A DNA stretch of 64,000 nucleotides, from NCBI GenBank assembly GCA_034521595.1, contig JAXHMG010000003.1:1568001-1632000 (forward strand), read 5' to 3'. The notes beneath the pieces were generated by a model. That model saw nothing but the letters and a program-made list of their open reading frames with translations. It did no database searches and was not told where the DNA came from. Made by a program: the position numbers and the translations under genes. The DNA comes from Gemmatimonadota bacterium. Its GTDB lineage: Bacteria; Gemmatimonadota; Gemmatimonadetes; Longimicrobiales; Gaopeijiaceae. Within the stretch, counting starts at the first letter, position 1; each line of letters opens with the position of its first letter. Of the stretch, positions 1 to 64,000 are shown one piece after another.

Positions 1-456
1 TGGCAGACCTTCCACTTCATTCAAATCCAGGCGAGCCGGCGGAATCTCCTGCAACGGCGCACCCTCTTCGGGAGCGGCCTCCGGCACCGGCTCGTGGACG
101 GACGCACGACGTTCGACCTGGGCACGGGCGTGATGCACGAGCGGGAAAACCTAGACCAAGGGAGAATCGTGGATGGGCACTCCGCCCGCGCCAGAGTGTG
201 GCGGATGGCGAACCTGATCGTGGGAACCCAGCGACTCAGCGAATCGCTTCGGCTCGTCGGAGTCTCCTATATCCAGCCGGCCTTCTCCGACTTCGGTGAC
301 CTGCGCACGCTCACCGACCTCTCGCTCCAAATCGCGCTGACGACACAGGTGGACCTGACCATCCACGGAGAATGGCGCCACGACAGTCGGCCTCCGAGCG
401 GAGTGGACAGGGACGATTTCCTCCTGAGCACGGGGTTCGCCTTCACGCTCAGGTGA
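1..456 (+). CDS. DUF481-like outer-membrane beta-barrel protein, 5'-truncated by the window edge
   Basis: Frame is open from base 1 (WQTFHFIQIQ...RRTLFGSGLRHRL). YIQPAFSDFGDLR and HDSRPPSGV segments, amphipathic strands, ends GFAFTLR. Confidence 0.6.
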   Translation, partial: WQTFHFIQIQASRRNLLQRRTLFGSGLRHRLVDGRTTFDLGTGVMHERENLDQGRIVDGHSARARVWRMANLIVGTQRLSESLRLVGVSYIQPAFSDFGDLRTLTDLSLQIALTTQVDLTIHGEWRHDSRPPSGVDRDDFLLSTGFAFTLR

Positions 457-461
457 CCCCG

Positions 462-1271
462 TCACAACAGCTCGTTTCTCCTCAGAAAGTCCAGCACCTC
501 GTCCACGGCCTCCGGCCACACCGAGAGGCAGTCGTTGTGTCCGCAGGCGAGCGGCACCACGTCGAGCCCTTCCCGTGCAGCCGCGATTCGCTCGGCGTGC
601 CGGTACGGCAGGACTTCATCACGGATCCCGTGCATGAGGAGCACAGGGCCGGGGTAGCGGCGGACGGCACTCTGGTTGTCGAAGTCGTCCCGCACCACCG
701 GGGAGGGAACCTTGAACGAGCGCCAAGCGATGTCGGCCGCCGAGCTGAACGTGGACATGAGCACGAGCGCGTCCACGGGCCGTGACAGCGCGAGATCTGC
801 GGCCGCACCGCCGCCGAGCGAGCGCCCCATGGCCACGATCGGCGCACCGTCACGGCCCGGACCGTCCCGCAACCAGTCGAATGCTTTCTCGAATGCGTCC
901 TTGATCGTGCGACGCGACGGACGTCCCTCGGAGCGCCCGTACCCCGGAAGCTCGACGAGAAGCACGGAGACGCCCGCCTGCCGGAATCGCTCCATCGGAA
1001 CGCCCCAATCGTCGATCAGCTCGGCGTTCCCGTGCGCGAAAATCACGGTCGGCGACGACGGAGAGGCCTCGAGCAGCCATGCTTCGACCCTTCCTGAAGA
1101 AGCGTTCAGCCAGGTCCGCTCAATTCCGGCCGGCGGGGGATCGGTGGCGGCTCGCGGGGGCTCCAACGCCGCTCCCGGGAACACCATGACGCGCTGCAGC
1201 AGAAAGACCACCACGAGGTACCCGACGTAGCCCAGAACGGCGAGGCGTGCGAGCACCCAGAGGGTCTGCAT
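462..1271 (-). CDS. Alpha/beta hydrolase with N-terminal membrane anchor
   Basis: HGNAE, GYGRS, nucleophile elbow GRSLGG, HGIRDEV, GHND. Confidence 0.85.
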   Translation of the reverse strand: MQTLWVLARLAVLGYVGYLVVVFLLQRVMVFPGAALEPPRAATDPPPAGIERTWLNASSGRVEAWLLEASPSSPTVIFAHGNAELIDDWGVPMERFRQAGVSVLLVELPGYGRSEGRPSRRTIKDAFEKAFDWLRDGPGRDGAPIVAMGRSLGGGAAADLALSRPVDALVLMSTFSSAADIAWRSFKVPSPVVRDDFDNQSAVRRYPGPVLLMHGIRDEVLPYRHAERIAAAREGLDVVPLACGHNDCLSVWPEAVDEVLDFLRRNELL

Positions 1272-1315
1272 CGAGATTCTCCTTGGTGTTCGGGACGGAA
1301 TGCTAAGATTACCCC

Positions 1316-1972
1316 ATGAAACCCGAACGCTTCCACCGCCTCCGCGAAGTCCTCAGGCGTCGCCAACCCGATCTCACGGTCCTCATGGACCGGGTGCACA
1401 AGCCCCACAACGTGTCCGCGATCCTGCGCAACTGCGACGCCACCGGCGTGCTCGACGTGCACGTGGTCCCGCCCGACGGTGGCCTCGACCTGCACCACCA
1501 CACGTCCGCCGGGACGAAGAAATGGGTCGGCGTGCAGCGCCATCCTCACATCGGCGAGGCCAGCCGACATCTCGAGGGCAGCGGCTTCCACCTCGTCGCG
1601 GCGCATCCAGGACCGAACGCCGTGGACTTTCGAGCGTTCGACTTCACCGTCCCCACGGCGATCGTCATGGGCGCGGAGCTCCACGGCGTCTCCGATGAAG
1701 CGCTCGAGGCGGCCGATACGCACGTGGTCATTCCCATGCTCGGCATGGTCCACTCACTCAACGTCTCGGTGGCCACCGCGCTCCTCCTCTACGAAGCGAT
1801 GCGGCAGCGCGAGGTGGCGGGCATGTACGAGGAAAGCAGGCTCGGCCCGGATGCGTTTCGGACGCGGCTCTTCGAGTGGGCCTATCCCGGCATCGCGCGC
1901 CGTCTCCGCGAGGCCGGCCGAACCTACCCGGCCCTGGACGAAGACGGGACGATTCTGCGCGACCGCGGCTAA
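1316..1972 (+). CDS. trmH: tRNA (guanosine(18)-2'-O)-methyltransferase
   Basis: SPOUT motifs RRQPDLTVLMDRVHKPHNVSAILR, MGAELHG, IPMLGMVHSLNVSVA. Confidence 0.92.
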   Translation: MKPERFHRLREVLRRRQPDLTVLMDRVHKPHNVSAILRNCDATGVLDVHVVPPDGGLDLHHHTSAGTKKWVGVQRHPHIGEASRHLEGSGFHLVAAHPGPNAVDFRAFDFTVPTAIVMGAELHGVSDEALEAADTHVVIPMLGMVHSLNVSVATALLLYEAMRQREVAGMYEESRLGPDAFRTRLFEWAYPGIARRLREAGRTYPALDEDGTILRDRG

Positions 1973-1990
1973 CCGCCCTACTGGATCCTG

Positions 1991-3376
1991 TTAACGCTCC
2001 GTCCCGCGTCCGAGCTGGAAGCGGAGCGACTCTTCGAGCCCTTCGAAGGCGAATCGGAAGCCGCGCTCGCTCAGTTTCCCGGGGAGCACACGCTGTCCGT
2101 GCAGCAGCAGCTCCTCGGCCATCTCGCCGAACGCGGCTTTGAGGGCCAAGGCCGGTACAGGGATGAAGGTCGGCCTCCCGAGTACGCGCCCCAGCGTCGA
2201 CGTGAAGGTCGCGTTGGTGACCGGGTTGGGCGCCGTCGCGTTGACCGGCCCGCTCAATCCCTCGTCGTGCAGGGCATGAACGATCGCTGCCACGTGATCG
2301 TCGAGGTCGATCCAACTCATGTACTGGGATCCGGTGCCGAGCCGCCCCCCCACCCCCAGCTTGAACGGGAGGAGCATCTGGCCGAGCGCACCTCCAGCGG
2401 GCGAGAGCACCATGCCGGTGCGGAGGCGCACGACGCGAACACCGGTCCGTTCCGCGGGACGTGCGGCGGCCTCCCATTGCCGGCACACCTCGGCCATGAA
2501 GCCCTCACCGGTCGAGGCACCTTCGCGGAGGAGCTCCGTGCCCCGGCTGCCGTAGAAGTGCACCCCGGAAGCCGATACCAGAGTACGCGGTCCCTCGTTC
2601 ATCTCCGCAAGCGCTTCCGCCAGGAGTCGGGTGCCGTGGACACGGCTCTCGAGGATCGATCGCTTCCGGGCCTCGCTCCAGCGCCCTGGCGCCACCGGGG
2701 CGCCCGCGAGGTGCACGACGGCATCGGCGCGCGCGAGTCCCTCCCGATCGATCTCTCCCTCGCTCGGATTCCAGTAGACCGTCCCTTCCTCGACCTCTTC
2801 CTCCCGGCGGACCAAGCGAATCACGCGATGTCCTCCGGTCGTGAGGAAGTGAGCGAGGTTCGATCCAATGAGACCGGAGGCCCCGGATATGGCCACGGTC
2901 AGTCGTGGGCCTCCCACGTGCTCCGCGTGCCGCGCCAGGTCTTCCGCGAGACGCCGGTAACGAAACGCGAAGAGGCGGTCGAGCTCCCGCTCGACCATGG
3001 AGGGGAGCACCGTTTCTCCCGCGACGCCCAGAGGCGGCTCCATCTCGATCTCGTCTTCCAGCACGGTCCCGCCCGTTTCATCGGGACGGAACCGGTGGAT
3101 GTGCCGCCAGCGCTTCATCGGTCCCGCGACCTGTTCGTCCGTGAATTGGCGGCCCTCGAGGAAGTCGGTGTGTCGGAGGTGCCACCCGACGCGCGTGGGG
3201 CCCTTGCGGATCTCGAGCTCGACCTCACCGCCTTCCTCGATTCCCCCTCGCCGACGTACGACCCGCGCGTCGACCCAGGGGGGCGTGAGACGCTCGAGAG
3301 CTCCCGGGCGCTGGTGCCACGCGAATACTTCCTCGGGGGAACGCTCCGGCAGGGTCGAACGGTAGGTGAGCTTCAT
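1991..3376 (-). CDS. TIGR01777-family NAD-dependent epimerase with N-terminal SRPBCC domain
   Basis: N-terminal VFAWHQRPGALERLTPPW...FTDEQVAGPMKRWRHIH; GASGLIG; VVHLAG; GQYMSWI-like motif. Start placed at ATG 3376, overlapping the kinase stop. Confidence 0.85.
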   Translation of the reverse strand: MKLTYRSTLPERSPEEVFAWHQRPGALERLTPPWVDARVVRRRGGIEEGGEVELEIRKGPTRVGWHLRHTDFLEGRQFTDEQVAGPMKRWRHIHRFRPDETGGTVLEDEIEMEPPLGVAGETVLPSMVERELDRLFAFRYRRLAEDLARHAEHVGGPRLTVAISGASGLIGSNLAHFLTTGGHRVIRLVRREEEVEEGTVYWNPSEGEIDREGLARADAVVHLAGAPVAPGRWSEARKRSILESRVHGTRLLAEALAEMNEGPRTLVSASGVHFYGSRGTELLREGASTGEGFMAEVCRQWEAAARPAERTGVRVVRLRTGMVLSPAGGALGQMLLPFKLGVGGRLGTGSQYMSWIDLDDHVAAIVHALHDEGLSGPVNATAPNPVTNATFTSTLGRVLGRPTFIPVPALALKAAFGEMAEELLLHGQRVLPGKLSERGFRFAFEGLEESLRFQLGRGTER

Positions 3377-6300
3377 CGACCGGCTTCCTCGATATCGAAG
3401 GAGGGAAAGATCTTTTCGAGCACGGCCCCGAGCTGCTCGTGGAGCGCCTGTTCGGGCACCACGACCGTGGACAGGCTCTCGAGCTCCGCACGCACCTGGG
3501 GCGGCACTCCCGGTCCGGCCCAAGCGATGACGGGCAAGCCCTGATGCGCGCGGTCTTCCCGGATCCGCTTCAGCATCTTGACCGCTCCGACGCGTGGCGA
3601 GGTCGCGTCGAGGAGCATCGCGTCCGGCACTTCGAGCCGAAGCTCCTCGAGTGCCTCGGGGCCGTCGGGCGTGGTGAACACCTCGAGACCCTTGTCCTTC
3701 AAGAAGTGCGTCACGCGGTCTCGTCGCTCACCCGGCTCCGCTACGACGAGGACGCGTCCGCCGGCCTTGCGCACCAGATGACGCCAGACGACCCGCAGCA
3801 AGTCGTCCCGTTCGAACGGCTTGGTGATAAGGTCCACGGCGCCCAGCAGCCGGCCCCGCTCCTCGCTCGCCACGACGCTGATGATCACCACCGGAATCCG
3901 CCGTAGGTCCGGATCGGCCTTGAGCTGCTTCAAGGTCTCCCAGCCGTTCAGGCCCGGCATGAGGAGATCCAGAGTGATGAGATCCGGCCGGTGTTCCCGC
4001 GCGGCCGCGAGCCCCTCTTCACCGCCGGAGGCGGTGAGGACCTCGCAGCCGAATTCTTCCAGATAGTGATGCGCCAGCACCCGTGAATCGCGCTCGTCGT
4101 CCACGACGAGGACCTTGAACCCCCGCAAGGCAGCCGACTTCGTGGCCGCTCCGTCCCCGACCGCCTCGTGGCGCGACGGACCTTCCGGACGCTGCTGTCC
4201 GGCCGCGGCGGCCGCGAAGTCCTCCGCGGTCGCTGGCGCTTCCTCGGCCGCGAGCTGCTCCGACTCCGGCTCGGGCTCGTCCTCGCGCACCGGCTTCTCG
4301 GCCCGCTCACCGAGCACGATGCGGAACGTCGATCCCTCACCGACCTCCGATTCGACGATGAGATCGTAGCCCATGAGCAGACAGATCGAACGGGAGAGCG
4401 CCAACCCGAGCCCCGTGCCTCCGTACTTCCGAGACGTTCCGGCCTGCGCCTGCTGGAAGGCCTGAAAGATCGCCTCGAGCCGGTCGTCGGGAATACCGAT
4501 GCCCGTGTCCACGACCGCGATCCCGGTCGGCGTACGCCCGTCCGGGGCCGTTTCGAGACGGACCGTGACGGATCCTTCCTCGGTGAATTTCAGGGCATTG
4601 CCGATCAGGTTGATGATCACCTGTTTCAGCTTGGCCGAGTCGGTGCTCACCCGCTCGACCTCGTCGGGCACGTCCGTGAGCAAACGCACTGCCCCTTCTT
4701 TGGTCTTCGCCTGTCCTTCGAGCTGCTGGACGGTCTCGACGCAGAGCTCCGAGAGGTCGACGTCCTCGATGACCAGCTCCATCCGGCCCGCCTCGACCTT
4801 GGCGAGATCCAGGACCTCGTTGATCAGCGCGAGTAGGTGGGTCCCGTTCGAGAGGACGCGTTGAAGGAAGCCGATATCCTTCTCACTGAGATGACCGTCC
4901 TTGTTCTTCAGGAGGATGTTGGTGAACCCGATCACGGAGTTGAGCGGCGTCCGAAGCTCGTGGCTCATATTCGCCAGAAAGTCGCTCTTGGCCTTGTTCG
5001 CGGCCTCCGCTTCGTCCTTGGCCACCCGCAAGGCTTCCTCGGCCCGCACGCGCGGAGTGACGTCCTTCCCGAAGAACACCGCGCCCGACACTCCTTCGAG
5101 GGACTGGATCGGGTTCGCGTACAGCTCGAAGTAGCGGAGCTGTCCGTCCACCTCGTCGGTACGCAGCGCGACGTGACGCTCGCCGGAGAGGGTGCGCTCG
5201 TAGAGCGCCTCGTACCAGGTGAGATCCTCCTCGGGAAAGAGCTCCTCCGGGAGCCTCCCGACTTCGGGCTCCTGCCCGCTCCGGGCTTCCATGGCGAGCG
5301 CGAAGGCGGAGTTGTAGGTGATCAACCGGTGATCCCGATCCACCGACCAGATGGAGTCTCCGGTGTTCTCGACGAGCGCGCCCAGGTTCGCTCGGGACTC
5401 GGCGAGCTGTCGCTCCGCGAGTCGTTGTTCCGTGACGTCCCGCAGGATGCCCTGGGTCGCGACCGGCTCACCGTCCACGAGCTGCGCCTGTGCGCTCCCC
5501 GAAAGGATCACGACCCGCCCGTCGGCCGCGAAGTACTCCACGTTGAACCTCTGCGACGGCTCCCCGTTCAACACCCGATCGAACTCCTCACGCAGGGCAT
5601 CACGGTGCTCGGGCCGCACGATTTCGAAGAGGTCGAGCCTGTCGAGCGCATCGTCGTCGTAACCGAGGACCCGCTTCCACGCGCTGTTCACGTAGAGGAT
5701 GCGCCCTTCACGCGTGACGCTCTGGATCAGGTCGTTGGCGTTGTCGAGGAATTCCTGGAGTCGTTGGTTGCTCTCGGTGACCGCCTGCTCGGTGCGAGCC
5801 CGCTCCGCGATCTCACGTGCGAGGGCCTTGTTGCTCTCCGTGAAGGCACCGAGCACCTGCCCCTCGCGCCGGAACGTCACGTACACACTGGAGAGGAGGC
5901 CCGTGAGGATGGCCACGTGCGACGCGATCTTGAGCAGATGGGCCGCATCGTACATCGCGTCGAAGCGCTGGTACGAGAACGCCATGAATCCCGCGTGCAC
6001 CAGCGCCGAGATCAGAAGCGAGACGAGCAACCAGTGATCGAAGACGTCGCGCCGCCAACTCTTCTTGCCCAGGAACCCGACGAAGGCCAGCACGAAGAAG
6101 AGCGCGGGGAGGAACTCCCCCGGGCGCGTGATCAACCGATTCGGGAACGTCAGCGACGACAGGGGAACGTTCTCGAAGAACAACAAGTTGAGGAGCGTGA
6201 GCGCGAGCGCGCTCCCGTATACCGAGACCTCGTTTATGGCCAGATCCGCGGTGTCGTCCTCTTCCGAGCGCACCTCCTGACGCCACGCCAACAGGCTCAC

Positions 6301-6735
6301 GAACAGAAACAGCGACAGGAACACGCGCTCGGCGGTCCAACTCCACGCGAACAGAGTCGTCTCGTTCACGCCCGGGTGGCGGCCCGCGAGGGTGTCGATC
6401 AGGGCCTCGCTCGTGATGAGCGTATGGTTGAGGTTCAGGATCGCCGCCCCGAGGAACCCCGTGCCGATGAGCAGGAAGGTCGCCTGCTTGCGGCTGTAAT
6501 AACGGACCAGCGCCAACCCGCCGATGATCGCGGCGAGCACGGTCGAGATCGACTCCATGACCGTGTGTGCCGTCGGACCGGTGGCCCAAACCAGGTTCTC
6601 GCGTAGCAGGAACGCCCCGGCGAGGAGTAGCCCGAACAGCAGGGCATACAAACGGACCCGCTCGCGACCCCGGTCGGGGCCCGCGAGGCTGTCCTCGGTG
6701 ATCGGGGACGCGGCCGTCGCGCCTTCCCCGGTCAC
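3373..6735 (-). CDS. Hybrid sensor histidine kinase (membrane sensor, probably MASE3-like; two PAS; HisKA; HATPase; two receiver domains)
   Basis: About 7 TM segments; FLANMSHELRTPLN H-box; NLIGNALKFT; DTGIGI; GGTGLGL; LITLDLLMP receiver. Likely GTG start at 6735. Confidence 0.9.
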   Translation of the reverse strand: MTGEGATAASPITEDSLAGPDRGRERVRLYALLFGLLLAGAFLLRENLVWATGPTAHTVMESISTVLAAIIGGLALVRYYSRKQATFLLIGTGFLGAAILNLNHTLITSEALIDTLAGRHPGVNETTLFAWSWTAERVFLSLFLFVSLLAWRQEVRSEEDDTADLAINEVSVYGSALALTLLNLLFFENVPLSSLTFPNRLITRPGEFLPALFFVLAFVGFLGKKSWRRDVFDHWLLVSLLISALVHAGFMAFSYQRFDAMYDAAHLLKIASHVAILTGLLSSVYVTFRREGQVLGAFTESNKALAREIAERARTEQAVTESNQRLQEFLDNANDLIQSVTREGRILYVNSAWKRVLGYDDDALDRLDLFEIVRPEHRDALREEFDRVLNGEPSQRFNVEYFAADGRVVILSGSAQAQLVDGEPVATQGILRDVTEQRLAERQLAESRANLGALVENTGDSIWSVDRDHRLITYNSAFALAMEARSGQEPEVGRLPEELFPEEDLTWYEALYERTLSGERHVALRTDEVDGQLRYFELYANPIQSLEGVSGAVFFGKDVTPRVRAEEALRVAKDEAEAANKAKSDFLANMSHELRTPLNSVIGFTNILLKNKDGHLSEKDIGFLQRVLSNGTHLLALINEVLDLAKVEAGRMELVIEDVDLSELCVETVQQLEGQAKTKEGAVRLLTDVPDEVERVSTDSAKLKQVIINLIGNALKFTEEGSVTVRLETAPDGRTPTGIAVVDTGIGIPDDRLEAIFQAFQQAQAGTSRKYGGTGLGLALSRSICLLMGYDLIVESEVGEGSTFRIVLGERAEKPVREDEPEPESEQLAAEEAPATAEDFAAAAAGQQRPEGPSRHEAVGDGAATKSAALRGFKVLVVDDERDSRVLAHHYLEEFGCEVLTASGGEEGLAAAREHRPDLITLDLLMPGLNGWETLKQLKADPDLRRIPVVIISVVASEERGRLLGAVDLITKPFERDDLLRVVWRHLVRKAGGRVLVVAEPGERRDRVTHFLKDKGLEVFTTPDGPEALEELRLEVPDAMLLDATSPRVGAVKMLKRIREDRAHQGLPVIAWAGPGVPPQVRAELESLSTVVVPEQALHEQLGAVLEKIFPSFDIEEAGR

Positions 6736-6743
6736 ATCGGGCG

Positions 6744-7118
6744 TCAGTCGGTCGGGGTCAGCCAACGTTCGATGGCCGCGATGAGCACGTCCTCGTCGAC
6801 GATCGGCTTCGTCACGTAATCGTTGAAGCCCGCCGCGAGGTACTTCTCGCGGTCTCCGGCCATGGCGTGAGCGGTCAGCGCGATGACCGGGACGCTCTCG
6901 AGCCCGTCTTGCTCGCGGATCCACGCGAGCACCTCGGTCCCGTCCATCTCCGGAAGAGAGATATCGAGCAGGATGAGGTCGGGTCCATCGTCCACGAGCC
7001 CTTCGACCGCCTGCACGCCCGACTCGTACTCCGAAATCTCGTACTGGTCCTCGAGCAGGGCCTGCACGAGCATGCGGTTGTCGGGGTTGTCCTCGACGAC
7101 GGCCACTTTACGACTCAT
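6744..7118 (-). CDS. Single-domain response regulator (CheY/DivK-like)
   Basis: VVEDN, LLDISLPEMDG, ALTAHAMAGD, YVTKP. Confidence 0.9.
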   Translation of the reverse strand: MSRKVAVVEDNPDNRMLVQALLEDQYEISEYESGVQAVEGLVDDGPDLILLDISLPEMDGTEVLAWIREQDGLESVPVIALTAHAMAGDREKYLAAGFNDYVTKPIVDEDVLIAAIERWLTPTD

Positions 7119-7473
7119 TCGAAATTCCTCGTTCAATCGATTCAAGTTCTTCTACGGCCGCCGCGAACGCCACCTCGAGCTCGGGTAGCTGGTCGACCAC
7201 GGGCTCCATCTCTCCGTTCGCCGCCGCCGATTCGATCGCCGCGGCCAGCGCCCGCACCCGCTCGGCTCCGAGATTCGCGGCGCTGGACTTGAGGGAGTGC
7301 GCCCCCATCTCGGCCTCTCGCACTTCCTCACCGCTCACTCCGGTCCGGATCTGTTCGACACGCTCCCCGGCGTTGGAGATGAACAGGCGGATCATCTGCG
7401 CCACCAGCTTGTCTCCACCCCACTCCCGCAGACGGTCGAGCGCTTGTGGGTCGATCGTCGTTGCCTGGCTCAT
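7108..7473 (-). CDS. Hpt phosphotransfer protein
   Basis: AHSLKSSAANLGA motif; ATG 7473 overlaps the rpe stop. Confidence 0.88.
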   Translation of the reverse strand: MSQATTIDPQALDRLREWGGDKLVAQMIRLFISNAGERVEQIRTGVSGEEVREAEMGAHSLKSSAANLGAERVRALAAAIESAAANGEMEPVVDQLPELEVAFAAAVEELESIERGISNES

Positions 7474-8126
7474 CGTTCCCTCGTGTTTCGGATGGCTTGG
7501 ATGCCGGCAGCCGGCCCCTGCGCGTGCCCGTACACCGCGGACCCCGCGACGAGCACGGACGCGCCGGCGCGAACGAGCGCTCCCGCGTTCGAAGCGTCGA
7601 CCCCGCCGTCCACTTCGACGTACGCCGTGGACTGCGCTGCTTCGAGCATGCGTCGGGCCCTCGTGACCTTGTCGATGCTTCGGGGAATGAAGGCCTGACC
7701 CCCGAATCCGGGATTCACGGACATCACGAGCAACAAATCGATGTCCTCCGCCACTTCCTCGACAGCCCCGAGCGGTGTGGCCGGGTTCAGCGCGACTCCC
7801 GCCTTCACGCCGAGTTGGCGGATGCGTTGGAGGGTCCGGTGCAGGTGGGTGCAGGCTTCCGCATGGACCGTGAGCACGTCGGCGCCCGCTTCGACGAAGG
7901 CCTCGAGGTAACGATCCGGGTCCTCGATCATCAGATGCACATCGAGCGGGAGGGTCGTGGCCGCGCGAGCCCCCGCGACGACGACCGGTCCGATCGTGAG
8001 GTTGGGCACGAAGTGACCGTCCATCACGTCCACGTGGATCCAGTCGGCCCCACCGTCCTCGGCGGCGCCGACCTCGTCGGCGAGACGACCGAAGTCGCTC
8101 GAGAGAATCGACGGCGCGATCTTCAC
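7470..8126 (-). CDS. rpe: Ribulose-phosphate 3-epimerase
   Basis: IAPSILSSDF, HVDVMDGHFVPNLTIG, MSVNPGFGGQ, EVDGG. Confidence 0.96.
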   Translation of the reverse strand: MKIAPSILSSDFGRLADEVGAAEDGGADWIHVDVMDGHFVPNLTIGPVVVAGARAATTLPLDVHLMIEDPDRYLEAFVEAGADVLTVHAEACTHLHRTLQRIRQLGVKAGVALNPATPLGAVEEVAEDIDLLLVMSVNPGFGGQAFIPRSIDKVTRARRMLEAAQSTAYVEVDGGVDASNAGALVRAGASVLVAGSAVYGHAQGPAAGIQAIRNTRER

Positions 8127-8815
8127 GGGGTCCTCCGAAGAACCCGCACACCGTCCGCGGACGCGATCATGGCTTCATCCGCGATGCCGAGAAAGAGTCC
8201 CGTGTCGACGATGCCGGCCCGGCTTTGGAGGGCCGCTTCGATCCCCGCCGGATCCTCGATTCCGTCCGCGAAAACACAGTCCAGGATCAGGTGTCCGTTG
8301 TCGCTCGAGAACGACGTACCGTCGGGCCCGGCGCGCACGGACACGCGCGCACCCATCGACTCGAGCACGCGCACGTGCGACTCGTGCCCCCACCCGACGA
8401 CCTCGACCGGAAGCGGCGAGCGAGTTCCGAGCCGGGACACCTCCTTGCCGTCATCCACGATGATGAGCACGTGCCGGGCGGCCTGGGCAACCATCTTTTC
8501 GCGCAGGAGCGCTCCGCCCATCCCCTTCACGAGGTTCACGGCGGGATCGACCTCGTCCGCGCCGTCCACGGCCAGATCCAGCGTGGCTTGGGCCGCGAGC
8601 GTCGTGAGCGGGATCCCCAATCGTCCCGCTTGGGCTTCGGTCCAACGCGACGTCGGAACCCCCGATACGTCGTCGAGGGCGCCCGAGGCGATGCGTCGGC
8701 CGAGCAGCTCGAGGAAGTGCGCGACGGTGCTTCCGGTGCCGAGACCGAGCACCATGCCGCTCTGCACACGGTCGACCGCGTGCTCTGCGGCCCTCCGCTT
8801 CAAATCTTCGGCCAT
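8123..8815 (-). CDS. rpiA: Ribose-5-phosphate isomerase A
   Basis: GLGTGST, DGADEVD, KGMGGALLREK, SDNG. Confidence 0.95.
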   Translation of the reverse strand: MAEDLKRRAAEHAVDRVQSGMVLGLGTGSTVAHFLELLGRRIASGALDDVSGVPTSRWTEAQAGRLGIPLTTLAAQATLDLAVDGADEVDPAVNLVKGMGGALLREKMVAQAARHVLIIVDDGKEVSRLGTRSPLPVEVVGWGHESHVRVLESMGARVSVRAGPDGTSFSSDNGHLILDCVFADGIEDPAGIEAALQSRAGIVDTGLFLGIADEAMIASADGVRVLRRTP

Positions 8816-8991
8816 GACGGGATCCATAGGTCGGGCGAACTCCCCGGAAATATCGAGAATGGTGGAGCCACGCCGCACTCCCACCGCCAGGCGGGAATCG
8901 ACGCATGAAACCTCGCAATGTACCGACGTGTCCCGAGGCTTTCCAGCCGACGCGAACAGTCCCTCCGTCGTCGGGACCATCCGGCGCGGTC

Positions 8992-9021
8992 TTGACACGG
9001 GTACAGGCGTCCGGCGATGAT
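8992..9021 (+). promoter_or_regulatory. Putative sigma70-type promoter of the aroF leader
   Basis: TTGACA (8992-8997), 18-nt spacer, GATGAT (9016-9021), then 6 nt to the leader ATG at 9028. Confidence 0.55.
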
Positions 9022-9027
9022 AGCATT

Positions 9028-9087
9028 ATGAATCGCGCACATCGGACCGGTTACTGGTATTATCCGCTGCCCCCATCCTGGGAGTAG
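9028..9087 (+). CDS. Tyr/Trp-rich attenuator leader peptide MNRAHRTGYWYYPLPPSWE
   Basis: TAC TGG TAT TAT cluster plus a later TGG; lies between the promoter and a terminator upstream of DAHP synthase. Confidence 0.8.
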   Translation: MNRAHRTGYWYYPLPPSWE

Positions 9088-9132
9088 GCGGTTTCGTGCG
9101 CGACTGATCCACAGTCTTCCACAGAAGCCTCG

Positions 9133-9162
9133 AAGCTCCCGACCTCGTCGGGGGCTTTTTTT
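9133..9162 (+). terminator. Intrinsic terminator (attenuator) upstream of aroF
   Basis: AAGCTCCCGAC-CTC-GTCGGGGGCTT stem; T-run 9156-9162. Confidence 0.85.
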
Positions 9163-9210
9163 GTGCTCCCATCGGGGCCGGAATCGTGGCCAACTCATCC
9201 GGATAAATCC

Positions 9211-10269
9211 ATGATCATCGTGACCTCCAGCGGCGCCACCGACGCCCAGATCGACCACATCCGCGAGCGGGTCGAAGCGGCGGGCCTTCGCACGCACCTA
9301 TCCCGTGGCGAGCACCGAACCGTCATCGGCTGCGTGGGTGACGAATCGCTCCTGCAAAGCCTTCCGCTCCTCTCGATTCCCGGGGTGGAAACCGTCCACC
9401 CGGTCCTGAAGCCCTACAAGCTGGCCTCGCGCGAGTTCGCGGCCGAGATGACGCGCATCCCCCTCGGCTCGGCCGAGTTGGGCGGACCCGAGATCGTCGT
9501 GATCGCAGGACCGTGTTCCGTGGAGGGCCCCGAAATGTTGGCGGAGACGGCCGAGCGGGTGAGCAAGGCTGGCGCTCGGGCTCTGCGGGGAGGCGCGTTC
9601 AAGCCCCGGACCTCCCCCTACTCTTTCCAGGGACTGGGAGAGCAAGGACTCGAGATCCTCGCGGACGTGCGCAAGCAGACCGGCCTGCCGGTCGTCACGG
9701 AGGTCATGGACCCGCGTCAGGTCGAGGTCGTGGCCTCGCACGCCGACGTGCTGCAGATCGGCGCACGCAACATGCAGAACTTTCCGCTCCTCTCCGAAGT
9801 CGGCCGACTCCGTCGGCCCGTGCTCCTCAAGCGCGGCCTGTCCGCCACGCTCAAGGACCTGTTGCTCGCGGCCGAGTACGTGATGAGCCAGGGGAACCCG
9901 AACGTCATCCTGTGCGAGCGAGGCATCCGGACGTTCGGGACCGACACCCGCAATACCTTCGATGTCGCCGCCATACCGGTGCTCAAGGAGGAAACGCACC
10001 TGCCGGTCATCGCGGACCCGTCACACGCCGCCGGGCGAAGCCATCTCGTGCCCGCGCTGAGCTACGCGGCCGTGGCGGCCGGGGCGGACGGACTCATGAT
10101 CGAGGTGCACCCCGATCCGGAGAACGCGGTCTCGGACGGAGAACAGTCGCTGGACTTCGACGCGTTCGACTCGTTGATGGAAGGGTTGCGTCCGTTCGTG
10201 GACGCCGCGGGACGCGTATTCGCCGAAGGCGCCGAGTCCGGGCGCTCGTCCGTATCCTCATCCTCCTGA
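9211..10269 (+). CDS. aroF: DAHP synthase, type I-beta, with N-terminal regulatory domain
   Basis: [48 protein letters not shown]. Confidence 0.95.
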
Positions 10270-10299
10270 CCGCCGGCCGGAGGACGCGGCCTACCGGCC

Positions 10300-11754
10300 T
10301 CACGCCACACCGAAGGCCGGCCACCAGGTGGCGAGCGCGAAGCCCACCAGGACGAGAGCGAGGACGACCATCAGGGAGGCCATGAGCCCCATGACGGCCA
10401 TCGTTTTCAGATTGATGCCGAAACCGGCCGCGATGGCGGGGCCGCCGGACGAAGACGGAAGAATGAAGCCGCAGTTTCCGATGGCCGTCACGATATAGAC
10501 GAACGGAACGGGGTTCAGCCCGAGCGTCTCGAACGTGCTGATGGTGATGGGAACCACGATGGCGATCGCGGCCGTGTTGCTCGTCACCTGCGTCAGCACC
10601 GTGGTCAACGTCGCGAAGACGACCACCGCCACGAGGCCCCCGCCGCCCGCGTAGGGGACCAGCATGCCCGCGAACGCTTCGGCGGCTCCGGACGCGTCGA
10701 GGATCCTTCCCAGCGCGATACCTCCGGCGAACAGGTAGAAGAGGCCCCAGTACATGTTCGCCTGGGCGAACGGCCAACTGATGAGGGGCCCCCTCCTCGT
10801 ACGAATGGCGAAGCTCAGCACGGCCATCGTCACGAAGGCGAAGGCGGGCGTGAGTCCGGGAATCAGCTGTGCATAGAAAGGCCGAGCGAAGGCGAGGACC
10901 GCTGCGGCGGCGAAGAGCCCGAGGCCCCACCGCTCTTCCAGCTTCATGGGCCCGAGCTTGTCCAGGGCGTCCCGAACGTAGTCCTTGGAGCCCGGCAACG
11001 CCGCCACGTCGGCCCGCATCGCGTAGCGAAGGAACAGGGCCATCAGCACCACCACCACCAAAGTGAGCGGCACCATCCGCACCACCCAGGTCAGGAACAG
11101 GAACTCCCGGCCCGTGATGGACTCCTCGATGAAGCCGACCGTGAGCAGGTTGGGGGCTCCGCCGATCGGTGTCGCGGCCCCACCCGCGCTGGTCCCCCAC
11201 GCGACCGCGAGCACCAGGAGCGTCCCGATCCGGCTGTCCCATAGATCCTCGATGCCGATGGAGCGCAGCATGGCGACCACGATCGGTATCATGGTCGCGG
11301 CCACGATCGTGTTGGGCAGGATTCCCGACAAGCCGGCCGCCACGAGGAACCAGACCAGGACCTGACGCGTGGTGCTCGTGCCCACACCCAACAGCGACGC
11401 CAGCCCTACACGCTGATCGAGCCCCCACCGCACCCATACGCTCGTCAGGATGTTCGCCCCGAGGAGCAGAAGGATCGTGTCCTGCGCATAGGACGTCGCC
11501 ACGCGGTCCATGGGCGCCAACCCGAACACCGCCGCGACCGGAATCGGGAGGAGCCCCGTCACCGCCAGATGCACCGGGCGCGTGATCCACCACCAGGCCA
11601 TCCAGACCAGGAGCCCCATCGCCCCACGCACCTCGAGCGGGAGATCTCCGAAGGGAAGGGCCGCCAGGATCAAGAAGGCGAACGGCGCCCCGAGCAGGTG
11701 CACGGCGCTCACGCGCTCGGTGAGGTCTTCGGGGGTCTCCTCGCGCTCGTTCAC
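10300..11754 (-). CDS. SLC13/DASS family anion:sodium symporter
   Basis: Many TM helices; ATPIGGAPN; VTSNTA motif; GGAGG 6 nt before GTG 11754. Confidence 0.85.
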   Translation of the reverse strand: MNEREETPEDLTERVSAVHLLGAPFAFLILAALPFGDLPLEVRGAMGLLVWMAWWWITRPVHLAVTGLLPIPVAAVFGLAPMDRVATSYAQDTILLLLGANILTSVWVRWGLDQRVGLASLLGVGTSTTRQVLVWFLVAAGLSGILPNTIVAATMIPIVVAMLRSIGIEDLWDSRIGTLLVLAVAWGTSAGGAATPIGGAPNLLTVGFIEESITGREFLFLTWVVRMVPLTLVVVVLMALFLRYAMRADVAALPGSKDYVRDALDKLGPMKLEERWGLGLFAAAAVLAFARPFYAQLIPGLTPAFAFVTMAVLSFAIRTRRGPLISWPFAQANMYWGLFYLFAGGIALGRILDASGAAEAFAGMLVPYAGGGGLVAVVVFATLTTVLTQVTSNTAAIAIVVPITISTFETLGLNPVPFVYIVTAIGNCGFILPSSSGGPAIAAGFGINLKTMAVMGLMASLMVVLALVLVGFALATWWPAFGVA

Positions 11755-11918
11755 ACCCAACCTCCATCGCGGAGCGATTCCGTGTCCGGCCGGCCGTGAG
11801 CGGCTGACGCGGCTGCAGGGACGACGCGGTCAGGATAGGGGACGCGACAGGCCCGGGAAAGCGTCACGGTGTGCCGTGCCGCGGGAGGCCGTCTCCATTC
11901 GGTCCCGGGGACGCACCG

Positions 11919-13367
11919 TCAGCGGGACGGGGTGGCGCCTCCCCGCTCTGCCCGCGCGGCTTCGATCTGCGCCCGAGCCCGGTCGAGTTGCTCCAGCACG
12001 GCCCGCTTCGACGATCCTCCCCGACCATCGCGCGACTCGAGCGAAGCATCCCAGTCGAGAGACGGCGGGTCGGTGGCGAACCGTTCGTCCGCGTCCCGCA
12101 GCTCGGCAGGAGACAGCTCGGAGAGCGCAGCGCCCCTCTCCTCGGCCGTCCGGACGAGGCGCCCGACCGTCTCGTGCGCCTCGCGGAAGGGCACGCCCCG
12201 ACGGACGAGGTGGTCCGCGAGATCGGTGGCGAGCATCGCGGGATCGAGGGCGGCGCGCATGGCGTCGGGGCGGAACTCCGCGCTTCCCAGGGCCCCCTTC
12301 ATCGCAGGCAGCGTCAGGAGCAGCGTATCGACGGTGTCGAACAAGGGGACCTTGTCCTCCTGAAGGTCCCGGTTGTACCCCGTGGGCAAACCTTTCAGCA
12401 GCGTGAGCAACGTCGTGGCCGCGCCGATCAATCGGGCGCTCTTGCCCCGCGCGAGCTCAGCCACGTCCGGGTTGCGCTTCTGGGGCATGAGGCTCGATCC
12501 GGTGCTGTACGCATCGTCCAATCGGAGAAAGCCGAACTCGGCACTCGTGAAGAGAACGAGATCTTCGGCCAACCGGGACAGATGCACCCCGATCATGGCG
12601 CCGGCGTGGACGAAGTCACACATCCAGTCCCGGTCCGAAACGGCGTCGAGCGCGTTCTCGCTCACACGCCGGAACCCGAGCGCCCGGGCGAGCTCGTCCC
12701 GATCCACGGGGAACGGACACCCGCTCAACGCACCGGAGCCGAGGGGAAGCGTCGACGCCGCTTCGGCCGCCGCGTCGACGCGGTCCAGGTCACGAAGCAG
12801 CGCGAACAAGTGCGCGAGCGCCCACTGCGCGGCCCGCACCGGTTGGGCTCGCTGCAGGTGGGTGTAGCCCGGCATGACGTGATCGACCCCCGAGGCGGCG
12901 AGCTCGTGGAGGCCGGCACATAGGTCGAGCAACTCCTCGCGCACCTGACCGATCGCTTCCATCCCGTAAAGGCGCACGTCGGTGGCCGACTGGTCGTTCC
13001 GGGACCGTCCGGTGTGCAGCTTTCCGGAAACGGCGCCCACCTCCTCGCCGAGCATCCGCTCGACCACCGAATGGATGTCCTCCTCCGGAGCGTCGTCCAA
13101 CCCGTCCCGCTCGATCCGAGCGGCCACGCGACCCAGCCCGTCGAGGAGCGTGCGGACCTCCTCCTCGGTGAGCACCCCCGCACCACCCAGGGCCCGGGCC
13201 CATGCCTCGCTTCCGTGGATGTCTTCCCGCCAGAGTCGGCGGTCCACGTTCAGGCTCAGGTTGAGTCGCTCCATGGCGGGGGCCATTCCCCGCTCGAACC
13301 GGCCGCCCCATAGAGGAGCGTCCTCGACCGGCCGACGGTCCGCCCCTTCCCCGCGCCCGGAGCTCAT
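11919..13367 (-). CDS. argH: Argininosuccinate lyase
   Basis: LWGGRF, HTGRSRNDQ, PGYTHLQRAQP, GSSLMPQKRNPD, YNRDLQEDK. Confidence 0.96.
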   Translation of the reverse strand: MSSGRGEGADRRPVEDAPLWGGRFERGMAPAMERLNLSLNVDRRLWREDIHGSEAWARALGGAGVLTEEEVRTLLDGLGRVAARIERDGLDDAPEEDIHSVVERMLGEEVGAVSGKLHTGRSRNDQSATDVRLYGMEAIGQVREELLDLCAGLHELAASGVDHVMPGYTHLQRAQPVRAAQWALAHLFALLRDLDRVDAAAEAASTLPLGSGALSGCPFPVDRDELARALGFRRVSENALDAVSDRDWMCDFVHAGAMIGVHLSRLAEDLVLFTSAEFGFLRLDDAYSTGSSLMPQKRNPDVAELARGKSARLIGAATTLLTLLKGLPTGYNRDLQEDKVPLFDTVDTLLLTLPAMKGALGSAEFRPDAMRAALDPAMLATDLADHLVRRGVPFREAHETVGRLVRTAEERGAALSELSPAELRDADERFATDPPSLDWDASLESRDGRGGSSKRAVLEQLDRARAQIEAARAERGGATPSR

Positions 13368-14620
13368 TCCGTCCCCGTCGACGTCGGGCGTGCTTCCGAC
13401 GACGGACGGCCCGTTCCGGGATCCCGGGAGGACGCGTCCCGGTCGGCGGCTGCCCGGGTCGGCAACGAGAAGAGTCTGATGAACCCGCTCGCGTCCGCGT
13501 GGTCGTAGGTGGCCGCGGACTCGAAGCTCGCCAGGTCCTCCCGATACAACGATTCGGGGCTCCAGCGGCTCACGGGTCTAGCCGCTCCCTTGTAGAGCTT
13601 GAGGCGAACCGTGCCGGTCACGGATCGCATGAGCCGGTCCGTCATGTCGCTGATCGCTTCACGCTCCGGGGTCCACCACCGTCCTTCATAAAGGAGATCT
13701 GCCCAACGCTCCGCCATCTCGTCCTTCAGAGCCTCCGCCCTTCGGTCCAACGTGACGGACTCGAGGTCACGCAGGGCGGTGTGGAGGAGCGTGCCTCCCG
13801 GTGTCTCGTACACCCCACGGGACTTCATCCCGACCAGGCGGTTCTCCACCAGGTCCGCCCGCCCTACGCCGTGCCTCACCCCCACGTCGTTGAGACGCTT
13901 GAGGAGCGCGACCGCATCGAGCGGCTCTCCATCCACCGTCACCGGCGTGCCGGCCTCGAAGCCGACCTCCACGCGCTCGGGGGTGTCGGGCGCTTCCTCG
14001 GGAGCCGTCGTCCAGGTGAACAGATCGTTGCCGGGCTCGAACGCGGGGTCCTCGAGCGGTCCACCTTCGTGGGAGACGTGCCAGAGGTTCTCGTCGCGGG
14101 AATACAACTTTTCCTCGTCCACGTCACCCAGCGGAATCTCACGCGCCTTGGCGTAGGCGAGGGCGTCCGCCCGGGAGTGGATCTCCCACTCGCGCCAGGG
14201 AGCGATGACCCGCAGATCGGGCGCGAGAGCGGCGTAGGTGAGCTCGAAGCGCACCTGATCATTGCCCTTTCCCGTGCACCCGTGCGCCAGGGCGTCGGCT
14301 CCCACACTGCGGGCCACCTCGACCTGAGCCTTGGCCAGCAGAGGTCGCGCCATGGCCGTGCCCAACAGATACGTGCGTCCGTAGACCGCACCCACCCGCA
14401 GGGTCGGCCATACGTAGTCCTCGACGAACGCTCTCCGAAGATCCACTCCGTGAAACCCGCTCGCGCCGGACGCCGCCGCCTTTCCAGCCAACTCGTCGAC
14501 GCCGCCGCGCTGGCCCACGTCGCCGGCCATGCACACGACCTCGGCGCCGTACCGTTCACGGAGCCACGGGACGATCACCGAAGTGTCGAGCCCGCCGGAG
14601 TATCCCAGCACCACTTTCAT
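13364..14620 (-). CDS. argG: Argininosuccinate synthase
   Basis: YSGGLDTS, HGCTGKGNDQVRFE, ENRLVGMKSRGVYETPG. Confidence 0.96.
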   Translation of the reverse strand: MKVVLGYSGGLDTSVIVPWLRERYGAEVVCMAGDVGQRGGVDELAGKAAASGASGFHGVDLRRAFVEDYVWPTLRVGAVYGRTYLLGTAMARPLLAKAQVEVARSVGADALAHGCTGKGNDQVRFELTYAALAPDLRVIAPWREWEIHSRADALAYAKAREIPLGDVDEEKLYSRDENLWHVSHEGGPLEDPAFEPGNDLFTWTTAPEEAPDTPERVEVGFEAGTPVTVDGEPLDAVALLKRLNDVGVRHGVGRADLVENRLVGMKSRGVYETPGGTLLHTALRDLESVTLDRRAEALKDEMAERWADLLYEGRWWTPEREAISDMTDRLMRSVTGTVRLKLYKGAARPVSRWSPESLYREDLASFESAATYDHADASGFIRLFSLPTRAAADRDASSRDPGTGRPSSEARPTSTGTE

Positions 14621-14680
14621 ATCGTATCCCCGGGCTTCGGATGCGCCGGCATGAAACCGGCCTTCGGACGCACCGGCACG

Positions 14681-14740
14681 AAAAAAGAGGCCCGGGGGTC
14701 GGAAGACCGGTCACTTCCCGCCAAAGTGCCAGGGGGCCTC
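14681..14740 (-). terminator. Terminator-like structure in the argG 5' leader
   Basis: GAGGCCC (14740-14734) pairs with GGGCCTC (14693-14687), followed by T6; large structured loop. Confidence 0.5.
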
Positions 14741-14814
14741 ATGCCCCGAACTCCCGCCCCCGGTCCCCTTTCGTGGTCCCGTGGCGTGGCGTCGATGCCG
14801 ATGACGACGCGCGT

Positions 14815-14848
14815 TGGATAAATATGCACACTTCCTGCATTACGTCAA
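14815..14848 (-). promoter_or_regulatory. argG promoter with overlapping ARG-box-like operator
   Basis: TTGACG, 16-nt spacer, CATATT; near-palindrome TGCATATTTATCCA (14828-14815) resembles an ArgR box; argR is adjacent. Confidence 0.65.
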
Positions 14849-14852
14849 CCCG

Positions 14853-15299
14853 TCAGCGGGCCATCCGCTCGATTCGCTCCCGCACCGTGGTGAGGAACTC
14901 CTTCGAGCGCAGCACCAGCAGGATCGTGTCGTCCCCCGCCAACGTCCCCAACACCTCGGGCCATTCTTCCCAATCGATCCCGGCCGCCACCGTCTGCGCC
15001 CCCCCCTTCATGGTGCGGATGACGAGCAGGTGGTCGACCCCTTCGGCGCTGTGGAAGAGCGCCGGAAGCAACGACTCGAGGGGTGGCGTGCCTTCCCAGT
15101 CCTCCGGGAGCGCGTAGTGCGGCATGCCGTCCGCACCCGGAACCTTCACGAGACGCAATTCGCGGATGTCCCGGGACAGGGTGGCCTGCGTGACTTCGGT
15201 GCCACGCTCCAGAAGGAGCGCCCGCAAGCCTTCCTGGCTATTGACGCGGCGTTCCCTCAGGATCTGGAGGATCTCTTGATGGCGGTCGCGCTTGCTCAC
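14853..15299 (-). CDS. argR: Arginine repressor
   Basis: VTQATLSRDIREL, GTLAGDDTI. Confidence 0.95.
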   Translation of the reverse strand: MSKRDRHQEILQILRERRVNSQEGLRALLLERGTEVTQATLSRDIRELRLVKVPGADGMPHYALPEDWEGTPPLESLLPALFHSAEGVDHLLVIRTMKGGAQTVAAGIDWEEWPEVLGTLAGDDTILLVLRSKEFLTTVRERIERMAR

Positions 15300-15745
15300 G
15301 CGACGGCTTTCGCGGCCAGAGTCCTCAGCCGATCCGGCTCGAATCCCAGGCTACGCTCGGCCTCTTCGCCGTCCTCGAACAGGATGAGCGTCGGGATGCT
15401 GCGGATGCCGTAGCGCTCCGCCACCGCGGGTGCCTGATCCGTGTCGATCTTCACGACGAGCATCTTCCCCAGGTGCTCGTGCGCGAGCTCGTCCATCAAC
15501 GGCGCCACCATCTTGCACGGTGCGCACCAATCCGCGTAGAAATCGACCAGAACCGGTGCGTCGGCGGCGAGCACCGTCCGGTCGAAGTCGTCCTGCGTCA
15601 CCTTCACGGGCCGATCGAGGAGCATGGGCTTGCCACACTCCCCGCAGTGCGGACGGTCGGCGGCCCGGCCGATATCGATCTGGTTGAGCTTTCCGCAGAA
15701 ACCACACCGGACCTGGATTTCCTTACCGGATTCCTTCGTGGACAT
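15296..15745 (-). CDS. trxC: Thioredoxin 2 type (Zn-finger plus thioredoxin)
   Basis: CGFCGKLN...CGECG zinc motifs; WCAPC active site; IRSIPTL. Confidence 0.85.
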   Translation of the reverse strand: MSTKESGKEIQVRCGFCGKLNQIDIGRAADRPHCGECGKPMLLDRPVKVTQDDFDRTVLAADAPVLVDFYADWCAPCKMVAPLMDELAHEHLGKMLVVKIDTDQAPAVAERYGIRSIPTLILFEDGEEAERSLGFEPDRLRTLAAKAVA

Positions 15746-15854
15746 CGTCGTTCCTCGTCATTGTCGTCGTCATCGGCGGGCGCCTCCGGGGTCAAGTCCC
15801 GCCCCGGATCGCGATCCCGCTAATATGGCGGACCTCTCCTCCCGCGCTCGAGCC

Positions 15855-18644
15855 TCAGAAGAGCTCGTACCGAAGCCGTAGCATCGTCATTCGCCCCATC
15901 GTCGGGACCCCGACGAACGACCGGTAACCGGTATCGAACACATTGTTCACCGAGAGCTGAACGGTCGCGCGCGTGCCCGGAAGCTGGTAGCCCAGATTGA
16001 GGTCGAAGATCGCGTAGGCGTCCACGCAGGGCTCCTCGAACAGCCCTCCGGGTGCATCCGGGATACACGCCGTCCCGACGTACCCGGCGGATTCGGCGGG
16101 AAATCCGCTGGAGAACCGCGCGCGACCATTCGCCGTCAGCCCGGTCCGCACATCACGGTAGGCGAGTCCCAACGTGCCCTTGTGCTTGGGCGCGTTGAGG
16201 GCGATCGGCGCGCCACCCTCGATCTCGAAGTAGTCGTCGCTCACGAGCGAGTAGCTGCCGTTCAGCGTCCACCGGTCGGTCATGAACGCCTGCACCGCCA
16301 GATCCCCACCCCATAGGTCGAGGTCACCGACGTTCCGGTAGGTCACGATGAGGTCGGCGCCCCGCGCGGCCACTTCGTCGGACGAAACCACCCCGAGCGG
16401 GATCCGGGCCATGCCCTCGGCGAGCTGCTCGGCGGTGGCCTGTGCCGTGGCCGGATCCATCCCGCTCGCGATGAGCTGTGTGGCGATGTAGCTGCCCGTG
16501 TCTTCACCGTTGAGGTGCAGCAGGGGCGTCTGGACCTGGAGGGGAGACACGAAGTCGTTCCGGCGCATGTAGTATGCGTCGGCGGACACCTTGACCCGGC
16601 CGTCGAGCACGCCCGTCCAACCGACCTCGAAGGTCTCCGTATTGCTTTCCGCGATGCCGGGCACGTCCGGGATGCGCGTGCTCGAAAGCGGGGTCAGCTC
16701 CTGGGTGCTCACGTCGAACAACATGCGCTCGATATCTCCGTTCGACGGATCCATGTCACGCAAACTGGCCGCCGTCCCGGGATCGATCGCGCCCTGCGCT
16801 TCCAGCGCGCCGACCGCGAGCTGCCACATGACGGGGACGTCGGCATCGAGAAGCTGTGAAGCGCCCCCCAGCGCGGACGGCGTGAACGGCGAGCGCATGC
16901 CCCGAAGCGTCCCGTCCGGGTCCTGGAAGGAGTATCCGTCCTTGCCGGTGCCGTACGCGCGCGTGGTGTAGCCCAGCGAGCCGAGCGGCGACGGCGCCGC
17001 CCCACCCGAGATGTCCAGGAAGAAGTTGAGGCTCGAGGGGGTCGAGAACGCCCGGTTGTAGGTGAGGCGGAAGCTCTGCTCCTCGGCGGGGCTGAACACG
17101 AGCGCGGCCCGGGGCGAAAAGACGTCGTCGTCGAGCAGCGAGTGGGAGTCGAGCCGGGCCGCCAGGACGAGCTCGAGCATGTCCGTGAGACCGGTCTTCG
17201 ACTGCACGTAGGCACCCCACTCGTCGATGTCGTCCTCGTCCTCGTACGAGCCGTTGATGCTGCCCTCGGTGTCGGGACGGGTCGCGAAGTAGTCCAATCC
17301 GAAGGTGAAGTCCTGACGTCCATCGGCGAGCTCGAAGCCGTGTTGCACCTGGCTCACGAAGAGCGTCGACTTGTCGATGAGCGGAACGCCGTCACGGAGC
17401 AGATAGGTATCGCCGGCGTCACTCCGGTTGTAGTAGGCTTGCGTGAAGAAGCGCCCCTTGTTGAGTCGTGCCTGGAAGAAGTCGTAGACCCAGTCCCGGG
17501 TCTGTCCCGCCCCGAGGCCCGTCAGCTCGATGCCCGTCGCGCTGGTGCGCCCGTAGGTCCCGACCACCGTGCCGTCGTCGGCGAAGCGCCAGTCGGCGCG
17601 TGCTTCCAAGCCGTAGCGCTCGATGTCGAAATCGCGCACACCCACCCGGTTGCACGCTTCCTGAGCCTCGGCCGCGTCGAAGCCGCGGATCGCCTTATCG
17701 GTGAGACACGCGTCCGGGTTCTCGTCGGCCTGCCGGCGGGCGGCCTCCTCCGTGGGATCGGTATAGGGCCACTCGGTGCCCCGGAGGTACTGCCCTGAAA
17801 CCTTGAGCCCGACGTCATCGGACAGGAGGAACGCCGACCGGAACGTACCCTGGAAGAGGTCCCGCTCCCCACCCGCGACGGTCGCGGTGGTGCCCTGATG
17901 GTCGAGGGGCGACTTGGTCAGGATGTGCACGACGCCGTTCGCGGTGTTCGGACCGTAGAGCGCGGAGCCCGGCCCGAGCACGACCTCCATGCGGTCGACG
18001 TCCTCGTCGTTCGACGGAATGAAGTGCATGAGGTTCACGCGCAGGGACGGCACTCCCGCGAGCCGGTGGTCCGTGAGCATGTGCAACGAGCCCGAGAAGA
18101 TGTTGTTGAAGCCACGCACCACGACGTTCGTCGCCTGAACCCCCTGGTTGATCATGTCCACGCCCGGCGCGCCCTTGAGATGGTCGGCGAGCGTGGCGGC
18201 GGGCCGCTCGGTGATCTCGGTCGAGCTCACGTTGTAGGTCGTCGCGGGGGCCTCGGTCGATTTCTCGGGGGTCCCGCGCGAGGCCGTGATGACGAGCGCG
18301 TCGAGCTCCTGGGCTTGGGAGAGCAGGCTCATGTCCTGCTCCGTGGTCTCCCCCGCGATCACGGTCACGTCGTCGAACCGCGTCGTTCGGTACCCGACCA
18401 CCGTGACGACGAGGTCGTAGGACCCTTCGGCAAGCTCCAGTCGGTACCGCCCCTGATCATTGCTCAACGTACCCGTCGTCTGGGCGTCTCCGAGCACCTG
18501 GATCTGCGCGGCGGAGATGGGCGCACCCGTCTCCTGGTTGGTGACCACCCCGGTTAGCGTGCCTTGTTGAGCGGCGACAGGAGCGGCAGCTCCGAGAACC
18601 GCTGTCAGGACGAGCGCGAGACGTGGTGCCGTGAAGAAGGACAT
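15855..18644 (-). CDS. TonB-dependent receptor with N-terminal carboxypeptidase-regulatory-like domain
   Basis: Signal peptide; plug segment RMEVVLGPGSALYG; C-terminal VNNVFD...RLRYELF. Confidence 0.9.
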   Translation of the reverse strand: MSFFTAPRLALVLTAVLGAAAPVAAQQGTLTGVVTNQETGAPISAAQIQVLGDAQTTGTLSNDQGRYRLELAEGSYDLVVTVVGYRTTRFDDVTVIAGETTEQDMSLLSQAQELDALVITASRGTPEKSTEAPATTYNVSSTEITERPAATLADHLKGAPGVDMINQGVQATNVVVRGFNNIFSGSLHMLTDHRLAGVPSLRVNLMHFIPSNDEDVDRMEVVLGPGSALYGPNTANGVVHILTKSPLDHQGTTATVAGGERDLFQGTFRSAFLLSDDVGLKVSGQYLRGTEWPYTDPTEEAARRQADENPDACLTDKAIRGFDAAEAQEACNRVGVRDFDIERYGLEARADWRFADDGTVVGTYGRTSATGIELTGLGAGQTRDWVYDFFQARLNKGRFFTQAYYNRSDAGDTYLLRDGVPLIDKSTLFVSQVQHGFELADGRQDFTFGLDYFATRPDTEGSINGSYEDEDDIDEWGAYVQSKTGLTDMLELVLAARLDSHSLLDDDVFSPRAALVFSPAEEQSFRLTYNRAFSTPSSLNFFLDISGGAAPSPLGSLGYTTRAYGTGKDGYSFQDPDGTLRGMRSPFTPSALGGASQLLDADVPVMWQLAVGALEAQGAIDPGTAASLRDMDPSNGDIERMLFDVSTQELTPLSSTRIPDVPGIAESNTETFEVGWTGVLDGRVKVSADAYYMRRNDFVSPLQVQTPLLHLNGEDTGSYIATQLIASGMDPATAQATAEQLAEGMARIPLGVVSSDEVAARGADLIVTYRNVGDLDLWGGDLAVQAFMTDRWTLNGSYSLVSDDYFEIEGGAPIALNAPKHKGTLGLAYRDVRTGLTANGRARFSSGFPAESAGYVGTACIPDAPGGLFEEPCVDAYAIFDLNLGYQLPGTRATVQLSVNNVFDTGYRSFVGVPTMGRMTMLRLRYELF

Positions 18645-18790
18645 GGCGGGCCTCTGACCTGGTGGGTGACGCGGATATGCTCAGGAGAAAGCTGCTGGAA
18701 GCTAGTGCGCGACAGGGCCGGTGAGCAATCGGCTCGGTGCCGTCGCCGACGGGCTGGTCTCGTCGCCGTTCGTACGACATCATCCGGGGC

Positions 18791-19762
18791 ATGATCACCC
18801 AACCCTTCACGCTCGAGAACCTCCGCGCGGCGCATGCGCGTATCGCGGACGCGGTGCACCGCACCCCGCTCATCCACTCCCGAACGCTCTCCGAGCGCGT
18901 CGGGACTCCGGTTCATCTCAAGTGCGAAAACCTCCAGAAGACCGGCTCCTTCAAGGTACGGGGCGCACTCAACCGAATCGGCGCCCTCACGCGGGAGGAG
19001 CGGGACCGAGGCGTGATCACCATCTCGGCGGGCAACCACGCTCAGGCGGTGGCCTGGGCTGCCGACGCGGCGGGCGTCCGGAGCACCGTCGTCATGCCGG
19101 AGCGGGCGTCACCCACGAAGGTGCGGGCCAGCAGGGAGTACGGGGCCGAGGTCATCTTGCACGGGAACGCCGGGGCCGCGTTCCGCCGAGCGTTCGAGAT
19201 CGCGGACGAGCGGGGACTGGTGTTCGTGCACCCATTCGACGATCCGGACGTGGTCGCAGGCCATGCGAGCTGCATGCTCGAGATCCTCGATGCGCTCCCC
19301 GACGCGGCGAGCGTGGTGGTGCCCGTCGGGGGAGGTGGCCTCGCGTCCGGCATCGCCGTGGCCACGGCCGCGGCGGCCCCGAACGTCGGCGTGTGGGGCG
19401 TGGAGCCCGAGGGGGCGGCCGCCATGCACGCCAGCTTGGAAGCCGGCGAGCCCCTTCACCTCGATTCAGTGGATACCGTGGCGGACGGGCTCGGGGCGCC
19501 GATGGCCGGCCGGCTCAACTTCGAGATTCTGAGCGCGCACGCCCGAGGGGTCGTGCTCGTGAACGACGACGAGATCATCCATGCGATGCGCATGCTTCTG
19601 GAACGGACCAAGCTCCTCGCCGAGCCGGCCGGGGCGGCGGGCCTCGCGGCGCTCTTGGCAGGCCGCGTCCCCGTGCCCGAAGGACCGGTAGTCGTCGTCC
19701 TGAGCGGCGGGAACGTGGATCTCGAGCAGCTGGGCTCGATCCTGGTCTCCGAGACCTCCTGA
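18791..19762 (+). CDS. PLP-dependent threonine/serine dehydratase (catalytic domain only)
   Basis: KCENLQKTGSFKVRGA, SAGNHAQ, VPVGGGGL, LSGGN. Confidence 0.9.
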   Translation: MITQPFTLENLRAAHARIADAVHRTPLIHSRTLSERVGTPVHLKCENLQKTGSFKVRGALNRIGALTREERDRGVITISAGNHAQAVAWAADAAGVRSTVVMPERASPTKVRASREYGAEVILHGNAGAAFRRAFEIADERGLVFVHPFDDPDVVAGHASCMLEILDALPDAASVVVPVGGGGLASGIAVATAAAAPNVGVWGVEPEGAAAMHASLEAGEPLHLDSVDTVADGLGAPMAGRLNFEILSAHARGVVLVNDDEIIHAMRMLLERTKLLAEPAGAAGLAALLAGRVPVPEGPVVVVLSGGNVDLEQLGSILVSETS

Positions 19763-19841
19763 ACACCACCACCCCGGCGGCGCGAACGCGGGCTCGGTCG
19801 GTCCGGGACACGGCGGACCGCTGGAGACCGCCCGAGCCGCG

Positions 19842-20330
19842 CTACGACTCGTCCGGCTCGGGAACCACCACCTCGACGAGCTCGAGATCGAAGACCAGGA
19901 TGCCTTGCGATCCCCGAACCCCGTAGGCCAGCTCGGGCGGGATGACGATCTTACGCTCCCCTCCGACGCGCATGCCGAGCACGCCTTCGTCGAACCCGTC
20001 GATCACCTCGTCGTTGTCGACGGTGAACGTGAACGGGTCACCTACCTCGGTCGAATCGAAGGGCTCGCCGTTCCGTAGCCGTCCGAGGTAGTGGAGGGTG
20101 ACTTCCGCGCCCGAGGTGGCCTCGGCGCCGTCGCCTTCGACCAGATCCTGGTAGTAGAGACCGGACTCGGTTTCCGTCATCTGATCGAGATCGACCCCGA
20201 GCGACTCGTGGAACTCCACCTCCTCGATGACCTCGAAGGGAGGCGGCTCGGTCGGTGAGTCTCCGCATGCCGCCGTGGCCATGACCGCGGTCAACACCAC
20301 GGCGAACGGGCGTGACGCCCGTTTCGACAT
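19842..20330 (-). CDS. FKBP-type peptidyl-prolyl isomerase, probable lipoprotein
   Basis: Lipobox-like TAACG; HYLGRL, FDS, VIDGFDEGVLGMRVG, IPPELAYG. Confidence 0.88.
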   Translation of the reverse strand: MSKRASRPFAVVLTAVMATAACGDSPTEPPPFEVIEEVEFHESLGVDLDQMTETESGLYYQDLVEGDGAEATSGAEVTLHYLGRLRNGEPFDSTEVGDPFTFTVDNDEVIDGFDEGVLGMRVGGERKIVIPPELAYGVRGSQGILVFDLELVEVVVPEPDES

Positions 20331-20407
20331 CGTCTGCATGCGTCCGGCGCTCCTCGTAGGGGGAGTCTCTGGAACCCGGACACCACTCCGAAGGTCCGTG
20401 CTCATGC

Positions 20408-21976
20408 TCAGCCGCCCGCCGCACCGGCAAGGATCCGATCCAGCACGGCGGGATCGCCCTGAACCGCCGTGCGGCGCTGGTACAGGCGCAGCCCCGAGAG
20501 TCCGCCCAGCTCGGCGCCGTTTCCGGCGCGCCCCGGTCCTCCGTGCAGGAGGCCGGGCATGACCATTCCGGAACCCATCGCCGCGTCGGTCACGCCGCTC
20601 GAGCCCAGATAGATGCGACCGTTCCACTGCGCGAAGCCGGTGACCACGCGCTCGAGCCAGTCGGGATCATCTCCGTAGGCGCTCGCGACCAAGCTCCCCC
20701 GACCCATCGCGACGATCTCCGTAGCCTCCTCGGGCGTTCCGTCGTAGGGAAGGATCGAAGACACCGGGCCGAACACCTCGCGCTCGTGCGCGACCTTCGC
20801 GGACCGCGCGTCGTCGAAGCGCACCAGGGTGGGGCGCACGAAGTACCCTTTCCCTTCCGGCGCGCCGACGCCGTCCATCGGCTCCGAGCCGCCCAGCAAC
20901 AAGGTCCCCTCGGCCGCGAGCGCGTCGATGCCGGCACGCGTGTCGCGCAGCTGACGAGCACTGGTCACGGGCCCCATCTGAACGGAGGAATCGGCCGTAT
21001 TCCCGACCACCACCTGCTCCAACTCGCTGGTCAGATCAGCCGCCACCCGCTCCACCGCATCGGCGGGCACGAGGATCCGGCGCACGGCGGTGCACTTCTG
21101 GCCGGTCTTCTGCGTGATCTCCCGAACCACGTCTTTCAGGAAGAGCCGATACAAATCGGAATCGGGGTCGACCCCCGGCGCCAACACGGCGCTGTTCAAG
21201 GAGTCCGCCTCCACGTTCACCGTCACGTTGCGCTCGAGGATCTCGGGCGCGGAGCGCAGTTGAAGGCCCGTGTCCGCCGAGCCGGTGAACGCCAGCACGT
21301 CCCGCTCGTCCAGGTGGTTCAACAGGTCTCCCGCGGATCCGGCCACGAGCTGGACGGCACCCTCGGGAATCACGTCGGCCTCGTCGAGGATCTCCATCAT
21401 GCGCCAGGTCACGAGCGCCGTGCTGGTCGCCGGCTTCACGATGACCGGCATTCCGGCCAGAAGGGCGCAAGCCGCCTTTTCCCCGAAGCCCCAGGCGGGG
21501 AAGTTGAACGCGTTCACCAGAACCGCCACGCCTTCTTTCGGAGCGAGCACGTGCCGGCCCACCCAGTCCCCGTCACGGGAAAGGGGAACCGAGTCCCCGT
21601 CGAGCATCAGGCGTGCGTCACCCAGTCCCTTCCCGAAGTGCGCGTACGCGGCGAGCGTCCCGGTCGCACCGTCCACGTCGAACTTCGCGTCCCCCTTGGT
21701 GTTCCCGCCGTCCTCCTTGGCCAGGTCGAGGAGCTCGTCCCTGTGCTCGCCCAGCGCCTTGGACATCGCCTTCAGCATCGCCGCGCGCTCTCCGAGGGTG
21801 AGCTCCCGGAGCGAAGGCCCGCCCACCTCACGGGCGTAGCGTACCGCCCCCGCGAAATCGAGTCCTTCGGTCGAAGTCTCGGCGACGGGCTCTTCCGTCG
21901 ACGGGTTCACCAGGACGGAGGGCTTTCCGGAGCCCTTCTGCCAGCGTCCGTTCACGAAGCTCTTCAGCGTGATCAT
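20408..21976 (-). CDS. Aldehyde dehydrogenase, PaaZ N-terminal / 3,4-dehydroadipyl-CoA semialdehyde dehydrogenase (BoxD)-like
   Basis: VNAFNFPAWG, FTGSADTG, EADSLN, GQKCTAVRR, EVFGPV, HGGPGRAGNGAELGG; no MaoC domain. Confidence 0.82.
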   Translation of the reverse strand: MITLKSFVNGRWQKGSGKPSVLVNPSTEEPVAETSTEGLDFAGAVRYAREVGGPSLRELTLGERAAMLKAMSKALGEHRDELLDLAKEDGGNTKGDAKFDVDGATGTLAAYAHFGKGLGDARLMLDGDSVPLSRDGDWVGRHVLAPKEGVAVLVNAFNFPAWGFGEKAACALLAGMPVIVKPATSTALVTWRMMEILDEADVIPEGAVQLVAGSAGDLLNHLDERDVLAFTGSADTGLQLRSAPEILERNVTVNVEADSLNSAVLAPGVDPDSDLYRLFLKDVVREITQKTGQKCTAVRRILVPADAVERVAADLTSELEQVVVGNTADSSVQMGPVTSARQLRDTRAGIDALAAEGTLLLGGSEPMDGVGAPEGKGYFVRPTLVRFDDARSAKVAHEREVFGPVSSILPYDGTPEEATEIVAMGRGSLVASAYGDDPDWLERVVTGFAQWNGRIYLGSSGVTDAAMGSGMVMPGLLHGGPGRAGNGAELGGLSGLRLYQRRTAVQGDPAVLDRILAGAAGG

Positions 21977-22074
21977 ATCTCAGGTCCAGTCCGGGATGTG
22001 CGGTTCGAGCACCCGAACAGTAGGCACAGCGGGAAGGCGGACAAGGGGGTGGTAGCCAGGACCAGGCCGGCCGG

Positions 22075-22275
22075 GTGGCCGCGCTGCGAGAGCGGAGCGC
22101 GAGCGCGCACCGGATCTTCCTGGGCAGCGAGGACGGGACCGCCACGCTCACGCTCGAGGACACGTCGGGCCGCCCGCGCATCCGCATGTACGTGGACTCG
22201 ACCGACCCGGCCCGGCTCGAGTTCCCGGACGAGGCGGGCGAGGTGGTGAGTGCGTATCCGTCGGCGGGTGAGTGA
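22075..22275 (+). pseudogene. Probable gene remnant (C-terminal fragment of an unknown protein)
   Basis: Protein-like beta-rich sequence RIFLGSEDGTATLTLEDTSGRPRIRMYVDS...LEFPDEAGEVV; in-frame TAG at 22021; antisense within a minus-strand cluster. Confidence 0.4.
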
Positions 22276-22302
22276 AGGCGGATTCGGTCGTCCGCCGGCC
22301 AC

Positions 22303-23610
22303 TCACTCCAGATCGAGCGCGAATATCGGTCCGTCGGTCGTGAGCGCTCGGCACGCGTCCAACAGCGCTCGCGCCCGCGCCTCGTCGAACTCCGCCCACC
22401 GGAAGAGCCCGTCCACCTTCGCGTCGAGCGCGTCGTCATCGAGCGGACGGTCGGGGTCCCCGGTCGCGGTCTCACGCAGGACGCGGTGGCGCCCTCCATC
22501 GCCGGTCTCGACCGTGATCGCGGCGCCCCAGCGGTCCGGGTAGGCCTGAGCCAGGTCGGAGCTCGTCCGCACCGCGACGTGCGGCAGCAGGGTGCGCACG
22601 GCCGAATCCTCCAGCGCGTCCGGCTCGAAAGCCTCCAGGCCGGGCCGGCCGTGGAGAAGCGTCCGCGCCACCGCGTACTGCATGCTGAAGCGCGCCTCGT
22701 GGGGCGTGCGTGGGTCCGGTCGATCGGTCACGTCCAACGCCGCCGGATAGCTCTCGACCTGGATGCTCGCCGGGTCGCCCGGGTTCGGGCCGAGCACGTC
22801 GCGTAGCTCCAGCGCGGCGTCGATGGCGGGGTGGACGTGGCGGCAGCAAGGATAGGGCTTCATGGACGTCTCGGGGAGCTTCCATCCGGAGCCCTCGGCC
22901 AGCACGGCTTCGGGCCGAGCATCCGGGCACAGCGCACGGAAAAGCCCCTTCTCGCCCTCCAGAATCCGCTCGGCACCCGTGAAGCCGCGGGCCGCCAGGA
23001 GCGCCGCACGGAGGCCGGCGGCCGCGGCGTGGCCGGCGTGCAGCGGCTTGCTCATCGCCCCCTCTTCGTTGAACTGCCACAGCCCGGCCGCCTGGGTTCC
23101 CGCGCTCCCGAGCGCCCACACCCAACCGTCCTCGTCGAGATCCAGGAGGGACGCCGCCGCGGCCGCCGCCCCGAAGACGCCGGCCGTCGCCGTGTTGTGG
23201 AAGGTCCGGTAGTGCGCGGGTCCGAGCGCCTCCCCGATGCGGGTCATGACCTCGTAGCCGGCGAGCGTGGCGCGGAGCGCCGCGTGCCCGCCCGCCCGCT
23301 GCTCCGCGCCGAGGAGGAGCGCGACCGGCACCACGACACACCCCGGGTGGGTCACGGAGGTCCGGTGCAGATCGTCCGTCTCGGTCACGTGGGAGAAGGC
23401 GGCGGCCAGAAACACGCGGCCCTCCAGCTGCCTCGCCTCGGCGCCGTAGGCACTCAGGATTCGGCCCGTCGGCGCTGCACGACCCGCGACGAACGATCCG
23501 AGCCAATCCCGCACGAACCGCTCCGCGTGCGCCCGGTCTTCGGGCTGCACGTCACGGGCACGGACCAGCCGCGTCAGCCCTCTCGTGAGGCTCTCAGCGG
23601 GCCCGGTCAC
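22303..23610 (-). CDS. MmgE/PrpD family protein
   Basis: HVTETDDLH, HPGCVVVP, FHNTATAGVFG, KPLHAG, KPYPCCRHVH; GTG overlaps the upstream TGA. Confidence 0.88.
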   Translation of the reverse strand: MTGPAESLTRGLTRLVRARDVQPEDRAHAERFVRDWLGSFVAGRAAPTGRILSAYGAEARQLEGRVFLAAAFSHVTETDDLHRTSVTHPGCVVVPVALLLGAEQRAGGHAALRATLAGYEVMTRIGEALGPAHYRTFHNTATAGVFGAAAAAASLLDLDEDGWVWALGSAGTQAAGLWQFNEEGAMSKPLHAGHAAAAGLRAALLAARGFTGAERILEGEKGLFRALCPDARPEAVLAEGSGWKLPETSMKPYPCCRHVHPAIDAALELRDVLGPNPGDPASIQVESYPAALDVTDRPDPRTPHEARFSMQYAVARTLLHGRPGLEAFEPDALEDSAVRTLLPHVAVRTSSDLAQAYPDRWGAAITVETGDGGRHRVLRETATGDPDRPLDDDALDAKVDGLFRWAEFDEARARALLDACRALTTDGPIFALDLE

Positions 23611-24752
23611 GAGCCGAACTCCGTCCGTAGAGCCGCGCCGTCCGCGTCGAGGTCGGGAACCCGGACCGGCTCCTCCTTCTCCGCTCCACGGTCCCCTTCC
23701 CGTTCCCGCCACGCGACCGGATCGCCGGGGACCCGCACCCGCCCGTTCGGCGTCTCGATCTCGGTCAACGCGAGCTGCGGATGGGCGGCGAAGTCCTCCA
23801 CCGAGCGCACGCGTCCGAACGCAATGCTCGCTTCCGAGAGCCGTCCGCCGAGCTCGTCGGTGGAAAGCCTGCCCATGGCATCCTGAAGCTCCGCCACGAG
23901 CGCGTTCCGGTGCTCGACCCGGCCGGGGTTGTCGGTGAAGCGCGGATCGATCGCGAGCTCGGGACGGTCGAGGACGCGCTCGCACAGGCGGACCCACTCC
24001 CGCTCGTTTTGCACGGCCACGAGCACGGTGTCCCCGTCCCTCGAATCGAACGGCCCGTACGGGGCGATGCTCGGGTGCCGGAGCCCCGTCCGCTCGGGCG
24101 CTCGGCCGCCGTAGACCTGGTGGAGGTAGGGCACCGACATCCAGTCGGCGATCGCGCTGAAGAGCGACACCTCGAGGGCCGCCCCCTCACCGGAGCGGTC
24201 ACGGACGCGCAAAGCCTCGAGCACGCCCGTGTACACGTGCATGCCGGCCGCGATGTCGCAAACCGAGATCCCCACCCGCGCCGGGCTCTCGGGCGTCCCG
24301 GTCACCGCGTGAAGTCCCGCTTCACCCTGGACGAGGCTGTCGTAGGCCTTCATCTCCGCATAAGGACCGCGCTCACCGTAGCCCGAGACGTCACACGTGA
24401 TCAGCCGCGGATGAGCGTTCCGGAGGTCCTCGGAGCCGAACCCGGCCCGCGCCGCGGCTCCCGGCGCCAGGTTTTGCACGAACACGTCGGCCCGCGACAC
24501 CATCCGCCGCAGAAGCGCCGCGCCGTCGGGGTCCTTCAGGTCGATCACCACCGACTCTTTCCCCCGATTCAGCCAGACGAAGTAGGCGCTACCTCCATCC
24601 ACGACCCGGTCGTACCCGCGCGCGAAGTCGCCTCCGGGCCGCTCGACCTTGATCACCCGCGCGCCCGCATCGGCCATCTTGCGGGTGGCCAGCGGCACGG
24701 CGACGGCTTGCTCGACGCTCACCACGAGGACGCCCTCGAGGGGACGGGTCAT
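23607..24752 (-). CDS. Family III CoA-transferase (CaiB/BaiF)
   Basis: EQAVAVP, GARVIKVERP-GGDFARGYD, NRGKES, AYDSLVQGEAG. Confidence 0.9.
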   Translation of the reverse strand: MTRPLEGVLVVSVEQAVAVPLATRKMADAGARVIKVERPGGDFARGYDRVVDGGSAYFVWLNRGKESVVIDLKDPDGAALLRRMVSRADVFVQNLAPGAAARAGFGSEDLRNAHPRLITCDVSGYGERGPYAEMKAYDSLVQGEAGLHAVTGTPESPARVGISVCDIAAGMHVYTGVLEALRVRDRSGEGAALEVSLFSAIADWMSVPYLHQVYGGRAPERTGLRHPSIAPYGPFDSRDGDTVLVAVQNEREWVRLCERVLDRPELAIDPRFTDNPGRVEHRNALVAELQDAMGRLSTDELGGRLSEASIAFGRVRSVEDFAAHPQLALTEIETPNGRVRVPGDPVAWREREGDRGAEKEEPVRVPDLDADGAALRTEFGS

Positions 24753-24791
24753 CGGACGAACCGGGGATCAGGGCTCATGTCGGGCCTTCCT

Positions 24792-25814
24792 TCAGTAGGC
24801 AGCGAGCCAGCGGGCGGCCGTGACGATGTCGTCCACCTGCGGCAAAAAGTAGTCCTCCAGGGTCGGTGCGTAGGGGATCGGCGTGTCGATGGCGGTCACC
24901 CGCGCGATGGGCGCGTCGAGCCATTCGAACGCGCGCTCGTTCACCCGCATCGAGATCTCCCCGGCGATCCCTCCGGTCCGCGTGTCCTCGTGCACCACGA
25001 GCAGGCGGCTCGTCCGGCGCACGCTCTCCGCGACCGCCTCCACATCGAGGGGCAGCAACGTCCGCAAATCGAGGATCTCCACGTCCAACCCGTCCTCTTC
25101 CTCGAGACGCTCCACGGCCTCGGCGGCCAAGTGCACCATCCTTCCGTACGTCACCATCGTCAGGTCCCGGCCCTCGCGCACCGTGCGCGCCTTCCCGATC
25201 GGGACCACGAAGTCCTCCGACGGGAGCACCTCACGCAGCTTCGGATCCCGGTAGAGGAGCTTGTGCTCCTCGAAGATCACCGGATTGTCGTCGCGGATGG
25301 CCGCCTTGATCAACCCCTTCGCGTCCCGGGGCGTCGAGGGATACACGATCTTCAGCCCCGGCGTGTGGAAGAAGGCCATCTCCACGCTCTGGGCATGGAA
25401 GGCTCCACTCCGTGCGCCGGCGCCGACCGGTCCCCGGATGACCACGGGCATCGGGCCGGAGCCCCGCCACAGCGACGTGGCGAGATAGTTGGTGACCACG
25501 TTGTACGCCGAGGAGATGAAGTCCATGAACTGCATCTCCACCACCGGCCGGAGCCCCATGTGCGCCGCCCCGGCGGCGGCGCCGGTGAAGCCCGCTTCGC
25601 TGATGGGCGTGTCGAACACGCGCCCGGCGCCGAAGTGCGCGCGAAAGCCCGCCGTGAGCTTGAACGCGCCGCCGTATACCCCCACGTCCTCGCCGAGCAG
25701 CACCACACGCTCGTCGTCCTCCATCTCCTCGAACAGGCCCTCGGCGATGGCGTCCAGAAAGCCGACCGGCTCCCCGCGCGCGGAGCCGCTGACGTGCTCG
25801 GGCTCAGACGTCAT
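24792..25814 (-). CDS. 2-oxoacid dehydrogenase E1 beta subunit (copy 1)
   Basis: GEDVGVYGGAFK, DTPISEAG, EMQFMDF, DLRTLLPLD. Confidence 0.92.
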   Translation of the reverse strand: MTSEPEHVSGSARGEPVGFLDAIAEGLFEEMEDDERVVLLGEDVGVYGGAFKLTAGFRAHFGAGRVFDTPISEAGFTGAAAGAAHMGLRPVVEMQFMDFISSAYNVVTNYLATSLWRGSGPMPVVIRGPVGAGARSGAFHAQSVEMAFFHTPGLKIVYPSTPRDAKGLIKAAIRDDNPVIFEEHKLLYRDPKLREVLPSEDFVVPIGKARTVREGRDLTMVTYGRMVHLAAEAVERLEEEDGLDVEILDLRTLLPLDVEAVAESVRRTSRLLVVHEDTRTGGIAGEISMRVNERAFEWLDAPIARVTAIDTPIPYAPTLEDYFLPQVDDIVTAARWLAAY

Positions 25815-26883
25815 GCGGATCCGGACGCGCGAGCCTCGTCCACGGACGGGGCAGCGTCACGTCCGTGTAGATCCGGTCGAGCGCCGTGGCCCCCTCGGGC
25901 AGAGGCTCGGCGAGCGCCTCGTCCGCGGCCCGCTCCGCCTCCGTCCGGGCACCGGCGGCCACGTCCTCCAACTCGTCCGGCGTGGCCCACTCCTCGCTGA
26001 GGAGCCGCTGCTCGAACAGATCGATCGGGTCGCGCGACGCCCAGTGCTCGAGCTCCTCGGGCGGCACGTAGTCCTGCGCGTCGTGCTGCGCGTGCCCCCG
26101 CCGCCGGTAGGTCACCACCTCGAGCAGGCTCGCCCCGTGCCCGGCCCGGGCGCGGGCCACGGCACGGGCGGCGGCCTCGTAGCAGGCCACGACATCGTTG
26201 CCGTCGACGCTCTCCCCCGGAATGCCGTACCCGACGGCCTTGTCCGCCAGCCGTTTCGCGCGGGTCTGCTTCCGGGTCGGCGTCGAGAAGGCATAGCCGT
26301 TCGCTTCGAGCACCATGACCATCGGGCACTCCTGCACCGCCGCGAAGTTGAGGCCCTCGTGGAACTCCCCCGTCGAGCTGCCACCGTCCCCGAGATACGC
26401 CATCCCGACGCGATCCTCACCCCGCAGCCGGAAGGCCCACGTCATACCGGCCATCACCTCGACCATGGTTCCCAGGTGGGAAATCGGCCCGACGAGACCC
26501 CGATCGAAATCGGTGAAGTGGACGCCCGTCTCACGGCCACGGGAAAGGCTCGTCGCGCGTGCGAGGTAATGGCGGAGGTAGTCGATCGGCTCCCCACCGT
26601 GCGTGAAGATGGCCCCGGTGTCACGGATCAGGTATGTCATCACGTCGCCCGTGCCGTCCGAGCGCGCCCTGAGCGCGAAGGCCGTCCCGACCGCCGCGCC
26701 CTCTTGGCCGAGGGACCGGTAGACGCCTCCGTGCACGTGGCCCTGGCGGAACAGGAGCTCGAGCCGCTCCTCCGTGGCGCGCGCGAGATGCATGAGCCGG
26801 CACATCTCGAGGAGCTGCGCCCGGCTCGGTTCCGGGGTCACCTGCGTGGCGGAAGCATCGCTGGAGCACATGGTCGTCGTCAC
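25804..26883 (-). CDS. 2-oxoacid dehydrogenase E1 alpha subunit (motifs intact)
   Basis: GQEG; TPP motif GDGGSSTGEFHEGLN...EANGYAFSTP; TYRRRGHAQHD. Start uncertain (26883 or 26871). Confidence 0.88.
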   Translation of the reverse strand: MTTTMCSSDASATQVTPEPSRAQLLEMCRLMHLARATEERLELLFRQGHVHGGVYRSLGQEGAAVGTAFALRARSDGTGDVMTYLIRDTGAIFTHGGEPIDYLRHYLARATSLSRGRETGVHFTDFDRGLVGPISHLGTMVEVMAGMTWAFRLRGEDRVGMAYLGDGGSSTGEFHEGLNFAAVQECPMVMVLEANGYAFSTPTRKQTRAKRLADKAVGYGIPGESVDGNDVVACYEAAARAVARARAGHGASLLEVVTYRRRGHAQHDAQDYVPPEELEHWASRDPIDLFEQRLLSEEWATPDELEDVAAGARTEAERAADEALAEPLPEGATALDRIYTDVTLPRPWTRLARPDPHDV

Positions 26884-26995
26884 CCGAATCACCCGTTCTC
26901 TCGTGGATCGGGCGCCACCATAACTCCGGTGCTTCACCCCTCGCAATTCGGAGGCCTTTCCACGCCACGACCGGAATCGACCCGCGCGGGCCCGA

Positions 26996-27703
26996 TCACC
27001 GCAAGGACGACGAGCCCGCGGTCGAGTGCGACGCGCGACGCACGTTGTAGCGGTATCCGACCCAGATGAGCACCAAGCCGACGAGCTCGGTCATGTAGAG
27101 CACCTCCGTGGCGCCCATGCGAGCCGCCGTTCCCCCGATCCCCGGCAGGACCGCGCCCATCGCGATGTAGACGTTGCCGAGGAAGCGGTGACGCAGGCCC
27201 GGATCTCCGCGGTACCGAAGCGCTGAAACCACGGCCCCTCCCGCCAGCAGGACGAGGGCGTAGGTGTTGATGAACGGGCTGAACATGCGGGCCTCGGGCC
27301 AGGCGAGCGCGGCCCCCGTCAGTCCGTACGGCTCCACGGCCGCGAGATCGATCGGCGAGCGGATCACGACAGTCGCGGCGACCGCCACCAGGAGGCCGAG
27401 CGCGGCCGTCAGCCCATGCGCCACCCGCCGCTGGAGCATGAGGTAGGCGGTCCCTTGAGCCAGCGGCGCGGCACCGAGCAACGCCCCGCTCACATACCAA
27501 GCGCGGAAGACCGGCTCGCTCCAGCCGAACAACGTCGTCACCGACTCGGTCAGGGTGCCGAATCCGTAGCACACCACCCCGATCCCCCACCAGAAGAGAT
27601 GCGGTGCCGGACGCTTGCGGCTCCAGCGACCGAGAACCGCGGGCGCGAACCCGGCCGCGACGAGCGTCGTCGCGAGAGGCAGGTAGTGGATGAGTTCGGA
27701 CAC
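26996..27703 (-). CDS. Hypothetical integral membrane protein (about 7 TM)
   Basis: Successive hydrophobic segments (HLFWWGIGV, AWYVSGALLG, GNVYIAMGAVLPGIGG); GTG 27703. Confidence 0.7.
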   Translation of the reverse strand: MSELIHYLPLATTLVAAGFAPAVLGRWSRKRPAPHLFWWGIGVVCYGFGTLTESVTTLFGWSEPVFRAWYVSGALLGAAPLAQGTAYLMLQRRVAHGLTAALGLLVAVAATVVIRSPIDLAAVEPYGLTGAALAWPEARMFSPFINTYALVLLAGGAVVSALRYRGDPGLRHRFLGNVYIAMGAVLPGIGGTAARMGATEVLYMTELVGLVLIWVGYRYNVRRASHSTAGSSSLR

Positions 27704-27785
27704 GGGCAGGCGGCGATCTCGGAAAGGGATGGGCGCAACGTACGGAACGCCCCCACCCTCGCCAAGCGTGAGCTCCACCGGGGAA

Positions 27786-27830
27786 GAACGACGAAGCCCC
27801 GGAGGCCGCAAAGCCTTCCGGGGCGTTCGT
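27786..27830 (-). terminator. Hairpin downstream of tRNA-Asn
   Basis: GCCCCGGAAGGC / GCCTCCGGGGC stem with a weak pyrimidine tail. Confidence 0.45.
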
Positions 27831-27838
27831 TCTCTTCA

Positions 27839-27911
27839 CTGGGGCGGCAGGGTTCGAACCTGCAACCTCCTGGTTAACAGCCAGGCGCTCTGCCGATTGA
27901 GCTACACCCCA
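27839..27911 (-). tRNA. tRNA-Asn (GTT)
   Basis: TGGGGTG/CGCCCCA acceptor stem; D-arm GCTC...GAGC; anticodon arm CCTGG-CTGTTAA-CCAGG; GGTTCGAACC T-loop; CCA not encoded. Confidence 0.97.
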
Positions 27912-27974
27912 TCGGCTGGAGGAGGGTCACACCGCAGACCCCCGCCGTACGGCGCTCCCCCACCAACCCTACGC

Positions 27975-28010
27975 AAAACGGCCGCGATCCCGGTCGGGGA
28001 TCGCGGCCGT
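27975..28010 (-). terminator. Intrinsic terminator (attenuator) upstream of tRNA-Asn
   Basis: Perfect 14-bp stem ACGGCCGCGATCCC-CGACC-GGGATCGCGGCCGT; its last T begins a TTTT run. Confidence 0.8.
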
Positions 28011-28032
28011 CTCGTCCTTCCGAGTCGTTCGG

Positions 28033-28110
28033 CTACGCGATCCCGCGGTCGCAGTCCCGATTGGGATTACGATTCGGATTGGGATTCGAGTTGCCGCGCG
28101 AGATCGTCAT
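28033..28110 (-). CDS. Asn-rich leader peptide MTISRGNSNPNPNRNPNRDCDRGIA
   Basis: ATG...TAG, 25 aa, six Asn codons at alternate positions; 3' end is complementary to the terminator 5' arm. Confidence 0.8.
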   Translation of the reverse strand: MTISRGNSNPNPNRNPNRDCDRGIA

Positions 28111-28116
28111 GTACCA

Positions 28117-28145
28117 ACCTTCACAAGATACGGGCGATCCGTCAA
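28117..28145 (-). promoter_or_regulatory. Putative promoter of the Asn leader / tRNA-Asn transcript
   Basis: TTGACG (28145-28140), 17-nt spacer ending TGT, GAAGGT (28122-28117), then 6 nt to ATG. Confidence 0.55.
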
Positions 28146-28192
28146 CCGGTCAGCTCACCGTGCGCACCCGCACTTGGTCCTGCCCCGTTCTT

Positions 28193-28222
28193 CTGGAACG
28201 ATTCCGTTCTTGGTGTTACACT
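28193..28222 (+). promoter_or_regulatory. fur promoter with inverted-repeat operator
   Basis: GGAA-CGA-TTCC (28195-28205); extended -10 TGT-TACACT ends 6 nt before ATG 28229. Confidence 0.55.
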
Positions 28223-28228
28223 CGATTC

Positions 28229-28687
28229 ATGAACGAGTTTGCGGAGGACCTTCGAGCGGCACTCCGGGAGGCGGGCCTTCGGGTCACGGCCCAACGTCTC
28301 GCCATCTTGGGCGTGCTCCGAGACACACCCGGTCATTTGTCCGTCGACCGGGTGACCGAGCAAGTGCGGTCGCGGCTGGGCACGGTATCCCAGCAGGCCG
28401 TCTACGACGCGCTCGGGGTGCTCTCGGGTCTCGGCCTCGCTCGCCGCATCGAGCCCGCGGGGAGCCCCGCGCTCTTCGAGGCCCGCACCGGTGACAACCA
28501 TCACCACGTGGTGTGCCGGCGATGCGGTGCGGTCGAGGACATCGACTGCGCGGTCGGGACCGCCCCCTGCCTCGAAGCCTCCGAGACGCACGGATTCCAG
28601 TTGGATGAGGCGGAAATCACCTTCTGGGGCCTCTGCCCCGGCTGTCAGATGCCTCCCGACCGAGCCGTCGCCCCCACCCCGGGTTGA
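28229..28687 (+). CDS. Fur-family peroxide regulator (FurA/CatR-like)
   Basis: GLRVTAQRLAIL, QAVYDAL, GDNHHHVVCRRCG, DCAVGTAPCL, WGLCPGC. Confidence 0.92.
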   Translation: MNEFAEDLRAALREAGLRVTAQRLAILGVLRDTPGHLSVDRVTEQVRSRLGTVSQQAVYDALGVLSGLGLARRIEPAGSPALFEARTGDNHHHVVCRRCGAVEDIDCAVGTAPCLEASETHGFQLDEAEITFWGLCPGCQMPPDRAVAPTPG

Positions 28688-28735
28688 ACTCGATTCGACC
28701 ATCTCGCGCAGTTACCGACAGGGAGGATGTCAGAC

Positions 28736-30196
28736 ATGGCCAAGGACGACGAAAAGCCGAAAAACACGACCACCGATGCGGGGATCCCCGTATCGAGCGA
28801 CGAGCATTCGCTCACGGTGGGACCCGATGGCCCGATTCTGCTCCACGACCACTACCTCATCGAGCAGATGGCCAACTTCAACCGGGAGCGCATCCCGGAA
28901 CGCCAGCCGCACGCCAAAGGCGCGGGCGCGTTCGGACATTTCGAGGTCACGCAGGACGTGAGCGCCTACACCAAGGCGGCCGTCTTTCAACCCGGGACGA
29001 AGACGGACACCGTGATCCGGTTCTCGTCGGTGGCCGGTGAGCGCGGAAGCCCCGACACCTGGCGGGATCCTCGAGGCTTCGCCCTCAAGTTCTACACCTC
29101 CGAGGGCAACTTCGACATGGTCGGCAACAACACGCCGGTCTTCTTCGTTCGCGATCCGCTCAAGTTCCAGCACTTCATCCGGTCGCAGAAGCGCCGCGCG
29201 GACAGCGGCCTCCGCGATCACGACATGCAGTGGGACTTCTGGACGCTGTCACCGGAATCCGCACATCAGGTCGCCTGGCTCATGGGCGACCGGGGCATCC
29301 CGAAGACGTGGCGGCACATGAACGGCTATTCGAGCCACACGTACATGTGGGTCAATGCCGACGGCGATCGCTTCTGGGTCAAGTATCACTTCAAGACCGA
29401 CCAGGGCATCGACTTCCTCACCCAGGAAGAAGCCGACCGCATCGCGGGCGAAGACGGGGACTACCACCGGCGCGACCTTTTCGAGGCCATCGAGGCGGGG
29501 AACCATCCGAGTTGGACGCTCAAGGTTCAGATCATGCCGTTCGAGGAGGCCAAGACCTACCGATTCAACCCGTTCGATCTGACCAAGGTGTGGCCGCACG
29601 CGGACTACCCGCTGCACGAGGTCGGCAGGCTGACCCTGAATCGCAACCCGACCGACTTCCACACCGAGATCGAGCAGGCGGCCTTCGAGCCGAACAACCT
29701 GGTGCCCGGCACCGGCATCAGCCCGGACAAGATGCTCTTGGGCCGGGTCTTCTCTTACGCGGACGCCCACCGCGCGCGGATGGGCGTCAACTACAAGCAG
29801 ATCCCCGTCAACAAGCCCAAATGTCCCGTACACAACTACAGCAAGGACGGGACGATGCGCGTGGAGAAAGTTTCGGATCCGGTCTACGCCCCGAACTCGA
29901 AGGGGGGGCCAGCCGCCGATCCCGACAAGCATCCCGAAATGGCGACGTGGTACGCAGACGGTGAGTTCGTGCGTGCCGCGTACACGCTTCGCGAAGACGA
30001 CGACGATTGGGGTCAGGCGGGCACGTTGGTCCGCGAGGTGATGGACGACGACGCCAGGGCACGGCTGGTCTCGAACGTGGTCGGTCACCTCTCGGACGGG
30101 GTGTCCGAGCCCGTGCTCGAGCGGGCGGTCCAGTATTGGCGGAACATCGACCAGGACGTGGGAGACCGCATCGCCAAGGGCGTGGGCAAGGGTTGA
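28736..30196 (+). CDS. katA: Monofunctional haem catalase (small subunit)
   Basis: [43 protein letters not shown]. Confidence 0.93.
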
Positions 30197-30259
30197 GCTG
30201 AGCCTTCGGCAGACGAAACACCGAAGGGTCGGACGCCCACGCGGGAGGGCTCCAACGAC

Positions 30260-30295
30260 GAAGCCGGCCACCGGGACGTCCCGGTGGCCGGCTTC
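30260..30295. terminator. Perfect 36-nt palindrome between convergent katA and mdh; probable bidirectional terminator
   Basis: GAAGCCGGCCACCGGGAC|GTCCCGGTGGCCGGCTTC. Confidence 0.65.
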
Positions 30296-30329
30296 TCGTC
30301 ATTTCAACCGCTGAGCGGGTCGGACGCGG

Positions 30330-31268
30330 TCAGGTGATCGCTTCCAGCGCTGCCACGGTCTCACGGACATGCTCGGCGCTGGTCTCGAGCGACTTGCGCT
30401 CGTCGTCCTTCAGCTCGACCTCGACCACCTTCTTCAGGCCGCCCTCCCCGAGGAGGCAGGGCACACCGAGGTAGAGGTCCTTCATGCCGTACTCGCCCTG
30501 GAGCCAGGCGGCGCACGGGAGGATGCGGCGCTTGTCCTTCACGATCGCCTCGGCCATCTGGACGGCGGCCGCGGCCGGAGCGTAGTACGCGCTTCCGGTC
30601 TTGAGGTAGCCGACGATCTCCCCGCCACCCTTTCGGGTCCGCTCGACGAGCGCGTCGATGCGGTCCTGCGGCAGGAGCTGCGAGATCGGGATGCCGCTCA
30701 CGGACGTATAGCTCTGCAGCGGCACCATGGTGTCGCCGTGCCCCCCGAGCACGAGGGCCTGGATGTCCTCGACGCTGACATCGAGCTCCTCGGCAATGAA
30801 CGAGCGGTAACGGGCCGTGTCGAGCACGCCGGCCATCCCGATGACGCGCTCACGCGGGAAGCCGCTCGTCTCGAGCGCGACCTGCGCCATGACGTCGAGC
30901 GGGTTCGTGATCATGATGATGATCGCGTCCGGAGCGACCCGCTTGATCTCGTTGGTCACCGACTGGATGACGCCTTTGTTCGTCTTGAGCAGGTCGTCCC
31001 GGCTCATGCCCGGCTTCCGTGCGATGCCGGCCGTGACGATGAAGATCTCCGAGTCGGCGGAAAGGCTGTAGTCGTTCGCACCCTTCACCTGGGAGTCGAA
31101 TCCCTCCACGGGCGCGCTCTCCCACTGATCGAGCGCCTTGCCCTGAGGAATGCCCTCGGCGATGTCGACGAGGATCACCTCGCGCGCGAGCTCCTTGATG
31201 GCGAGGAGGTGGGCGCAGGTCGCCCCGACGTGTCCGGCTCCGACGACGGTAATCTTCTTGGTGCTCAT
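30330..31268 (-). CDS. mdh: Malate dehydrogenase (LDH-like)
   Basis: GAGHVG, TAGIARKPGMSRDDL, GMAGVLDTAR, GGHGD, GSAYYAP. Confidence 0.95.
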   Translation of the reverse strand: MSTKKITVVGAGHVGATCAHLLAIKELAREVILVDIAEGIPQGKALDQWESAPVEGFDSQVKGANDYSLSADSEIFIVTAGIARKPGMSRDDLLKTNKGVIQSVTNEIKRVAPDAIIIMITNPLDVMAQVALETSGFPRERVIGMAGVLDTARYRSFIAEELDVSVEDIQALVLGGHGDTMVPLQSYTSVSGIPISQLLPQDRIDALVERTRKGGGEIVGYLKTGSAYYAPAAAAVQMAEAIVKDKRRILPCAAWLQGEYGMKDLYLGVPCLLGEGGLKKVVEVELKDDERKSLETSAEHVRETVAALEAIT

Positions 31269-31363
31269 GGAAAGGTATCCGCTCCGCGGGTGGGTTTCAC
31301 TGGATTCGAACGGGTGGTCGTTCGGCGGGAGATCCGGAGTGTACGAAACCCGCCGGCCGAGGT

Positions 31364-32344
31364 CTACCCGCCGGTCTGCGAAAGTGCCACGAGCCCGCCG
31401 GAGCCCACGTCGCTGCCCTGCACGAGCTGGTGTCGCTCGGGCTTGGTACGGAGCGTCTCCTCGATGTGCGGCCGGATGTCCTCGCCCGCCCGGAGCGGAT
31501 CACGCAGGTTCGTCTGGAGCGAGCCGAAGAGGCAGGGACGGAGCTGACCGTCGGCCGTGAGCCGCATGCGGTTGCAGCGGTCGCAGTAGTTGTGGCTCAT
31601 GGGGGTGATCACCCCGACCGTGCCGGGCGCCCCGGGGAAGCGGTGGTAGCGCGCCGGACCGTTGCCGAAGGGGCCTTCCACCGGCTCGAGCGCGTCGATC
31701 GACCGCACGCGTCGAAGCGCCTCCGCACAGGAGACGAAGCCGCCTTCGTTGAGCTCGAGGTTCGAGCCCGTGGGCATCATCTCGATGAAGCGCACGTGCC
31801 AGGGACGCTCCCGCGTGATCTCGGCGAAATCCTCGATCTCGTCGTCGTTCTGGCCCCGGATGAGCACGACGTTGAGCTTGATGGGCGCGAAGCCCGCCTC
31901 CTCGGCCGCCCGAAGCCCCTCCATGATCTTCGGGTACGACCCTGGCCGACGCGCGATCGCGTCGACCCGCTCGGGCTGGAGCGAATCGAGCGACACGTTC
32001 AGGCGCTGCACCCCGGCGGCCCGCAGCGCGTCGGCGTGCTCGGCGAGGAGCACTGCATTGGTCGACAACGAGAGGTCCTCGATCTCGGGCACGGCCGAGA
32101 TCATACCGGCGAGCTCGGGCAGATCCCGTCGCACCAGCGGCTCCCCACCGGTGATGCGCACGCGCTTCAAGCCCATTCCGGCCATGACGCGCACGATGCG
32201 CTCGATCTCCTCGTAGGTGAGCAGCGCCTCGCGCTTCAACCACGGAAGCCCCTCCATCGGCATGCAGTAGACGCACCGAAGGTTGCACTTGTCGGTCACC
32301 GAGATTCGGAGGTACTCGATGCGTCGTCCGAACTGATCGATCAT
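31364..32344 (-). CDS. moaA: GTP 3',8-cyclase
   Basis: YLRISVTDKCNLRCVYCMP, CDRCNRMRLTADG..PCL, C-terminal GG. Confidence 0.95.
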   Translation of the reverse strand: MIDQFGRRIEYLRISVTDKCNLRCVYCMPMEGLPWLKREALLTYEEIERIVRVMAGMGLKRVRITGGEPLVRRDLPELAGMISAVPEIEDLSLSTNAVLLAEHADALRAAGVQRLNVSLDSLQPERVDAIARRPGSYPKIMEGLRAAEEAGFAPIKLNVVLIRGQNDDEIEDFAEITRERPWHVRFIEMMPTGSNLELNEGGFVSCAEALRRVRSIDALEPVEGPFGNGPARYHRFPGAPGTVGVITPMSHNYCDRCNRMRLTADGQLRPCLFGSLQTNLRDPLRAGEDIRPHIEETLRTKPERHQLVQGSDVGSGGLVALSQTGG

Positions 32345-32803
32345 GAGAGTCCCTCGCTCGCGGCGGCCGGTCCGGTCCCCGGGGGAACGGTGCCCTCCAC
32401 CCAGGCGGCATCACCGCCGGTGTAGTGCTCTTTCTTCCAGATCGGGAGGCGCTTCTTGATCTCTTCGATGACGTAGCGGGACGCGTCGTACGCCTCGGCC
32501 CGGTGCGGGCTCGAGACCGCGACGGCGACACTGACCTCGCCGACGTCGAGATCTCCCGTCCGGTGGACGACCGACAGCCGGTCGGTCTCCAGTCGAGCCG
32601 CGGCCTCCTCCGGCGATCTCTCGCAGAATCGAGTTCGCCATGGTTTCGTACGCGTCGTAGTACATCCCTTCCACCGAGTGGCCATCGGCGTGGTCGCGCA
32701 CGACGCCGAGGAATAGGAGCACCGCCCCGTCCTCGTCGGAGCCCACCTCCGCGAGGACGGACTCCGGCACGATCGGCTCGGATTGGATCGACACGCGGAT
32801 CAC
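32341..32803 (-). pseudogene. moaE: Molybdopterin synthase catalytic subunit with a frameshift near 32611
   Basis: N-half (GAVLLFLGVVRD...YETMA) and C-half (HRTGDL..SSPHRAEA..PIWKKE) lie in different frames. Confidence 0.8.
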
Positions 32804-32806
32804 GGC

Positions 32807-33058
32807 TCAGCCTCCCGCGACCGGCGGAATGAAGGCCACTTCGTCCCCCGTGGCGAGTGCTTCGCTCGCGGCCGCATAGGCCTGGTTCACGGCGACGGCG
32901 GGCTCGGGCGGAAGCGCATCGAACGGCGCCCCTCTTGCCCGAAGGTCCCTTACCAGATCCGCGACGGTCGCCCCCCCGTCCAACTCGACCGTGAGCTCCG
33001 GGGTGCCGAGCAAATCCCGGTAGGCGGCGAAGAAGAGGGCTCGAACGGAGACGGACAT
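32807..33058 (-). CDS. moaD: Molybdopterin synthase sulfur carrier
   Basis: LFFAAYRD, AVNQAY, C-terminal IPPVAGG. Confidence 0.9.
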   Translation of the reverse strand: MSVSVRALFFAAYRDLLGTPELTVELDGGATVADLVRDLRARGAPFDALPPEPAVAVNQAYAAASEALATGDEVAFIPPVAGG

Positions 33059-33183
33059 GGATCGCCGAATGATCAGGGGGCAGGAACCGGTTTCACAGTG
33101 CAGGACCCCCACGCGCGGGTCAACGTTCCATTGGCCTCACTGGTCCTGACATCCGTCCGCCTCCCGGAGCCGTAGATCGGCGG

Positions 33184-33750
33184 CTAGCCGGCGCCGGGCC
33201 GTCCGCCGTCCCGTGGAGACCTTCGCCCGTCCTCGTCACGATTCGGCCCCCGCCCCCAGGCCTCGTCTCCGTGCCCGCCCTGACGCAACTCTCGGATCCG
33301 GCGTCCCAGCTCGATTCGGATCCGATAGAACTCGAGGACCTGGGTGGCCGTGAGCATCTCCCGGAGTCGTGCCTGCTCCTCCCGAAACAGCTCCGCTTCT
33401 TCGGCTTGCAGGGCCACGATGCGGTCGAGGACGGCGGCCGCTTCGGAGTCGTTCCCCTCGCCTTCCTCCAAGAGCGCCTTGGCCCGCTCCCGGGCTTCTC
33501 GTTGCCGGGACATGATAACGCGTCGCCGTCGCTCGAATTCCCGGGCCACCTCCGAAAGGCGCTCTTCTTCCGCCTCGCTCAGGCCGAGTCGATGGCGAAT
33601 GATCTCGCCCACGTGGGCACGGATCCGCTCCTCGAGCCGCGCACGGTCTTCTTCGGACCTCGAGTCCCGGGGACGCTGGGCGTCGAGCGGAGCGGTCGAG
33701 AGCGCGACGGCGGCGAGGGCGACGACGGTCCAGATGCGGTGCAGCCGCAT
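33184..33750 (-). CDS. Exported helical protein, Spy/CpxP-like
   Basis: Signal peptide; LGLSEAE and LTATQ motifs; coiled-coil composition; third gene of an ECF triad. Confidence 0.6.
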   Translation of the reverse strand: MRLHRIWTVVALAAVALSTAPLDAQRPRDSRSEEDRARLEERIRAHVGEIIRHRLGLSEAEEERLSEVAREFERRRRVIMSRQREARERAKALLEEGEGNDSEAAAVLDRIVALQAEEAELFREEQARLREMLTATQVLEFYRIRIELGRRIRELRQGGHGDEAWGRGPNRDEDGRRSPRDGGRPGAG

Positions 33751-33753
33751 GGC

Positions 33754-34221
33754 TCAGGCTCCTCCCGGGTTGTCCGAGAGGTCCTCGAGCAGGCGCCCCA
33801 AGGCTTCGTCCGACAGGTCGTCGAACACGGGGCCACCCGCGACGAGACCGTCCGCGGAGGCCCACGGCCAGTTCTCTTCGGCCTCGATGGCGAACGCCGG
33901 GGCGACGACTTCCCCCGCCGGCTCGGACGAGACGGCGATGCCGAGCATGAGGGCCGCCACCGCCGCTGCGGTGAGCGCCCACCACGGACGCTGAACCGCC
34001 TGCCGCTCGTAGCGCACGACCTGCTCGAGCCTGGTTGCGAGCGCGGTGCTGGGCTCGGGGCGGGTGCGCCGGAGCTCACGGATCAGCACGAGCTCGGCGG
34101 CGCACGACTCGCACTCCGCCGTGTGGCGCTCGACGAACCGACGGGTTTCGTGGGCCGCCCCGTCCGTGCCCACGACATCGGGAAGCATGTCTCTCACCGC
34201 ACCACAGTCGCTCCGATTCAT
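33754..34221 (-). CDS. Zinc-finger (HC2) anti-sigma factor
   Basis: C..VRDMLP...HTAECESC, followed by a TM helix. Confidence 0.8.
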   Translation of the reverse strand: MNRSDCGAVRDMLPDVVGTDGAAHETRRFVERHTAECESCAAELVLIRELRRTRPEPSTALATRLEQVVRYERQAVQRPWWALTAAAVAALMLGIAVSSEPAGEVVAPAFAIEAEENWPWASADGLVAGGPVFDDLSDEALGRLLEDLSDNPGGA

Positions 34222-34775
34222 TCCATCAACTCCCTGAGACGGCGTATGCCGTGGAAGTAGTTCACCCGGGCCGCACCCTCGGACGAGTCCGTGACCTCCC
34301 CGATCTCACGGAAGCTCAGCCCCTCTTCCGTCCGCAGGCTAACCGAGAGTCTCTGCTTCTCCGGAAGGAGACGGAGCAGCGCTCTCGCACGCTCGGCTTC
34401 GCCCGCCATTACCGCCGTCGCCGCCGGATCGGGTCCCGTGCCCGCCACGTCCGGAGCATCCTCCAATCGGGCTTCACCACGGCGCCCGATCCGGCGCAAC
34501 GTTCCCTTCGCCTCGTTGGCCGTGATCCTGAGGAGCCACGTTCGGAACGAGGCGTCGCCACGGAACCGGTCGAGGGCACGAAACGCCTTCACGAAGGCTT
34601 CCTGGACCACATCTTCGGCCGCGTCCCGATCCCCCATGTACGAAACCGCCAACCGGTAGGCTCCGGCCTGATGGCGTCGCACGAGAGAACCGAGCGCTCC
34701 GTCGTCACCCTTTCGTGCACGCTTCACCAACTCCGCGTCGGGGACCTCACCATCGCCTCGTCCTTCCTCACTCAC
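34218..34775 (-). CDS. ECF sigma-70 factor
   Basis: DAAEDVVQEAF, FRTWLLRI, LPEKQR, EGLSFREI. Confidence 0.9.
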   Translation of the reverse strand: MSEEGRGDGEVPDAELVKRARKGDDGALGSLVRRHQAGAYRLAVSYMGDRDAAEDVVQEAFVKAFRALDRFRGDASFRTWLLRITANEAKGTLRRIGRRGEARLEDAPDVAGTGPDPAATAVMAGEAERARALLRLLPEKQRLSVSLRTEEGLSFREIGEVTDSSEGAARVNYFHGIRRLRELME

Positions 34776-34866
34776 CGATATTCAGACGCCCGAGAAGGTG
34801 GATCCGTTAGGCGCGAGGGTGCGGTAGTAAAGCGGGTCGCCCGTATCAGCGGTCTAACACGAGGTC

Positions 34867-35166
34867 TTAGAGCTTGTGCTTGTCGAGCTTCTCCACCCGA
34901 GCACGGAGGTGCTTGGAGGGCTTGAACACCGGCACCGACCGCGAGGGGACCTCGACGGATTCTCCGGTCCGGGGATTACGGGCCATGCGGGTCTTGCGCT
35001 TACGCACCTTGAAGGTCCCGAAGCCACGAATCTCGATGTGCTCGCCATCGGCGAGCGCGAGCTTCACCGCGTTGAGGAAGCCATCGACGACGAGCGCGCA
35101 GTCCTTCTTGGTGATCCCGGGACCGATCGCTTCGGCCACCTGTTCGACCAGGTCCGCCTTGGTCAT
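34867..35166 (-). CDS. HU/IHF DNA-binding protein
   Basis: MTKADLV, IRGFGTF, ARNPRTGE, FKPSK. Confidence 0.93.
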   Translation of the reverse strand: MTKADLVEQVAEAIGPGITKKDCALVVDGFLNAVKLALADGEHIEIRGFGTFKVRKRKTRMARNPRTGESVEVPSRSVPVFKPSKHLRARVEKLDKHKL

Positions 35167-35293
35167 GCTCCCTCCAGAGCGCTTTCTGAATCACTGCGAA
35201 CGGCCGCCCGAAGTTCGGACGGCCGTGGCAGGGTAACGGGGGGGCTGGACCTTGGCAAGACTGCGGGAGTCGTTGCGCCGTAGGAACTTGCGC

Positions 35294-36424
35294 TCATGCC
35301 AAAGTCTTCCCCGAACCCGTGGCTCGACCCTCCATCGACGAAATGAAGCGATCGAAGAGGTATCGGCTGTCGTGGGGGCCGGGCGCGGCTTCCGGATGGT
35401 ACTGAACCGCGAACACCGGAAGCTCGGTATGCTCCACGCCCTCGACGGTCCCGTCGTACAGGTTCACGTGGGTCAACCGCAAGCCCTCGGCGCCGGGGAT
35501 TCGGCCTTCGTCGTCGGCCCGGACCGCGAAGCCGTGGTTCTGCGAGGTGATCTCGACGGTGCCCCGAGCGAGATTCTTGACCGGATGATTCCCTCCATGG
35601 TGCCCGAACGGAAGCTTATACGTCTCCGCGCCGAACACCCGACTGATGAGCTGGTGGCCCAAGCAGATACCGAAGACGGGAACGCCCGCTTCCGAGAGGG
35701 CCAGGATCGCCTGGTCGGCGACACCCACGGCCGCCGGATCGCCCGGGCCGTTCGAGATGAACAGGCCATCGGGCTCGGCCGCGCGCACGTCGTCCAACGG
35801 CGTCTCCGCCGGGATCACCGTGACACGACAACCACGTTCCGCGAGGAGCTTCGGAGAGTGGGCCTTCACACCGAAATCGTAGGCCACCACGTGGAATCGC
35901 TCGGGGCCCACGGCCGGTACCTCGTACGGAGCCCCCGTGGACACACCGCACGCCAACTCGAGCCCTTCCATCACGGGATGCGCGCGGACTCGATCCAGCA
36001 GCTCGGCTTCGTCCACGGCGGCACCGGCAATGGCACCCCGCATCGCGCCGTGCGAGCGGATATGACGAGTCAGCGCTCGCGTGTCGATATCCGCGATCCC
36101 GGTCACGCCGTGTTCTTCCAGGTACGCACCGATCGCGCCCTCCGAGCGCCACGAGGAGTCCACGCGTGACGCGTCGCGGACGATGAAACCGGCCACGCTG
36201 GGCGTCTCCGATTCCCGATCCTCCGCATTCACCCCGTAGTTCCCGATCATGGGGTAGGTCATCGTCACGAGCTGTCCGGTATAGGACGGGTCCGTGAGGA
36301 TTTCCTGATATCCGGTCATGCACGTGTTGAAGACGACTTCTCCGACGGCGGTCTTCGTCGCGCCCACGGCCACCCCGTCGAAGCGACGTCCATCTTCCAA
36401 CAGCAAGTAGGCGGGCGATTCCAC
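35294..36424 (-). CDS. carA: Carbamoyl-phosphate synthase small subunit
   Basis: GEVVFNT.MTGYQE.LTDPSY, SNGPGDP, GICLGHQ, QYHPEAAPGPHD; TTGACC-16-TAGGTT promoter upstream. Confidence 0.95.
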   Translation of the reverse strand: MESPAYLLLEDGRRFDGVAVGATKTAVGEVVFNTCMTGYQEILTDPSYTGQLVTMTYPMIGNYGVNAEDRESETPSVAGFIVRDASRVDSSWRSEGAIGAYLEEHGVTGIADIDTRALTRHIRSHGAMRGAIAGAAVDEAELLDRVRAHPVMEGLELACGVSTGAPYEVPAVGPERFHVVAYDFGVKAHSPKLLAERGCRVTVIPAETPLDDVRAAEPDGLFISNGPGDPAAVGVADQAILALSEAGVPVFGICLGHQLISRVFGAETYKLPFGHHGGNHPVKNLARGTVEITSQNHGFAVRADDEGRIPGAEGLRLTHVNLYDGTVEGVEHTELPVFAVQYHPEAAPGPHDSRYLFDRFISSMEGRATGSGKTLA

Positions 36425-36616
36425 TGGAGACTCCGGTATGGGCGGGAAACGTCGGGTCGCGGGAAACCTACCCACGCCCCGACCGCGGTCAAGCGGCGCG
36501 ATCGCGCGGCGTGGCCCGGGAGCGAGGCGCACGGGGCCGTGGCATGTGGAAAGCGCCTGACTACATTTCCGCCCGACCGCCACCGACCTCTTGCACTTTT
36601 TCGCTGCGACGACGCA

Positions 36617-37192
36617 TTGGATACTCTGTACGTACACGCCGACGAGTCATGCCTCGGAAACCAGTTCCGAGAGCGCGCGAATCCGGGCGGCGCGGGAGGA
36701 CTGGTGGAGATCTGGCGGGACGGCGCCTGGGAGCGGCGGGACTATTGGCTCTCCGAGCCCGACACGACGAACAACCGTATGGCGATCCGGAGCGCCATCG
36801 AGCTGCTCGGGGCACTCCGCCGTCCCTGCACCGTGGAGTTCGTCTCGGACAGCCAGTATCTGGTGAAAGGGATCCGGGAGTGGCTTCCGGGCTGGAAACG
36901 CCGCGGGTGGAAGCGCAAGAAAGGCCCGATCGAGAACCTCGCGCTGTGGCAGGAGCTCGACGGGCTCCTTCAACGTCACCGAGTCCGGGCCAAGTGGGTG
37001 CGCGGTCACGCGGGTCATCCCGAGAACGAATACGCGAATTTTCTCGCGACCACGGCGGCCGAGGAGCTCAGCGCCAGCGGGGGACTCGTGCCTTCGGGGT
37101 TTCAGGAGTGGCTCGACGAGGAGCGAGAACGGGGACGGTACCTGGACTACATGGAGTTCACGCCCCCCGCCGAACGCTACGGCGAATCCTGA
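36617..37192 (+). CDS. rnhA: Ribonuclease HI
   Basis: ADESCLGN, TTNNRM, DSQYLVKG, WVRGHAGHPENE; start approximate. Confidence 0.88.
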   Translation: MDTLYVHADESCLGNQFRERANPGGAGGLVEIWRDGAWERRDYWLSEPDTTNNRMAIRSAIELLGALRRPCTVEFVSDSQYLVKGIREWLPGWKRRGWKRKKGPIENLALWQELDGLLQRHRVRAKWVRGHAGHPENEYANFLATTAAEELSASGGLVPSGFQEWLDEERERGRYLDYMEFTPPAERYGES

Positions 37193-37884
37193 CCTTCGGG
37201 GCGTTCGGCCAGTCGCAGCTCGTCGGTGCGGATGTCGTGGCCGAAATGGCGCGCGAACACGGACACGAGGTGCTCGGCCGCTTCCTCCACCGTCACGTCA
37301 CGGCCTAGCTCACGCGCGAGCGAGGTGACGTCGCGGTCGGCGATGCCGCAGGGCACGATCGTGCCGAAGTACGACAGGTCCGTCGCGACGTTGAGTGCGA
37401 GTCCGTGCGAGGTGATCCAGCCGGAAGAAACCCGTACCCCGATCGCCGCGATCTTGCCCCCCGCCGTCCAAACGCCCGTCTGCCCTTCACTCCGCTCGGC
37501 CGCGACCCCGAACCGCTCGACGACCTCCATCACGACCGCCTCCAAGTCGCGGAGGTAGGCGTGCAAGTCCTTGCGATCGGGCTTGAGGTCGAGGATCGGA
37601 TAGGCCACGAGCTGACCGGGACCGTGGTAGGTGACGTCGCCGCCCCGTCCCGTCTCGAACAGCTCGATACCCCGCCGCTCCCGCTCTTCGGGATCCAGCA
37701 ACACGTGCCCCGCGTTCGCGCCCGAGCCCAGGGTGATGACGTGCGGGTGCTCGACGAGCAGAAGCGTGTCCGGAATGCGGCCGGCGCGACGGGCCTGCAC
37801 CGCTTCGGCTTGGACCTCCAGAGCTTCTGCGTACCCGAGCGTGCCCAGCCTCCGCACCACGAGCTCACGCACGTCATGCGTCAC
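37177..37884 (-). CDS. lipB: Octanoyltransferase
   Basis: EHPHVITLG, RGGDVTYHGPGQLVAY, KIAAIG, HGLALN, IVPCGI. Confidence 0.94.
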   Translation of the reverse strand: MTHDVRELVVRRLGTLGYAEALEVQAEAVQARRAGRIPDTLLLVEHPHVITLGSGANAGHVLLDPEERERRGIELFETGRGGDVTYHGPGQLVAYPILDLKPDRKDLHAYLRDLEAVVMEVVERFGVAAERSEGQTGVWTAGGKIAAIGVRVSSGWITSHGLALNVATDLSYFGTIVPCGIADRDVTSLARELGRDVTVEEAAEHLVSVFARHFGHDIRTDELRLAERPEGQDSP

Positions 37885-37993
37885 GGTAGTCCCGTCCCCA
37901 TTCCCGGAAGCGCACGAGCCACGACGGCGAAACCCCCGAAGCCGCGGGGACTTCGGGGGCTCGACCGTGGGCCCTTCAGTTCTTTCCTACCGG

Positions 37994-39358
37994 TCACGCG
38001 TCCTCGGGGAAATCCTCGAGCGTTTCCTTCAGGCGCGACAGGAAACGCGCCGCGTCGGCGCCGTCCACGATCCGGTGGTCATAGCCGAGCGTGAAGATCG
38101 CCCGCTTCCGGATGGCCATGGCGTCGGTCCCGGTTTCTTCGTCCTCGACCACGACGACCCGCTTCTCGATGGCCCCCGTCCCGAGAATCGCCGACGTTCC
38201 CTTGGGAATCACGGGCAGGCCCGCCATGGTGCCGAGCACTCCCGGATTCGTGATCGAGAACGTGGCACCTTGAACCTCTTCCGGCTTGAGCTGCTTGTCC
38301 CGTGCACGCTCCGCGAGATCGACCACCTTGTTGCCGATCCCCACGAGGCTGAGGTGGTCGGCGTCTCGCACGACCGGCACGATCAGCCCCGGATTGAGAT
38401 CGACCGCCATGCCCAGGTTCACATTGCCCCGGTACAGGAGGTTATTGCCCGACACGACTCCGTTCACCATCGGGAACTCGCGGAGCACCCGAGCGACGGC
38501 CCAGGCCACGAACGCGGTGTAGCTGACGCGCGCACCCTGCTGCTTCCACTTGGGCTTGTTGGCTGCTCGTACCTTGTCGATCGCCGAAAAGTCGATCTCG
38601 ATGAACGAGTGCACGTGAGGTGCGACCCGCTTCGCGATCACCATGTGCTCCGCCGTGAGCCGGCGCATCTTGTCCATCGGCTCGACGGTATCGGCCTCGC
38701 GCACCGGATACTCGGGGTGCTGCACTTCCTTGTAGAAGCGCGACCAGATGTCGGAGGGCGCCGCGGTCGGCTCGGCGGGCGCCGCCGCGGCCGGCTTGGC
38801 GGGAGCGGCCGGCTTGGCGGGAGCTGCCTTCTCGTCGGGCGACTCGATGAAGTCGAGGATGTCCTGCTTGGTCACCCGGCCCGCATGGCCACTCCCCTGC
38901 ACCGACGCGATGTCGACACCGTGCTCTTCGGCGATCTTGCGCACGACCGGCGTGGACCGGGTTCGCAGGCGCTCCTCGGCGCTTTGCGCGGGGGCCGTCG
39001 ACGCCACCGGCTCCGGCTCCGAGGCAGGCGCTTCGGCCTGCGCCGGCTCGGGCTCGGGCGGCGCCTCTTTCGCCGGTTCCGCCTCCGCTGCGCCACCGGA
39101 ATCGGCTGCAGCGCCGCCTTCCGTATCGATGTAGGCCACGATCGTGCCCACTTCGACGGTCTCGCCCTCTTCGACCGCGACGTCCACGATGGTACCCGAC
39201 TGGGGTGACGGAATCTCCGCGTCCACCTTGTCGGTCGAGATCTCCAGAATCGGCTCGTCGCGCTCCACGGTGTCACCCACCTGCTTGAGCCACTTCGAGA
39301 CCGTGCCTTCCGCGATGGACTCACCCATCTGCGGCATCGGAACTTCGATTCGAGCCAC
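37994..39358 (-). CDS. 2-oxoacid dehydrogenase E2 (dihydrolipoamide acyltransferase)
   Basis: Lipoyl domain STDKV; E3-binding STPVVRKIA; catalytic DHRIVDG. Confidence 0.92.
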   Translation of the reverse strand: MARIEVPMPQMGESIAEGTVSKWLKQVGDTVERDEPILEISTDKVDAEIPSPQSGTIVDVAVEEGETVEVGTIVAYIDTEGGAAADSGGAAEAEPAKEAPPEPEPAQAEAPASEPEPVASTAPAQSAEERLRTRSTPVVRKIAEEHGVDIASVQGSGHAGRVTKQDILDFIESPDEKAAPAKPAAPAKPAAAAPAEPTAAPSDIWSRFYKEVQHPEYPVREADTVEPMDKMRRLTAEHMVIAKRVAPHVHSFIEIDFSAIDKVRAANKPKWKQQGARVSYTAFVAWAVARVLREFPMVNGVVSGNNLLYRGNVNLGMAVDLNPGLIVPVVRDADHLSLVGIGNKVVDLAERARDKQLKPEEVQGATFSITNPGVLGTMAGLPVIPKGTSAILGTGAIEKRVVVVEDEETGTDAMAIRKRAIFTLGYDHRIVDGADAARFLSRLKETLEDFPEDA

Positions 39359-39504
39359 GCTCGATTACTCCGGTTTACCGTTGGTCAGGTCCAGCGACGC
39401 GTCGGTTACCCGGCACGCCGCGCTTCGATCCTACCTCGTGCTTCTACGCTCGAACGTGCGCCACGTCCCTCGCACGCCCGGTCCTTCGCCCATCGACAGC
39501 ATGC

Positions 39505-40533
39505 TCAATACGCCACCAGATAGCGACCGGCTTCGACGATGTCCTCGGTCTGTGGAAGAAAGTAATCCTCCAACGAGCCGGAGTAAGGTACCGGCGCATC
39601 AATCGCCGTCACGCGCATCATCGGGGCATCGAGCCACTCGAACGCCGTCTCGCTCACGCGCATGGCGATCTCGCCCGCAATGCCTCCCGTGCGCGTGTCT
39701 TCGTGCACGATGAGCAGCCGTCCCGTCTTCTTGACGCTCTCTACGACCGCTTCGTCGTCCATTGGCAACAACGTCCGCAGATCGATGATCTCCACGGACG
39801 CACCGTCGTCCCGCTCCAAGATCTCGGCCGCTTCAGTGCTCTTGTGTACCATGGCTCCGTACGTGACCAGGGTCAGGTCCGTGCCTTCCCGTACGGTCCG
39901 GGCCACCCCGAGCGGCACCACGTAGTCCTCGTCCGGCAGCACCTCTCGCAGGGCCGGAGCACGGTAGAGGCCTTTGTGCTCCTCGAACAATACCGGATTG
40001 TCGTCTCGAATGGCGGCTTTGAGCAACCCCTTCGCATCGTAGGACGTGCTCGGGTAGACGATCTTCAGGCCCGGTGTGTGAAAAAAGGCCATCTCCACGT
40101 TCTGGGAGTGAAACGGCCCGCCCCGATTCCCACCGCCGACGGGCCCTCGGATCACCAGCGGTAACGGCCCCGCGCCCCTGTACCGTGACGTTGCAATATA
40201 ATTCGTGATGACGTCGTAGGCCGGCGAGATGAAGTCCATGAACTGGATCTCCACGACCGGACGAAGTCCCATGTGGGCTGCGCCCGCCGCCGCTCCCGTG
40301 AAGCCTCCTTCGGCGATCGGAGTGTCGATGACCCGTGACGCGCCGAAGTGATCGAGGAAGCCCCGGGTCACCTTGAACGCGCCCCCGTACACACCGATGT
40401 CTTCGCCCAGGAGGAAGACGTCGTCGTCGGCGGACATCTCCTCGAAGAGGGCCTCGCTGATGGCTTCCAGTAGCGTGACCGGCTCCTGGTTGCGGGTCTT
40501 CAAGAGGTGCTCGGGTACACCTTGGTCGGTCAT
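39505..40533 (-). CDS. 2-oxoacid dehydrogenase E1 beta subunit (copy 2)
   Basis: GEDIGVYGGAFK, DTPIAEGG, GPFHSQ, DLRTLLP. Confidence 0.92.
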   Translation of the reverse strand: MTDQGVPEHLLKTRNQEPVTLLEAISEALFEEMSADDDVFLLGEDIGVYGGAFKVTRGFLDHFGASRVIDTPIAEGGFTGAAAGAAHMGLRPVVEIQFMDFISPAYDVITNYIATSRYRGAGPLPLVIRGPVGGGNRGGPFHSQNVEMAFFHTPGLKIVYPSTSYDAKGLLKAAIRDDNPVLFEEHKGLYRAPALREVLPDEDYVVPLGVARTVREGTDLTLVTYGAMVHKSTEAAEILERDDGASVEIIDLRTLLPMDDEAVVESVKKTGRLLIVHEDTRTGGIAGEIAMRVSETAFEWLDAPMMRVTAIDAPVPYSGSLEDYFLPQTEDIVEAGRYLVAY

Positions 40534-40544
40534 AACCACCCTTT

Positions 40545-41624
40545 TTAAACGGCCTGCGTGGAACCGGGATCGGCCCAGATCCGGCGGTCGGTCCGCTCGG
40601 ATTCCGCATAAACCCCCGGAAGCGTATCGTGGGCTCCGGAGAGCGACGCGTTCCTCACGCGCTCCAGGGCAGCGGCGCACCGGCTCGCCGCTCGCGCTTC
40701 CAGCGTCGCGAGCTCGTCCTCGGACGCAACCTCGTCGGCGACCATCCGAGTGCGGAGCCGCTCCAGCGGGTCGACGCCCGTGTAGCGGATCTCGACCAGC
40801 TGAACGCCGTCGCCCCGGCGGGCCCGTTCCGCGGCGTGCCGCACCGCCACGACGATCTCGGAGAGATCCGCACCGTCCACGGACGCCGAGCCGAGACCGT
40901 AGCCCCGGGCCTTCTCGGTGAAGCTCTCGAGCCGGCTGTGGCGGCGGGCCGCCGCCTCGTCCTCGCGGCCGGCCTCCACCACCAGGACCATCGGGCAGCG
41001 CCTGGCCGCGGCGAACACGAGCCCTTCATGCCAAGCGCCCGTGGACGTCGCGCCGTCACTGTCGCAGACCACCCCGACGCGCGCCTCACCCCGCATCCGG
41101 AACCCCAAGCACATGCCGCCGACGACCTCGACCAGCAGCCCCAAGGGGACGACCGGCGCCAGTAAGCCCGCCTGCAGGTCGACGTGATGGAGCTCGGTGC
41201 CCACCTCTCGGAACGGTCCCGCCCGGCCCGCCAGGTGCTCCTCGAAAAAACCGTCGAGCGAAAGCCCGTAGCGTTCGAGCGCCCCGGCCGCGCGGAACGT
41301 CGGCGCGAAGATATCGCCCGTGCCATCCGAGGCGGGTCGCAGCGCGTGTGCGACCCCGACCGCCCCCCCTTCACGAAACGCCGGGCGGTTCGGCGCGCCC
41401 CTCACGAGGCCAGCGTCTTCGAGCGCCACCAGCCGAGACGCCGCGGCGCGAGAGACGGCCACGGCGGAGAACAGGTCGCGGAGCTCGGCGTTACCGAGGA
41501 TCGAATCCGCCGTGTCGTCGGCATGGACCGGCTCACGCGAGTCCCGACCCGTGCCGGCGAAAGGAATCGCGGACCTGGGAAGACCCGAGGACGATTCAGG
41601 CGCGTCCCCTGCGTCGGGTGTCAA
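40545..41624 (-). CDS. Divergent E1 alpha-like protein, probably catalytically impaired
   Basis: Collinear with the 25804 paralogue but has DSDG for GDG, lacks the TPP-motif Asn and lacks the R..GH...D loop. Confidence 0.7.
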   Translation of the reverse strand: MTPDAGDAPESSSGLPRSAIPFAGTGRDSREPVHADDTADSILGNAELRDLFSAVAVSRAAASRLVALEDAGLVRGAPNRPAFREGGAVGVAHALRPASDGTGDIFAPTFRAAGALERYGLSLDGFFEEHLAGRAGPFREVGTELHHVDLQAGLLAPVVPLGLLVEVVGGMCLGFRMRGEARVGVVCDSDGATSTGAWHEGLVFAAARRCPMVLVVEAGREDEAAARRHSRLESFTEKARGYGLGSASVDGADLSEIVVAVRHAAERARRGDGVQLVEIRYTGVDPLERLRTRMVADEVASEDELATLEARAASRCAAALERVRNASLSGAHDTLPGVYAESERTDRRIWADPGSTQAV

Positions 41625-41627
41625 ACG

Positions 41628-42008
41628 TCAGGGCTCCGGCTCGTCCGGCGTGCCGCCCCCTCCGGGCGTCGCCGGAGTTGCTTCCCCACCGCCTCCACCG
41701 GGCAGAACCGGCTCGGGTTGTGTCTGGGGGTTCGCGGGCTGATCGACCTCGATGATCGACTCGGGCGCCTGCGTACGGGACGACATGATCGACAGAACCA
41801 GGGCGAGCACCATGAAGATGCTTCCGGCCACCCAGGTGGCTCGGGTGAGCACGGTCTGAGCCTGGCGACCACCGAGGACGCCTTCGGTCATGGTGGAACC
41901 GCTACCACCAACGGCGGCCAAGCCGCCTCCTTTCCCTGCTTGGAGCAGGATGACGACCGATAAGATGATGCCGTCGAGGACCATCAGGGCGAGCAAGAAT
42001 CCGTACAT
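41628..42008 (-). CDS. secG: Preprotein translocase subunit SecG
   Basis: ILLQAGKGGGL...LTRAT; two TM helices. Confidence 0.9.
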   Translation of the reverse strand: MYGFLLALMVLDGIILSVVILLQAGKGGGLAAVGGSGSTMTEGVLGGRQAQTVLTRATWVAGSIFMVLALVLSIMSSRTQAPESIIEVDQPANPQTQPEPVLPGGGGGEATPATPGGGGTPDEPEP

Positions 42009-42076
42009 CGTCTATAGTTCCCTGTGAACAGCCTGCGCGGGCGAGACCGTAAACGTCGATCAGCCCATGGGGAGTG

Positions 42077-42826
42077 TCAACGGCTTGCCGCCGCCCCGAT
42101 CGCCGCGAACGAGCCCGGATCGAAGCTCGCCCCTCCGACCAGGACGCCGTCCACGTCCTGCGCGGCCAGAAGCGCCGCCGCGTTCGCCGGCTTCACCGAT
42201 CCTCCATAGAGGATCGGGACGTTCGGCGCGCCGGCCACCCCGACTCCGTCCTCCAAGCAGCCACGGAGCGTCGCGTGCGCTGCCGCGGCGTCGTCCGGTG
42301 TCGCGGTCTCGCCGGTTCCGATCGCCCAGACCGGCTCATACGCCACCAGGAATCGGACCCCCTCGTGTGCGAGGGCCGGCAGCACGAAGCCGAGCTGGCG
42401 CAGGATCACGTCTTCGACCCGGCCGGCACGTCGTTCTTCCAAGGTTTCCCCGACACATACGACGGGCGTGAGCTCGTGCCGGATCGCGGCCTCGACCTTG
42501 TTGCGCACCTCTTCGTCGGTCTCACCGAACACGTGCCGTCGCTCGGAGTGGCCGACCAACACGAAGGTGGCGCCCGCATCCCGAGCCATCCGCGCCGAAG
42601 TCTCGCCGGTGAAGGCGCCCTCGTCTTCCCAATGGATATGCTGTACGCCGAGCGCAACACGCGGTAACCGTTCGCTCGCCCGCACCGCATCCGAGAGGGA
42701 GATCGTCGGTGGAAAGATCACGACCTCGTGTTCCTCGTCGACCTCGTCGAGCGCCAGTCCCTCGAAGAACGCGCGGGTCTCGGCCGGACCGTGGTGCATC
42801 TTCCAGTTGCCCGCGATCACCGACAT
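42077..42826 (-). CDS. tpiA: Triosephosphate isomerase
   Basis: AGNWKM, GHSERR, AYEPVWAIGTG, YGGSVK, LVGGAS. Confidence 0.96.
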   Translation of the reverse strand: MSVIAGNWKMHHGPAETRAFFEGLALDEVDEEHEVVIFPPTISLSDAVRASERLPRVALGVQHIHWEDEGAFTGETSARMARDAGATFVLVGHSERRHVFGETDEEVRNKVEAAIRHELTPVVCVGETLEERRAGRVEDVILRQLGFVLPALAHEGVRFLVAYEPVWAIGTGETATPDDAAAAHATLRGCLEDGVGVAGAPNVPILYGGSVKPANAAALLAAQDVDGVLVGGASFDPGSFAAIGAAASR

Positions 42827-42827
42827 C

Positions 42828-44051
42828 CTAAATCTCCTCTTGCGAGACGCTGGCTGGCGTGAGTGACGCGACGCCCGGTAGGACTTCGCCGGCCAGCAGG
42901 TCGAGCGAAGCCCCCCCACCCGTGGAGATATGGGAGATACGGTCCGCCACTCCCGCCCTCTCGGCAGCAGCACCGGAATCGCCTCCCCCCACGATGCCGA
43001 GGGCTCCATCGTCGCACGCTTCGGCCACGGCATGGGCGATCGACATCGTGCCCTCGGCGAACGGGGGCATCTCGAAGACTCCCATCGGCCCGTTCCAGAC
43101 GATGGTCCGCGCCTCGCCAACGAGCGCGGCGTAGTGCGCACGCGTCCTGGGCCCGATATCCATGATCCGGTCATCCGGGCCCACCGCTTCACGGTCGACG
43201 ACTCGGGTCCGGGCATCGGCCGCGACTTCATCCGCCACGATACAGTCGAGAGGCAGCACGAGCTGATTTTCCGCCTCACGGATGAGCTCCCGGGCCATGT
43301 CCACCCGGTCCTCCTCGACCAACGACGCACCGGTATCGAGCCCCAGAGCTCGAAAGAAGGTGTTGGCCATGGCGCCCCCGATGAGCAGACGATCCACTTT
43401 TCGCAGCAGGGCCGAGATGACGGGGATCTTTCCCGACATCTTCGCGCCTCCGAGAATGCCGATGAACGGTCGCTCCGGGTCACGCAGCGCGTCGTTCAGG
43501 AAGCGCAACTCACGGTCGAGGAGCATCCCGACGACCGCTTCACCCCCTCGCTCGATCACCGCCTCGGCGAGCCCCGACGTCGACGCATGGGCTCGATGGG
43601 CCGTTCCGAACGCGTCATAGACGAACAGGTCGGCGAGCGAAGCCCACGCCCCGGCCAACTCCGGATCGTTCCCCGTGTCGCCTGGAAGGTAGCGCGTGTT
43701 CTCGAGCAACAGCACGCCACCGTCGGACAGGTCCCGGACGGCCGCTTCGACGGAGGGTCCCACGGGCTCGGGCACGAACTCAACGGGACGCCCGAGCAGT
43801 TCCTCCAGCCGCTCGGCCACCGGGGCTAGCGTGTATTTCGGCTCCGGCCGTCCCTTCGGTCGGCCCATATGGGACATGACCACGGTTCGGGCTCCGGCAT
43901 CCGACAGCATTCGCAGTGTAGGAAGTGACGCCCGAATCCGTCCGTCGTCCGTGATGCGACCGTTCTCGGTCGGGACGTTGAAGTCGGCACGAACGAGAGC
44001 AACCCGTCCGCTCAGGCGCGCAGGATCGAGGTTCGAGAGTTTCTTTCTCAT
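42828..44051 (-). CDS. pgk: Phosphoglycerate kinase
   Basis: RADFNVP, HMGRPKG, LENTR, WNGPMGVFE, HISTGGGASL. Confidence 0.96.
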   Translation of the reverse strand: MRKKLSNLDPARLSGRVALVRADFNVPTENGRITDDGRIRASLPTLRMLSDAGARTVVMSHMGRPKGRPEPKYTLAPVAERLEELLGRPVEFVPEPVGPSVEAAVRDLSDGGVLLLENTRYLPGDTGNDPELAGAWASLADLFVYDAFGTAHRAHASTSGLAEAVIERGGEAVVGMLLDRELRFLNDALRDPERPFIGILGGAKMSGKIPVISALLRKVDRLLIGGAMANTFFRALGLDTGASLVEEDRVDMARELIREAENQLVLPLDCIVADEVAADARTRVVDREAVGPDDRIMDIGPRTRAHYAALVGEARTIVWNGPMGVFEMPPFAEGTMSIAHAVAEACDDGALGIVGGGDSGAAAERAGVADRISHISTGGGASLDLLAGEVLPGVASLTPASVSQEEI

Positions 44052-44109
44052 GCTCCGAGCGCAGAAAATCGGGGGAACGTCGAGCGCGACGGACGGATCC
44101 GCCACGCGT

Positions 44110-44394
44110 TAGCAGCCCGTGGCAGAAGTTGGGTGGGCCGCGTTGGGACGCCACGGCCCCAGACCCTAGGCGACACGACGAGGCATAGCCCTGAGCTACG
44201 TCAAGGAGTGGCAACGACGGAGATGGGGCCGTGCCGCCCAACCCGAAGGCACGGGGTTGCGGCATCTACTGCGTCAAGCTCCTCCGACGTTGGCATCGCA
44301 TTCGTCGCTCTTCCTTGTCTGATATCCGCAAGACCCGGGCACCGCCGCGCAGCGGTGGTCGCGCGGCCCACCCAACTTCTGCCACGGGCTGCTA
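44110..44394. mobile_element. MITE-like element with perfect 33-bp terminal inverted repeats
   Basis: 44110-44142 is the exact reverse complement of 44362-44394; no transposase. Confidence 0.7.
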
Positions 44395-45405
44395 GGAGAG
44401 CCGCTCTCCGACGTAGCTCACCAGGTCCACGACACGGGAGGAATATCCCCACTCGTTGTCGTACCAGGACACCACCTTCACCATCCGTCCCTGAACGACA
44501 TTGGTGGAGAGGCTGTCGACGACCGAGCTCAGTGGATTCCCCGTGTAGTCGATCGACACGAGCGGCTCGTCGCAGACGCCGAGAATCCCGTTCATGGCAC
44601 CCTTCGACACCTCGGCGAACGTCTCGTTCACCTCTTCGATCGTCGTGTCTTTCTCGACCTCGGCGACGAGGTCCACCAACGAGACGTCCGGCGTCGGCAC
44701 CCGGATCGCCATGCCGTCGATCCGACCGTCCACCTCGGGCAAGACCAGGCCCGTGGCTCGCGCCGCACCGGTCGTCGTGGGGATCATCGACATCGCTGCC
44801 GCCCGCGAGCGACGAGCATCCTTGTGCGGAAGGTCGAGAATACGCTGGTCGTTCGTGTAGGAGTGCACCGTGGTCATCAGACCGTGCCGGAATCCGAATC
44901 GGTCACTCAGGACCTTCACCACCGGCGCGAGGCAGTTCGTGGTGCAACTCGCATTGGAGATCACGTCGTGGCGCTCAGGATCGTAGCTGTCCTCGTTCAC
45001 GCCGAGCACGACGGTGACGTCTTCCCCTTTGCCCGGCGCCGTGATGACGACCTTGCGCGCCCCTCCCTCTAGGTGTTTGGCGGCCGCGTCCCGGCTCGTG
45101 AAGAGCCCGGTCGACTCCACGACCACGTCTACGCCGAGGTCGGCCCACGGGAGCTTCGCGGGATCCCGCTCGCTCAACACCCGAACGGGGTCACCGTCGA
45201 CGACGATCCCGTCGTCGGAGAGCTCGATCGTCCCGGGGTATTGTCCGTGAACCGAGTCGTACCGGAGCAAATGCGCCAGGGTCTCGGCGTCGGTCAGGTC
45301 GTTCACGGCGACGAAATCAATATCCGTTCGCCCTGCTTGCTTGGCGCTCCGGAGGACGTTCCGTCCGATTCGCCCGAACCCGTTGATCGCTACTCGCACC
45401 GCCAT
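44392..45405 (-). CDS. gap: Glyceraldehyde-3-phosphate dehydrogenase
   Basis: [30 protein letters not shown]. Confidence 0.97.
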
Positions 45406-45469
45406 GATTCTCGGTCCTGTTTGGTGATGGAAAGGAGGTGTGGGAAGTCTCTTCCCGGAAACATAACCC

Positions 45470-46225
45470 TCAAGCTACCCGCCGCGCTCCGTTGCTCAGG
45501 GAGCGGGCGAACGTCACCACCCCGACGCGCGCCGCCTCCAGCTCCGCGAGCGCCTCCGCCGCCGCCGAGACGGTCGCACCCGTCGTGAGCACATCGTCCA
45601 CGAGCAGCACGGATCGCCCCCGTACGCGGTCGGCGTCGGCGGCGGGCGCGAACGCGTTCCGGACGTTCCGGCGCCGCTGCTCGGGAGTCAGCGCCGTCTG
45701 TGAGCTCGAAGCACCGGTGCGGACGAGCGCAACCGCCGAAGGCAGCCGTCGAACCTCCGCGATACGGTGAGCGAGCAACCCCGCTTGGTTGTACCCTCGC
45801 GCGCGCATGCGTCCCGGCGTGGTCGGAATCGCGACGACGAGGGGATTTGGAGTGAGCGGGGGGAGCTCCATCCGAGCCATCACGTCGCCCATGAACGGGG
45901 CCAGCTCGCGCCAGCCTTCGTACTTCAACCCGTGCACCAGATCGTCGACGGGAGGCGCGAGCTCGTATGCGAACCGGGCCCCGGCAAGGATATCCGGCCA
46001 ATCGGCGCACTCCCGACACTCCAGCGAACCGAGGCGGCCACTCCCTCGGGGCCAATGACAGCGTGGGCACCGGGGCCACGAACCCGGGCGCATCCGCGTT
46101 CGACAGAAATCGCATACCAGTTTCGGGGGGCTCCCTTCACGGGCGGGGATCCACCCACCGCAGGCGACGCACCCTCCCGGGAGGAGGAGCTCGACGAGGT
46201 CGGCGGCCCAACCACGAAGCGCCAT
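45470..46225 (-). CDS. comF: ComF family protein (double zinc ribbon plus PRTase)
   Basis: Four CxxC motifs; [17 protein letters not shown]. Confidence 0.88.
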
Positions 46226-46229
46226 CCGC

Positions 46230-47069
46230 TCACGCTCCGGAAGCACCGTCGAGGGCGTCCCGCATGGCATCGACAGGTGCCTCTACGTTCCACCAACGTT
46301 CGAACGCCACCGCACCTTGCTGCACGAGCATCTCCAGGCCGTCCGTCACGCGAACGCCCTGTCGATCCGCCGCACGCACGAACGCCGTGGGCTGGGGCGC
46401 GTACACGAGGTCCATCGCAGCGCCCACCGTACCCAGTGCCCCGAAGTCGATCGGAGACGGATCGTCGGGCGCGAGCCCGAGCGGCGTGGCGTTGACGACG
46501 AGGTCGAACTCCATCCCCTTCAGGTTGGACGCTTCGTCCAAGACCCGTGCGCGCTCGCCTCCGATCCGACGTGCCACGGCACGGGCGTGCTCGGGGGTTC
46601 GGTTGAACAGCGTCACCCCCTCGACCTCCTCGCGCATCAAGGCGAGGAGGACGGCGCGCGCGGCGCCACCGGCACCGAGCAGGAGGACGCGCCGACCCGC
46701 GATCGGCTCCGAGAGGAAGGAACGGAGCGCGCGTCGGAAGCCTTCGACGTCGGTGTTGTCTCCGTGGACGCGGCCCTTCTCATCGCCCCAAAAGGTGTTG
46801 CACGCTCCTGTCCGCCACACGGCCTCGCTCGCTTCGTCGAGCAATCCCGCGGCCCGCTGCTTGTGGGGAAGCGTGACGTTCCCTCCTCCCCCCGCCCGCG
46901 CGATTCCGCGGACGAGCCCCGCCAGCTCGTCGGCACCGCAGCTCAGCGTCACATAGACCCCGTCCACCCCCGCCTTCGCGAAGCCCGCGTTCTGCATGTC
47001 CGGCGAGGCGGAGTGCCCCACGGGATCGCCGAGGAGGACCAGCAAACGGGTCGCTGCCGTGACCGTCAC
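46230..47069 (-). CDS. aroE: Shikimate dehydrogenase
   Basis: GDPVGHSASP, NVTLPHK, NTDVEG, GAGGAARA, DLVY, GLEMLVQQG. Confidence 0.92.
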   Translation of the reverse strand: MTVTAATRLLVLLGDPVGHSASPDMQNAGFAKAGVDGVYVTLSCGADELAGLVRGIARAGGGGNVTLPHKQRAAGLLDEASEAVWRTGACNTFWGDEKGRVHGDNTDVEGFRRALRSFLSEPIAGRRVLLLGAGGAARAVLLALMREEVEGVTLFNRTPEHARAVARRIGGERARVLDEASNLKGMEFDLVVNATPLGLAPDDPSPIDFGALGTVGAAMDLVYAPQPTAFVRAADRQGVRVTDGLEMLVQQGAVAFERWWNVEAPVDAMRDALDGASGA

Positions 47070-47611
47070 CGCCGGGCCTCGGGCTCGAGCCGGAGCAGAA
47101 CCTTCTCGACCAGCTCTTCGAGCCTCTCGTATGTCTTGTCGTACTCACGGTCGGAGCTTCCCACGGGATCCGGGATCCCCTCCGTCTCCGCCGCGGTCTC
47201 CCGCCCTTCGGCGTACGCGGGCAGCAATGCGGCGCGTCCTCCACCCCCGAGGTCGCTCACACGCATCAGGTGGCTGCGTGACATGGTCAAGATGAGATCC
47301 GCCCACTCGACCTCGCGGCGGGTCAACAACGTGGCTCGGTGGTCGGCGAGGTCGATGCCACGTGCCGCGGCCGCCCGCACCGCTCCACCGGACGGCGGGG
47401 AGCCCGGGAACGCGCCGGCTCCGGCCGAGCGGACTTCGAAGCCCTCCCAACCCCGAGTCCGGAGGATATCCCGGGTGATCGCTTCGGCCATGGGACTGCG
47501 ACACGTGTTGCCGGAACACACGAAGAGGAGTCGATAGGTCCCTCCCTGCCTCCGGCCTTCCGGCGTCGCATCCGTGCGCGGTCCGTCACCGTCAGTGGTC
47601 GGGTCGCTCAT
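47066..47611 (-). CDS. Low-molecular-weight protein phosphatase (Arg/Tyr)
   Basis: P-loop VCSGNTCRSPMAE; IPDPVG. Confidence 0.88.
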   Translation of the reverse strand: MSDPTTDGDGPRTDATPEGRRQGGTYRLLFVCSGNTCRSPMAEAITRDILRTRGWEGFEVRSAGAGAFPGSPPSGGAVRAAAARGIDLADHRATLLTRREVEWADLILTMSRSHLMRVSDLGGGGRAALLPAYAEGRETAAETEGIPDPVGSSDREYDKTYERLEELVEKVLLRLEPEARR

Positions 47612-48254
47612 GAATCTCCGGTATGGCACAGCGCAGGCGTCCCGTGGGAATGCTGCCTTCCCGCAGGACGATCGGAACGGGCCCCGTGCAGTCCACCACC
47701 GTGGACGGCAAGGAGGGAGGGAGCGTGCCTCCGTCCAGCACCAAGATCTCGTCCGGGCCGAGCTCCCCAGCAACCTCCAACGCCTCCCTACCCGTTCGAG
47801 CGGGGCGTGTGCCGGGCACGTTCAGGCTCGTCGACGTGATCGGTCGACCATACGCGGCCAGAAGCCGGCGCACGAACGGATGAGGGCTCACCCTCACGCC
47901 CACGCCATCCGTGCGTTCACTCCGAATCCCGACCGGGAAAATATGGTTCGAATCTTTCAGGACCAGAGTGAGCGCGCCCGGCCAGAAGGCCCGGGCCAGC
48001 GTACGCGCCGCCTCGGACCAAGCGAGCGCCGCCACGGCTTCCGGGCCGTCGACGAGCACCAACAGGGGTTTCGAGCCGTCCCGAGCCTTCAACGTCTGGA
48101 CCTTCCGGACAGCCTCGCTCGTGACCGATCCACCCAACCCGTAAACGGTCTCGGTCGGATACGCGAGAAGACGACCTTTCTCGAGGTGAGCGAGCACGGG
48201 CATCAAATCCGTATCGGGATCTCCCCTGAGATCGATACGCCGTGCCGTCCTCAT
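47592..48254 (-). CDS. tsaC: Threonylcarbamoyl-AMP synthase (YrdC/Sua5 family)
   Basis: YPTETVYGLG, K.R...KPL, WPGALT, STSLN, STVVD, LREG. Confidence 0.9.
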   Translation of the reverse strand: MRTARRIDLRGDPDTDLMPVLAHLEKGRLLAYPTETVYGLGGSVTSEAVRKVQTLKARDGSKPLLVLVDGPEAVAALAWSEAARTLARAFWPGALTLVLKDSNHIFPVGIRSERTDGVGVRVSPHPFVRRLLAAYGRPITSTSLNVPGTRPARTGREALEVAGELGPDEILVLDGGTLPPSLPSTVVDCTGPVPIVLREGSIPTGRLRCAIPEIHERPDH

Positions 48255-48955
48255 CCTCCCTCCACTGCGAGGTGCGCCAGCAGCGCCTCCCCGAGGGCGA
48301 GATCGGCGGGACGCGTGACCTTGAAGTTCCCCGCGCCCGCGTCGATCATCTGGATGCGAAGCCCGGTCGCCTCGACGAGGGTCGCATCGTCCGTGCCGGG
48401 TTCGACGAGCTCACGGTAGGCGCGCCGCAGGGCATCGGCGGGAAAGGCCTGCGGCGTCTGAGCGTGCCAGAGCGTCTCGCGCCGGGGTGTCTCCAACACC
48501 GCACCGTCCGGCCCCACCCGCTTCATCGTGTCCACGGCAGGCGTGCCGGCAACCGCTCCCACTCCGGTGGCTGCGAGATCGAGACACGTGCGCACCACCT
48601 CGGCCGTGACGAACGGACGGGCTCCGTCGTGCACCGCGATGACCTCGACGTCATCGGGCAGGCCCGAGAGCGCGCGCCGAACCGATTCCGCCCGGGTGGC
48701 CCCACCCTCGACGATGCGAATCCGGGCATCGAGGTCGGCCAACCACTGCGGTGGGTCGGCGGCTTCCTCGTGGGCGAGCGCGACGACGACGGCGACCGTT
48801 CTGGGGTCGGACAGGAACGGACCCAACGCACGTTCGAGGACCGGTCTGCCCTGGAGCTCGAGGAACGGCTTTTTCACGCCTCCCATCCGCCGCCCCGATC
48901 CCGCCGCCGGGACCACCACGCCCGCCGAGAATGGTGTGTCTCGTGCATCGGTCAC
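48251..48955 (-). CDS. ispD: 2-C-methyl-D-erythritol 4-phosphate cytidylyltransferase
   Basis: PAAGSGRRMG, HDGARP, QTPQAF, TDDA, NFKVT. Confidence 0.93.
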   Translation of the reverse strand: MTDARDTPFSAGVVVPAAGSGRRMGGVKKPFLELQGRPVLERALGPFLSDPRTVAVVVALAHEEAADPPQWLADLDARIRIVEGGATRAESVRRALSGLPDDVEVIAVHDGARPFVTAEVVRTCLDLAATGVGAVAGTPAVDTMKRVGPDGAVLETPRRETLWHAQTPQAFPADALRRAYRELVEPGTDDATLVEATGLRIQMIDAGAGNFKVTRPADLALGEALLAHLAVEGG

Positions 48956-50388
48956 GGGCCGAAGCCACCACCTTCGTCGCCCCCGGCACCGTTCCCGAAC
49001 GTGCCCGGGGCGACGGAATCGAACCGCGTGTACGCCTTCTGAAAGAAGAGCGACACCACACCCGTCGGTCCATTCCGCTGCTTCGCAACGATCAACTCCG
49101 CCTGGCCTTCCAACTCCTCCTGCTTCTCCGCCGGAGCATAGTATTCGGGCCGGAAGAGAAACATGACGACATCGGCATCCTGCTCGATCGAACCGGACTC
49201 TCTCAGATCCGAGAGCATGGGTCGCTTGTCGGTGCGCTGCTCGGGTCCACGGCTGAGCTGGGACAGGGCGATGACCGGCACATCGAGCTCGCGTGCGAGC
49301 GCCTTGAGACCGCGTGAGATCTGGCTCACTTCCTGCACCCGGCTCTCCGCCTGACCGGCTCCCGACATGAGCTGCATGTAGTCGATGACGACCATGCCGA
49401 GATCCTTGCCGTCCGAGCGGAGGTCGGACTGCAGACGTCGCCCCTTGGCGCGAATCTCGAGCACGTTGCTTCCAGGCTCGTCGTCGATCCAGATGGGCGC
49501 GGTGTTCAGATGCCCGGCCGCCGCCGCCAGCCGCTGATGCTCTTCCTGGGAGAGACGTCCCTTTCGGAGCTTCTGAGCGTCGATGCGTCCTTCCGCGCAG
49601 AGGAGCCGCTGCACGAGCTGCTCGGAAGACATCTCCAGGGAGAAGATCGCCACCGGGGTCTCGTTCGAGATCGCCGCGTTCGCGGCCACGTTCATCACCC
49701 AGGCCGTCTTTCCCATGGACGGACGGGCGGCCACGATGACGAGGTCCCCCTTCTGGAGGCCAGTCGTCATCCGGTCGAGGTCCGGGAATCCGCTCGCCAC
49801 TCCGGTGATGCCACCATCGGCCTGCTGGAGGCGCTCGATGTTCTCGAAGGCCGACCAGAGAATCTCCTTGATCCATACGAACCCTTCCCGCTTGTGGCTT
49901 TCGGCCACCTGGAAGATCCGTGCCTCCGCCTCGTCGAGGAGCTCGTCGACATCCTTCTCACCCTGCTCGTACACGTCGCGGATGATCTGGGAAGACTGTT
50001 CCACGAGGCGGCGGAGCAGAGCCTTGTCCCGAACGATGCGCGCGTGGTACTCGAGGTTGGCGGCCGTCGGCACGGCATCGACGAGGCTTCCCAGGTAGTC
50101 GAAGCCGCCGGCGGATTCCAGCTCCCCGGTCTTCTTCAGCTCCTCGGACACCATGATGACGTCGATCACGTCGCCGCGCTCGAACAGGCGGATCATCGCC
50201 CGGTACAGACGGCGGTTCGCCTCGCGGTAGAACATCGTGTCACTCAGGACCTCGACCGCCCGGGTGACGGCGTCACGATCGATGAGCATCCCGCCGAGGA
50301 TCGCGGTTTCCGCTTCCAACGAAAACGGCGGCGTGCGGTCGAAAACCGCCTGGGTCAGGGACGAGGGTTCTTCCAAACCGGGACTCAC
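48952..50388 (-). CDS. dnaB: Replicative DNA helicase
   Basis: AARPSMGKT, FSLEM, IDYMQL, LSQLSR, SDLRESGSIEQDAD; no intein. Confidence 0.97.
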   Translation of the reverse strand: MSPGLEEPSSLTQAVFDRTPPFSLEAETAILGGMLIDRDAVTRAVEVLSDTMFYREANRRLYRAMIRLFERGDVIDVIMVSEELKKTGELESAGGFDYLGSLVDAVPTAANLEYHARIVRDKALLRRLVEQSSQIIRDVYEQGEKDVDELLDEAEARIFQVAESHKREGFVWIKEILWSAFENIERLQQADGGITGVASGFPDLDRMTTGLQKGDLVIVAARPSMGKTAWVMNVAANAAISNETPVAIFSLEMSSEQLVQRLLCAEGRIDAQKLRKGRLSQEEHQRLAAAAGHLNTAPIWIDDEPGSNVLEIRAKGRRLQSDLRSDGKDLGMVVIDYMQLMSGAGQAESRVQEVSQISRGLKALARELDVPVIALSQLSRGPEQRTDKRPMLSDLRESGSIEQDADVVMFLFRPEYYAPAEKQEELEGQAELIVAKQRNGPTGVVSLFFQKAYTRFDSVAPGTFGNGAGGDEGGGFGP

Positions 50389-50433
50389 GAGCTCGAGGGT
50401 CCGACAGGCCGCCCGGAAGGGCGGATCCGCAAT

Positions 50434-51330
50434 CTACCGGACGTCGTGGTCTTCGAGGTAGGGGCCGTCCAGGACGTCCCGCAGGAGCTGGAGATCGTCC
50501 CAGAACGCACGAGTCCAGTTCGCGTTCCGAAGGAGCGCTGCCGGGTGGTACGTCACCACGAGGGGCACGCCCCGGTAGCTGTGCACCTCGCCCCGGAGCT
50601 TCCCCAACGCCGCTTTCTCGTGGCTGGTCAACAGCTTCGCGGCGAACGACCCGACGGCGAGGATGGCTCGGGGCTCGACGACATCGATCTGCTTGAGGAG
50701 GTAGGGTGAGCAGGTCTCGATCTCGTCCGGCTCCGGATCGCGATTCCCCGGCGGGCGACACTTCAAGACGTTACAGATGTAGACCGACTCCTCGCGCGAA
50801 AGATCGACCGTGGCCAGCAAGAGGTCGAGGAACTTTCCCGCCGCCCCCACGAACGGAAGCCCGGTCGCGTCCTCGTTGGCGCCCGGAGCCTCCCCGACGA
50901 CCATCAGGCGGGCATCGGGAACGCCGTCGGAGAAAACCACCTGCGTGCGGTTCTCGGAGAGCCCGCAGCGCGTGCACCCGAGCGCGACGTCACGAAGCGC
51001 ATCGTGTTCGTCCGGAAGGACCGGGAGCTCCTGCTCCGGCTCCACAGGGCCGGGAGGCGCCGCACTGGGCGCGCCCGCGGTCGGGGGGGGCGCTTGCGGA
51101 CCATCTGCCGGCATTCGGCTCGGGCGCGCCGGATCAGCGGCCGGCCGCCGGAGCTCCGCGTCCTCCGACCGCCCCTGCCCGCCGGCCGCGGCCCCACGCG
51201 AGGCGGCTCGTGCCAGCCGAAGCACATCGTCCCGATCGAAGCGATCCAGGAACCACTCGGCTTCACCGAGCTCGATGCCCTGCCGGACGAGGCGAGCGGC
51301 TTGCTCGGCGAGCTCCTCCCGCCCGCTCAT
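50434..51330 (-). CDS. Uracil-DNA glycosylase family 4 ([4Fe-4S])
   Basis: CTRCGL, GEAPGANED, PFVGAAG, KCRPPGNR, TYHPAALL. Confidence 0.92.
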   Translation of the reverse strand: MSGREELAEQAARLVRQGIELGEAEWFLDRFDRDDVLRLARAASRGAAAGGQGRSEDAELRRPAADPARPSRMPADGPQAPPPTAGAPSAAPPGPVEPEQELPVLPDEHDALRDVALGCTRCGLSENRTQVVFSDGVPDARLMVVGEAPGANEDATGLPFVGAAGKFLDLLLATVDLSREESVYICNVLKCRPPGNRDPEPDEIETCSPYLLKQIDVVEPRAILAVGSFAAKLLTSHEKAALGKLRGEVHSYRGVPLVVTYHPAALLRNANWTRAFWDDLQLLRDVLDGPYLEDHDVR

Positions 51331-52568
51331 GGACGAGCTCCGAAGCGCTCGGTCACGCGGTCGAGGACTTCTTCGGCCACACCATCCTTCGAGGTGAGTG
51401 GAAGCGCTTCGGGCGCCTGGTCTCCCGACAGAATCGTGACCCGGTTGGTCTCGACGTCGAAGCCCGATCCTTCCTCCGTCGCGTCGTTGGCGACCAGCAG
51501 ATCGAAGCCCTTGGACACCAGCTTCTTCCGGGCATTCTCCACGAGGCTCGAAGTCTCCAACGCGAAGCCGACCGCCACGCTCCCCGGGCGTCTGCGCGCC
51601 AGAGCTTCCCGCGCGATATCGGGGTTCGCGGTCAGAGCCACGGTCAAATCGGCCCCCTCGCCGGCTCGCTTGATCTTGTCTTCACGCGCCTCCACGGGCC
51701 GGTAATCGGCCACGGCCGCGGCGAAGATGGCGACATCGGCGTCCGCCACCCGGGCGTCCACGGCCTGATGCATCTCCCGCGCCGATTCCACCCGGACGAC
51801 GTCGATCCCGACGGGCGGATCGAGGGGGGACGCTCCGCTCACGAGGGTGACGTCGCCCCCACGGCGCCACGCGGCGGCGGCAAGGGCATACCCCATGCGA
51901 CCGGACGAGCGATTTCCGAGATACCGCACCGGATCGAGCGCTTCCCGGGTGGGCCCCGCCGTCACGAGCACACGACGGCCGGCCCACTCCGGAACCCGGC
52001 CCAGAGCGCGTCCGACATGCGCGACGATGTCCGAAGGCTCCACCATGCGGCCCGGCCCGACCCCTTCCCCGACCGCGAGCGGGCCCATCGCCGGGCCGAC
52101 GACCTCGTACCCGAGCCGCTCCCGCACATGGTCCAGATTCGTCTGAACCTGGGGATGCACGTACATCTGATCGTTCATCGCAGGACACAGCAGCACGGGC
52201 GCACGCGTGGCGAGCAGCGTCGTGCAAAGCAGGTCACTCGCCCGCCCCTGGGCGGCGCGCGCGACGAAGTCGGCCGTGGCGGGTGCCACGCAGACCGCCT
52301 CGGCCTCGCGTCCGAGCCGCACGTGGAGCGCCGCTCCATCGGCCGAGAACATCTCCGTGTACACATGCCGGCCCGTGACCGCCTCGAACGACAGCGGCGT
52401 CACGAACCGCTGTGCCGCCTCCGTCAGAACGACATCGACCACCGCTCCGAGACGTGTGAGGTCGCGCGCCAGCTGGATGGACTTATACGCCGCCACGCCC
52501 CCGGTCACCCCGAGGACGATCCGCCGACCCTCCCAGGGCCTGCGCGGAACGAGGACGACGGGCCGCAC
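51327..52568 (-). CDS. coaBC: Phosphopantothenoylcysteine decarboxylase/ligase
   Basis: GVTGGVAAYK, PAMNDQM, TAGPTRE.LDPVR, NRSSGRMG, GFALET. Confidence 0.95.
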   Translation of the reverse strand: MRPVVLVPRRPWEGRRIVLGVTGGVAAYKSIQLARDLTRLGAVVDVVLTEAAQRFVTPLSFEAVTGRHVYTEMFSADGAALHVRLGREAEAVCVAPATADFVARAAQGRASDLLCTTLLATRAPVLLCPAMNDQMYVHPQVQTNLDHVRERLGYEVVGPAMGPLAVGEGVGPGRMVEPSDIVAHVGRALGRVPEWAGRRVLVTAGPTREALDPVRYLGNRSSGRMGYALAAAAWRRGGDVTLVSGASPLDPPVGIDVVRVESAREMHQAVDARVADADVAIFAAAVADYRPVEAREDKIKRAGEGADLTVALTANPDIAREALARRRPGSVAVGFALETSSLVENARKKLVSKGFDLLVANDATEEGSGFDVETNRVTILSGDQAPEALPLTSKDGVAEEVLDRVTERFGARP

Positions 52569-52587
52569 GACGGTCGCCCTCCCGCCG

Positions 52588-52806
52588 TTACAGGCCTTCT
52601 CGACGGCGGCGCTTGACCAGCCTGAACTCGATCTCGCCCGACGTCAGCGCCTCGAGAGCACGGGTCGTCAGCTTCTTTTCTTCCCCGATCGGCATCGCCT
52701 CGCTCGGAAGCGAGTTGAGCTCACGAGCGTACTTGGCCGCGACGAGCACTCCCAGGTACTTGCTCTCGGTGCCCTTGGCCACTTCGTCCGGTGTGAAAAC
52801 CCTCAT
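52588..52806 (-). CDS. rpoZ: RNA polymerase omega subunit
   Basis: SKYLGVLVAAKYARELN; gmk-rpoZ-coaBC synteny. Confidence 0.88.
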   Translation of the reverse strand: MRVFTPDEVAKGTESKYLGVLVAAKYARELNSLPSEAMPIGEEKKLTTRALEALTSGEIEFRLVKRRRREGL

Positions 52807-52848
52807 ATCGATCCTCCTCGGATTTGGTCTTCCAGCTTCGGTGTCGTC

Positions 52849-53502
52849 TTACACGTCCTCGCCGTACTGCTCCGCGAGGACATCCTCCACTTCGGCGCGC
52901 AACGTCCGGGCATCTGCCCACGAGCCCGAGGTCTCCCCGCTCTCGACGTCTCCGCGCACGATCGCCTCGATCTCCTCGAGACACCGCTCGAAGTCGTCGT
53001 TCACCACCACGTACTCGAACTCTTCCGCGACCCGCAGCTCGTCCACCGCCGAGCGGAGGCGCCGAGCCACGTCGTCACGTCCTTCCGTACCCCGCGCGCG
53101 GAGGCGAGCCGACAGGACATCGACCGACGGCGGCAGCACGAAGATCAGCTTCGCATCCGGCATCGCGTCGCGCACCTGACGGGCACCCTGCACGTCGATG
53201 TCCAAGATCACGTGCGTGCCCCGCGCAGCCGCATCGTCGAGCATCGCCTTCGGCGTCCCGTAAAGACGCCCGTGGACCTCGGCCCATTCGGCGAGCTCCC
53301 CGCGCTCCACCATGCGGAGAAACTCCTCGCGATCGAGGAAATGATAATCGATCCCGTCGCGCTCCGTACCCCTCGGCGCACGCGTCGTCGCGGATACCGA
53401 GAACCGGTACCGGTCCGAGCCTTCGACCAGCCGCCGCGCCAGGGTGGTCTTCCCGGTTCCGCTCGGGGCGGCCAACACGACCGGACACGCCACCGGCGTC
53501 AC
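52849..53502 (-). CDS. gmk: Guanylate kinase
   Basis: APSGTGKTT, SATTRAPR, YGTP, DIDVQGA. Confidence 0.95.
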   Translation of the reverse strand: MTPVACPVVLAAPSGTGKTTLARRLVEGSDRYRFSVSATTRAPRGTERDGIDYHFLDREEFLRMVERGELAEWAEVHGRLYGTPKAMLDDAAARGTHVILDIDVQGARQVRDAMPDAKLIFVLPPSVDVLSARLRARGTEGRDDVARRLRSAVDELRVAEEFEYVVVNDDFERCLEEIEAIVRGDVESGETSGSWADARTLRAEVEDVLAEQYGEDV

Positions 53503-54389
53503 TCGACGTTCTCCACCTGCTCACGGATCCGCTCGATCTCCTCCTTCAAGCCGACGGACGCCTGGGCAATCGCGGCGTCATTGGCCTTCGAGCCGATGGT
53601 GTTGGCCTCGCGGTGCATCTCCTGGACCAGAAAACCGAGCCGCTTGCCGACCGGCTCCGAGCCGTCTCCCGCCAGAGCGTCGCGAAACAGGTCGATGTGC
53701 GACCGGAACCGCACGAGCTCTTCGTTGATATCCCAGCGCTCGGCCAGGTAGGCGATCTCACGGGCCAGCCGGTCCTCGTCGACCTCGGCCTGGGCGGTGA
53801 GCTCCGCCACCGCTTCGCGAAGCCGGTCCCGCTCGGCCGTGAGACGCTCCGGCGCCCGCGCCCCGACCTCATCGAGCAAACCTTCCATGGCGTCGACCCG
53901 GTCCATCAAATCCCGCTCCAGACGCCGCCCTTCGTCTTCACGCATCTCCCGGGCCGCCCCGGCCGCTTCTGCGGCGAGGCTTCGGACCCACGCCGGCTCG
54001 AGGGTGCTTCCCCGATTCGACTCGCGGCCCCGGAACAGCTCACCGAACCGCATGATCATCGAGAGATCGACCATCCCGGGCACGGAGAGGTCGTCACGGA
54101 GCTCCTCGAGCGCCTCCTTGAGCGCGCGGGCACGGTCGAAGTCCACGCGCACATCGGCCTCCGGCCCGGAATCGTTGCGCTCGATCGTGAGGGTCGCGCT
54201 CACGTGCCCGCGCGTGAGGTGGCACTTGAGCCCATCCACGATCGGCTTGTCGAAGCGATCGAACCCCGGCGGCGTCTTGACGCTGGTGTTGAAGAAACGG
54301 TGGTTGACGGTGCGAACCTCGAGCCGGACGAGCCCCTCGTCGGACTCCCTCTCGGCGTCCCCGTATCCCGTCATGCTGCGGATCATCAA
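53499..54389 (-). CDS. yicC: YicC/YloC family endoribonuclease
   Basis: IRSMTGYG, VNHRF, DINEELVR, QEMHREANTIGSK, REQVENVE. Confidence 0.92.
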   Translation of the reverse strand: MMIRSMTGYGDAERESDEGLVRLEVRTVNHRFFNTSVKTPPGFDRFDKPIVDGLKCHLTRGHVSATLTIERNDSGPEADVRVDFDRARALKEALEELRDDLSVPGMVDLSMIMRFGELFRGRESNRGSTLEPAWVRSLAAEAAGAAREMREDEGRRLERDLMDRVDAMEGLLDEVGARAPERLTAERDRLREAVAELTAQAEVDEDRLAREIAYLAERWDINEELVRFRSHIDLFRDALAGDGSEPVGKRLGFLVQEMHREANTIGSKANDAAIAQASVGLKEEIERIREQVENVE

Positions 54390-54450
54390 TGCGCTCCATG
54401 CATAGCCGAAGAGTATAACAGGGAAGCTACCGGCCTCGAAGCGCCCCCCG

Positions 54451-56349
54451 TCAGTTCCACATCGTCCACCGGATCCCGTAGGACGTCCGCAGCGCCGGGA
54501 GCACCCGACCCGGGAACGCCTGCAAGTTCCTCCGTACCGTGAGGTTCTCCCAGGACACGAAGACGCGGACGGTCACGATGCGCGCCTGGATGCGACCGTC
54601 CCAACTCTGGAAGAAGGGCACGCGCTCCAACCCACTCGAGCCTTCGTTCGAACCGGGCGTGAACACCTCCATCGGATCGTGCCCACGCACGCCCACCGAC
54701 GCCCGCAGTTCGAAATTGCCGCTCTCCAGGAACGCACGCTGGAAGTCGAAGCGCCCGCGGTAGATGCGTGCGGGCAGGTACGGGCCCGGTCGGTCCCACT
54801 CCTGATACGCCCCCACGAACCGGAGTCCCTCGAGCGGCATCGGGAGGACCGCATGAGCCTCCCATCCTCGTCGCGCCTCACCGGGCACCGGCGATGCCCC
54901 GAAGTCGGGAGCGATGCCGAGAGGTAGCGACCGATCCTGGTCGAGACCGAGCGCCGCGACCGAGGCCGTCGTGCCCTTCCAGGAGAAGGAGGCACCCACC
55001 CGGTAGCTCGTGCGCTCAGCCACCAGGAGCCTCGCCGGCGGTCGCTCCTCCCAGGCGGGATCCGTCACCTCGCCCGTATCCGGCTGAGGTGGCGACACGT
55101 CGAACGTCGGCCCCGAGCGCCCGCCATAGCTGCCGGACTCACGGGATCCGAAGAGCGTGAAGCCGGCCCACGGACCGAGCCAGCCACTCAGTCCGTAACT
55201 CTTCGGGCGCGCCCCGACCCAGTCCTCCCGAGTGAAGCGGGCGGTGACTCCGCCGAGGCCCGGACGGCTCCATCCGCCTTCCACATCGAGTCGGTTCTCG
55301 GCGAGGTCTCCGCCCCGATGGAGGCGGAACGCCGCGTTCGACCAGAACCCCCGGTGCTCCGCGCTCACACGCACACCGTGCTGCCCGCGGGAACCTCCCT
55401 CCGTCGCGTAGAGGAGCCGCTCGTCCTCGACATCGTGGGAAGAGCTCCCGGTATACGCTTCGGCGACCAGGCCGTCCAACAGGCGGATCCGGCCGCGCAG
55501 GGAGACGTCCGTGCGGGTGACCGGCGAGGGGTAGTCCGCCACCTCGGAGCGCGACCCCATCCGGCGAAAATCGACGGCGAGACCCGCCTCGTCACCCTTG
55601 TGGAGCTGGTAGCGCAGCCAACTTCCCGTGCGGCTACCGGTCTCGCCCCGGGCGGCGCCCCGGCTGTCGGACCGTTCCAACGCGACCGCGACGCTCCCAC
55701 CGAGCGCGTTCGGGCTGGTGAACGTGCCCCGGAAGAGGTTGTTGTCCAGATCTCCGGTCCCCGCCTCGACCAGCGAGAACGGACGCGCATCGTCGTGATC
55801 GAGTGACCACATCTCGACGACGACCTCTCCCGCGCTCCGGCGGAGGCGCACCCGCTCGATCCCGGCCAAGCCGACGCGCTGCAAGTCGACCACGCCTCCG
55901 GCCAGTGGGAGGAGCTCGAATCCATCCCGAAGCACCCGCACGCCACCAGCCCCCGCGCCGAACGCGCTGAACGCCGCGGGTGTACCGTAGTCCCCCGCCA
56001 AGAGCGGCACGACGCCCGGAACCTCGTCCACGAGCTCCACGAGGGTGTTCGCCCCCGAAGCCATGATCTGCTCGTGGTCCCACGTCCACACACCACCCGC
56101 CCATCCCGACGGGATTCCGTCCTCGAGCGTCGGAAGGTTGTGGAAGGCCGGAAGCGTGTCGGCAGCCACGCTATCGGGAAGTGGGGGTTCCCTGACGGAG
56201 TCCCCTCGCTCCACGGTAGCCGTATCCGTGCGGGGTGGAGGTGGATCCTGTGCGGCCACCGGAACGGCGACCAGAACGACTGCGAGCGCGACCCGAAGGG
56301 CGAGGAAGATGGAGCGCTCCGGGCTCACCCGCTCCGGCTCCGCACCCAC
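54451..56349 (-). CDS. Putative outer-membrane protein with TonB-plug-like N-terminal region
   Basis: Signal peptide; plug-like IMASGANTLVELVDEVPGV; beta-strand-rich C-terminus ending YGIRWTMWN; start uncertain. Confidence 0.6.
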   Translation of the reverse strand: MGAEPERVSPERSIFLALRVALAVVLVAVPVAAQDPPPPRTDTATVERGDSVREPPLPDSVAADTLPAFHNLPTLEDGIPSGWAGGVWTWDHEQIMASGANTLVELVDEVPGVVPLLAGDYGTPAAFSAFGAGAGGVRVLRDGFELLPLAGGVVDLQRVGLAGIERVRLRRSAGEVVVEMWSLDHDDARPFSLVEAGTGDLDNNLFRGTFTSPNALGGSVAVALERSDSRGAARGETGSRTGSWLRYQLHKGDEAGLAVDFRRMGSRSEVADYPSPVTRTDVSLRGRIRLLDGLVAEAYTGSSSHDVEDERLLYATEGGSRGQHGVRVSAEHRGFWSNAAFRLHRGGDLAENRLDVEGGWSRPGLGGVTARFTREDWVGARPKSYGLSGWLGPWAGFTLFGSRESGSYGGRSGPTFDVSPPQPDTGEVTDPAWEERPPARLLVAERTSYRVGASFSWKGTTASVAALGLDQDRSLPLGIAPDFGASPVPGEARRGWEAHAVLPMPLEGLRFVGAYQEWDRPGPYLPARIYRGRFDFQRAFLESGNFELRASVGVRGHDPMEVFTPGSNEGSSGLERVPFFQSWDGRIQARIVTVRVFVSWENLTVRRNLQAFPGRVLPALRTSYGIRWTMWN

Positions 56350-57818
56350 GCCACGAGCAGTCGGGTCGGAAAGCCGTATCCGCCTTTCCTCCGATACGGC
56401 AGGTTGCCGTCGCCATACGCCGTGCCCGCGATGTCGAGGTGCGCCCAGGTCGCTTCTCCCACGAACTCCTCGAGGAACGAGCCGGCCGTGATGGTTCCTC
56501 CGGGACGACCCCCGACATTCTTGAGGTCCGCCGTCTCACTCTCGAGCTGCTTCCGGTACTCGTCCCAGAGCGGCAGGTGCCAACACCGTTCCCCCGACCG
56601 GGTGCCGGCCTCGACGAGCTCGCCGACCAGTGCGTCGTCATTCCCGAGCACGGCCGCCGCATGGTGCCCGAGCGCGACCACCACGGACCCGGTGAGCGTC
56701 GCGCAATCGACCATTGCCGCCGGCTCGAGGCGGGAGCCGTAGGCTAGCGCGTCGGCCAGGATGAGCCGCCCTTCCGCGTCGGTATTGATGACCTCCACCG
56801 TCTTGCCGGCGAGCGTGCGGATCACGTCCCCGGGCTTCACGGCCGCGCCCGAGGGCATGTTCTCGGACGACGGCACGATTCCGACCACGTTGGCCCGCAC
56901 GCCCAGCTCCGCGATCGCCTGCATCGCACCGATCACCGCCGCGCCGCCCGACATGTCGAACTTCATGTCCTCCATGTTGGCGGAAGGCTTGAGGGAGATG
57001 CCTCCCGTGTCGAACGTCAGCCCTTTCCCGACGAGCACCAGCGGAGGATCGCCTTCCTCGCCCCCATCGTGTCGCATCACGATGAGACGCGCCTCCTCGT
57101 CGGAGCCTCTCGAGACGGCCAGGATCGCGTGCATTCCCTCTTCGGCCATCCGCGCTTCGTCGAAGACCTCCACCGACATCCCCACCGAGCCACCGATGCG
57201 CACCGCCTCGGCAGCCACGTGCGAGGGCGTCGCAATATTGCCGGGACGGGACTGGAGCGTACGTGCGAGGTTCTCGCCCCGCGCGATCGCCGCGCCGGCG
57301 AGCGTGCCACGCCCGAAGGCGTCGTCTTTGCGCGATGCCACCAGATCCATCGCGCGTACGGACGTGAACGGCCGCTCTTCGTCCCGAGCCTTCAGCTCCG
57401 TGAAGCGCCAGGCGGCCAGCGCCCCACCTTCGGCCGCCGCCTGCGCGACCGTCTCCGGGTCGAGAGTCTCGAACCCCGCGAGCGACAGCGCCCCGCTTTC
57501 CAAACCGAGCCGCTCCGCAGCCCGAACGAGCCTCGCTCCAGCCCTCCGGACGGTCTCCCCCTCCAGCTCCTCCGCCTTGCCGAGCCCCAGCACCAGCACG
57601 CGCTCGGGGGCCCCTCCGGTGGGATAGAACAGGAGCTCCTCCTCCGAGCGTCCCTTCATGTCCCCCCGTTCGAGCGCCCGGGAGATCAGCCCTCCCAATG
57701 CTTCATCGAGCTCGGCGGCAGGCCCGTCACCGAGCTCCGCGGTTCCCTGAAAGACCCCCACCCCCAGGAGCGGAGTGGTATGTTCAGCGGGGTTGGCGTC
57801 CACGTAGCGAACCTGCAT
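56325..57818 (-). CDS. pepA: Leucyl aminopeptidase (M17)
   Basis: VGKGLTFDTGG, MKFDMSG, NTDAEGRLILAD, HLDIAG. Confidence 0.95.
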   Translation of the reverse strand: MQVRYVDANPAEHTTPLLGVGVFQGTAELGDGPAAELDEALGGLISRALERGDMKGRSEEELLFYPTGGAPERVLVLGLGKAEELEGETVRRAGARLVRAAERLGLESGALSLAGFETLDPETVAQAAAEGGALAAWRFTELKARDEERPFTSVRAMDLVASRKDDAFGRGTLAGAAIARGENLARTLQSRPGNIATPSHVAAEAVRIGGSVGMSVEVFDEARMAEEGMHAILAVSRGSDEEARLIVMRHDGGEEGDPPLVLVGKGLTFDTGGISLKPSANMEDMKFDMSGGAAVIGAMQAIAELGVRANVVGIVPSSENMPSGAAVKPGDVIRTLAGKTVEVINTDAEGRLILADALAYGSRLEPAAMVDCATLTGSVVVALGHHAAAVLGNDDALVGELVEAGTRSGERCWHLPLWDEYRKQLESETADLKNVGGRPGGTITAGSFLEEFVGEATWAHLDIAGTAYGDGNLPYRRKGGYGFPTRLLVAWVRSRSG

Positions 57819-57935
57819 GGGTCGGTCCTCGAGGAGAAGCGTCGGCAAAGGCGAAAGGACATGCGCGAGACAGGGCCCGGAAGCGCCCGGAAGCTACCCG
57901 AGAGTGCGGCACTGGATCAAGCGTTTCCGCGCCGG

Positions 57936-59648
57936 TCAACCTCCGGTCCGCACGCCCCCGTCGAGGACCCCGTCGATCAGGGGGTCCGAGGCTTCCGCGG
58001 CATAGCTCCCGTGCGGACGCGGGTACGCGTCGAAGCCCTCGCGGAAGCACCGATGATACGTGCGTCCCTCCCGCAGCGTCATCGGTCCGCTCTCCGGGCG
58101 CCACGTGGCGCCTTCGGGAACCCCCGCTGTCGGCATCCGGACTCCGAACCGCTCGCGGGTCTCCCGTTCCACCCGCTCCACCAACCTCTCCCCCAGCGAC
58201 AGGGCGTCGAGTAGCCGCTCCTCACCGTAATCGGTGAGGAATTCTCGAGCTCCGGTCGAGTCCCCCGCGCTGTAGCGCGCTTCCGCCTCCCGCTCCACTT
58301 CCGCCTGCTCCGCCACGAGCCGGGACTCGAAGGCTTCCAGGTCGGCCGTCACCGCCCGCAGAAAGACCTCGGGACGCTCACAGGTGTGATAGAGGAGTCG
58401 CTTGTGGGTTCGGAACGCCGAGCGCGTGGCCTCGATCGGTGCGAAGTCCGAGTCCAGGAACGCGTCGTCGGCGTCCTTGGTCATGTACCGGTGCTGCTTG
58501 TACTCGGGGGGAACCTCCCGGGCCCCGAGGCGGACCGGCACGAAAGGACTCGCCACGGCTCCGGTGATGGACATCCAGAGGGTTCCGAGCTCCGAAGGCA
58601 CGTCGGGCCTGAGATGTGCCACCTGTCCATAGCCGGAGCCGTCGTTGGACCAGCGGGGATCGCGCACGAGCGCCAACATGTCCTCCAACGACAACGGCGC
58701 CATCTCCCGGATCTCGTCCTCGAGAAGCGGGGGATAGCGGAACAGGTTGTGGGGGTCGTCCTGGGAGGGAGCGCTCGGGAAAGGTCGCCCGTAAACCCGG
58801 TGGAGGTTGAAGGGCTCGTCGCCATCGGGGTTCCACCACCCCTGCTCCACCGCGAAGGACACCAAGTTCTCGGAGCCCATGAAATCGGGGGAGTCCTCGA
58901 AGTCCACGGGAAAGTCCCCGATATATCCGGGGTAGGACACACGCACTTCGTCCGGCCCCAGGCGCTCGGCGGCCCAAAGCCCCTGTCCGCCGGCGTAGTC
59001 GATGAGCACCCAACCTTCCTCGGCGTCGGCGAAGAGATGGGAGTTGCCCCCATAGGTGGCGTACCCGTGCTCCTCGATGAGCTCGCCCACGATCTCCACG
59101 GCCTCCCGGGCCGTGCCGGCCCGCTCCATGGCGATCCGGGAGAGGTCACTGTAGTTGAGCCCCCTTTGTGGGGTAGGGGTCGCCTCTACGAGCTCCTGCC
59201 GTGAGGGAGACCACACGTCACGGGCCGCGACGTGCCGCTCGTTCAGCCCTCCATTGGTCAGCGGCGGCGGAAATCCGGCGAACTCCGAATAGTTCGTGGT
59301 GATGAAACGGAGCGTCTCGGTGGCCTGAGGAATCCGGAAACGCCGTCCGGGAATCCGCGCTTCTTCCGTGATCCCGACTTCAATGGTCGTTCCCGAGGGA
59401 AACGTCCGGGCGGGCGTGATCTCGTACCAGTGGCTCGAAGGCTCGTGACCGAAGCCGCCCAGCAAGACCGAACCGTCTTCGGTGAGGTTCCGGCCCACGT
59501 AGAGCGCGATGCTCTTGGCAGGCGGAGATAGCGCGACCGACGCCGGGTCCGGAGCGGTGCTTCGCCCCGAAGCCACGAGAGCGCCAAGTACCAGAAAAAC
59601 CGTCGTTCCAGCGATCCCCAAGGATCGCCCCGAAAGGGACAACATCAT
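57936..59648 (-). CDS. Exported C69/secernin-like Ntn-hydrolase (dipeptidase-like)
   Basis: Signal peptide; YVGRNLTEDGSVL; GGLNE; ERAGTAREAVEIVGELIEEHGY; FADAEEGW. Confidence 0.7.
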   Translation of the reverse strand: MMLSLSGRSLGIAGTTVFLVLGALVASGRSTAPDPASVALSPPAKSIALYVGRNLTEDGSVLLGGFGHEPSSHWYEITPARTFPSGTTIEVGITEEARIPGRRFRIPQATETLRFITTNYSEFAGFPPPLTNGGLNERHVAARDVWSPSRQELVEATPTPQRGLNYSDLSRIAMERAGTAREAVEIVGELIEEHGYATYGGNSHLFADAEEGWVLIDYAGGQGLWAAERLGPDEVRVSYPGYIGDFPVDFEDSPDFMGSENLVSFAVEQGWWNPDGDEPFNLHRVYGRPFPSAPSQDDPHNLFRYPPLLEDEIREMAPLSLEDMLALVRDPRWSNDGSGYGQVAHLRPDVPSELGTLWMSITGAVASPFVPVRLGAREVPPEYKQHRYMTKDADDAFLDSDFAPIEATRSAFRTHKRLLYHTCERPEVFLRAVTADLEAFESRLVAEQAEVEREAEARYSAGDSTGAREFLTDYGEERLLDALSLGERLVERVERETRERFGVRMPTAGVPEGATWRPESGPMTLREGRTYHRCFREGFDAYPRPHGSYAAEASDPLIDGVLDGGVRTGG

Positions 59649-59741
59649 GGGTCTTCCTCGTTCGAAGCATATCAGAGGCCGCGAGCATCGGAAGGCAAAG
59701 TAGGGAAAAAAGCTTCTACGCGCTTGTCTTGCGGAGCTTCG

Positions 59742-59779
59742 TTGCACGCCCCCAATATTCGGTTTATCTTCGGTTTTCG
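59742..59779 (+). promoter_or_regulatory. Promoter with direct-repeat operator upstream of the ImuB-like gene
   Basis: TTGCAC-17-TATCTT; TTCGGTTT at 59758 and 59769. Confidence 0.55.
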
Positions 59780-59822
59780 AGCAGCGTCAGAGTTCTTGCC
59801 ACAGGCAACGTCCCGCACGACC

Positions 59823-61226
59823 ATGTCGCAGTCCCGTACGAGCGCACAGCGTGTTCCCACCCACCCGATCGGTCGAGGGTGGGCTCAGTATGATGCTTCC
59901 CAACAGCCCCCACCCTCCACGCTCGACACGGAAGAGGCCTCCCGAGCGGGAACGTCGAGCGTCTCGACCGAAGCACGTACCGCGCTCTGCCTCTGGCTTC
60001 CGACCTTCGAGCTACGTCTCGAGCTCGTCCGCCGTCCAGAGCTCGACCGCACCTCCGTCGCGCTCCTCTCCGAAAACGAGCACGCCCACCGCACCGTTCA
60101 ACAGGTTTCGACGCGCGCCCACGAAGCCGGAGTTCGCCCGGGACAACGGGTCAGCCAAGCCATCTCGCTCTGCCCCTCCTTGACGTTGCTCGAGCCCGAT
60201 CCCGCCCACTACGACGCGGCGACGGACACCCTCCTCGAAACCCTCACCGAGATCTCGCCCGTGCTCGAGCCCGCGGGCCGCGGGCGTGTCTTCCTGGGAA
60301 TGGACGGCCTCGACCGTCTTTTCGGCCCACCGAGCCGTCAGATCGAACGGACGCTCGCCGCACTCTTCCGAATCCTCCCGGCCCCGCTCGTCGCATCGAT
60401 TCGAGCGGGCATGGCACCGGGCCGGTTCGGCGCCTGGGTCGCGGCGGCATCGGCCCGTCCGGGGACACCGATCATCGTTCCGGAGTCCGGTCTGGGCGCG
60501 TTCCTGGACCAATGTCCGGTACGCGTGCTTCCCGTCGATCCGCGCATGATCGAACGGCTCGAACGCTTCGGTATCGATACGCTCGCGGCGCTTCGCGACC
60601 TCCCCGAGCCCTCGCTCGTCGCTCAGTTCGGTGAGGTGGGCCGGGAAGCGCACGCCTGGGCTTCGGGACGGCGCATCGATCCGGTGCGCCCGTGGCACCG
60701 ACCCCGTCCCCTACGCGCTTCACTCGCTTTCTCGGATCCCGTCGGCCTGGTGGACACGCTCCATGGAGCCCTCGACCGGCTCATCGAGCGTGCCCTCACC
60801 CGTCCAGCCCGGCGAGGGCGCAGCGTGACCGGCGTCCGTCTCGGAGCCCACCTGGAGGGAGGGGGATCCTGGATCGTGGAAGCGACACTCCGGGAGCCCA
60901 CCACCGTGCGGGAACGCATCGCCGCGCCGCTCCGCGCCAAGATGGGGATCACCCCACCTCCGAAAGCCGTCGAAATCCTCTTCTTCGAGATCACCGATTT
61001 CGGCGCATCTTCTTTTCAGGAGAACCTCTTCGAGCGGAAGGACGCGGAAAACCGCGCGGAGATGAATTCCGGTCCACTCGAAGGAGAGGTGCCTCCGTCG
61101 CTACGCGAAGCCGTGAAGGAGCTCAAGATGCGGCTCGGTGACTCCCCGCTCTACCGCGTGGTCGAGCTCGATCCGTGGTCCCGGATCCCCGAACGCCGCC
61201 ACGCACTGCTCCAATTCGATCCATGA
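59823..61226 (+). CDS. Catalytically inactive Y-family polymerase, ImuB-like
   Basis: GVRPGQRVSQAISLCP, L..FGIDTL, C-terminal DPWSRIPERR; DinB catalytic acidic motifs absent; start uncertain. Confidence 0.8.
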   Translation: MSQSRTSAQRVPTHPIGRGWAQYDASQQPPPSTLDTEEASRAGTSSVSTEARTALCLWLPTFELRLELVRRPELDRTSVALLSENEHAHRTVQQVSTRAHEAGVRPGQRVSQAISLCPSLTLLEPDPAHYDAATDTLLETLTEISPVLEPAGRGRVFLGMDGLDRLFGPPSRQIERTLAALFRILPAPLVASIRAGMAPGRFGAWVAAASARPGTPIIVPESGLGAFLDQCPVRVLPVDPRMIERLERFGIDTLAALRDLPEPSLVAQFGEVGREAHAWASGRRIDPVRPWHRPRPLRASLAFSDPVGLVDTLHGALDRLIERALTRPARRGRSVTGVRLGAHLEGGGSWIVEATLREPTTVRERIAAPLRAKMGITPPPKAVEILFFEITDFGASSFQENLFERKDAENRAEMNSGPLEGEVPPSLREAVKELKMRLGDSPLYRVVELDPWSRIPERRHALLQFDP

Positions 61227-61243
61227 GGGGGTCGAGAACCGAC

Positions 61244-61510
61244 ATGGCTAGACGCCCCCAGCTCCGACCGCTCGACCAGCCGAAGCCGGTCCACGTCCGC
61301 ACGGACGAGCGGGGGGATCCGGAGTTCGTACGACTGCCCGGAAGGACCGCGCGCACCGTCCTCCAGGTCCGCGAGCGCTGGCGGATCGACGACGAGTGGT
61401 GGCGCCGTCCGATCTCCCGTGCCTATTACGCGGTCGTGCTCGACGACGGACGCTTGCTCACCCTGTTCCACGACCTCGTGGAGGGTGCGTGGTATATGCA
61501 GAAGGGCTGA
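61244..61510 (+). CDS. Small protein resembling the ImuB C-terminal / DUF6504-type domain
   Basis: RERWRIDDEWWRRPISRAYYAV...LFHDLVEGAWY. Confidence 0.75.
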   Translation: MARRPQLRPLDQPKPVHVRTDERGDPEFVRLPGRTARTVLQVRERWRIDDEWWRRPISRAYYAVVLDDGRLLTLFHDLVEGAWYMQKG

Positions 61511-61541
61511 CCCCTCCCCCAACCGGTCCGACGGGGGTCGA

Positions 61542-61673
61542 CGAGGCGTGCCGCGCGAGGGGTTGGACGCGCAGCGTCCAAGCGAAGCGCCCTCCACCCT
61601 ACCCGGTAGAGCGGCGAGGACGCGAGGCATGCCGAGTGAGGGGTTGGACGCGCAGCGTCCAAGCGAAGCGCCC
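61542..61673. repeat. Two tandem ~51-bp REP-like palindromic units
   Basis: Identical 36-nt core at 61557-61592 and 61638-61673, with hairpin TTGGACGC-GCA-GCGTCCAA. Confidence 0.75.
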
Positions 61674-61704
61674 CGAACGAGGTATGCCCCGAGCCCTCGC
61701 CGCC

Positions 61705-62109
61705 TCACCCCACATGCACCACGCACCCCCGCACCGACCCCCGCCTCCGGTGCTCCCACAAGTACACGCCCTGCCACGTCCCGAGCGCCAACCTTCCGCG
61801 CTCGAACGGAACCGAGAGGGTGGTCGCGGTGAGCGCCGCCCGAATGTGCGACGGCATGTCGTCCGGACCCTCGACGGTATGGGTGAAATGCGGATCACCT
61901 TCCGGCACGTGGCGCTCGAGCCAGTCCTCGAGGTCCCGGCGGGCGGAGGGGTCGGCGTTCTCCTGGATCGTGAGGCTCGCCGACGTATGTCGGATCATGA
62001 CGGTACAGAGCCCTTCGTCGAGCCCGCTCCCACCCACGACGGCCTGCACCTCGTCCGTGATCTCGTGGAGCCCCTTGCCCTCCGTGCGCACCTCGACGTG
62101 ACGGATCAT
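61705..62109 (-). CDS. yjbQ: YjbQ/UPF0047 family protein
   Basis: HTSASLTIQENADP, EGPDDMPSHI, LGTWQGVYLWEHR. Confidence 0.9.
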   Translation of the reverse strand: MIRHVEVRTEGKGLHEITDEVQAVVGGSGLDEGLCTVMIRHTSASLTIQENADPSARRDLEDWLERHVPEGDPHFTHTVEGPDDMPSHIRAALTATTLSVPFERGRLALGTWQGVYLWEHRRRGSVRGCVVHVG

Positions 62110-62113
62110 CGAC

Positions 62114-62938
62114 TCACTCCAGAAACAGGTCCGGCAGGAGCGACTTTCCGGGCTCCACCGCGTACGGCTCGAGATCTTCGATCCCCTCCTCGCGGAGCAC
62201 CTCGTCATCGATGAAGAAATGGCCCGTGGCTTCGTCCGCGGACCGGCTCAAGATGGCATGCGCCGCGTCGGCCATGATCTCCGGCTTGCGGCACCGGCTC
62301 ACGTCGACTCCGGGCATTAGGTTGAGCGCGGCAGTATGGATAATGGTCCGCGGCCAGAGCGCGTTCACGCCGATGCCGTCCTCACGGAACTCCTCGGCCA
62401 TCCCGAGCACGCACATCGACATCCCGTACTTGGCCATGGTGTACCCCAGGTGGGCCGCGAACCAACGCGCGTCGAGGTTGAGGGGCGGAGCGAGCGTCAG
62501 AATATGAGGGTTGTCCGACTGTCGAAGGTGTGGAATCGCTACCTGCGAGCAGAGGAACGTACCCCGCGCATTGACCTCGTGCATCAGATCGAAACGCTTC
62601 ATGGCCGTTTCGAGCGTCGGAGTCAGGCTGATGGCCGAGGCGTTGTTGACCAGGATGTCCAAGCCTCCGAACCGCGCCACGGTCGCCTCGACCGCCCGCT
62701 CGACCTCCACCTCGTTTCGGATGTCACACTGGACGGGGAGCGCATGCCCACCGGCGGACTCGATCTCCTCGGCGGCCGTGTAGATCGTGCCCGGCAGCTT
62801 GGGATGAGGCTCCACGGTCTTCGCGGCGATCGCCACGTTGGCCCCGTCCGCCGCCGCCCTCTTGGCGATCGCGAGTCCGATTCCCCGGGATCCACCGGTG
62901 ATGAAAAGGGTCTTGCCGGAAAGCGTCTCTGTCGTCAT
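62114..62938 (-). CDS. SDR oxidoreductase (HSDL2/AtuG-like)
   Basis: ITGGSRGIG, HPKLPGTI, NNASAI, YTMAKYGMS, NALWPRT. Confidence 0.9.
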   Translation of the reverse strand: MTTETLSGKTLFITGGSRGIGLAIAKRAAADGANVAIAAKTVEPHPKLPGTIYTAAEEIESAGGHALPVQCDIRNEVEVERAVEATVARFGGLDILVNNASAISLTPTLETAMKRFDLMHEVNARGTFLCSQVAIPHLRQSDNPHILTLAPPLNLDARWFAAHLGYTMAKYGMSMCVLGMAEEFREDGIGVNALWPRTIIHTAALNLMPGVDVSRCRKPEIMADAAHAILSRSADEATGHFFIDDEVLREEGIEDLEPYAVEPGKSLLPDLFLE

Positions 62939-63144
62939 CTGAGCCGAAGCCTCGTGGAAGTCGTGGGGGTGGAACTGTCGCACGCTACCCAAGCGCACGA
63001 GCGCGCGCGAGGGGCCCGACGAGCGCCGGCCTCACGCCACCGTGCATCGCTGCGCCCCACTTGCGATCGTCGGAGCGGGACCCGTAGAATGGCCGCGAGT
63101 CGGCCGCTTGTCGGCTGGCGCCCCTTGAACGAGGAGGTCCGTCG

Positions 63145-63291
63145 ATGCCCGCCCTCCGTGATGTGAACGACGCCGCGCGCGTCTATGGTCCCGCCCGCGC
63201 CATCGGTTGGATCACCATCGCCCTGATGCTCCTCACCGTGCTGTACTCGATCCGCATCGTGGTGGAGAACTGGTCCGAGATCGGAGTCTGA
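63145..63291 (+). CDS. 48-aa single-TM small protein upstream of norC (not in the ORF track)
   Basis: GAGGAGG RBS; MPALRDVNDAARVYGPARAIGWITIALMLLTVLYSIRIVVENWSEIGV; stop lies 1 nt before the norC start. Confidence 0.7.
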   Translation: MPALRDVNDAARVYGPARAIGWITIALMLLTVLYSIRIVVENWSEIGV

Positions 63292-63292
63292 C

Positions 63293-64000
63293 GTGACCAA
63301 ACGACAGACTCGCCTGTTCTTCATCGTGGGCACGGGGCTCTTCGCGCTCATCTTCATCGCGCTGACCATCGACAGCCACCGGCAGTTCCCCGAGCTCACG
63401 AACGCGCACCTCATCACAGAGGACGTGACCGAGGGCAAGCACGTCTGGCATGAGAAAAACTGCATCAACTGCCATACCCTGCTCGGCGAGGGAGCCTACT
63501 TCGCGCCGGACCTGACCAAGATCACCGAGTTGCGCGGGGAGGCCTACCTGACGGCGTTCATGCAGGATCCGTCCCAGTTCTACTCCGATGAGGAACATCG
63601 CCGGCTCATGCCGGATCCCGAGCTCGACAGCACGCAGATCGCTCAGGTGATCGCGTTCCTGGACTGGGTCTCGCAGATCGACAACCAGGGTTGGCCGCCC
63701 CGTCCCATCCTCGTGACGGGAAGCGCCGTGCCGGGTGCCTCCATGGGACGACGCGCTACCGGTTCCGCTTCCGACGACCCGATCTCCGTGGGTCAGGACG
63801 TGTTCCATAGACCCAATCCAGGCTGCTTCTCCTGTCACTCGACCGCCCCCGGCGTGGCCATGGTCGGCCCGTCAATGGCGGGCCTGGTCGAGCGGGCGGA
63901 GGAAATCGTTTCGAGCCCCGACTACACGGGCTCGGCCACCGACGTCGAAGGCTACATCCGGGAGTCCATCGTGGAGCCCAACGCCCATATCGTTCCGGGC
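63293..64000 (+). CDS. norC: Nitric oxide reductase subunit C-like cytochrome c with a second haem domain, 3'-truncated
   Basis: Manual translation: TM anchor; GKHVWHEKNCINCHTLLGEGAYFAPDLT; IDNQGWPP; second motif CFSCH...YIRESIVEP. Confidence 0.8.
   Translation, partial: MTKRQTRLFFIVGTGLFALIFIALTIDSHRQFPELTNAHLITEDVTEGKHVWHEKNCINCHTLLGEGAYFAPDLTKITELRGEAYLTAFMQDPSQFYSDEEHRRLMPDPELDSTQIAQVIAFLDWVSQIDNQGWPPRPILVTGSAVPGASMGRRATGSASDDPISVGQDVFHRPNPGCFSCHSTAPGVAMVGPSMAGLVERAEEIVSSPDYTGSATDVEGYIRESIVEPNAHIVPG

Follow-up and report, generated by a model that had tools for sequence, protein, structure and literature searches.

The second tRNA-Asn gene of a Gemmatimonadota bacterium (family Gaopeijiaceae) appears to be controlled by a leader-peptide attenuator that senses asparagine. 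The element lies on the minus strand of the window, the 64,000-nucleotide stretch of contig JAXHMG010000003.1 that was analyzed, and sequence comparison makes it very likely that the attenuator is real and targets the tRNA gene. The best explanation, with a probability of roughly 0.68, is that a classical attenuator senses the supply of Asn-tRNA and controls this gene, here called tRNA-Asn2 (Asn2), as a carrier for tRNA-dependent Asn synthesis. The purpose of the attenuator is thus probably the synthesis of Asn on tRNA; that Asn2 is a dedicated substrate of this route is a more tentative proposal. Leader-peptide attenuation is known for enzyme and synthetase genes, while the controlled gene here would be a tRNA.

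The promoter, leader ORF, stem, T-run and tRNA listed in the original prediction were all confirmed in place on the minus strand. The unit opens with a −35 element, TTGACG (28140..28145), of which TTGAC is invariant in 10/10 aligned versions. The −10 element, GAAGGT (28117..28122), is a poor match, and it lies 17 nt from the −35 element and 6 nt before the ATG; in relatives, this place reads GATAAT, CATACT or GAGAAT. The leader ORF (28033..28110) encodes an Asn-rich peptide of 25 amino acids, MTISRGNSNPNPNRNPNRDCDRGIA, in which codons 7, 9, 11, 13, 15 and 17 specify Asn (one AAC and five AAT). Conserved segment 1, TCGTAATCCC (28063..28072), would lie under a ribosome stalled at Asn11 or Asn13 and pairs with conserved segment 2, GGGACTGCGAC (28048..28058), which is the family-wide antiterminator partner of the 5′ arm of the terminator. 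The register originally proposed for the antiterminator uses a copy-specific segment, GGGATCGCG..GCCG (28030..28044). The putative intrinsic terminator, or 3:4 helix (27975..28012), consists of a 14-bp core (28010-27978), a loop and a T4 run (27978-27975), with a predicted energy of −32.2 kcal/mol. The tRNA-Asn2 gene (GTT; 27839..27911) begins 63 nt beyond the T-run and does not encode the CCA. A further terminator (27785..27833) closes the unit ahead of a membrane-protein-like ORF (26996-27811), also on the minus strand, which is not conserved beside the tRNA and matches no Pfam or NCBIfam family. The spacer at 27912-27975 folds into a hairpin of −36 kcal/mol that is partly kept within the genus and may influence 5′ processing of the tRNA.

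Six consecutive (AAY NNN) units occur once in the 3.49-Mb genome, and AAT makes up 14.5% of the Asn codons in its long ORFs as against 5/6 in the leader. The fold of the 221-nt leader has a z-score of −4.05, with none of 200 shuffles equally good. One arm of the terminator stem has four exact 14-mer matches genome-wide, two of which are this hairpin itself, so the stem does not belong to a repeat family; with one full model match per genome, a REP-like repeated palindrome was ruled out. A simple promoter/terminator scanner run on the window called neither the leader promoter nor the leader terminator, owing to the poor −10 element and the short U-tract. Among the other tRNAs of the genome, eight more have an upstream ORF holding three cognate residues in nine codons, all for common amino acids.

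The element is conserved. An Asn-rich short ORF with covarying hairpins is found ahead of tRNA-Asn2 in 29 distinct versions (the set after removal of duplicates), which share the TTGAC promoter, a mostly leaderless ORF of 22-25 amino acids and two invariant Asn codons. Asn occupies codons 11 and 13 in 29/29 versions and codons 9 and 15 in 25/29, with variable codons in between. The stop codon TAG is invariant, and AAT accounts for 116 of the 148 leader Asn codons. The distance from TTGAC to the ATG is 35-36 nt in 28/28 versions (within a search window of 32-36 nt), in agreement with the promoter of the original prediction. This spacing would place the start of transcription on the AUG itself, at about 28110, and the ORF would be translated leaderless. 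In one variant, the ATG is shifted 3 nt later. Of the 27 versions in which the gap between the T-run and the tRNA could be measured, eight have a gap of 3-8 nt. This leaves no space for an inner promoter, so in those eight the tRNA would be made by read-through only. Conservation of the reading frame, the Asn codons and the stop codon, of the helices and of the promoter spacing backs the proposal of a ribosome-coupled Asn attenuator aimed at a tRNA gene. One alignment of the element (A4) omits L041, misplaced in alignment A2, along with the truncated L031.

When 151 relatives were searched at the DNA level, the leader turned up both within the genus and outside it, in further genera. A covariance model built from eight versions and run on 151 family genomes (E < 1e-12) gave 16 full-length matches, nine of them training or identical sequences; the seven new ones all precede Asn2. 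A second pattern comprised just the stop and the terminator, with no Asn codon and no tRNA letters. It nonetheless led to an Asn-rich ORF and Asn2 at 14/14 GTDB genome matches and 17/19 metagenome contig matches, although three of the matches are cut by a contig end inside the tRNA. The sets obtained by these searches overlap. Two matches to the covariance model (L068, L073) and two to the pattern (L096, L106) are unrelated terminators. All 14 named records with the element are titled Gemmatimonadota, Gemmatimonadetes, Gemmatimonadales or Longimicrobiales. In the family, the leader is present on only 11 of 36 Asn2 genomes. In another order, 6/29 Asn2 loci carry an Asn leader with a hairpin whose sequences differ from those of the family, and 23/29 have no leader. 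The genes downstream of tRNA-Asn2 differ among the 24 loci examined. One Asn2 locus (L034, genome G146) has an ORF with only two Asn codons, then a strong hairpin and T7, which is possibly a third form of leader.

The alternative helices are conserved in the same 29 versions. The terminator helix is 99.3% paired, with two-sided changes at 4 of 15 pairs. The family-wide 1:2 helix, which spans the end of the Asn run and was also found by RNAalifold, is 84.8% paired (two-sided changes at 4 of 9 pairs). The family-wide 2:3 antiterminator is 89.4% paired and contains two-sided changes as well; none of 500 shuffles reached this value, although the pairing shuffles ignore kinship and the tested structures were drawn from the same sequences. 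Both the 1:2 and 2:3 helices use registers other than those first proposed. The original 1:2 pairing does exist in the copy of the window, but across the 29 versions it is 54.6% paired and does not rise above the shuffles. Likewise, the original antiterminator is a predicted fold of the window's copy, but at 77.5% paired it is no better than the shuffles in the family.

The switch was modeled by equilibrium folding with a ribosome mask reaching 12 nt beyond the A-site codon. A mask at codon 13 leaves the family antiterminator dominant in 28/29 versions; with codon 17, codon 21 or the stop masked, it is dominant in 0/29. The copy of the window is the exception at codon 13, as for stalls at codons 7-17 it adopts its own, originally proposed register. 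This fold is lost when the stop is masked. In the absence of a ribosome, the antiterminator already wins at equilibrium in 20/29 versions. The role of the 1:2 helix would therefore rest on kinetics, and the basal behavior on folding order. The terminator has a strong stem but only three to five T residues in most versions. Three features of a classical attenuator that can be judged from sequence, namely an in-frame Asn-rich ORF, mutually exclusive helices and, in predicted folds, a stall/stop geometry, are present.

The proposed cycle begins with transcription starting on the leader AUG. When Asn-tRNA is short, the ribosome would stall on the AAU-rich run and cover segment 1. This would allow the predicted antiterminator to form, and RNA polymerase would read into tRNA-Asn2. 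When Asn is plentiful, the ribosome would reach the stop codon and cover segment 2, whereupon the terminator would form. In the established pathway, which is presumed to operate here, AspRS charges tRNA-Asn with Asp and GatCAB amidates the product. The regulated gene would be the tRNA cofactor of the Asn route, occupying the slot held by asnB behind a similar leader in relatives. Asn2 could be the preferred substrate of AspRS and GatCAB, or it could merely add carrier capacity.

The genome of the window has two tRNA-Asn(GTT) genes. Asn2 is identical to the canonical copy (G000:C3:2934111), which has its own TTGACA promoter, at 54 of 73 positions. Asn2 has U1-A72, no U20a, G2-C71/G3-C70/G4-C69, A15, G26 and a variable loop of AGGUU. 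The rule for GatCAB substrates, as given in the accessible part of PMC1635274, is that U1-A72 is present and U20a absent. Both Asn2 and the canonical copy comply with this rule. Asn2 shares 51 identities with tRNA-Asp as against about 47 for the canonical copy, making it only slightly more Asp-like, and an origin from tRNA-Asp is not supported. G2-C71 was not taken as a determinant of Asp identity, as it is absent from the identity table in the accessible part of PMC9976931. Despite its divergence from the canonical copy, Asn2 hardly varies across the class, and the canonical tRNA-Asn is also kept in 32 of 34 Asn2 genomes from other orders. U20a has been acquired by the only tRNA-Asn of five genomes without gatB (L213, L215, L216, L222, L224), two of which also show a change to G1-C72, as expected where recognition by GatCAB is no longer needed. 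One gatB genome (L223, G066) carries an unusual gene that resembles tRNA-Asn but has a divergent D-arm.

The window's genome encodes asnS, glnS, gatCAB and one aspS. Neither AsnA nor AsnB was found in this genome, which is 93% complete. Bdellovibrio has the same set of AsnRS, GlnRS and GatCAB with no Asn synthetase and one non-discriminating AspRS, according to the accessible part of PMC4206432. As argued there for Bdellovibrio, GatCAB is best explained as an Asn route when both amide synthetases are present. Since no Asn synthetase was found beside AsnRS and GlnRS, new Asn would have to come via AspRS and GatCAB. In this genome, gatCAB, aspS and asnS were each found to lack an Asn leader upstream.

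It is co-occurrence that suggests a link between Asn2 and Asn synthesis. Among 91 family genomes, Asn2 was found in 36, together with gatB in 36/36 (once as a fragment) and with a true asnB in 0/36. The asnB gene was found in 16 genomes, none of which has gatB, and accordingly in 0/47 of the gatB genomes. Fisher p-values on this table overstate the association, since related genomes do not count as independent cases. Genomes of this kind also frequently have tRNA genes missing from the assembly. The label of Asn2 plus gatB changes about nine times on a tree of AspRS, which comprised 58 rows selected for 20, 19 and 19 genomes per group, with three rows dropped for lack of the motif. In a phylum sample of 301 genomes, gatB was found in 69/69 Asn2 genomes (68/68 of 297 when restricted to published ones), two of these as contig-end fragments. 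The raw tallies include unpublished genomes (G091, G110, G144, G268, G354 or G374), which are excluded from the family table, alignments and leader counts. Ten further genomes with the leader were tested, and a true asnB was found in none. One leader genome (G004) has an AsnB-like gene below the cut-off, and looser AsnB-family genes are common among relatives. TIGR01536 was uninformative as an AsnB marker, as it also hits many other amidotransferases (matches in 113 of 151), and NF006949 was used instead.

The strict Asn2 pattern undercounts. Of the 36 gatB genomes that it scored as negative, 21 have one tRNA-Asn, 14 carry a second, similar tRNA-Asn and one has none detected. A true AsnB was found in 0/5 near-complete gatB genomes with a single tRNA-Asn, which suggests that in other lineages GatCAB can do without Asn2. 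Asn2 is therefore not required wherever GatCAB is kept. The many gatB genomes without Asn2 count against the carrier reading, as do the majority of Asn2 copies that have no leader. The prediction that gatB genomes without Asn2 would lack asnS failed, with asnS in 70/70; glnS was present in 10/10 of such genomes examined. Overall, asnS scored over the cut-off in 138 of 151 genomes and does not separate the groups. Each genome has one AspRS, and no AspRS residue separates Asn2 genomes from the others among the 58 sequences. A loop in the AspRS anticodon domain (L185-L204, L172) has a two-residue deletion in 8/19 gatB-less as against 1/39 gatB genomes, and the deletion may reflect a change toward discrimination by AspRS.

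A similar sensor appears to be used by relatives that have asparagine synthetase. An Asn-rich short ORF was found upstream of 17 of 27 asnB genes, the 27 being drawn from 30 loci after one unpublished locus, one below the cut-off and one with no located start were left out. The same rule selects 12 of 1841 long ORFs in the window's genome, and a similar rule selects 0/20 other tRNA-Asn genes. These asnB leaders (L072, L115-L143) would represent an Asn leader-peptide attenuator spread over three families. At L072, the covariance model matched a leader before a true AsnB gene (774 bits against a cut-off of 499). Hairpins with T-runs were seen after the asnB leader ORFs when the sequences were read, as opposed to being counted by script. 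No Rfam family corresponds to the asnB leader and none was found in the literature search. The asnB leaders resemble the Asn2 leader in their Asn-rich ORF of 23-28 amino acids, the hairpin with a T-run and the overall layout. They differ in that the target is asparagine synthetase B and that a 5′ untranslated part is often present. In contrast to the genomes with an Asn2 leader, family genomes with an asnB leader have neither gatB nor Asn2. The predicted Asn sensor is thus attached to asnB in genomes that have this gene and to Asn2 in those that lack it.

The original prediction had proposed a feedback loop on tRNA supply. On this reading, the attenuator raises total tRNA-Asn, and AsnRS charges Asn2 as just another decoding tRNA. 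The same structural evidence applies to such a loop, AAT-favoring leaders could report slow decoding of AAU, and gatB genomes without Asn2 exist. Asn2 is also an extra copy beside the canonical gene, the existence of which was unknown when the loop was proposed. Nevertheless, a supply loop leaves unexplained the strict association of Asn2 with gatB (36/36) and never with asnB (0/36), the leaders on asnB, and the absence of leaders from 20 other tRNA-Asn genes. An extra tRNA would also be unable to cure a shortage of free Asn for AsnRS. The Asn attenuator on a tRNA has held up, but because Asn2 occurs in the family only with gatB and never with a true asnB, and because a like leader stands on asnB, control of Asn biosynthesis fits better and a supply loop is unlikely. 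Alternatively, the attenuator may work as described while Asn2 acts outside the ribosome, in a process that depends on aminoacyl-tRNA, or has a function in stress that is linked to GatCAB lineages. The divergent yet constant sequence of Asn2 would suit such a specialization, and staphylococcal tRNA-Gly reportedly comprises isoacceptors with split roles. This is quite improbable, as no conserved neighboring gene suggests such a use and a switch responding to Asn starvation suits the synthesis of Asn and not its consumption.

It is still less probable that the leader is a relic of a lost asnB operon that now sets a fixed level of read-through. Leaders on asnB do occur in close kin (G027 and G037 fall within the same AspRS subclade), and one mdh-linked site has apparently lost its leader (L007). 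Against this, the Asn codons are invariant while neighboring codons vary freely, the helices covary across 29 versions, and a second leader family exists in another order. The least probable reading is that there is no regulatory unit, merely a terminator and an incidental repeat before a tRNA with its own promoter. The weak −10 element, the short U-tract, the silence of the scanner and the 63-nt spacer of the window's copy would all agree with it, as would the RNA runs examined, which give no transcript support. Ten RNA runs were compared with the stretch and none matches above 0.07 of it. Four of the runs were examined further and gave only contigs of relatives. In two short contigs a similar hairpin is continuous with the tRNA; these were given no weight because contigs cannot prove a transcript and DNA may be present. 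The spacer of 3-8 nt in eight versions and the uniqueness and conservation of the leader speak against an incidental arrangement.

With biosynthetic control as the preferred reading, its most specific form would be two tRNA-Asn of the same anticodon with split jobs. The housekeeping copy would serve AsnRS, while Asn2, dedicated and tuned to AspRS/GatCAB, would act as a biosynthesis gene under an Asn attenuator, in two orders with different leaders, and be interchangeable with asnB. The odds of this full scheme are put slightly below even. More generally, an attenuator on Asn2 would imply that duplicated tRNAs sharing an anticodon can include a metabolic component under regulation, and that some targets are overlooked when only protein-coding genes are searched for leaders.

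The classical ribosome-mediated attenuators (trp, his, thr, leu, pheA and pheST; PMC1183508) consist of a leader ORF with regulatory codons, 1:2/2:3/3:4 helices and an intrinsic terminator, all of which have predicted counterparts in the Asn2 unit. A bias toward the more starvation-sensitive codon is common to them and the Asn leader. The Asn2 attenuator is unlike them in that it would sense Asn, is mostly leaderless and would regulate a tRNA, the unit containing no protein-coding gene. A T-box riboswitch was rejected, as no T-box family matched in Rfam; in the window region and in eight related loci, only tRNA passes. In Clostridium acetobutylicum, an Asn T-box reportedly controls an aspS2-gatCAB operon. 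There too, Asn-tRNA status switches on the tRNA-dependent Asn route despite the presence of AsnRS. The T-box binds uncharged tRNA and controls enzymes, whereas in the Asn2 unit a ribosome would be the sensor and the tRNA the target. T-box elements may also precede tRNA genes in some Firmicutes, an arrangement that was not encountered in the literature search. These would likewise place a tRNA gene under charging-state control, but by RNA-RNA sensing without translation and with no tie to amino-acid synthesis on that tRNA.

Bdellovibrio, Thermus and Deinococcus also combine AsnRS, GlnRS and GatCAB with no Asn synthetase (PMC4206432, accessible part), and that part of the source describes no second or regulated tRNA-Asn for them. 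Thermus and Deinococcus add a second AspRS, according to the same part, whereas the Asn2 genomes add a second tRNA. The Asn2 unit suggests a direct, testable answer to a question raised there, namely how cells with both AsnRS and GatCAB split the two routes to Asn-tRNA. In a literature search covering few subscription journals and no supplements, no tRNA gene under a leader-peptide attenuator came up, nor did any Asn leader from Gemmatimonadota; supplements of genome-wide leader surveys, such as PMC4833913 (accessible in part), could hold some.

In the window, a fur-family gene and a catalase gene (28229-30196, plus strand) lie between mdh (30330-31268, minus strand) and the attenuator. In at least six relatives, mdh directly precedes the attenuator, and the fur/catalase block therefore looks inserted. 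Near 28195-28207, GGAA..TTCC forms a palindrome that is a candidate box for the fur-family regulator. At an mdh-linked site of a 1.8-Mb genome (L007:1507-1579, G076), the TTGAC promoter is kept and Asn2 follows it directly with no leader, an apparent loss of the attenuator. Another genome (G014) has two copies of Asn2, one with a leader and one without (L023 and L041), in addition to the canonical copy. In the genome of the window, 18 tRNA genes are clustered on contig C1 (G000:C1:50619-57814).
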